This document shows positions 1 through 64,000 of a DNA stretch of 64,000 nucleotides, in pieces. The translations under genes and the position numbers were made by a program. The stretch is from Hormiphora californensis (Eukaryota > Animalia > Ctenophora): the NCBI GenBank assembly GCA_020137815.1, contig CM035361.1:682001-746000 (forward strand), read 5' to 3'. Below the pieces are notes generated by a model. That model had not been told where the DNA came from. It made no database searches and was given only the letters and a program-made list of their open reading frames with translations. The first letter of the stretch is position 1, and every line of letters begins with the position of its first letter.

Positions 1-2628
1 TTCCTCGGTTAGGACTCCCGTGGAAGGTGGCTGTGCCCCACCTGACCCAATCCCTACCCCAGTATACCTTACTCCAGGTGGAAAGGAGCCTGCCCCCCCT
101 AGGGATGTGCCCCACCCTGAACCGGCCAATTCCCTACTCAGGTAGGAAAGGTACCTACCCATCCGTGTGGCTGTGCCCCCAACCCTACCCACGTAGTTCC
201 TCCCGGTGAAAGGTAGCCTTCCCACCGTGGAGGGGCTGCCCCAACCCTACCCAAGTTGCCTCCTCCTGGAAAGGTAGCCTGCCCCTCCTGGTGCCCCGTC
301 CCACCCTACCCCAGTGGCTGTCCCGCCTGGAAGGGTGCCCACCCAACCCAGTTCCTTCCTCAGGTGGAAAGCAGTGCCCCACCGTGGAACAGCCTGTCCC
401 CTGGAAGGTAGCCTGCCCCGAAGTCGCTTACCCCAAACCCTACCCAATCCTCGCCAGGTGGAAAGCCAACCCACCCCATTCGTCTGGTCCCAACCTAACC
501 CCATCCTCCTGGAAGGTAGGCCCCAACCCCCCCATCGTGCTTGCCCAGGAACGTAACCCCCATCCTGTAGGTGGAAGGGCCCACCCACCCATCCCCACCT
601 ACGCCAAGCCTCCCGCTGGAGGTGGCTGTGCCCCAGTGACGTGCCCCAACCAGGGGCAGTACCTCCCCTCCGGCAGGTGGAGTGCCCCAACCTAACCCAA
701 TCCTCAGCCGTGGAAAGCTAGCCCCCTCCGTAGTGGCTGGCCCCAACCTAACCCCATTCCCTGTCAGGTGGAGAGCCTCCCCCTGGAAGGTGGCTGTGCC
801 CCAAACTAACCATCCTCCTGCAGGTGGAAGGTGCCTCCCCTAGGTGGGGCCCCAACCCTAACCCCAATCCTTCTCCGTGGAAAGGGTGCCTCCCCCGTAG
901 GCTTCCCCAACCTAACCCCAAGTTACCTCCCTGGAGGAGGCTGCCCAACCGAGGCCATTCTTCACCAAGCGAAAGGAGCCTTGCTCCTCGGTGGAGGTGG
1001 ACCGCCCGCCTGAGCCATTCCCTAACCAGTGGAAGGATAGCCTGCCCTGGTAGGTGGGTGCCCCAACCCAATCCGTCTGGTGGCAAAGGTAGCCATCCCT
1101 GCGTGGAGGTCCCACCTCCCAATTCCTACTGGTGGAAGGCCCGTCCTCGGCTAGGTGCTCCGCCAACGTACCCCCTTCCCAGCAGGTGGAAGGTAGCCAC
1201 CCCCATCCTCCTCGGGGTGCAACCCTACCCAATTCCTACTTCCGGTGGAGGTGCCCACCCTAACCAATTCCGTCCCACGAAGACCTCCTCACTAGGTGGT
1301 AGGTGCCCCCCCTAACGCCATTCCTCACCAGTGAAACGCTTCCTCCTCGGGGAAAGGAGTCCCCAACCCTGCACCGCTTGTCCCAACGGAACCCCAATCC
1401 GCTCCCAGGTGGAAGCTAGCCCCAACCCACCGCAATGCCTGCCCGGTGAAGGTCCTCCAACCCTAGGTGCTGCCACTCTGGCAGGTAGCCTTGCCCCAGG
1501 TAAGGGCTGCCCCAACGAAGCTGCCCAACCACCAATCCTGCACCCAGGGTAAGAGCCGCCTCCGTCCGTGTGTGCCAACTAACCCATACCCCAGGTGAGT
1601 GCCCCGCCCAACTAGAGTCGCCGTCGCAAGGTAGCCATCCTCATGGTGGAACGTACCCATTCCTCCTGAGACTTCCCACCCAGGCAGTCCTGCACCTGAC
1701 ATCCTGCCAGGTGGCTGTGCCCCACCCACCCCAATCCTTACTCAGGGGGAAAGGTAGCCTCCTCCGGTAGTGGTGGCTGGCCCCAACCTACCAACTTCAG
1801 GAAAGGTAGCCTGCCGCCGGTTTGGTGGTGCCCAAGCCAACCCCAATCGATCACTGGTGGAAAGTACTGCCCGTATCCTGGAGGTGGTGTCCCCACCTAC
1901 CCAATTCCTTCATTAGGTTAAAGGACTGTCCCGGTGGTGTGGCTGTGCCCAACCTTAATCCCAGTCTTATATGAGGATATAGTGTCCTCTGGAGTGGTTG
2001 GCCCTAACCCCCCCATCTTACACAGGTGGAAGTGTAGCTAACCGCCTGGTAGGTGGCTGTCCCAACCTAACTCCAACCTTAGGGAAAGGTACTCTCCTCT
2101 GAGGGCTGGTCCCAGCCCTAACCCCAATTCCTTAAAGGTGGAAAGGTCCGTCTCTGGTAGGTGCTAGTCCCAAATAGACTAAGTCGTATTGTGGATGGTT
2201 TGGCTTGGAGAAGGGGTTGTGCAGACCTATAAATAGTATTAGTAAGGTCTGCCTTATGGTGTTTACGAAATTACTGTGTGTTGTTTTGTTTGGTTGGATT
2301 TTAGATGATCTGTCGGTGTTGGTTTATGTGCGCCAATGCTACATAAGGCCTGACTTTTAAAGCGATTGATACAAGTCCAACATAGTCTAACTCAGGGGAT
2401 CTTAACTTAAATGTGCAACTCTAACCAAACAAGGTAAAGGTAGGGCTCATCCGATGAAATCTAATAACCTAAAAAAAAAAATTTTTTTTTTTTTCCCAAC
2501 CTACCCATTCCTTACTCAGTGAAAGGTAGCCATCTGGGTAGGTGGGTTGCACGACCGGATTGGTTCATAGGGTGAAGGATTTGTACCGCTGAGGTCGGGT
2601 GGTGCCCAAAATACCAGGGGTTAGTCAC

Positions 2629-2673
<45 letters not shown>

Positions 2674-2690
2674 ACCTAACCTAACCAATT
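1..2690. other. Low-quality (likely unpolished long-read) duplicate of the 68-bp satellite, LDLa exon and following intron
   Basis: 1-~2170 is an indel-riddled version of the 68-bp unit. ~2170-2410 is a garbled, collinear copy of 6685-7000 (e.g. 'ggatggtttgg...gcagacctataaat', 'agtccaacatagtctaactcagggga'). Long A/T homopolymer runs occur at 2471-2494 and 2628-2673. Confidence 0.75.
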
Positions 2691-5600
2691 CCTTCATCAG
2701 GTGGAAAGGTAGCCTGCCGCTGTAGTGGCTGGCCCCAACCCTAACCCAATTCCCTCACTCAGGTGGAAAGGTAGCCTGTCCTCCTGGTAGGAGGTGGCTG
2801 TGCCCCAACCCTAACCCCAATTCCTTCACTCAGGTGGAAAGGTAGCCTGTCCCTCCTGGTAGGTGGCTGTGCCCCAACCCTAACCCCAATTCCTTCACTC
2901 AGGTGGAAAGGTAGCCTGCCCGCCTGGTAGGTGGCTGTGCCCCAACCCTAACCCCAATTCCTTCACTCAGGTGGAAAGGTAGCCTGCCCGCCTGGTAGGT
3001 GGCTGTGCCCCAACCCTAACCCCAATTCCTTCACTCAGGTGGAAAGGTAGCCTGCCCGCCTGGTAGGTGGCTGTGCCCCAACCCTAACCCCAATTCCTTC
3101 ACTCAGGTGGAAAGGTAGCCTGCCCGCCTGGTAGGTGGCTGTGCCCCAACCCTAACCCCAATTCCTTCACTCAGGTGGAAAGGTAGCCTGCCCGCCTGGT
3201 AGGTGGCTGTGCCCCAACCCTAACCCCAATTCCTTCACTCAGGTGGAAAGGTAGCCTGCCCGCCTGGTAGGTGGCTGTGCCCCAACCCTAACCCCAATTC
3301 CTTCACTCAGGTGGAAAGGTAGCCTGCCCGCCTGGTAGGTGGCTGTGCCCCAACCCTAACCCCAATTCCTTCACTCAGGTGGAAAGGTAGCCTGCCCTCC
3401 TGGTAGGTGGCTGTGCCCCAACCCTAACCCCAATTCCTTCACTCAGGTGGAAAGGTAGCCTGCCCGCCTGGTAGGTGGCTGTGCCCCAACCCTAACCCCA
3501 ATTCCTTCACTCAGGTGGAAAGGTAGCCTGCCCGCCTGGTAGGTGGCTGTGCCCCAACCCTAACCCCAATTCCTTCACTCAGGTGGAAAGGTAGCCTGCC
3601 CTCCTGGTAGGTGGCTGTGCCCCAACCCTAACCCCAATTCCTTCACTCAGGTGGAAAGGTAGCCTGCCCGCCTGGTAGGTGGCTGTGCCCCAACCCTAAC
3701 CCCAATTCCTTCACTCAGGTGGAAAGGTAGCCTGTCCTCCTGGTAGGTGGCTGTGCCCCAACCCTAACCCCAATTCCTTCACTCAGGTGGAAAGGTAGCC
3801 TGCCCGCCTGGTAGGTGGCTGTGCCCCAACCCTAACCCCAATTCCTTCACTCAGGTGGAAAGGTAGCCTGTCCCTCCTGGTAGGTGGCTGTGCCCCAACC
3901 CTAACCCCAATTCCTTCACTCAGGTGGAAAGGTAGCCTGCCCGCCTGGTAGGTGGCTGTGCCCCAACCCTAACCCCAATTCCTTCACTCAGGTGGAAAGG
4001 TAGCCTGCCCGCCTGGTAGGTGGCTGTGCCCCAACCCTAACCCCAATTCCTTCACTCAGGTGGAAAGGTAGCCTGCCCGCCTGGTAGGTGGCTGTGCCCC
4101 AACCCTAACCCCAATTCCTTCACTCAGGTGGAAAGGTAGCCTGCCCGCCTGGTAGGTGGCTGTGCCCCAACCCTAACCCCAATTCCTTCACTCAGGTGGA
4201 AAGGTAGCCTGCCCTCCTGGTAGGTGGCTGTGCCCCAACCCTAACCCCAATTCCTTCACTCAGGTGGAAAGGTAGCCTGCCCGCCTGGTAGGTGGCTGTG
4301 CCCCAACCCTAACCCCAATTCCTTCACTCAGGTGGAAAGGTAGCCTGCCCTCCTGGTAGGTGGCTGTGCCCCAACCCTAACCCCAATTCCTTCACTCAGG
4401 TGGAAAGGTAGCCTGCCCTCCTGGTAGGTGGCTGTGCCCCAACCCTAACCCCAATTCCTTCACTCAGGTGGAAAGGTAGCCTGCCCGCCTGGTAGGTGGC
4501 TGTGCCCCAACCCTAACCCCAATTCCTTCACTCAGGTGGAAAGGTAGCCTGCCCGCCTGGTAGGTGGCTGTGCCCCAACCCTAACCCCAATTCCTTCACT
4601 CAGGTGGAAAGGTAGCCTGCCCGCCTGGTAGGTGGCTGTGCCCCAACCCTAACCCCAATTCCTTCACTCAGGTGGAAAGGTAGCCTGCCCGCCTGGTAGG
4701 TGGCTGTGCCCCAACCCTAACCCCAATTCCTTCACTCAGGTGGAAAGGTAGCCTGCCCGCCTGGTAGGTGGCTGTGCCCCAACCCTAACCCCAATTCCTT
4801 CACTCAGGTGGAAAGGTAGCCTGCCCGCCTGGTAGGTGGCTGTGCCCCAACCCTAACCCCAATTCCTTCACTCAGGTGGAAAGGTAGCCTGCCCGCCTGG
4901 TAGGTGGCTGTGCCCCAACCCTAACCCCAATTCCTTCACTCAGGTGGAAAGGTAGCCTGCCCGCCTGGTAGGTGGCTGTGCCCCAACCCTAACCCCAATT
5001 CCTTCACTCAGGTGGAAAGGTAGCCTGCCCTCCTGGTAGGTGGCTGTGCCCCAACCCTAACCCCAATTCCTTCACTCAGGTGGAAAGGTAGCCTGCCCGC
5101 CTGGTAGGTGGCTGTGCCCCAACCCTAACCCCAATTCCTTCACTCAGGTGGAAAGGTAGCCTGCCCTCCTGGTAGGTGGCTGTGCCCCAACCCTAACCCC
5201 AATTCCTTCACTCAGGTGGAAAGGTAGCCTGCCCGCCTGGTAGGTGGCTGTGCCCCAACCCTAACCCCAATTCCTTCACTCAGGTGGAAAGGTAGCCTGC
5301 CCGCCTGGTAGGTGGCTGTGCCCCAACCCTAACCCCAATTCCTTCACTCAGGTGGAAAGGTAGCCTGCCCTCCTGGTAGGTGGCTGTGCCCCAACCCTAA
5401 CCCCAATTCCTTCACTCAGGTGGAAAGGTAGCCTGCCCGCCTGGTAGGTGGCTGTGCCCCAACCCTAACCCCAATTCCTTCACTCAGGTGGAAAGGTAGC
5501 CTGTCCCTCCTGGTAGGTGGCTGTGCCCCAACCCTAACCCCAATTCCTTCACTCAGGTGGAAAGGTAGCCTGCCCTCCTGGTAGGTGGCTGTGCCCCAAC

Positions 5601-6644
5601 CCTAACCCCAATTCCTTCACTCAGGTGGAAAGGTAGCCTGCCCGCCTGGTAGGTGGCTGTGCCCCAACCCTAACCCCAATTCCTTCACTCAGGTGGAAAG
5701 GTAGCCTGCCCGCCTGGTAGGTGGCTGTGCCCCAACCCTAACCCCAATTCCTTCACTCAGGTGGAAAGGTAGCCTGCCCGCCTGGTAGGTGGCTGTGCCC
5801 CAACCCTAACCCCAATTCCTTCACTCAGGTGGAAAGGTAGCCTGCCCGCCTGGTAGGTGGCTGTGCCCCAACCCTAACCCCAATTCCTTCACTCAGGTGG
5901 AAAGGTAGCCTGCCCGCCTGGTAGGTGGCTGTGCCCCAACCCTAACCCCAATTCCTTCACTCAGGTGGAAAGGTAGCCTGCCCTCCTGGTAGGTGGCTGT
6001 GCCCCAACCCTAACCCCAATTCCTTCACTCAGGTGGAAAGGTAGCCTGCCCGCCTGGTAGGTGGCTGTGCCCCAACCCTAACCCCAATTCCTTCACTCAG
6101 GTGGAAAGGTAGCCTGCCCGCCTGGTAGGTGGCTGTGCCCCAACCCTAACCCCAATTCCTTCACTCAGGTGGAAAGGTAGCCTGCCCGCCTGGTAGGTGG
6201 CTGTGCCCCAACCCTAACCCCAATTCCTTCACTCAGGTGGAAAGGTAGCCTGCCCGCCTGGTAGGTGGCTGTGCCCCAACCCTAACCCCAATTCCTTCAC
6301 TCAGGTGGAAAGGTAGCCTGCCCGCCTGGTAGGTGGCTGTGCCCCAACCCTAACCCCAATTCCTTCACTCAGGTGGAAAGGTAGCCTGCCCGCCTGGTAG
6401 GTGGCTGTGCCCCAACCCTAACCCCAATTCCTTCACTCAGGTGGAAAGGTAGCCTGTCCTCCTGGTAGGTGGTTGTGCCCCAACCCTAACCCCAATTCCT
6501 TCACTCAGGTGGAAAGGTAGCCTGCCCGCCTGGTAGGTGGCTGTGCCGCAACCCTAACCCCAATTCCTTCACTCAGGTGGAAAGGTAGCCTGCCCTCCTG
6601 GTAGGTGGCTGTGCCCCGACCCTAACCCCAATTCCTTCACTCAG

Positions 6645-28457
<21,813 letters not shown>

Positions 28458-28984
28458 TCGCTGTGGAGATATAGCAAATGGAGAATAGATCAACCCTGAT
28501 ATTATATTGACTGGATGATTATAGGGATCATTGGACATAATATTGACCTTTCACAGCATATTTGGCTTGACATATAATTGACCGATTACTTTAGCACTAG
28601 CAAATATTTTTATGTACTGACCGCAGGTGCCTAAAATTAATGTATTTCTAGACATTTACCGTTTATTTATATAAACTGTTATACTCTATAAATTCAGCGG
28701 GTTTATACTCATTGATGGATGGCCTAATCAAAATACTGACTTTTTATATAACTATAATTGGTCTATCTATCCCTTTACTTTGTACTTTGGTGCTACTCAA
28801 GAGAGACTGGGCCCTGAGAGGGACAGAATATCCGATCAACCAATACTTACCTTGACTATTAATTGACACGACAAGAGTATATTTTGTACTCTTGGAATTT
28901 TTAAGGTGTTTTTTATAATTGAGAGGAGTGCTATTATACAAAATTAAACTCTCTCTCTCCACTCGCTCTCTCTCCTATTCCCCC

Positions 28985-30098
28985 TCTCTCTCTCTCTCTC
29001 TCTCTAGACTCTATCTCTTCCCTTCTATCTAAACTACTATCGAAAACTGGATCACGCGATCTAACTGGTAAAAAACGGACATAAAGAAATCAGATCTGAA
29101 TAATTAATGAAATACATAAATAAATAAATTAATAAATAAATAAATAAATAACTAAAAATCTGGTTAAATCTGTCATCTCTTCTTTAAATTAATAGTCGGT
29201 TTCAATCTATGAATAAATGACGCTTCAATAATTTTCCTGTATAACATTTTAGTCTCAGTTGCTAATATACTAAAGCTAAGATTCGGAGTGGTGTTTGGGT
29301 GGAAGGTACTGTAATGGAGTGCAGGGCTTTCTCTCTGTACGACTTCGCTGAGGAGAATTCGCACAGCGAAGATGCTCAGAGAGTCTTTCCTTGGCAGTCC
29401 TGCCCGTTTCTCCTACATACATTTCGCCACATAACACACACTCAATTTTATAAACAGGGGCAATAATTTGACAATGTCCGTCTGTAAGGATAGGGCAAAT
29501 TTTACAGTTCGCTAGATGGCAAGTTGGTAGTCCATCTCTAGGTCTAGAGACCTAGATTTGTAGACTTAGATTATTAGATTTTGTTATTAGCCATTTTAGT
29601 TATTTAGTTATTTATTTAGTTATTTAGTTATTTAGTTATTAGTACTTATTTTTTAGTCTTATATTAGTATTGCAGTGTGTGTACAGCTATGTGATTTGAT
29701 TTTAACCAATTTTCCAAATTTTGTAGGCTGAGGAAGATGTTGTAACATCGAAACTGTTCGTTAATAAAAACACGCTTTTCATTTTGTCCGATTGATTGAA
29801 GCCGGAAGGAGATATCATCCCAACAAACAATTAAAATCTTTACGTGCATGAAATAGTTCCTCATATCAAAATCAACTCGCTATGTAGCTATTAATCAATT
29901 ATTTAAATTTAACACTATTTATACTGCAGCAGACACGGTGTGTGAGAACAAGGGTGAATACTGTGAGGTCTGGGCGGAAAAGGGACACTGTGATAACCCA
30001 TACGTAACACTGAACTGTGCTCTGGCCTGTAAACTGTGTGTACCCAACGAAATTAATGCAGGTATGGAAACTTTTTATGTGAACCCTTCCCCAACAAA
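28985..30098 (+). repeat. ~1.1-kb duplicate of ~25330-26460 (Penelope part plus orphan ShKT exon at 29930-30061)
   Basis: Near-identical sequence differing mostly by single-base deletions. Bounded by (CT)n tracts on both sides. Confidence 0.9.
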
Positions 30099-30417
30099 AA
30101 GTCTCTCTCTCTCTCTCTCCCATATAATTTACCTCTATCTCTGTTTCTTTTCCTCCCCTCCCTCTCGTCTCTCTTTATCCCTCGTTCTCTTTCTTTCTTT
30201 CTCTCCATCCTCTTTTCTAAGCTGTCACACGAAATATGGTACATCCGCCTCTTGGCACTCCACCCCTCCATGCACACTTTAGACGCACTGTACTGTCACT
30301 ACCAGTAAACTTCCAGTAAGGCAGGATTAGGGGAACTGTACTGTATCTACCAGTAAACATTCAGTGAGGCAGGAACTGTGTTCTACCAGTGAAGATTTGA
30401 ATGTTGATGGTCGTATA

Positions 30418-31935
30418 CAAGGTGGCCCATAAATTATGATAGCGGGGGACGAGCCGTACCTCCGAAACGGTGATAGTTGTGCAAAAACAAACTACGGGAA
30501 CATGCTGGAACAATTCCTGGACGACTTTTTGCAAATTATGAAATTTTTATTCAAAAATTCATTTTTCATTCATGAACTTTCTACACGTTCATTAATGAAT
30601 TAAGGACTCTAATTTACCGAGAGTTGGGCATTTTGTTTGGGTTGAATTTATCTTTCCAATGAGCACCATAAAATTCAAATTGAAGCACCAGGTCACATGG
30701 CAGTTGAGAAAATGCACATGAATGATTTTGGCTCTTCCTGCGACTTTCAATCGGCTGTATCACGGCTACCTTTTGTTCAATCTTTTTAAAAATTTGGGAG
30801 AACATCGGATAAACAAAGATCTTTCCCCACAAGAAAAATCAAGGTCAAAACTCAAAGTTCATTTTTAAGTGTTGGTAGTTCATTCCACTCATTCAGGAAC
30901 AAACATCCCTAAAGTGATGAAAAGTGATGTTTTTTGTTTGGCCGATACCCTGCAATGATAGAGAGGTGTAAAATACGTTTCCGGGCTAGTTAGTGAGTGT
31001 CCATGTGATCAAGATGATATCTGACACCTTTTCTGAGCCATAATTAAGGGATTTTCTCAAATGCAAGCATGTGATTTGAGTTTTTGCGATTGGTATCGTG
31101 CAGCAATGTTGAGAGATCTCATAGCACCTCAAAAATTATGATTAGTTCAATGAAAAGAGTTGATTTATGATAGAAAAGATTAAAACAGACGTCAATATGA
31201 ACTAAACGATAATTTTCGATCATAAATCAACTCCTTTCATTGAACTAATCATAATTTTTGAGGTGCTATGAGATCTCTCAACATTGCTGCACGATACCAA
31301 TCGTGAAAACTCAAATCACATGCTTGCATTTGAGAAAATCCCTTAATTATGGCTCAGAAAAGGTGTCAGATATCATCTTGATCACATGGACACTCATTAA
31401 CTAGCCCGGAAACGTATTTTTACACCTCTCTATCATTGCAGGGTATCGGCCAAACAAAAAACATCACTTTTCATCACTTTAGGGATGTTTGTTCCTGAAT
31501 GAGTGGAATGAACTACCAACACTTAAAAATGAACTTTGAGTTTTGACCTTGATTTTTCTTGTGAGGAAAGATCTTTGTTTATCCGATGTTCTCCTAAATT
31601 TTTAAAAAGATTGAACAAAAGGTAGCCGTGATACAGCCGATTGAAAGTCGCAGGAAGAGCCAAAATCATTCATGTGCATTTTCTCAACTGCCATGTGACC
31701 TGGTGCTTCAATTTGAATTTTATGGTGCTCATTGGAAAGATAAATTCAACCCAAACAAAATGCCCAATGTAGAAAGTTCATGAATGAAAAATGAACTTTT
31801 GAATAAAAATTTCATAATTTGCAAAAAGTCGTCCAGGAATTGTTCCAGCATGTTCCCGTAGTTTGTTTTTGCACAACTATCACCGTTTCGGAGGCACGGC
31901 TCGTCCCCCGCTATCATAATTTATGGGCCACCTTG
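30418..31935. mobile_element. 1.5-kb foldback non-autonomous Tc1/mariner-type element
   Basis: TA|CAAGGTGGCCCATAAATTATG ... CATAATTTATGGGCCACCTTG|TA. Arms ~720-760 bp, spacer ~31176-31212. Confidence 0.9.
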
Positions 31936-32640
31936 TACATACTTGAAAGGAAATTGAAACTATCTACAATTTTTTGATGGTCGTATGCCCCCCCCCCTCC
32001 TATATAATGCATTATGAATAGTCCACTCTGTTCCTTGAAACTAATATATATGCGAAAAACAATTTTACTTTTTAAGGCCGGAATCCTCTCAACCACAGAA
32101 TGCATTATTTATTGCGCAACAACCGTATGGGCTGAAAAGTTTCAATATAGTTTTATGTACAAATGAACTTTCAAGAATTTATATACTGTCTTAGCGACGT
32201 GAAGCTAAAAGGTTTTATATTGCTTGTCAAACGATATATAATATGTTTCTTAATGCATCCATTTCTTTACGTCCATGTCTCTCTACTTTTCTTTAATCTT
32301 TACCTCTCTTCCCCATCTCTAGCTCTCTCCGTTTATCTCGAGATGAATCTGTTTCCCCCACCAAAGGACCGCACCCATATACCTCCTAAATAGTTTAGTG
32401 TTTCTATCGCTACCAACTCTAAATAAAACGAGCTATTGCCTATTATGATTAACGAATACTAATAACTAAAACTTCAAAATATAGAATGCTCGGATCGGCA
32501 ATTTCTAATAACAATAACAATAACGGATATTGCAAAATAGTAGTTTCAATGAAATATACTATAGGTTATTGATGGAAGGGCGGAACAATAGGGGACACAG
32601 CTGGTGTCCATAGAAATACAGGCTGTTCAGGATTGTTCTA

Positions 32641-32704
<64 letters not shown>

Positions 32705-33178
32705 CCTCTCTCCCTCTCTCTCCCTCTCTTTCTCTTTCCCTCTCTCTCCTTCTCTATGCTCTTTTTCTTTCTCTCCTAATTTCTCCGTCACCCCACTACA
32801 ATGTCAAACTAAGCAGATGTGGGTAGCTGAGTTCACTCCCGCGATGTATCTAATCGATCCCTAGTTTAATATCGTTATGGTATCTTCATCTGGTTTCATT
32901 ATTAATTAGTAAACTTAATTAATCTAGTTAAACTAGATCCAGATCTTTATTAACAAATGTGAGAGTACTCTGAGAGAAAGAGAGAGAGAGAAACAAATTG
33001 CGAAATGTTGAGATAGTAGTTTAGTTAAAACCACAACGATTTAGTCGTTACAGGGTTGCAGCTATTAAAAGTAAAATCACGAAACTAGAGCTCAGGTAGG
33101 TGAATGGTCGAGGTCAGGTAAATTTAGATGTCAATATCAGATAAATCTAGATATCGAGGTCAGATAAAAGGTCGCTAG

Positions 33179-33287
33179 CAGGAACCGACCGAAACAAGTA
33201 AACAACCAATCAGAACTCGTTATTTAGGTCACGTGACTGGTTATTAGCCAATCAGGGACCAGTATTTCCTGGTTCGGTCGGTTCCTG
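33179..33287 (+). mobile_element. 109-bp hAT-type MITE, copy 2
   Basis: Same TIRs as copy 1. 8-bp TSD GTCGCTAG at 33171-33178 and 33288-33295. Confidence 0.93.
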
Positions 33288-34103
33288 GTCGCTAGGTTGT
33301 AAAACAGGGCCTGTACAGTAGTATAGTGTGCACAGTTGGGACCCCTTTTTTGCCCTAACTGGGGCACCATTTTGTATGAACATATCACGCGACTTCTGAT
33401 TACCAAAATTATGCGGCGCTGGCAAGAGTTGTTCACTAGGATATTAGGAGCTCCGGCAAGGGGCCATGGAACAAGTTTGGCGCTGACAAGGGCCCACATT
33501 CGCGATTGAGATTTCTGTATGATGTCAATTTTTGTTTGGGATTTCTGTGTGATCTCACCCCTATCACATTACACTCCTACACAATGCATATAACTTTCTC
33601 TCTCTTTTCTCGTGCCAGGTGTTCTGATACAAATAATAAATTTACTCCAGCGTTCCTCTAATGTTCTTTTGTTATTCTTACCGTTCCAGTGACTTTTCGC
33701 TAGAAAGGAACGAGACGGGAACGGTGAAAATTACAAAAGAACAGCAACGGAACGTGTTTTCGTTAGATAGGAAAAGTTGGAAAATACAAAAGAACAGTGG
33801 AAATTAGAACGGAACAACAGCGGAACGACGGCGGAACAGTAAAATGTTGCAAAATTTTTCATAAACGAAAACATGCAGTAGATACACATAAACTAGGAAA
33901 CGTATTTTTACACAGGTGTTCTAAAAATGATTTTGTCGTTACTTTATCATTCGTAGTGTTCTTTTGGTGTTCCGGTGACTTTTCATTAAAAAGGAACGAA
34001 ATGGAAACAGTGAAAATTACAAAAGAACAACAACGGAACATATTGTGATTCACTGGAACAACACCGGAACAACACCAGAACAGTAAAATAGCTAGTTTGG
34101 AAC

Positions 34104-34110
34104 TATAAAA
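34104..34110 (+). promoter_or_regulatory. TATA box of mini-Polinton ORF1 (further TATA boxes at 34523-34529 for ORF2 and 35638-35645 for ORF3)
   Basis: TATAAAA, TATATAA and TATATAAA lie 34-41 nt upstream of the three ATGs. ORF1 and ORF2 share an initiator-like TTCATTTCT before the ATG. Confidence 0.7.
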
Positions 34111-34144
34111 GAGATTGCTTATTGCGTTCAATTCATTTCTAGTC

Positions 34145-34498
34145 ATGCCGAGATCTAATACGCGTCACGAGTCGTCTAAGAAAATGGGCTTAAGTGATAT
34201 TTCAGATCCAGAGTCTGACTCAGATATATCTCAATCTGATAGCGAATCTTCGGACCGAGAAAATACATACCAATGCTTGCTACACTGCTTTGCTTTCAAG
34301 CACGATCTTATTGACGCTGATATCAGCAAAGCTGATCTAACAGATCGCGAGAAACTTCTTGTGGACGCCATTAAGGAATCAAACTCATTAATTGAAATTC
34401 GTGAAATGCTAAACCAGAACCCAGAAATGTTTGATAATATTACGAACAAGCTGTTTCCGGAAACCTATGAAAATAAATGTCCTAACTGCAGTAACTAG
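34145..34498 (+). CDS. Mini-Polinton ORF1, 117 aa: acidic Ser/Asp tract, helical domain, C-terminal CxxC
   Basis: ATG at 34145 downstream of the TATA box. Open to TAG. The C-terminal part aligns by eye with ORF2. Confidence 0.7.
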   Translation: MPRSNTRHESSKKMGLSDISDPESDSDISQSDSESSDRENTYQCLLHCFAFKHDLIDADISKADLTDREKLLVDAIKESNSLIEIREMLNQNPEMFDNITNKLFPETYENKCPNCSN

Positions 34499-34556
34499 TT
34501 TCTTTCGATGTCATGCCATGGGTATATAAGGGACAACTATCTTCATTTCTTTACAA

Positions 34557-35294
34557 ATGGTAGCTTGTGACTTGTGTGACCAATCGTTCCCCTTCATTTA
34601 TCAACTCCTTGAACATAAAGACCTCTATCACAAAAAGCCTACGATTAATGAAGGTATGGATACCAAAGAACTACAGATAGATGAGGATTATCCAATAGAT
34701 GACACCTCTGCAGATAGCAGCGATAAAGATTCGGAAAACCCTTCACCAACACTTACTAAAGTTGTGAAAAAGCCTGAACTAAATTACAAGGAATTGTATC
34801 ATGTGCGAGATCAGCACGCTCGCAAGTTTGAACGTTTGTACAAAACAAAGCTGACGGAATCAAAACAACATTTGAGTCGCATTCGGTTATTTGAAAAGCA
34901 ACTCGATGAGTTTATAACAAATTTTAAGGACAGTACCTTTAACGAGTTTTCCGATTCAATAATTAACTCCAAAAATATTGCTGACTTTCTAGAACTCAGT
35001 CGATTGTTTGCTTCAAAGAAATTTGTCAAGGTTTCACGTAGTAACCAACTTTTACAAGCTATTAAAACGTTGTGTACTGGTCTAAAGTATGGTGTAATTC
35101 CACTTGTTGTTTTTCAGCGAAAGAGATTAAATGAAAAAGAACGAAAATTGATTAAATTAGTTGACAAAAAGAGCGTTGAAGATATCAAAAAATTATTTTT
35201 AAAGTATTCTAAAGAGTTTGCAAATATTTTCCAAGTTGTTGAAAAGACGCTGTTGCTTTTAAGAGATTTAGAAAATGAAAGTTTAAATGTATAG
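34557..35294 (+). CDS. Mini-Polinton ORF2, 245 aa: N-terminal C2H2 zinc finger, coiled coil, basic helical C-terminal domain
   Basis: CDLCDQSFPFIYQLLEHKDLYH is a C2H2 finger. Intact 738-nt ORF in AT-rich DNA with its own TATA box. Confidence 0.82.
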   Translation: MVACDLCDQSFPFIYQLLEHKDLYHKKPTINEGMDTKELQIDEDYPIDDTSADSSDKDSENPSPTLTKVVKKPELNYKELYHVRDQHARKFERLYKTKLTESKQHLSRIRLFEKQLDEFITNFKDSTFNEFSDSIINSKNIADFLELSRLFASKKFVKVSRSNQLLQAIKTLCTGLKYGVIPLVVFQRKRLNEKERKLIKLVDKKSVEDIKKLFLKYSKEFANIFQVVEKTLLLLRDLENESLNV

Positions 35295-35677
35295 TTAATT
35301 ATATTTCTTTTTTTTTTGAAAAAAGGTCTTTTTATTTGTTTTACAAATCAAAAACAAAGTAGGTTTTATTGTTCCAGTGAATCAAACATTTTGCAACAGT
35401 TTACAATATTTTACTGTTCCGCTGTCGTTCCGCTGTTGTTCCGTTCTAATATCCACTGTTCTTTTGTATTTTCCCACTTTTCCTTTCTAACGAAAAAACA
35501 TTCCGTTGCTGTTCTTTTGTAGTTTTCACTGTTCCCGTCTCGTTCCTTTCTCATGAAAAGTCACTGGAATACCAAAAGAACGCTGGGAATAACAGTGCTA
35601 TGACCCGTCGATAATTGAAGTAGAACATATCTTTGGCTATATAAACCGGTGTTACCATAATTGCTACCATAAGAATC

Positions 35678-36115
35678 ATGGACGCGTTTCTAGATACTGT
35701 GCCCGTCAAGTTTTGGGAGTTGTACCGGAAAAATTGGTCAACTATTCGTCAGCGTACTACAAAAGGCAAACTAAAAGATATTTATCATTTTCCACTGTCA
35801 CCCACTGATGGAATTTTTGGTAAACTAGATAAAGTCTTGGAAAACTATCAGAATGATATAAAACTGAATGTCGCATTCGGATTTGTTATGACAAACAAAC
35901 TTACTGGTGAAGTTAAATTTTATCACCCCTCTAATAACACAATGGTTTTTGAGACTGCTCAATTAATTTCTGGGCGAGAAGACGTTAAAAAAGTAAAAGA
36001 AAATATTGAACGGGAAGATCTGCTAGAAATAGCAAGGAGTTCACGCCCATCTACAGCATGGAAAGTCGAAGCTGTGGTCTGCATTAGATTTGATATAATG
36101 AAGATTCAATTTTGA
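35678..36115 (+). CDS. Mini-Polinton ORF3, 145 aa: stand-alone homolog of the N-terminal (terminal-protein-like) region of Polinton protein-primed PolB
   Basis: Motifs LYRKNWSTIR, KLNVAFGFVMTNKLTGEVKFYHPSNN and EDLLEIARSSRPSTAWKV match, in order, the recalled pPolB N-terminal consensus (LY..HW..IR; KIN.SFGF+L.N..TGE.RYY.SS.N; D.LE.AR..RP.SKW.V). Confidence 0.8.
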   Translation: MDAFLDTVPVKFWELYRKNWSTIRQRTTKGKLKDIYHFPLSPTDGIFGKLDKVLENYQNDIKLNVAFGFVMTNKLTGEVKFYHPSNNTMVFETAQLISGREDVKKVKENIEREDLLEIARSSRPSTAWKVEAVVCIRFDIMKIQF

Positions 36116-37877
36116 TATAACTGATAGCATTTTAATTATTCATTTATTTTTTCTCCAGAAAACCAGTCTCTTAATTTGTTTTATAGACACAAAGTTGTTA
36201 TGTTTTCGTTTATGAAACATTTTGCAACATTTTTCAATATTTTACTGTTCCGCTGTCGTTCCGCTGTTGTTCCGTTCTAATTTCCACTGTTCTTTTGTAT
36301 TTTTCAACTTTTCTTATTTAACAAAAAACCGTTCCGATGCTGTTCTTTTGTAATTTTCACTGTTCCCGGCTCGTTCCTTTCTAGTGAAAAGTCACTGGAG
36401 TATCAAAAGAACGGTAAGAATAACAAAAGAACATTAGAGGAACGTTGGAGTATATTTATTATTTGTATCAGAACACCTGCACGAGAAAAGAGAGAGAAAG
36501 TTATATATGCATTGTGCAGGAGTGTAATGTGATAGGGGTGAGATCACACAGAAATCCCAAACAAAAATTGACATCATACAGAAATCCCAATCGCGAATGT
36601 GGGCCCTTGTCAGCGCCAAACTTGTTCCATGGCCCCTTGCCGGAGCTCCTAATATCCTAGTGAACAACTCTTGCCAGCGCCGCATAATTTTGGTAATCAG
36701 AAGTCGCGTGATATGTTCATACAAAATGGTGCCCCAGTTAGGGCAAAAAAGGGGTCCCAACTGTGCACACTATACTACTCTGTACAGCTGCACACTCTAT
36801 AAACCCTCATCGACACACCTGCAGTAGTACTAAACACTGTGTAGCATGATCAGGGAGTAGCCCAATTAAATAGTAACATGATAGTTATATCAAGAACTCT
36901 AAATAAAAGCGACATATTTGGCAATAAATACTTTGGAGAAAACACAGATCCGTCAGCTAAATTGTAAACAACCTAAAATTTAATACAGAAGAGAGTTATA
37001 AAGGGGTCACCCAAAGAAAGGTAACCTACAGGATGAGCCATGTCTTTCCTACTGATAAGAGCATCTTGTTATTCGATCCGGAAATTTGAATCCCTCAAAA
37101 AAATCTTATTTTGGCTGCCTCACATTATAGGTGCTATCTCACAAAGAAATAGTATTTTGGGCTAATGGCTATTCCAGGTAGTCCAACAGCTGCTGAATAA
37201 ATTTTAGGAAAAATCTTTTGGTTTTCAAAGAAATACAATCTCCACTCTCAAGGAAATACCATTAGTCTGGAAACTTACAAAGTCTTTGAAGTGAGTAGTG
37301 GGATGTAGTGTGATGTATTTAACTGTAGCTACTGGAACAAAAGACATTGACTAATTTACTAATTCATTAATTAACTTAGTAATTGTATAGTTTGGATAGC
37401 GATATACATATACAATATTGATGGGCCATTCAAAATGAGCAGTGTACACGTGTGAAACATAAACACCGATAACAAATTGTTTACTTTATAACGGCTGTGT
37501 TTGCATTATAAATATATGCAGCAACCAGCTGCGTCACGATCTCACAATCTAACAAGTAACAATCTAGAAGGTAGTTACAATCATTATCAGCTACATGACT
37601 TGGTTATGTAGATTAGAAAATGAATAACAAATTAAATCAAGTAACCGTAAAATAAAAGCTGCAATTTGTCCACAACAAAACAAACAGACTTGATATACTC
37701 TGAGAGATCAAAGAGAGTTGTTGTACGTGGTGGGAAGGAAGAAGATTAGTGGTCAGAAATTTGTTTTTTCTTCTAGAAATTCTATAGTACTAAGAAGTGG
37801 GAAGAAGTTTTGAGTGAAACTATAATGATCACACATAGAGAGATATGAAACTATAATGATCACACACACAGAGATAG

Positions 37878-38992
37878 AGTTCATACATTTGCAGTTTCAT
37901 ATTTGTTTCATTTTGAATGCTCTGTTACACTGACATACACCCGTCTAAGTCTCTCTTTAATTCTAAATCTATCAATTTACAACCGCATCGCCTAGTCTGG
38001 TTCAGTCATTCTGTCAAATAGTGCTCCTTTCCTGTATCTTTCAACACAGTACCTCTAATATCTGATCTCTAACGCACTCAATACCTGCTCGTTTTCTTGT
38101 ACTATGGTCACGTCCATAATATTGCTCTGTCTCAAAACATACTCCTTGTGCCAATGCTCCTCTATATCCCCTAATGATTCCCAAAATTTCAAGTTTCTAT
38201 CTTCAAAACTGTGGTCTCAGTAGCATTAAAACTGTCAAATACATCATTCTGCATTCTGGATACAGAATAACTTTGCGGATGTGTGACATAAACGAATTGC
38301 CGGGATTCTCCAGACTCTCTCACAATCAGTTCATACATTTGCAGTTTCATATTTGTTTCATTTTGAATGCTCTGTTACACTGACATACACCCGTCTAAGT
38401 CTCTCTTTAATTCTAAATCTATCAATTTACAACCGCATCGCCTAGTCTGGTTCAGTCATTCTGTCAAATAGTGCTCCTTTCCTGTATCTTTCAACACAGT
38501 ACCTCTAATATCTGATCTCTAACGCACTCAATACCTGCTCGTTTTCTTGTACGTCCATAATATTGCTCTGTCTCAAAACATACTCCTTGTGCCAATGCTC
38601 CTCTATATCCCCTAATGATTCCCAAAATTTCAAGTTTCTATCTTCAAAACTGTGGTCTCAGTAGCATTAAAACTGTCAAATACATCATTCTGCATTCTGG
38701 ATACAGAATAACTTTGCGGATGTGTGACATAAACGAATTGCCGGGATTCTCCAGACTCTCTCACAATCAGTTCATACATTTGCAGTTTCATATTTGTTTC
38801 ATTTTGAATGCTCTGTTACACTGACATACACCCGTCTAAGTCTCTCTTTAATTCTAAATCTATCAATTTACAACCGCATCGCCTAGTCTGGTTCAGTCAT
38901 TCTGTCAAATAGTGCTCCTTTCCTGTATCTTTCAACACAGTACCTCTAATATCTGATCTCTAACGCACTCAATACCTGCTCGTTTTCTTGTA
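37878..38992. repeat. ~441-450-bp tandem repeat, 2.5 near-identical copies
   Basis: AGTTCATACATTTGCAG restarts at ~37878, 38328 and 38769. Identical ORFs at 38174 and 38615. Confidence 0.93.
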
Positions 38993-41691
38993 CTAGCCAC
39001 CACCCACCCCTCCACCCCACCCACCTCCCCCACCCTGGCCCTTCCCAATTTAGAGGACTTTGTGAAACACGCCAGTACAGGGACAATCCTTGTGTTTTGG
39101 TGCACTAAGTCGCTTATCGCGTGTAACAACTCACAATTGTTCTTATCTGTCCCACCCGTCTTGTCCTATAGAACATCGTACACATTCTAGGGACGCTACA
39201 ATCTGTCCCACCTCTTATTTGTATTTGATCATTTTTGTTCATCTTGATCTCTACTGCAAGTGGAATACACCTCTCATCTGATCACCAACAACATCACGGT
39301 ACCAATCATACATCAAAAACCTGTAAGTTCATCTGTCTGTATTGTCTGTTCATCTTTTGTGTACCATTGATAATGATTCCGGAGTAAACCTTACCAATCA
39401 ATAATTTAATTAGAGCTACTATAGACAGACTACCCCAGACCCAAGCTTGAGAAGTGTCCACTCGACGGACCGTCGTCGTAACAAACAAACGAACAGGCCT
39501 ACCTGCACAGCCACCCAAGCTTGAAAATGTGCCCCCTAACTTGTCTTTTTGCTTATTCGCAAGATAACTGCAATGTCCTCACGGGGCGGAGATGCGAAGA
39601 GTGCAACCGACCTTTAACCGTGGGGGCTGCGTAAGTGTCTTGCAAGTACAATGACTGACTGACAATATGAATGCAATGATATCAACTGACCACAACACGA
39701 TGACAGACGCTATGACGAGGTTGCAATGTCGTTCTGCCCTAACGGGCAGAGTTTGGCACGCTATAACCTATCTGTACCACCACCACCACCACACACAGAG
39801 ATATGAAACTATAATGATCACACAGAGAGATATGAAACTATAATGATCACACAGAGAGATATGAAACTACAGAATATCAGGTACTTACTTGATCTTCTTG
39901 ATATCTTCATGTCTGATCTCAACAACTCTATATCTACCACAGCTTCTACTCGATCATTGTCATTCCACAGGTTTTAGAAATTGCTATATTTGGGGAGATA
40001 ATAACAGGGTGGTAATTTGAGCAAAACTAAATTTCATAAAATAAGCACATACGAAAGTAAGAGTGTAATCGACTCGAGGAACTTATATTGAAGTCTATAA
40101 TAATGCTCATGAGATAATTAACTTTACAAACGTACATGGGAATCACACTTAATCTGACACAAATATCGTGGTAGAAACTAGAAAGATTCGTTAGGTTAGA
40201 CTCTAGACACAAGCAGACAAGCAAATACAAACAAATTCTAGAAACAAGTTCATTATAGGAGTGTAACAATAATAATGTTGTGTTGCAATCATTGTCGAGG
40301 AAGGGGGGGGGGTAACTGTAAAGCTCGCCCTTCTTGGTAAAATCACTAGGTGTAGTTGAGCAATCCTGCCCCGATATAATTACAGAGCCATTATCTGTAA
40401 TCAGGGCTGCTGAGATGTGCATAATATTGGGAGACATTAGGATATATATTACACACACGAGTTGATCTGGCAGGATAATGAGGGTTGTGTGATAGACTAG
40501 AAAGGGGTACAAGGGAGAAGGAAAGGGGCTGTGTCAGACTATATAGAAAAGGGGTTGGAGAACTGCAGGACAGTGAAGGGTGGAGAACAGGGCCCGGTAA
40601 AGGAGGAAAGGGTTGTAATATGGTTATATTGTTCTCGTTAGACTTACGTACAACAAGGTTATTGCATTATTGCTATGTGGCTAACCCACAAAACAAAAGA
40701 TACTCTGAGGAACTTGTTATATTATTTAGACAAGTACCGACAAGAATATATCAGACTTCCATGTCGGGAGAAACACTGGATATCAATGTATGGTTTATTG
40801 AGGACTGCTGCACTCATGAATATCACAATGAAGAAAAGAATGGTCGAAGCTGCACTTTCACACGTCTGGTAGATCACGGCATGGGGGAGGGGGCTTTTGT
40901 CACCTGCTAAATCATTTTGTAATATGTATCCACACTGCAGCACCTGTGCTCTCTGTGTGTATGTTTAGTGACACAAAGTGACTGTGAGATCAAAGCGTTC
41001 TGCAGGGAATTTGACAATTTGAGAGGGGGTAAAAGAACTAGACAATGCAGTGCAGCAAGAAAGATTGAAACTTTGACAAAAGTGGACGAAAAAGACAAAA
41101 GAGATCAGGGTCAAGGCAATTGCAGCACCCCGTATGACGTGTAAGATATACTTCATCAAAGTTTCAACAGCGGTTCTAACTCAAAAAGCAATCTATCATA
41201 TTAAAAACCGCAACAATTCGTGCTCTGTAACATATAGTGAATAGAGAGAGTGGGAGCGACAGGATCAGAGCCGGGATTCAATGCGAGGCGGGGCGGGTTG
41301 AGTGGTCCAATATGACTGTTGTTTTGTCAAATTTCTTTTGTTTGAACTAATCCAGGGTAGAAAAGAAAAATCTGACACGCGAGCTGGTCCGAGATTTTCA
41401 TGTGGTGGACTGAGATGGGGAGGGGATTTGGGAGGGGATGGTGAGGAAAGAATGAAAGATGTTAGAGAGATAGATAGATAGAGAGATAGAGAGACAAATA
41501 GAGATAGAGAGAAAGAGAGATAGAGAGATAGAGAGAGAGGGAGAGAGTAGATTGGAAAAAGGTAAGGTGAAACCCATCACACGGGAGGGTGGCTAACAAC
41601 ATGTGTGGAGGAGGAGGAGGAGGTAGTGTGTGACTTGCAGAAAAGAAATTCCGCCTCTCCATCCATCGATCGTAGTAAACATTATATATGA

Positions 41692-42033
41692 TCTAAAAAT
41701 GCTCCTATACCGCCATGATGATGTGTGTAAATAGAAAGGTTGCCCCTATTATAGAGCGGCAATGCCTGATGTCTGCAGGAGGGGGCTGCAGGAGGGGGGG
41801 GGGGGGGGTGTGCACCACTGTCCACTATATTATGCAGGAGGGGGGGGGGGGCTAGGTACCACTACTGAGTACCGCACCCTGTGTGGTTAGAGAAGGTCGA
41901 ACTTCATGGTCCGTTCATCATCATCTAGACTCTGCTACTCTGTATATACAAAGAAACAATGAAACTTAATTATTTTGGTGCGAATTTACTTGAAGATCGA
42001 ACAAAGGGTCAGCGGGGCAGCGCCCCTTTCTAG
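41692..42033 (+). mobile_element. Probable short non-autonomous Helitron
   Basis: 5' A|TC at 41691/41692 (less certain). 3' GC hairpin GGGGCAGCGCCCC followed by CTAG|T at 42030-42034. Confidence 0.45.
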
Positions 42034-42705
42034 TATATATCTAGCTTGTTGCTTGTATAATAAACACAATAGATATTCGTGTACGAAACCCATATTCATA
42101 ATTTATGTGACATAAAACGGACTCGAGACTCCTGCACGCCACAGTCTATAAATCATCAAATAAGTTGATACTCGTATCTCGTACAGTCTATCTATATTTT
42201 TAGTCGGGCTGATAATATCATCGTACAATCCAACACATTCTAAACTTGACAATACTAAACAGTGAACCTAATAAAAATTCAAAACTGCAAATAAATTCGA
42301 CAGGATAATTGTTTATGGGCTGAACACATAATGATAGTCTGTATAGATAATAGCTCCTTCCGGCCGTTCGAGATGGTCAACGCGGTGATAAAACAGATAA
42401 TATGCAAATACAGTTTTCAGTTCATTGCAATCATTGCATCGGTGCAGGGTCTATTCGATTTCAAACTTCCCCATCTCAACGGGTTATTAGTAAACGCAAA
42501 GAGAAAACACACATAAGATCATATAACTTGGCAACCTGAGCAACGCTACAGCTAAGGCCCATACATCAACCCATCCCCACATATAGTTATCTATTGTCCA
42601 TTTAAGCGGTATTGTTCAAATTTGCAGACTTTGAATTCAGAGCTCTCTGCATATAGTCTGAATAATTTGACATCCTTGATCACTGCAGTACAACAAGTAA
42701 CTCTT

Positions 42706-45700
42706 TCACAGGACTACTCCAGCTAGAACGAAGCTCATCAGTGGAGGAATTGATAAGAGTACCATCTGAGTAACGTCCGAGATCTGAAATTAATTAGGTA
42801 ATTAATTAGGACAATTAACAATATTGTGATATTCCCATATCCCATTCTTCATTCTAAATAATATGTTGACTAGATATTTGATTCTATACAACACCCCTCT
42901 CAGTACTATACCGATGAAGCGATGAAGCTGGTGATGACCATGTAGAACAGTGTCCCAGCCACCTCTCCAAACATGGCCAGACCAAGAAGTAGGGAGAAGG
43001 AACACGTGGGGAACCTGGAAAATACATTAATGTGAGTTGAGTTTTCTAGAAAATATTTTTGGGCTGGGAATTTCTGGAAAATTCATCTTATATCATTCAT
43101 GAAAAGTAGATTTAGTCTTGCCTAGATAGACTGTGTTAGAAGATAACAAATTTAGTCTTGGTAATCTCGAATCGCTACCTTCTCTTGATGGATGGTGCTA
43201 GACACGACATAGTTCCCAGACTACTGGCTGTTAGGGCTACTAGGGCGATATAGAGGTACGGTATATGCCTTGTGTAGGCCATCCCTGGAAAGAGAGATTG
43301 TTACTCTCTGGGAAGAGAGATTGTTACTCCTATATATTAGAGGAAGTGAAAGAGAGATTGTTGAATTAACTGAAGAGATAAATAGAGAGATCGTTACCTT
43401 AACTAGAGTGAGAGATCTTACCAAGTATACACGCGGACACAAGGAAAGTGTTGAAGCAGTAGATGAACTTTTCTGGTAGGTAATCATAACTGGTACCCCA
43501 GGCCACTCTACCAGTAGCCCCTACTAGAGGTACTATTGTGCCTGGAGAGGGCGGGATATTTGTGTTACCTTACTCTCGTTAATTAAGCTCGCATATTTCA
43601 AGAAACTTTTAAATAAGAAACTTTTTTTTCTAGGAAACTACAGGTGTAAGCAATCCAAAAACAAAAAGAATTTCTCCTTTATCAAGAAGCTAAACAAGTT
43701 ATGGGTGTTCTATTTTGTTGTGGTGTCTCTGAATTGTGTGGTTTACATTTGAAAAGTTTCTTATAAAAAAGTTTCTTACTAAAGCGTTTCTTAAAAAACG
43801 AGAGTAAGGTAGTTTTATAGTCTGTAATTTTAGTGTCAGGTTAGTTTTAGTTTTTAATTTCGAAATTCCCCCGAAATTTCATCTTATTAGATCTCTATAC
43901 CGAGTACGGCCCCCATAGTATAATAGACACACAGTGTCGACGCATCACTTTTCTGGAGGAGGGGGTGCGAAATTTCGCATACGAATTACGAACTAAGAGG
44001 GTCACGACGCGCTCAAAACTCCTGCATTGCTTATCCATCATATCTACACATGCCTACTCTATCACCAGCCGCTCAAACCAATCAACCAACCAACACCTAC
44101 TCTATCTTACTTTACCTGCCGTGTTAAAGAAGTGATCATCATCATACACTTTCAAACCAAATACTTTGTACAGGTCCGCTGCCACCTGTTAGTGGTTGAT
44201 TTAGTGAATCAGTTGCCATAGCTATGATTAATTAACTAATTAGCATATGTTTAATTAACTAATTAGCATATAATATCAACAATTTACCAAGCTAGCGATT
44301 CCAATGGAGACTGTACAACTGAGATAGAAATAAGATGATCTTGTTGTGAGAAACAGTTTCAGACTCTCTGTCGGAGACAACTGTGTGCTCTTCTTGGCTT
44401 GAATTAGTGAACATTCTGGACTGTCTTCCTTTAATGGTTTTGTCTCCTCCTGAAAAAGGGATAGTTGTTGGTTGATTGCGGGTTTTTGATTGGTACCATG
44501 GCCTTGAACAGCTAGCTTGTTTAAGGACCCTTTAGTCTGAAGGCAGATAACCAAATACCACTGTCTGAGTATTATCTGATAAACACCTACGAGGCCCTTG
44601 ATACAGCTTTTCAGTGCTGTGATGATAGGTCCTATAAGACCGTCAGAATGTTTAGTTCACGGAGAGTTAGTCTCAGAATTGATATAAATCCACTCACACT
44701 GTCGTCTAAGAAGCTCCACTTATAGGAGATCCAATAAATACCAGGTAGATAAAACGCAACAAACATGGCAGCATAGATGAACCTGTGTCGAAAGAATCGT
44801 TATTATAGTTACTGTGGTTATTAGACGATTCCTCTAATTAGTTAATTAATCAGTAAATTAGTTAGTTAATTAGTTAATTAATTAGTTAATTAAACGTACC
44901 ATGACTCCCCTAGTCGTGTTACAATCTGATATTTAGCTGATACCAACTCTGAGATATCAACCCCAGCGTCCAGGTCCTCTTTCAATATCTCTACTGATGT
45001 TATGTTAGTCTCCATGTTCTCTGGATTTATATATCCCGCTGCTATGATGTTTCCTGGGAGAGGTAGAGTTTTAGACAACATTTTCCTATTTTAGCGGGTG
45101 ATGAAATTCTAAACTTTAGATATACTGTTTTGTTTCCTGCAGAGACGACCAGATGTTTGTTTTACCGTATGATATGTTTTAGTAGTGGAACGGAATGGAG
45201 AGGGGTGGGGGAAGTTAACATGATATAGTTGTAGAGTTTTTCGGTTGTTCCTATAGAAGATGGAATTCTAGGAACTTCATCTATTAGGAAGCATACCTTT
45301 ACACCGACTGGACCCTTTGTTATGTTCTTGCCGGTAGGGCGCAGTTAGAGAGAACCGAGAGTGGGGCAAATGAAGGCTACATATCGCGTAATCTCATCAT
45401 GATCTTGTTAGGATCGCGGAATGAAGATTCTTAGAAAGTGGGGAGCTGTGATGTCCACATAATATTTCTCAGTTTGTTATTCTAAATTATGTGCCGCGGT
45501 AATCGGTATGTTGAATCATTCAACTTGAAACTTATTCTAGAATAAACATATATTTTTCATTGAAATGAGCTTATGTTGACAAATTTACTGCAGAACAGGG
45601 GGTTCTATAGAACCCCCTGTTCTGTAAATTTGAATGAAGCGATTCATTGAGCTGTGATTTAAATGCAAACACTTAACCTGTCTGGCGGCGCCAGACCTCG

Positions 45701-48700
45701 ATTTGACAGTGCGCTCAGATGGGGTCGCGGTGCCAGGCAGCACTTGACCGACATAAAGTAAATACAAGGTTGCTGCTTACCTAATTAGTTAGTTATAATT
45801 CAAAATTCAAAAATAGCTTGATGGCTATACAGTGCTCAATCTTTTCAGAGAGCTATTAACACGAAAACCAAAGAAAACGAATTTTCTGTGTTACGAACGT
45901 TTCATGGATAAACCAATCTTCAGATCGTCTGAAGATTGGTTTATCCATGAAACGTTCGTAACACAGAAAATTCGTTTTCTTTGGTTTTCGTGTTAATTAG
46001 TTAGTTACTCAAATAACTGCGTGCAATTAACAAATTATGTGGTTCTTACCTACAATGGCAGACACTCCAAAACAGAACCCATAAATGCCATTGAAGAGGC
46101 CCACATGGTTTTGTGATATCTTGGAAAGTACTTCACTAAAGATGATGTGTAGTGCACCCGTGAAGTAACCATTCAACACACTGGGAGGGGAGGGGAGAAT
46201 TAAATCAAGTCTTCTATTTCTTGAGCTCAGAAGAGTCAGGTCATAGAGTTGTTGAAAAGTAATTCAACTGTGGATCACTTACCAGTAGAATGCGAATGCA
46301 GGAATTGTATCGTACCACCATCGTAGTGTACCTGTTGACAGAACAAGGACCGCTACACATAACCTGTGTAAATATCCCTATTACATGAGTCTATCAAATC
46401 AATTGTCCTCTCCCGATCTGTATGGCGGCGCCATACCCCAGTTGATTCTCAAATTGGGCGTGACAGTGCGCTCAGATGGGGTCGGCGGCGCCAGACAACT
46501 CCCGATAACATGTGGTCAGTGGCCCCCATCCCCCGTATCGCAAAACACATGACTCACGAGTGGAAGGTTGTTTGAGAGACACAAGTCCTCAGGTATCCCA
46601 CCGTCCAGCAGAACCCGCAGCCTACCATGAGGATAATTGTAGCAAATATGTGCATGATATTCTCAGATCCAGGCTGGGGGAGAGAAGGAGTTATGGCCTA
46701 TGGGGGAGAGAAAGGAGTTATGGGGGAGAGAAAGGAGTTATGGGGGAGAGAAATGAGTTATGAATTGTATCTGAGACAGCTACTGTCATTTTCCTAGGGG
46801 GGGCCGTCACCTTTTTTTTTGTCTACAGGAACATTGCACCAGATTTTGAAAATGAAAGTGTAGACAAAAGTAGACAAAAGTAGACAAATGTAGACAAAAG
46901 TAGACAAAAGTAGACAAAACTTTTTTTTTCAAATTAAGAATTTTTTAAAACATTTTCTGCACTTGTTAAGTATTCTCATACACTTTATCTACGTTTCTAT
47001 TAGTAATTTCGATTTCAATTGCCCCCTTTTATCCATAAACACTCTTAGAACACTTTAGGAACACCTGTAGACAAAAGTAGACAAAAGTAGACAAAAAGTT
47101 TTCAAGTTTAGAAAACAATTCCCAAACAATTTCTATCCTTGATATGTATTTCCATGTTCTCTATTGGGACTATATTTATGTGTGTATGGGTGTTTGTGAC
47201 TTCAATTGCCCCCTCGTTACCCCCAAACACTTTTAGAACACTTTAGGAACACCTGTAGACAAAAGTAGACAAAAGTAGACAAAATTTTTTTAAGTTTAGA
47301 AAACGATTTCTATCCTTGATATGTGTTTCCATGTTCTCTATGTATGTGTGTATGGGTGTTTGTGACTTCAATTGCCCCCTCGTTACCCCCAAACACTCAT
47401 AGAACACTTTAGGAACACCTGTAGACAAAAGTAGACAAAAGTAGACAAAAAGTTTTCATTTTTCAAGTTTAGAAAACAATTCCCAAACAATTCTATCCTT
47501 GATATGTATTTCCATGTTCTCTATTGGGACTATATTTATGTGTGTATGGGTGTTTGTGACTTCAATTGCCCCCTCGTTACCCCCAAACACTCTTAGAACA
47601 CTTTAGGAACACCTGTAGACAAAAGTAGACAAAAAATTTTCAAGTTTAGAAAACGATTTCTATCCTTGATATGTGTTTCCATGTTCTCTATGTATGTGTG
47701 TATGGGTGTTTGTGACTTCAATTGCCCCCTCGTTACCCCCAAACACTCTTAGAACACTTTAGGAACACCTGTAGACAAAAGTAGACAAAAAATTTCAAGT
47801 TTAGAAAACGATTTCTATCCTTGATATGTGTTTCCATGTTCTCTATGTATGTGTGTATGGGTGTTTGTGACTTCAATTGCCCCCTCGTTACCCCCAAACA
47901 CTCATAGAACACTTTAGGAACACCTGTAGACAAAAGTAGACAAAAGTAGACAAAAAGTTTTCATTTTTCAAGTTTAGAAAACAATTCCCAAACAATTCTA
48001 TCCTTGATATGTATTTCCATGTTCTCTATTGGGACTATATTTATGTGTGTATGGGTGTTTGTGACTTCAATTGCCCCCTCGTTACCCCCAAACACTCTTA
48101 GAACACTTTAGGAACACCTGTAGACAAAAGTAGACAAAAAATTTTCAAGTTTAGAAAACGATTTCTATCCTTGATATGTATTTCCATGTTCTCTATTTAT
48201 GTGTGTATGGGTGTTTGTGACTTCAATTGCCCCCTCTTTACCCCAAAACACTCTTAGAACACTTTAGGAACACCTGTAGACAAAAGTAGACAAAAGTAGA
48301 CAAAAAGTTTTCAAGTTTAGAAAACAATTCCCAAACAATTTCTATCCTTGATATGTATTTCCATGTTCTCTATTGGGACTATATTTATGTGTGTATGGGT
48401 GTTTGTGACTTCAATTGCCCCCTCGTTACCCCCAAACACTCTTAGAACACTTTAGGAACACCTGTAGACAAAAGTAGACAAAAGTAGACAAAAAAATTTC
48501 AAGTTTAGAAAACGATTTCTATCCTTGATATGTATTTCCATGTTCTCTATTTATGTGTGTATGGGTGTTTGTGACTTCAATTGCCCCCTCTTTATCCCCA
48601 AACACTCTTAGAGCACTTTAGGAACACCTGTAGACAAAAGTAGACAAAAAATGCAAGTTTAGAAAACGATTTAGAAAATATTTTTACATTTTCTGCACTT

Positions 48701-50374
48701 GTTAAGTATTCTCATATAATACTTTATCTACCGTGTGGGGCAATAAAAATGCCCCCCCAAGTCTACCATAGTTCCAGAAATCTTGGAGCGCTAAAATTTG
48801 GTAAAGTAACTCTATGAGACAAATAAATAACTTGACCAAAATTTCAGACCTCTAGCTCAAAATTCATTTTTTTGATAGGAATGAACATTGTCATTCATTC
48901 CAAAAAATATATATTTTTGGTCCAAAATTTAAGCAATTATCTTTGGCTATCGATTAGCTTTCCAATGTGACCAAGATCATCTAAATTGGGCAACCACAAG
49001 AGACACAGTGTCATGTTTCTTAAAGTTAGTCAGGTCATGTGATCCTCACCGAATCGTTGATAATCCGGGATTGCTAATCGAGCCAAGGGGCAGAGGAATC
49101 TCGTATCATGGCCGCTAATGAGGTATGTGTACCAATACAGGGAAATGTGATTCGAGGAAAGAGGACATTTATTAAAGTGCTACAGATCTCATGACCAATC
49201 AGCATCGTCATCCCTCATTAGTAGCCGTGATACGTGATTCTCTACCACTTAGACTGATTCGTAATACTGAACACTCAACGATTCGGTGAGGATCACATGA
49301 CCTGACTAACTTTAAGAAACATGACACTGTGTCTCTTGTGGTTGTCCAATTTAGCTGATCTTGATCACATTGGACGGCTAATCGATAGCCAAAGATAACT
49401 GCTTGAATTCTGGACCGAAAATATATTTTTCTTAGAATGAATGACAATGTTCATTTCTATCAAAAAAATGAATTTTGAGCTAGAGGTCTGAAATTTTGGT
49501 CAAGTTATTTATTTGTCTCATAGAGTTACTGTACCAAATTTTAGCGCTCCAAGATTTCTGGAACTATGGTAGACTTGGGGGGGCATTTTTATTGCCCCAC
49601 ACGGTACGTTTCTATTAGTAGTTTCGTTTTCAATTGCCCCCTCTTTACCCGCAAACACTCTTGTCTACTCATGTCTACACTCGACTACAGTAATTGTTTT
49701 CTAATTTAGTTTTCTAATTTAGGAATAAAGAAGGGGCCATTGGAATATGAATAGTTAATAAAAACATATCCAAAGTATAATATGAAAATACTTAACAATT
49801 ACAGAAAATGCAGAAATTGTTTTCTGTACTTGAAAATTTTTTGTCTACTTTTGTCTACTTTTGTCTACTTTTGTCTACTTTTGTCTACTTTGCACTGAAA
49901 TTTTCAAAGTGCTGTAGACAAAAGTAGACAAAAGTAGACAAAAAAAAAGGTGACGGCCCCCCCTTTTCCTACCTCGAAGTCAAATTCAGGGTCCTGTCAA
50001 TGGTATAAGTATCGTTTGTTTCTGTCGAGCGAGGGAATAGAAAGATGGGTTGTCAAATGTCAATTGTCAAATGAGTTTTGAAGTTCTATAACGAGTAAAA
50101 TGAGTTTTGAAGTGTGCTAACGATGCAATTATGCTGACTCAGTCACTTCCCTCTGTCACAAACATAGTTCTACAAATCGTACCAAATAATTTCTTTCACT
50201 ACTTACAGCCATTGATGTTTGACTGACAGTTAGTTTCCTCCACTCGAATGCAGTGAACAGATAATTCTGTAGGATCCCCAGAGAGAATGCCATGGTTGAG
50301 TTGCAGATGGCTCCCAGACAACACCAGAATACTGTAACCGGTACCAGGGGTTTGGAACTTTGTAATACACCCAT
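42706..50374 (-). CDS. MFS transporter, oxalate:formate-antiporter-like invertebrate group, 457 aa, 12 exons
   Basis: Exons (plus coordinates): 50207-50374, 46558-46673, 46283-46363, 46050-46180, 44900-45053, 44698-44782, 44288-44449, 44116-44185, 43422-43541, 43179-43284, 42912-43014, 42706-42783. They sum to 1374 nt in frame. Motifs GLFNGIYGFCFGVSAIVGN, GYINPEN, LYKVFG..DDDHF and GRVAWGTSYDYL, with many hydrophobic helices. Confidence 0.88.
43568..43809. mobile_element. TA-flanked MITE
   Basis: TA|CCTTACTCTCGTT ... AACGAGAGTAAGG|TA with AAGAAACTTTT subrepeats. Confidence 0.8.
45855..45997. repeat. Perfect 70-bp-arm palindrome containing a hammerhead-like core
   Basis: Arms 45855-45924 and 45928-45997, 3-nt loop. 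CTGAAGA-T-TGG(TTTAT)CCA-T-GAAACGTTC at 45929-45957. Confidence 0.9.
47030..48670. repeat. Tandem array of ~160-190-bp units (~9-10 copies, two alternating variants)
   Basis: Recurrent AGAACACTTTAGGAACACCTGTAGACAAAAGTAGAC...GACTTCAATTGCCCCCTC. Confidence 0.92.
48731..49604. mobile_element. TA-flanked foldback MITE (CCGTGTG termini), nested
   Basis: ~320-bp TIRs. The empty site ACTTTATCTACGTTTCTATTAG is preserved at ~46982, showing TA duplication. Confidence 0.9.
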
Positions 50375-50742
50375 CTTACTAGGGGGAGGAACGTGAGTTG
50401 TTCGTGCTCATACGAAGTAGGAGAACAGTGTTAAACAATTGAAACATTGAATATATCTTTCAAATCCGGATCAAAGATAAGAAATACCAATATCATAGCG
50501 CTGGCAAGCGCCCGGGGCCCAATCCTCCCTCCCCCCAACCATCATTTCCCCCAAATTGTCCCTCTAACAAGCATTTTTCCTCCCAGTAAAAAGAAAATCG
50601 AAATTGCGAAAAAAAAAATTTCAAAATTTTTTGAAAATTTTTGAAAATTCTGACAGCGCTACTATACTTATTGTCTGAAATCGGCGATTTCAAGTTAGTT
50701 TTAGACAACCTTCTCGTTGTCCTACGAACTTGCCGCTTGGTA

Positions 50743-51602
50743 CAGTCGGACCCCGATTTAACGGCCCCCGATTTAGCGGCACCCCCATTTAACGGCAGGA
50801 TAAATTTCCCCCAAAATTTTTTGAAATTTTTTTTTGAAATTTTTTTTTTGAATTTTATTTTTGAAATTTTTTTGAAAAACCACGTCCAAATCGTGTTTGA
50901 AATCGGTGCATCTTATTGCATGTCTTGCCGGTAATTAGACGGTTCGAAACGAACAGATATGTGATCCCCATGAGGCCCATCGAATCGCAATTTAGACGCT
51001 TGTTAAACTGGCCTCATGGGGATCACGTATCGGTTCGTTTCGAACCGTCTAATTAGCGACAAGACGTGCGATAAGATGCACTGATTCGAAACACGATTCG
51101 GACGTGGTTGATATACCTTTGAAAAATTTTCATAACTTTTTTTTTTGCAAAATTTTACAGAATGATTGTCAATGCCTTGATCGGTGCTCCCCATGAATTT
51201 TCAGAGAAAAATATATTTTGAAATTCAAATTGTTCCTCACCCCGCTTAAAGTGCCCCGATTCGGCATGGTATCACGTATCGGTTCGTCTAATTAGCAGCA
51301 AGACATGCGATAAGATGCACTGATTCGATAAACGATTCGGACGTGGTTGATATAGAAACCTTAGAAAAATTTTATAACTTATTTTTAAATTATCTTGAAA
51401 TTACTTTCTTTTTCTAATCAGAAATGATCATGTAATCAATACATGGACATTGCATTTAACACTTAGAGGTGTTTTAGTATAGCATTTTGGACAAAAATAG
51501 GGTTTTATGGGCCAAATATGCTCTACCCCGATTTAACGGACACCCCGATTTAACGGACAAAACCCTTTCCCCCGAGGGTGCCGTTAAATCGGGGTCCGAC
51601 TG
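50743..51602. mobile_element. pogo/Tigger-like MITE
   Basis: TA|CAGTCGGACCCCGATTTAACGGC ... GCCGTTAAATCGGGGTCCGACTG|TA. Degenerate short relatives at ~60237-60303 and ~60811-60870. Confidence 0.88.
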
Positions 51603-52449
51603 TAGTTCGTGTTGCCTTGACACCTAGAGCACACGTTCAAAATTTCATACAAATCGGAGTTACGGTTTTTACGTTACAGAGGGTCGTATTTTAGACAAAA
51701 TGTCCGTTTTTAGCGTGACTAACGACCTTGATTGTACGACCTTTTTGCGTACACAATAGAGGCCACAGTTTTAAAGCTATCACCATGAAACTTTGGGAGT
51801 CGGTAGGTCTAGTGGTGTACCTTGTATTAAAGCTTGGACAGAGAAAACGAACAATCGTAACAAAAGTTATGACTGTCTTAAGTTTTCTTTGGCGTTTAAG
51901 ACGGTCTTCCCATCGTTCTACAAATACGCCGCTTGGTACGCGGTGTTGCCTTGACATCTTGAACACACGTTCAAAATTTCAAGCAAATCCGAGTTACGGT
52001 TCGTCAGTTATGGGCATCTGACTACATTAAGATTTAAGACGATTTTCAAAAAAACTTAGAAAAGAGCAAATTAAACTATAAATCATGATTTTATCATACA
52101 TGTTTTTCCAACGTGGGTTAACTGCTGTATTTTCAGATATAATTGGTAGTCATATCTATATTTATGACTGTCTTAAATTTAAGACGATTTTAAAAACACC
52201 TACAAAGAAGCGATTCAGAGTCTAAATTAACATTGAATCAGATTTAATTTATAAAGCTAGCCTTACTGCCGCATTTTCAGTTGTAATTGGTAGTCATATC
52301 TAAGGTTATTACTGTCTTAAATATAAGACGATTTTAAAAACCACCGAGAAAAGAGCGAATTAGCATCTAGAACCTGATTTTATCAGATATATCTGATTAT
52401 TAATGCTTATCCGTGATCATTATCCGTGACTAATAATCAAAATCATAGA

Positions 52450-52770
52450 TTAATCAGAGAACCAATCGCGGAGAACCAATTGTAGATAACTAACCACGGG
52501 CACGATTGGTTACTATTATATTACTTATTTCGCGACAAGTTATCGATAACTTGTCGCGAAATAAGTAATATAATATAGTAACCAATCGCGGATAGCTAAT
52601 CGCGATAACTAATCCGAATCGTGATAGCTAATCGCGATAACTAATCGCGATAACTAATTATGACGGATTGATAACTGATAAGTTATCCGCGATTGGTTGT
52701 CTGCGATTACTATATGATATTATTTATTCGCGATTGATATCCGAGATTGGATATCTGCGATTATTATGAC
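52450..52770. repeat. GATAACTAATCGC-type short repeats around a near-perfect ~85-bp palindrome
   Basis: Palindrome ~52503-52588 centred on GTTATCGATAAC. Confidence 0.8.
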
Positions 52771-52843
52771 GCGTTTATTAAATTAAGCTAGTATTACAAA
52801 ATACATGCAGCATATCATAGTATGTATAACAAAATGCCTGATA

Positions 52844-53376
52844 CTAGATCCAAAAACCAAACAAGTTTGGTGGATAGCCGGGGCCGCAGAAATTAAAAAA
52901 CGTGCGAAAGTTTTAATACATGAACTTTCGGGGCCTGGAGTGCTGTTAAATTCGCGTTTCCATGATAGTCAGCCGTTCTTTCAAAACACACTATAAATAT
53001 ATTTATAACACTATAAATATATTTATTATCAGAATAATATTATTCTGTAAAACAGACTATGAAACGACCCAATGTGCACAGTAAGTATATGTGATATGTG
53101 TGGATGTGACAATGTCACATCAATTTATTTATTCCACATTATCACATGTCACTGACATGTGATTATAATGTGGAATAAATTAATGGTTTGATCATTGCAC
53201 TAGTTTTCCTGGCGTATAGTTTGAAAATGTTATTGGTTATAATTGGTTATATAATCATGGATACGCGAATTTAACAGCACCCCAGGCCCCGAAAGTTCAT
53301 GTATCAAAACTTTCGCACGTTTTTTAATTTCTGCGGCCCCGGCTATCCACCAAACTTGTTTGGTTTTTGGATCTAG
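52844..53376. mobile_element. MITE-like element with ~120-bp TIRs beginning CTAG
   Basis: TA|CTAGATCCAAAAACCAAACAAGTTTGGTGG ... CCACCAAACTTGTTTGGTTTTTGGATCTAG|TA. Confidence 0.82.
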
Positions 53377-55187
53377 TAAATATACTACCAATGGCCTACC
53401 GAATAACTAAATACAAGGCGAGCATGAAACGTTTCAAAAGATTGCAAGCTAACATCAAAGATCAAAAGACCTTTTTAACCAGTTGACGGGTACTAAACTA
53501 ACATCCTAGTTTACACCTCATTAGATACCCGCGGGGCTCGTTATACTACCGGAATTGCTGCTGCTTGTACTGCTATGAAAACATTTCAGTAATCAGATAT
53601 CAGGTATATCCTGCTGATACTGTGCTATACTGGCGAAATGCCACTAGACTACCGGGGATATGGCTAGGAGCCAAATTTCAGTATCACAATCTCATTCTAA
53701 TGAATTCTAAAGAATCCATAGCGAAACAACTTTTTCCAAATTTTCTAATTAAGTCTCAAGATCAAATATGTCCCCGTGCAGTTCAGAATGGGCCGGCGCC
53801 GCCTGACACAAAGTGATTTGCCCCTGTGGGTAGGATCCCCGACAGGGGTTCACGCCCATGGCAACCTCATGGCAACCCCATGGCAACCTCACGTCCATGG
53901 CAACCTCTCTTATCAAATCAGAAAAGCTGCAGATTGTGCAAATCTAAATCAGGCTGGTTTAAAGTTGAATACAAGAATTGAGCTGGATCTGTCGTGGCGG
54001 TGTTGGTGGTACTGCCCCAAATACTAACCCCAAAAAACAACACAGGGTTGTCGACACACTAGATGCTCATGCAGCATACGATAATGATGACACGTGGCGG
54101 CATATAGCTTGTTTGTTCTGAACACATTCTGGGTATCGACAGATGGCGGCTTTCTTGGAAGGGAGGTGGCATGATACCAATATATAATATTGAAAGATCG
54201 AACATATGAAAGAAGGAATACGGCCCAAAGGAACCACATTATCTAAAGAAGCGAATCTAAAAGAAGGTTGGAATCCAGCATAAGATATTTCGCAGATCGC
54301 AATTTTTTATTGCCGAAACATTTGTAGAAGAAAGACGGCCTACGTTTTTGTTATTGAATACCAACGGTTTTCAGAAAATTCGTTTCGCGGATTTTCAAGG
54401 AATTTTCACTTCAAAATTAACTTATACGCCCGTCGCCCTCGGTACCAGTTGCAGACATGTATTTAGGAGCAACAAGATCTGATCTGATCTAATCTATTGA
54501 GGATTGCCGGGTGATACGATAGAACACGAATTTATAATAGTGGTATGAATAACAAACCATTTACTGCGAGTACATCCCCTTGTACTAGGTGATTCACCAC
54601 TACTCGAAAGTTCTATATATGAGCTTGCACGCTAATACACGCTTTATTTCGAATCTCTTGTAAATGGAGTGAGTGCTTGGTAAAATTGACATCCCCAAGA
54701 GGACGGGGTGATACACGAGATCTGGAGAGATATTAAATGATCTCGGAGATATCACGATGAGAACAAGGCAATTGATATAGGATACCGATATATAGGGCAG
54801 CTGCACCAAATTATACCCTTCTTTAGCTTTATTAGATTCAATTATGTATTTCTCTTATTGGACACGTCACACCACATTCATACACAACTATGCGATTTGA
54901 GAATAATGACCCTGTAACAGAGAATTCTCTGTCCACAACGTAGTAAATGAATTCTGCAACAACGACCACAGAATAGAAATACTAAACCATACGGAAAACA
55001 TAAACAGAACCAGAGGCGTCCCTTGCAGAGCTATAATACGGGATAGCTTTATTCCTCTAGTTCTTCTAGGGCCATATCCAGGTAGCACATCGTGTGACTC
55101 AATAAGACACGTTACCCCCAATTCTTGGAAGATCTTCCGGTTCTTCTCGCCCGTTCCTGATTCTGAGAACTGGATCTCCTCGGTCGT

Positions 55188-56445
55188 TCCCTACCTCCCA
55201 TTTACTCCATCTCTCAGCTACCCTACCTCCCATTTACTCCATCTCTCAGCTACCCTACCTCCCATTTACTCCATCTCTCAGCTTACTTATCTCCCATTTA
55301 CTCCATCTCTCAGCTTCCCTACCTCCCATTTACTCCATCCCTCAGCTTCCCTACCTGCCATTTACTCCATCTCTCAGCTACCCTACCACCCATTTACTCC
55401 ATCTCTCAGCTTTCCTACCTCCCATTTAATCCATCTCTCAGCTTCCCTACCTCCCATTTACTCCATCTCTCAGGGGTAGGAATGTTAGGATAAATGGGAG
55501 TAAATGGGAGGTAGGGCAGCTGAGAGATGGAGAAAATGGGAGGTAGGGAAGCTGAGAGATGGAGTATTTATGTGAGGTAAGGAAGCTGAGAGATGGAGTA
55601 AATGGGAGGCAGGGATGGAGTAAATGGGAGGTAGGGAAGCTGAGAGATGGAGTAAATGGGAGGTAGGGAAGCTGAAGATGAAGTAAATGGGAGGTAGTAG
55701 CTGAGAGATGGAGTAAATGGGAGGTAGGGAAGCTGAGAGATGGAGTAAATGGGAGGTAGGGAAGCTGAGAGATGGAGTAAATGGGAGGTAGGGTAGCTGA
55801 GAGATGGAGTGAAAGGGAGGTAGGGTAGCTGAGAGATGGAGTAAATGGGAGGCAGGGAAGCTGAGGGATGGAGTAAATGGGAGGTAGGGAAGCTGAGAGA
55901 TGGAGTAAATGGGAGCGGAGGTAGGTAAGCTGAGAGATGGAGTAAATGGGAGGTAGGGTATCTGAGAGATGGAGTAAATGGCAGGTAGGGAAGCTGAGAT
56001 ATGGAGTAAATGGAGGTAGGTAAGCTGAGAGATGGAGTAAATGGGAGGTAGGTAAGCTGAGAGATGGAGTAAATGGGAGGTAGGGTAGCTGAGAGATGGA
56101 GTAAATGGGAGGTAGGGTAGCTGAGAGATGAGTAGATGAGGTAGGGTAGCGGAGAGATGGACTAGATTAGGGGTAGGGTAGCTGAAAGATGGAGTTGATG
56201 AGGCTAGGGAAGCATAGAGATGGAAACGATTATGGATGGGATTCCTACCCCTAATCGTTTCCATCTCTATGCTTCCCTAATAGGGAAGCTGAGAGATGGA
56301 GTAGATGAGGAGTAGGGTAGCTGAGAGATGGACTAGATAAGGGTTGGGTAGTGAAGATGGAGTAGATGAGGGTAGGGTAGCTGAAAGATGGAGTAGATGA
56401 GGGGTAGGGTAGCTGAGAGATCGAGTTGATGAGGGGTAGGATACT
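55188..56445. repeat. 32-bp pyrimidine/purine-biased minisatellite that switches orientation
   Basis: CTACCCTACCTCCCATTTACTCCATCTCTCAG on + at 55188-55473, reverse complement at ~55490-56445, with a local hairpin at ~56204-56279. Confidence 0.92.
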
Positions 56446-57087
56446 TGAGAGTTGGAGTAGATCAAGATCAAGAAATATTTGATTCGGCACCGACCCTCTC
56501 TCTACTACTTTACTACGATGTTGCCTCCCCTCATGTGCTGTTCTGCAGCTGCTGTGTGAGAGTTGAACGCGAGGCGTCAATATACCAGTTACACGAACAT
56601 CAACACCCATTCAACACACGATGCGAGGATGCGAATTTCATTATTTTTAAGTTTTGTGGGGTTGCGATTTTTTGTTTTAGGGTCGGCAAGATTGAAACGC
56701 CCCGGTATCATGGTACGCATATTTAAATAACAAACTGTACGCCTCGTAGAGGCGATTTTTCCAATCTTTGTCCTGTTTCCTGAGATATGGCCCCCTAAAC
56801 GCCGGTTTTGGTGTTCTCGACACTGCGAATCGGTGTCACGCGATGGAAATGGCATCAGTTTTCGTTACTACTGGTGCTCCGTTTTTCACGGACGTGAACG
56901 AGGGTGACGGCAAGAGTCCTCACCTATTACATGGTATCCTTACTTGTGTATTAAATCTAAAATTACTGAGCAGCATGCTTGTTAATGAACCTTGCCTATG
57001 TTTGCTTGTCTCGCGAGTGCGCTCGCGACTAGCAAACACGACATGCAGTTCACACCCTGATAAAGGGGTTCGAAATTGTTGAATGTC

Positions 57088-57132
57088 GGATACGGCCATA
57101 CTCGGTTGAATGCACCCGATCTCGTTCGATCT
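57088..57132 (+). pseudogene. 5' fragment (45 nt) of 5S rRNA
   Basis: GGATACGGCCATACTCGGTTGAATGCACCCGATCTCGTTCGATCT follows the eukaryotic 5S 5' consensus. It stops before box A, so it is not a functional gene. Confidence 0.8.
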
Positions 57133-57356
57133 GCTGCATTGAGTATGTTGCTGTAATGCTGTAGTACCTACATTGATAATGTACTATGTAGACAAGTAGA
57201 CAGTGTATAAAATTGTATAATGTACAATTTGAAATGCTGACATAGGGTACTTTTAATTATGGGAATCGCGCGCGTGTTCCTGAATATGATCAGGTGCGGT
57301 TCCTGTCGGCTTCAGTCTGGCAGAGCAAGACCCCGATTATATTTGATTATATATTA

Positions 57357-59014
57357 CTAGTAGGCCCGTTCGCCCTACGGGCGAATTTTGGGGAAATGGT
57401 AGCTGGATTAGGGAACGCTGACATCACCTGCACCATCCGTTCCTAGCCTATCTCTCACTTTCTCCCTATAGGGTATATCCATAGGGCAGGAAGCGACCGA
57501 ATATTCGGTTCGGTTCGGTTCGGTTCGGAAATTCGGTGTTTTTTGGGCGGTTCGGTTCGGTTCGGTTCGGTAGGAAATTTTGGCCGAACCACCGAATTTT
57601 TTGGTCAAAAAATGCCCAGAAATCGGGCTTTTTTCATGCAAAATTTTTCAATTATTTCACGAAAATTGTATGGATTTCAATGTCAATTTCGCCGTATTAA
57701 CCCTATTCGAATCGGTGGTGCTATGTGGAAATGAATAATTTTTCACAAAATTAAATGTTTCTCTAAAAATTCATGGAGAGCATCGATCAAGGTATTGAGA
57801 ATCATTACCTGAAATTTTGTGAAATTTTTTTTTGTGAAAAATATTTGAAGTAAATTATGGTATACGAATCGTGTTTCTAATCGACAATGCTAAACGGGAG
57901 TGATGTTGGTAATTAGTGGGTCCGAGATGGATTGTGCTGATACGTGATCCCCCATCAAATCTAATTAGGAAATTTAGAGAGACACGATTCATGGTTCGTT
58001 TAATCCTGCTAATTAGCAATACCATTCCCGTATAGCATTGCCGATTCGAAACACGATTCGTACGCAAAAATTGACATAGAAAATTTACGATAAAATTGAC
58101 TTGAAAATTTTTTCACAAAATTGACTTTGAAATTTTTTCAAACATTTTTTAACAAAATTTCAGAGAATGATTCTCAATACCTTGATCGGTGCTCTCCATG
58201 ACTTTTTAGAGAAACATTTATACAGAAAAAGTTTTGTATGGTTCGGTTCGGTTCGGTTACCGAAGTTCGGTTCGGTTCGGTTCAGTTCGGTTCGGTAAAA
58301 AAGTTTTTCAAATTCGGTTCGGTTCGGTGGAAAAAAACCCGGTTCGGTCGTTTCCTGCCATAGGGTATACCCATGTTATTGTACGCTCGACTGGGCTTCC
58401 TGACCATGTCAAGGTGCGAGTTTAAGAGATCAATGTCATGGAGGTGCAGTGCTGTTCCAGAAACTCATCACGTGAAAACTTGGCCGCTATGTAGCCGATT
58501 CGGAGATTTCTATATTCGACTGGAGTAATCACCCTTAGGCGACGTTGGGTAAAGCTATCCGTAGTCGTTGATTGTCTCGCTTGAACACGTTGGCGTAATC
58601 TGTCATATTCTCTAGCCTGCTCCCTGACAGCAGCAGATCTTCTGGACCTATATAACCGTTGCCTAATAGCGCTTGCAGTGGAAGAGCTGGACATCAGGGC
58701 AAAAGTAAAAGAATGCACGTGCAGAATTGAATTGGCCCTTGGTACCCAACTACAACCGGCAGATAGGTCTCCAAGTCCCTCTAATAATTGCACGTGCAGA
58801 CAGAGTTGCTGTGTGATCTCCGTTACACAATTTGCTTAGTAAGTAGTATGATATGAGAATCAATATATTGATTCTCATGACGACGATGATCCCTTTACTA
58901 ATCCCCGACCGTAGAAACAAATAAAAGTATATTTTCGCTGTACAAAAAGTTAAAAAGATGACACGACGGTTACAAAAACACACACTGCAGTATCTCTTAG
59001 TTGTATTACATAGA
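57357..59014 (-). mobile_element. Non-autonomous Helitron with a residual RepHel-like N-terminal ORF
   Basis: On -: 5' A|TCTATGTAATAC at 59014. 3' hairpin CCCGT(N7)ACGGG then CTAG|T at 57357. ORF 58422-58694 is Arg/Glu-rich (RQRLYRSRRSAAVREQAREYDRLRQR). Confidence 0.75.
57487..58357. mobile_element. 871-bp hAT-type non-autonomous element nested in the Helitron
   Basis: TIR CAGGAA(G/A)CGACCGAA. 8-bp TSD CCATAGGG at 57479-57486 and 58358-58365. Subterminal (GGTTC)n. Confidence 0.9.
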
Positions 59015-59760
59015 TCTGTCTCTCTGGGGAAACCAATCGTACCCGAACCTCAGCTAGCAGGCACGACTGTTTCCCCCTTTACCTCTAATTAATTCGGGTC
59101 GAAGCTCTACTAATTGTCTTGACACACCGAGTCAAGATACTAGAAGTTAAGCTGTCTTGTTGAGTAACAACTAAGCTGTGAAGAATCTAAAAAAATGCTA
59201 GGAAAGACAGAATCCATCGCAACGAATATCTTTTTTTCTCACGAAACCCTCCAGTTCCGAGACGAAGGATTTCTAATGGTAATTCTCGACAGATTGTACG
59301 TCATATACTAATATCCACAGTTTTCTAAATCAATCAAATAAACCAGATTTCAAAATGATCTTCTTGGAGGCAACCTTTAACACTTGTAAGAAATGATAGG
59401 ATCAAAGCGTTCATAAAACGAAAAAAAAGCGCGAGACAGACACAGACCAACTAGAACAGTAGGACACAGACAAACTTGAATACAAACTAATCTACACGTG
59501 CCAAGGAAAGCTGCAAATTTATAGACACACATGAACATGTGCAGTAACTGCAGTACTGCTGCTGCTGCCTTTTTAATAACTTAATCTTAAGACGTTTCTT
59601 TCTCTCTCTCTCTCTCTCTCGCTCACTCTCTCTCTCTCTCACACATTCTCACTCTCGCTCCCTCTCTCCTTCTCTCCTTCTCTCCTTCTCTCGCTCCCTC
59701 TCTCCTTCCCTCACACACACTCTCTCTCACTCTCTCACTCTCTCTCCCTCTCTTCTTCGC

Positions 59761-62700
59761 TCACACCATTTGGTGTGTCACATCTTGAACAGGAGGTGTA
59801 TTTTGAAAAGTCACTTTTTTCAACGAACTCTTATCCTCAATCTCTCCAGCCGTGTTGTTATTATTGTTCTCTCCCCCTCCTTCGGGGATCAGATCACTCT
59901 GGTCTGATATCAAAACCGCCGCATCTGTATTGGTGTCACACGTCGGGGGTGGATCAGGTTGTTGTATAATTGTGGGGATAGATTGTTGTTGTGTTAGTTC
60001 CGGCTCCACAGGCAGTGATATCTCTTTTTTTGGTTCTTCTGAAAAGGAGATCTGATGTTAGTTTCAATTCTGAGAAATGTGAAACTTGGGTTTTATAGCT
60101 GTCGCAAATTAACTTGTTGAGTTGGTAATACTCAACAAGCAAAAACAGGCTTTTATAAAGAAAATTATCAGATCATCATGAGGGATTCAGCCACAACTGG
60201 AGAAGAGGAAAGTACCAAAAAGTTGAAGATGTAGTACAGTCGGACCCCGATTAATCGATATGCTCGGGGGAAAGGGTTTTGCCCGGTAAATCAGGGTCCG
60301 ACGATAGATGAGACAGTAGTTTATCCCCAAATTAACCGTACTGGCATTCGACAGTGTGATGAAAGGTAGAAATATTTAGAGTCACAAGAAAGTTCACAGA
60401 AAGTTCAAGATTTGAAAGATTTGAAAGATATGAAAGATTTGAAAGATTTGAAAGATTTGAAAGATTTGAAAGATTTGAAAGATTTGAAAGAAGATTTATA
60501 AGAAGCATTCCAAATACAACATTAGATGGCAAGAAGCATATTCCATGTGAACTCACTAGGCATCGTCACATCGACACACTGGTTTAGGTCTGTCAAGATA
60601 CACACGCTTCCTGCGAGAATGCAGCGAGGAAAAAACGGGCCGGTCAGTTTTTATGATAAGTTTAGGAGAAAATATAGGCCCATGCAAGAGCAAATCCAAA
60701 CGAATTAGCAGTCTAAATTAATAGTTAAAAACTGAGTATATAGTATTAAACTCGTGAAACAAGCTAGGTCAGATGTTTTCTAATCATGGTCCAACTCGAG
60801 TATAGAGCTACAGTCGGACCCCGAGAATTAGCCGATAAATCGAAGTTCAGGTAAATTAAGGTACAACTGCAGTTTCACGCAGAAGATCACACCACAAATG
60901 GGGTTGCACACACACACACACACACACAATAGTCACACACACAAAATATATATGCCCTTATATATCACACACTCACTCACACTCTCTAGATCATTACACC
61001 ATGCCTCCTGAAACACATTATATTTCAACGGGTGACACGTCCCGGATATAAAACTGTCGTGCATTCGTTAATATCAGAGTATAAAAACCATTTTCTTAAC
61101 AACCATAAAGAAAGTTGAATTGTTCACACAAAGCACAGACACAATATGGTGTCATAAGATTAAAAAGAAAGACCAGAAATAAGTTTGTACACATGATCTC
61201 TCTATCCTAAATCCTAATGAACTCTCCTATAAAAGCAGCTCACCCTTACCTCGATGGTAATTAACTGGTCCCTCATCGTCACTCTCATCTGCATCAGTCT
61301 TACCAAGTTCCAAGGGGAAGGGCAGCTCCATTTCGGATTGTGCTAATACAAACACCTGGGTAGAGAGAGATAGTTTTATGAAGGAGCAAATTGTACATTT
61401 GTTAGTTTTATGATGGAGTAGCGTTGAAGGAGTAACCACGACTGTGACAAATTTGTTACAAAAGTCGAAAGAGCGCACTGCTAATTACCGTGTGCGGCAA
61501 AAAAAAGCCCCCCCCCCCCCCCCTAGACCACCATAGTTGCCGATGTGGTGGAGAGCTGTAACTTGGCAGGGTTGCTCCACTATGTCTATCTTGATCCTGA
61601 CAGAAAAATCAGAGCTCTAGCTCAAAATTCATTTTCATGAACGGAATGAACATTGTCATTCATTCCAGGAAAAAATATTTTCCGGTTCAAAATTTAACTA
61701 ATTATGTTTGGCTATCGATTTGCTTTCCAATGTGACCAAGATCAGCTAAATTGGACAACCACAAGAGACACAGTGTCATGTTGCTTTAAGTTAGTCAGGT
61801 CATGTGATCTTCACCGAATCGTTGAGTTTCCGGGATTGCTAATCGGGCCAATGGGCAAAGGAATCTCGTATCATGGCCGCTAATTGGGTATGTGTACCAA
61901 TACAGGGTGATGTGATTCGAGGAAAGAGGACATTTATCAAAGAGCTACAGATCTGATGACCAATCAGCATCGTCATCCCTCATTAGCAGATGTGATACGT
62001 GATTCTCTACCACTTAGACCAATTCGTAATACTGAACACGATCAACGATTCAGTGAAGATCACATGACCTGACTAACTTTAAGAAACATGACACTGTGTC
62101 TCTTGTGGTTGTCCAATTTAGCTGATCTTGGTCACATTGGAAAGCTAATCGATAGCCAAACATAATTGGTTAAATTTTGAACCGGAAAATATTTTTTCCT
62201 GGAATGAATGACAATGTTCATTCCGTTCATGAAAATGAATTTTGAGCTAGAGCTCTGATTTTTCTGTCAGGATCAAGATAGACATAGTGGAGCAACCCTG
62301 CCAAGTTACAGCCCTCCACCACATCGGCAACTATGGTGGTCTAGGGGGGGGGGGGGGCTTTTTTTTGCCGCACACGGTATAATACCTTGTCGTTTAACCG
62401 AAGTTTAGAATCATAACTTGGTGCAGTAGTAACATATCGATCTTCATTTGTATTCTCTGCCCTTTTATGTACACTCTTCCCTGAGAAGGGCCGGAGGGGT
62501 TATTGCGGGGTTAATACAGATATTTACATACGGAGAAGAGGCGAATCTTAATAATTTGATTTAGTTAATTGACTCAAAATGTTACACAACTCAATTGAGT
62601 TATTATTAATTCCAAATTGAGCTCAATTGAGTTATTATTTAGTTCCAAATTGAGCTCAATTGAGTTATTATTTAATTCCAAACCTTTAGTTGTATGGTGG

Positions 62701-62968
62701 TAACTCCGGTAGAGACCCAGTGCTAACATTGAATAGTTATGGAGAAGAAACACAAAAAGCTCTCCGTATACCCTGATAGGAAAGGAGATCTGAATATCAA
62801 ACTGGGTTTGAAAAGAGATAATAGAGATACTGCGATCAATAAACTAATTGCCATGGAAATGAAGTTCACCCCACGAAGCTGTTATGAGTGTTACCTGAAT
62901 CTTGAAAACCGTTCATCTCGAAGTGATATTTGCGCAATTCGACAGCTCATCCTGGTCCGTAACCACGG
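59761..62968 (-). CDS. 3' exons of a Slo/BK-family potassium channel alpha subunit (end of RCK2 plus acidic tail); 5' part lies beyond the exons identified
   Basis: In-phase exons 62895-62968 (RMSCRIAQISLRDERF), 62684-62772 (YGELFVFLLHNYSMLALGLYR), 62386-62480 (RYVTTAPSYDSKLRLNDK), 61250-61355 (VFVLAQ...) and 59761-60038. These match the KCNMA1 C-terminal motifs CRVAQL, YGDLF...YNMLCFGIYR and RYVITNPP...DLIFCL. Confidence 0.85.
60408..60490. repeat. (GATTTGAAA)n, ~9 copies
   Basis: Direct observation. Confidence 0.9.
61488..62377. mobile_element. TA-flanked foldback MITE (CCGTGTG termini), relative of 48731-49604
   Basis: TA|CCGTGTGCGGCAAAAAA ... TTTTGCCGCACACGG|TA. ~340-bp TIRs. Interior shared with 48731-49604. 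Confidence 0.9.
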
Positions 62969-63313
62969 CTGACAGTAAACAACGTTGGTGTCTTGATCTA
63001 GAAGGGGGATATCTATCAATGGGGGGGTTAGTTTTGTTCAGTTTTTGTGTACTCAACAAAATACAGGGGGTCTTTAATAATCTGTAGAGATGATATCTCC
63101 TTCCGGCTTCGATCAAGGTTATCAAAAACACGGATATTTTATTGTTCAGAACAGGGGGTTTTAGTTTCTATGAAGTGGAGGGGGAACGAATGAACAATCA
63201 GGGACTAATTCAATTCTGTGGTATGAAAGCACGTCAGTCATGAAATATTTTGTCAAGGTCATCATGAGTAGTAAGACTGTTGTAAATGTTGTTGTTGTTG
63301 GTTTGAACCAGTG

Positions 63314-63560
63314 CAGGAACCGACCGAATCAGGAAATACTGGTCCCTGATTGGCTGATAACCAGTCACGTGACCTAAATAACGAGTTCTGATTGGTTGTT
63401 TACTTTTGTCGTTGTCGTTAGTTTGGACAGGTGGTTGCAGCGGTCTGCTATCTCACTACCAGGAACCGACCGACACAAGTAAACAGCCAATCAGAACTCG
63501 TCATTTAGGTCACGTGACTGGTTATCAGCCAATCAGGGACCAGTATTTCCTGATTCGGTC
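63314..63560. mobile_element. Two truncated copies of the 109-bp hAT MITE in opposite orientation
   Basis: 63314-63405 (reverse) and 63460-63560 (forward). Each lacks part of one TIR. Confidence 0.88.
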
Positions 63561-64000
63561 TGTTATCTCACTACATTCGTTTTCTGATTTTCTGAGTAAA
63601 GGAGCTAACTTAGTAATTAATGGATGAGCCGCCGGTGCAAGAGTAACCACAAAATTCAGAGACTCATGATTTGGAATCTAAGTATTCTAAGCTTTTAGTT
63701 ATAGTTATAGAGAAAAGGAGGTAGTAATCGGCAGCTGTAGTAAACATTTAGATCAGGGACTGATGACTGATGACAGAGCTCAAGGTCCTGAAGACAAGAT
63801 AAGAAAAGCGAGAGAACCTTTGAGGTTAATGGACTACAGCTGTGTTTATAGCTCGTGCTAGAGGGACAAATGACACAAACTCAAGGTACAAACTCAAGGT
63901 ATAAATAAAGTGGTTGTTCGATTTGAATTATTTGGATCGCAATACACAAAATGAGAATGTGTTTATTCTTTTGTGCTTGTGTTTTTCTTCTTTCTTGGGC

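Follow-up and report, generated by a model that had tools for sequence, protein, structure and literature searches.

A 3.5-kb non-autonomous Polinton from Hormiphora californensis with three intact genes, among them that of a free terminal-protein homologue

How does an element with the ends of a Polinton, but without a polymerase, come to carry a terminal protein of its own, and what might that protein do for it? The question is raised by a locus in the ctenophore Hormiphora californensis, which we analysed within a 64-kb stretch of DNA, hereafter the window. The first-pass annotation had described a 3,463-bp element with AGTAGT and ACTACT ends, long terminal inverted repeats (TIRs) and a 6-bp target-site duplication (TSD), and all of these were confirmed. 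The Polinton/Maverick-type non-autonomous element and its repeats are laid out as follows.

33311..33316, no strand: left TSD, CTGTAC
33317..36779, no strand: whole non-autonomous element, 3,463 bp
33317..33874, plus strand: left TIR, 558 bp, beginning AGTAGT, with inner repeat module R1 at about 33651-33874
33938..34090, plus strand: R2, partial diverged copy of the inner TIR module (about 70%), adjoining the ORF1 TATA box on its upstream side
35295..35594, minus strand: R3, internal copy of the inner right-TIR block
36200..36779, minus strand: right TIR, 580 bp, terminating ACTACT
36780..36785, no strand: right TSD, CTGTAC

The TIR arms are 93% identical over an alignment of 581 columns. Their outer 192 bp are identical and the outer 271 bp hold 2 mismatches, while the inner modules have diverged by 8-30%. 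The chance probability of finding the CTGTAC 6-mer at one fixed place is 2.2e-4. Autonomous Polintons have (AGT)2//(ACT)2 ends, TIRs of 46-1,447 bp and lengths of 12.7-24.6 kb (PMC8097293, Barreat and Katzourakis 2021; PMC8502044, Starrett et al. 2021), and a 6-bp TSD is stated for a lizard Polinton (PMC3014272). Assignment of the ends and TSD to the Polinton type therefore held, with TIR length in range, although the element is 3.5 kb. Its final 19 bp are identical to the element end of another locus, L012. R3 is a direct repeat of 36132-36425 (83-85% identity); ORF3 lies between direct repeats because the inner TIR block is also present inside the element. These internal repeats of the inner TIR block (about 33938-34090 and 35295-35594) had been overlooked earlier. 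An empty, pre-insertion site was looked for within the window and none was found. Rfam and ARAGORN searches gave no match. Element-tip patterns run against viral and prokaryote collections returned 0, 0 and 1 matches and no relevant locus; the sole match (L026) falls in a contig of an unrelated virus that has terminase/portal-like genes, and was dropped as chance.

Three intact open reading frames, all on the plus strand, fill the interior.

34104..34109, plus strand: TATA-like box of ORF1, 41 nt 5' of the ATG, putative promoter
34145..34498, plus strand: ORF1, 117 aa, with an acidic N-terminus
34523..34529, plus strand: TATA-like box of ORF2, 34 nt 5' of the ATG, putative promoter
34557..35294, plus strand: ORF2, 245 aa, with an N-terminal C2H2 finger, an acidic disordered linker, a long helix and a helical domain
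35638..35645, plus strand: TATA-like box of ORF3, 40 nt 5' of the ATG
35678..36115, plus strand: ORF3 (TP2), 145 aa, a stand-alone homologue of the terminal-protein domain of pPolB

Each reading frame has its own TATAWA box, as annotated. The same pattern is present in 42 of 475 background windows of 80 bp, and a TATA-like box lies within 130 nt of 16 of the 17 related TP2 genes examined. The reported lack of PolB, integrase, ATPase, protease and capsid was upheld by tblastn of the 64-kb window with 15 proteins from related Polinton loci, comprising PolB, integrase, ATPase, protease, accessory ORFs and tentative capsid fragments. The sole match was ORF3, through the terminal-protein part of pPolB; no gene for a protein-primed PolB is present in the element. 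An rve integrase gene is absent by ORF, Pfam and tblastn analysis, and ATPase, protease and major and minor capsid genes have neither a match, the capsid queries being tentative fragments, nor room in the element. Fusions of terminal protein, vOTU, palm and SF1 helicase of the transpoviron or Tlr1 type are likewise absent from it. Pfam gave zero families above cut-off for ORF1-3 or for relatives of ORF3.

Homology of ORF3 to the N-terminal terminal-protein (TP) domain of pPolB, previously proposed by comparison with consensus sequence, was borne out by both profile and structural comparison with pPolB N-termini. A search of 1.84 billion representatives with a profile built from 15 relatives of ORF3 gave 1,301 matches at E<=1e-3, with DNA_pol_B_2 behind the matched N-terminal region in 5 of 30 longer matches scanned. 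An hhalign comparison with a pPolB N-terminus returned a probability of 96.5%. The AF2 model (pLDDT 92.9) predicts a little-finger-like fold, a 4-5-stranded sheet with two helices, in the helix-loop-last-strand layout of the D1/TP domain. In BFVD it comes closest to PolB proteins of the adintovirus, bidna-like and MELD kinds, with E 5e-5 to 6e-3. The little-finger fold has been named as the ancestor of TP (10.1101/2024.03.18.585575). Similarity of the model to Y-family little-finger domains (Z 5.3-5.8, rmsd 2.9-3.4, 88-94 residues) is modest alone, as Z below 8 is frequent between unrelated folds. Foldseek against the PDB gave zero matches at E<=1e-3, and the little-finger structure matches included no solved PRD1 or adenovirus TP, an absence that is uninformative. 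TAF1 bromodomains, PDB sequence matches of the ORF3 profile at E about 1e-3, were rejected because they are all-alpha whereas the model is alpha/beta; leads from the ESM Atlas, unnamed or patatin only, were set aside. All 145 residues align end to end with fused D1, lacking N- and C-terminal helical extensions, and the stop falls just ahead of the point where fused proteins have the linker to their vOTU domain. By profile and predicted model, then, ORF3 is homologous to the pPolB terminal protein but free, and matches it in fold and hydroxyl residue. We refer to this protein and its relatives as TP2.

In the D1/TP domain set the linking residue is given as Ser or Tyr in the loop that leads from helix 2 to strand 4, close to a Gly or Pro (10.1101/2024.03.18.585575). 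The corresponding loop of ORF3 is Pro124-Ser125-Thr126.

36053..36055, plus strand: codon of Thr126, the residue predicted to link to DNA, on the loop that joins helix 112-121 to strand 128-142

A hydroxyl residue had been noted in ORF3, and it is kept, but the residue aligned with fused TPs is Thr126 and not Ser125. Fused rows have Ser/Thr at position 126 throughout (59 of 59, with Thr in 25), as do 49 of 52 stand-alone rows. Could TP2 nonetheless be something other than a primer? A genuine satellite family might carry it as a diverged DNA-end- or polymerase-binding little-finger paralogue with a role in regulation, end protection or, in the manner of defective-interfering elements, interference with the helper. 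Pro replaces the hydroxyl in 3 of 52 stand-alone rows, and changes specific to the clade lie in and around the last strand, which reads C-x-R-x-D in TP2 versus N-x-T-x-Y in fused TPs. A second primer would also be needless where a fused TP may already exist, as in L018. Furthermore, stand-alone TPs of the PRD1/adenovirus type have N-/C-terminal helical extensions, for which binding to the polymerase has been proposed (10.1101/2024.03.18.585575); TP2 is without such docking extensions, which counts against the primer view. Against a non-primer role, the R-P-x-[ST]-x-W loop and its hydroxyl persist in 49 of 52 stand-alone rows spanning 25-90% identity, with the second hydroxyl, Ser125, in 47 of 52, and such conservation is less expected of a pure decoy. 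We consider a non-primer TP2 unlikely, and TP2 is, judging from its sequence, the likely primer for a helper's polymerase. Predicting a complex of the L014 PolB fragment with L014 TP2 without alignments scored 0.00, which is evidence neither for nor against.

Because ORF3 stops where the fused proteins continue, it might be a truncated polB, or the element itself an assembly artefact. We built a tree from 29 stand-alone rows, chosen from the 52-row clade of a first tree, and 30 fused rows, the fused ones all recovered by the ORF3 profile, leaving out P0051, P0172 and 8 short rows nested among fused TPs. TP2 forms a separate clade of stand-alone proteins of about 145 aa (135-157 aa in 52 of 52 rows), the split between stand-alone and fused forms having support of 96/98. 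The 8 short rows, out of 60 in the first tree, may be polB stumps. ORF3 is not among them but deep within the stand-alone clade, and it has its own ATG and TATA box and a conserved stop position. In related loci, TP2 dN/dS was 0.03-0.22 in all 14 computable pairs (16 examined, 2 saturated), with 0.04-0.06 for the pairs L007/L010 and L008/L010; these figures come from TP2 relatives, and selection may act in autonomous copies. Clade, fixed length, TATA box and purifying selection in relatives thus sustain the earlier view that ORF3 is not a broken polB. An artefact is at odds with the perfect TSD and with the independent occurrence of ORF1-3 homologues in further data sets. Truncation and artefact are largely refuted, and we regard either as highly improbable.

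Where else does TP2 occur? It has integrase, ATPase, protease or PolB genes as neighbours in L013, L014, L017 and L021, with an intact-looking PolB C-terminus directly 5' of it in L014. The L018 contig has TP2 together with a polB that retains its fused TP, though this polB is interrupted and the linkage is by contig only. TP2 is an old Polinton accessory paralogue, also carried by Polintons with core genes. The first-pass annotation had proposed a terminal protein supplied by a parasite: the gene does stand alone, but it is not special to the parasite.

This distribution suits a passive internal deletion, in which a TP2-bearing Polinton lost its core and left three accessory genes as recent remnants, useless to the short element and retained through nearness to its ends, with any movement on helper proteins alone. 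TP2 is a normal gene in the five core-bearing Polintons named above, and a close relative of the L018 type is on a contig of 19,870 bp. Often, as in L004, L007, L008 and L012, it is the gene nearest to the right end, and an arrangement of ORF2-like gene, TP2 and right end is repeated in distant loci, the ORF2-like gene being 5' of TP2 in L004, L007, L008, L010, L012 and L015. Since the left end is missing in all six of these cassette-type loci, they may represent the right-hand parts of Polintons of full size. The L007 and L008 sequences part exactly behind ATACTACT, and differing flanks were seen for these two ends only. Palindromic mini-element arms were considered for L004 and L007 and rejected, the exact central hairpin being missing: the longest arm in L004 is 18 bp, and L007 has no arm that reaches 12 bp. 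Broken copies are known as well: the ZnF gene is split in L008, and P0018 is a frameshifted ORF3 copy. For the one pair L007 and L010, ZnF dN/dS was 0.78, indistinguishable from 1. Neither another complete copy of the short element nor a helper came to light in the collections covered.

Other observations speak against a passive remnant. All three reading frames and their TATA boxes are intact despite the divergence of the inner TIR modules, and ORF1 and ORF2 are multicopy within one gene model of Pleurobrachia bachei (P0221), in which ORF1 is spliced to ORF2, with 5 ORF2 and 3 ORF1 matches at 92-93% identity (ORF1 92%). There are 11 ORF3 variants at 91-95% identity and 21 ORF2 homologues at 44-94%. 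The longest contig is 3,253 bp, near element size, both for ORF2 relatives and for ORF3 relatives at about 94%, perhaps on different contigs. Contigs are no longer than this for 38 of the 39 members listed of the eight nearest ORF3 clusters and for 21 of 21 ORF2 representatives, a weak argument because contigs in such data are mostly short anyway. ORF3 and its alignments, ORF2 and a ZnF alignment found zero relatives in the viral contig collection, and the genome contig collection and phage records likewise yielded no relative. On balance, we find passive deletion rather unlikely.

The C-terminal domain of ORF2 has adintovirus GasderminX as top Foldseek match (E 0.008, TM(target) 0.73, rmsd 2.8, 112 columns). 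Among 1,161 segments, the ORF2 profile matched small ORFs behind the ATPase in L021 (E 6e-4) and L017 (E 7e-3); a narrower profile gave E 0.068. The helical domain is thus likely related to the adintovirus GasderminX/PM-like protein, and gene order suggests that GasderminX corresponds to the Maverick PM protein. Resemblance of the ORF1 C-terminal helices to the end of this domain is weak (E 0.01-0.2), and ORF1 as its paralogue stays under significance.

Taken together, we give about even chances to a non-autonomous Polinton with three intact genes, including a free TP as likely primer for the polymerase of a presumed helper. A primer-supplying satellite is plausible but unproven. Such an element would have its origin in the accessory part of a TP2-bearing Polinton and would then have spread as a family, a helper's integrase recognising its ends and leaving the 6-bp TSD. 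The fused TP would be spent once per new strand and cleaved off by the vOTU domain, leaving a primer-less polymerase that free TP2 could reload. TP2 made by the element might then raise initiation at the element's own ends, although this cis advantage is an assumption because a diffusible primer would serve the helper too. ORF2 likely binds the element's DNA and may help packaging in helper capsids, the weakest step.

How does this compare with known systems? Besides its ends, the element shares with autonomous Polintons and adintoviruses a TP domain and, likely, a GasderminX/PM-like gene, but it lacks their pPolB, integrase, ATPase, protease and capsid, and its TP is a separate paralogue whereas theirs is the polB N-terminus. 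In a polinton of the coral Stylophora, the TP gene is split off and polB begins at the vOTU (Krupovic et al. 2024, 10.1101/2024.03.18.585575). Like that split TP, adenovirus pTP and PRD1 TP, TP2 has a stand-alone PRD1-like fold whose loop from helix 2 to strand 4 has a hydroxyl beside Pro. TP2 forms a duplicate clade, to which the coral gene may also belong, both forms occurring in L018; it has no helical extensions, and its element has no polymerase. Transpovirons and yeast linear killer plasmids are also small and linear with inverted ends and need a larger helper, but they encode their own fusion of TP, vOTU and polymerase, whereas the element described here encodes TP alone and is integrated with a 6-bp TSD. 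Polinton derivatives that are non-autonomous and have few or no genes are reportedly on record from Kapitonov and Jurka in 2006 and in Repbase, and would share Polinton ends, TSD and dependence on helper enzymes. Non-autonomous Polintons and one split TP gene, in coral, are thus already known. A TP-carrying mini-Polinton or second TP paralogue was not found in the literature covered; subscription papers, Repbase and bioRxiv supplements were outside its scope and may bear on novelty.

Replication priming in Polintons is a long-open question. To our knowledge, the priming protein has so far been a matter of inference only, based on models of one domain inside a polyprotein of 1,200-1,500 aa. TP2 is a natural free TP of 145 aa, well folded in its model and with a predicted linking residue, making Polinton priming testable in vitro. 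A second TP beside the fused one suggests a way in which the supply of primer may be uncoupled from the making of polymerase, and TP2 offers duplication, rather than a split, as a route to the separate pTP of adenovirus-like genomes. More tentatively, it is possible that primer-encoding satellites of animal Polintoviruses are widespread: a second free TP would recycle primer-stripped polymerases in many Polintons of marine animals, and parasites of about 3-6 kb would keep TP2 and a DNA-binding core protein while diverting the polymerase, integrase and capsids of a helper. Should selection prove to maintain the mini element as a satellite, animal Polintoviruses would have parasites of their own, much as giant viruses have transpovirons.

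The element carries the ends, TIRs, TSD and three intact ORFs with TATA boxes that the first-pass annotation had described.

33317-36779: mini-Polinton, 3,463 bp, AGTAGT start and ACTACT end
34145-34498 (+): ORF1, 117 aa, intact
34557-35294 (+): ORF2, 245 aa, intact
35678-36115 (+): ORF3, 145 aa, intact

CTGTAC lies on either side as the TSD. The TIRs (558 and 580 bp) are 93% identical, with no mismatch in the outer 192 bp, and TATAWA occurs 34-41 nt 5' of each ATG (42/475 background windows contain it). Comparison of 15 proteins of related Polinton loci with the window gave a sole match, at ORF3; the element therefore lacks genes for a polymerase, integrase, ATPase and protease, as had been claimed. 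The capsid queries in the core-gene search of the window were tentative fragments. In the accessible text of PMC8097293, the AGTAGT/ACTACT type is the commonest end motif of vertebrate Mavericks and intact Mavericks span 12.7-24.6 kb. The element resembles these in end motif and TIR size range but is far shorter; it falls outside the autonomous Polinton family and behaves like a non-autonomous Polinton. The inner TIR block is found two further times within the element, and thus direct repeats flank ORF3, a recurrence newly observed here. These repeats (35295-35594 and 36132-36425) could delete or capture ORF3 as an 831-840-bp cassette, and its loss through them could leave a 2.6-kb ORF3-less form.

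A search with ORF3 returned 15 relatives among 38 candidates, 14 of them with 97-100% query cover and 46-92% identity. The profile of these 15 reached 1,301 proteins, the top matches being about 145 aa, like ORF3, and the lower-ranked ones the N-terminal region of long proteins. DNA_pol_B_2 was present in 5 of 30 such long proteins scanned, and the profile also matches the N-terminal region of a 1,370-aa PolB in metagenome locus L023. Fused proteins have the terminal protein (TP) match, then a PIG-type linker, then a vOTU-like Cys motif; ORF3 ends just ahead of the linker, near the domain border where it had been predicted to stop. Krupovic et al. 2024 identified the D1 domain of pPolB as the TP; the accessible text places the linking residue in the helix 2-strand 4 loop, with Gly/Pro nearby, and traces the fold to the Y-family little finger (10.1101/2024.03.18.585575). 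The predicted ORF3 model (pLDDT 92.9) has a helix at 112-121, a loop at 122-127 and a strand at 128-142. Its top structural matches are adintovirus, bidna-like and MELD PolB models, and its similarity to little-finger domains (Z 5.3-5.8) is modest taken alone. Position 126, Thr in ORF3, is Ser/Thr in 59/59 fused and 49/52 stand-alone rows, consistent with the hydroxyl residue noted at first pass. Judged by profile and model, ORF3 is a homologue of the pPolB terminal protein, as had been proposed, and shares with the D1/TP domain all three testable features (homology, fold, loop hydroxyl). The extensions of classical stand-alone TPs, in contrast, are missing.

A quick tree of 120 rows placed 52 of the 60 short rows on one branch (SH-aLRT 93) with zero fused rows inside; the other eight nest among fused TPs. 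In a careful tree that set 29 stand-alone rows of that branch against 30 fused ones, all of the latter found through the ORF3 profile, the split is supported at 96/98, with a bootstrap that had not fully settled and without the eight nesting short rows and the related proteins P0051 and P0172. Members of this clade, TP2, are of fixed size (135-157 aa) and have their own signature in the last strand. A TATA box precedes TP2 at 16/17 loci examined, and dN/dS is 0.03-0.22 in 14/14 computable pairs (16 examined). The separate branch, fixed size, TATA boxes and dN/dS in relatives uphold the view that ORF3 is not a broken polB. From these alignments and trees, TP2 is an old paralogue rather than a polB stump, and the TP2 family is our firmest new point.

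The metagenome scan yielded 25 loci out of 221 stretches.

L023: fused polB locus
L017: integrase and ATPase on a TP2 contig
L021: integrase and ATPase on a TP2 contig, assigned by similarity
L013: C5 protease on a TP2 contig
L014, L018: PolB on a TP2 contig
L009, L016, L019, L020, L022: TP2 neighbours common to the five core-gene loci
L004, L007, L008, L010, L012, L015: ORF2-like gene 5' of TP2 (cassette-type; probability 90.6 and 93.3%)
L001-L003, L005, L006, L011, L024, L025: eight loci, short or of unassigned context

The pPolB of L018, at 138-3268 (-), is interrupted and includes both the fused TP and the vOTU Cys/His; 3.6 kb from this polB, on the same contig, is a stand-alone TP2 at 6871-7341 (+) under strong purifying selection. 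The two TPs lie on opposite sides of the tree. The stand-alone TP had been read as the parasite's own supply. A separate TP gene does exist, but core-gene Polinton loci (L013, L014, L017, L018, L021) also carry TP2, and the element may be a passive deletion derivative of a Polinton, which we consider unlikely. A coral polinton with its TP gene split from polB has already been reported, in the accessible text of 10.1101/2024.03.18.585575; the literature searched contained neither a TP-carrying mini-Polinton nor a duplicate TP.

The cassette-type loci lack their left ends, and three begin in tandem repeats. L007 and L008 are 94% alike as far as ATACTACT (444 bp 3' of TP2 in L007) and different thereafter. 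L012 terminates in 19 bp identical to the element's end, yet its TP2 is just 40% identical. At L013 379-1814, a C5 protease in convergent orientation comes immediately after TP2, with what may be a capsid C-terminus; in L019 the same left part runs on into other accessory genes. We read L013 as a rearranged or shortened Polinton. Tandem or palindromic arrays lie 5' of the TP2/ZnF gene in L001 (1-128), L003 (73-233), L004 (1-470), L005 (280-780), L007 (1-640), L011 (38-316) and L013 (211-336). Placed like the inner-TIR copies of the window, they are possible binding sites or origins. A perfect palindromic layout of L004 and L007 was not borne out: the longest hairpin arm at the centre was 18 bp in L004, and L007 had none of at least 12 bp. 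Two related proteins, P0059 and P0068, have two TP-like domains plus zinc fingers, in P0059 with no vOTU or polymerase after them, and are possibly domesticated or duplicated TP domains. A 17-mer tip match in L026 was rejected as chance, its virus contig being unrelated to the element; that contig encodes what we take to be capsid-, prohead-protease-, portal- and terminase-like proteins, as well as a protein of 1,895 aa whose C-terminus is ligase-like.

ORF2 has 21 relatives among 579 candidates (44-94% identity). Structure prediction divides it into a finger, a disordered linker, a long helix and a helical domain. Among viral proteins, this last domain comes closest to Terrapene adintovirus GasderminX (E 0.008), a putative virion accessory gene by description in the accessible text of PMC8502044. 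The helical-domain profile also picks a small ORF 3' of the ATPase in L021 and L017, the position given for the Maverick pm gene in PMC8097293 (accessible text). The domain is likely related to GasderminX/PM. P0221, a 1,532-aa EukProt gene model of Pleurobrachia bachei and cluster mate of the nearest ORF2 relative, has three ORF1 matches (92, 92 and 76%) and five ORF2 matches (92-93%) on one strand, splices ORF1 to ORF2 and never includes ORF3. Its layout may stem from elements clustered in tandem, from a variant without ORF3 or from faulty assembly; given these matches, the host of the element is likely a ctenophore, and the ORF1/ORF2 unit is multicopy in P. bachei, barring assembly duplication. 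ORF3 variants comprise 11 at 91-95% and one frameshifted copy.

Elsewhere in the window, a MITE-like repeat of about 110-137 bp with inverted ends lies at 33165-33301, 15 bp left of the element, with three further copies (93-97%), including 12668-12776 and 63314-63564. A tandem array (68-bp unit, 59 copies, 98% matches) occupies 2685-6687. Very long mucin-like, Thr/Glu-rich exons at 7400-22900, together with one at 29857-30282 that encodes a ShK-like domain, are read here as a large secreted host protein. A GIY-YIG endonuclease fragment at 25528-25908 (-) probably represents the end of a Penelope-like retroelement.

The anatomy, homologies and selection in relatives are established; of the first-pass annotation, the observation stood and the interpretation did so in part, for TP homology and the non-stump. 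A helper integrase would have made the 6-bp TSD, and a helper pPolB would copy the element starting at its ends. Because the vOTU is predicted to cut the fused TP off pPolB (10.1101/2024.03.18.585575, accessible text), every initiation would consume one entire polyprotein. Free TP2 would recharge polymerases after their release and so bring more initiations to an element that makes it, a mechanism that combines that published model with our own reasoning. Against it, TP2 is without polymerase-docking extensions and has clade-specific changes, a helper would profit from the primer too, and neither helper nor second copy was seen directly. That TP2 has no priming role is improbable; that it acts as a primer is our prediction, held with some confidence. 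The element quite probably belongs to a spreading family, and the two together are an even call. In the boldest form, which we regard as doubtful, such elements may be widespread primer-encoding satellites of animal Polintoviruses.
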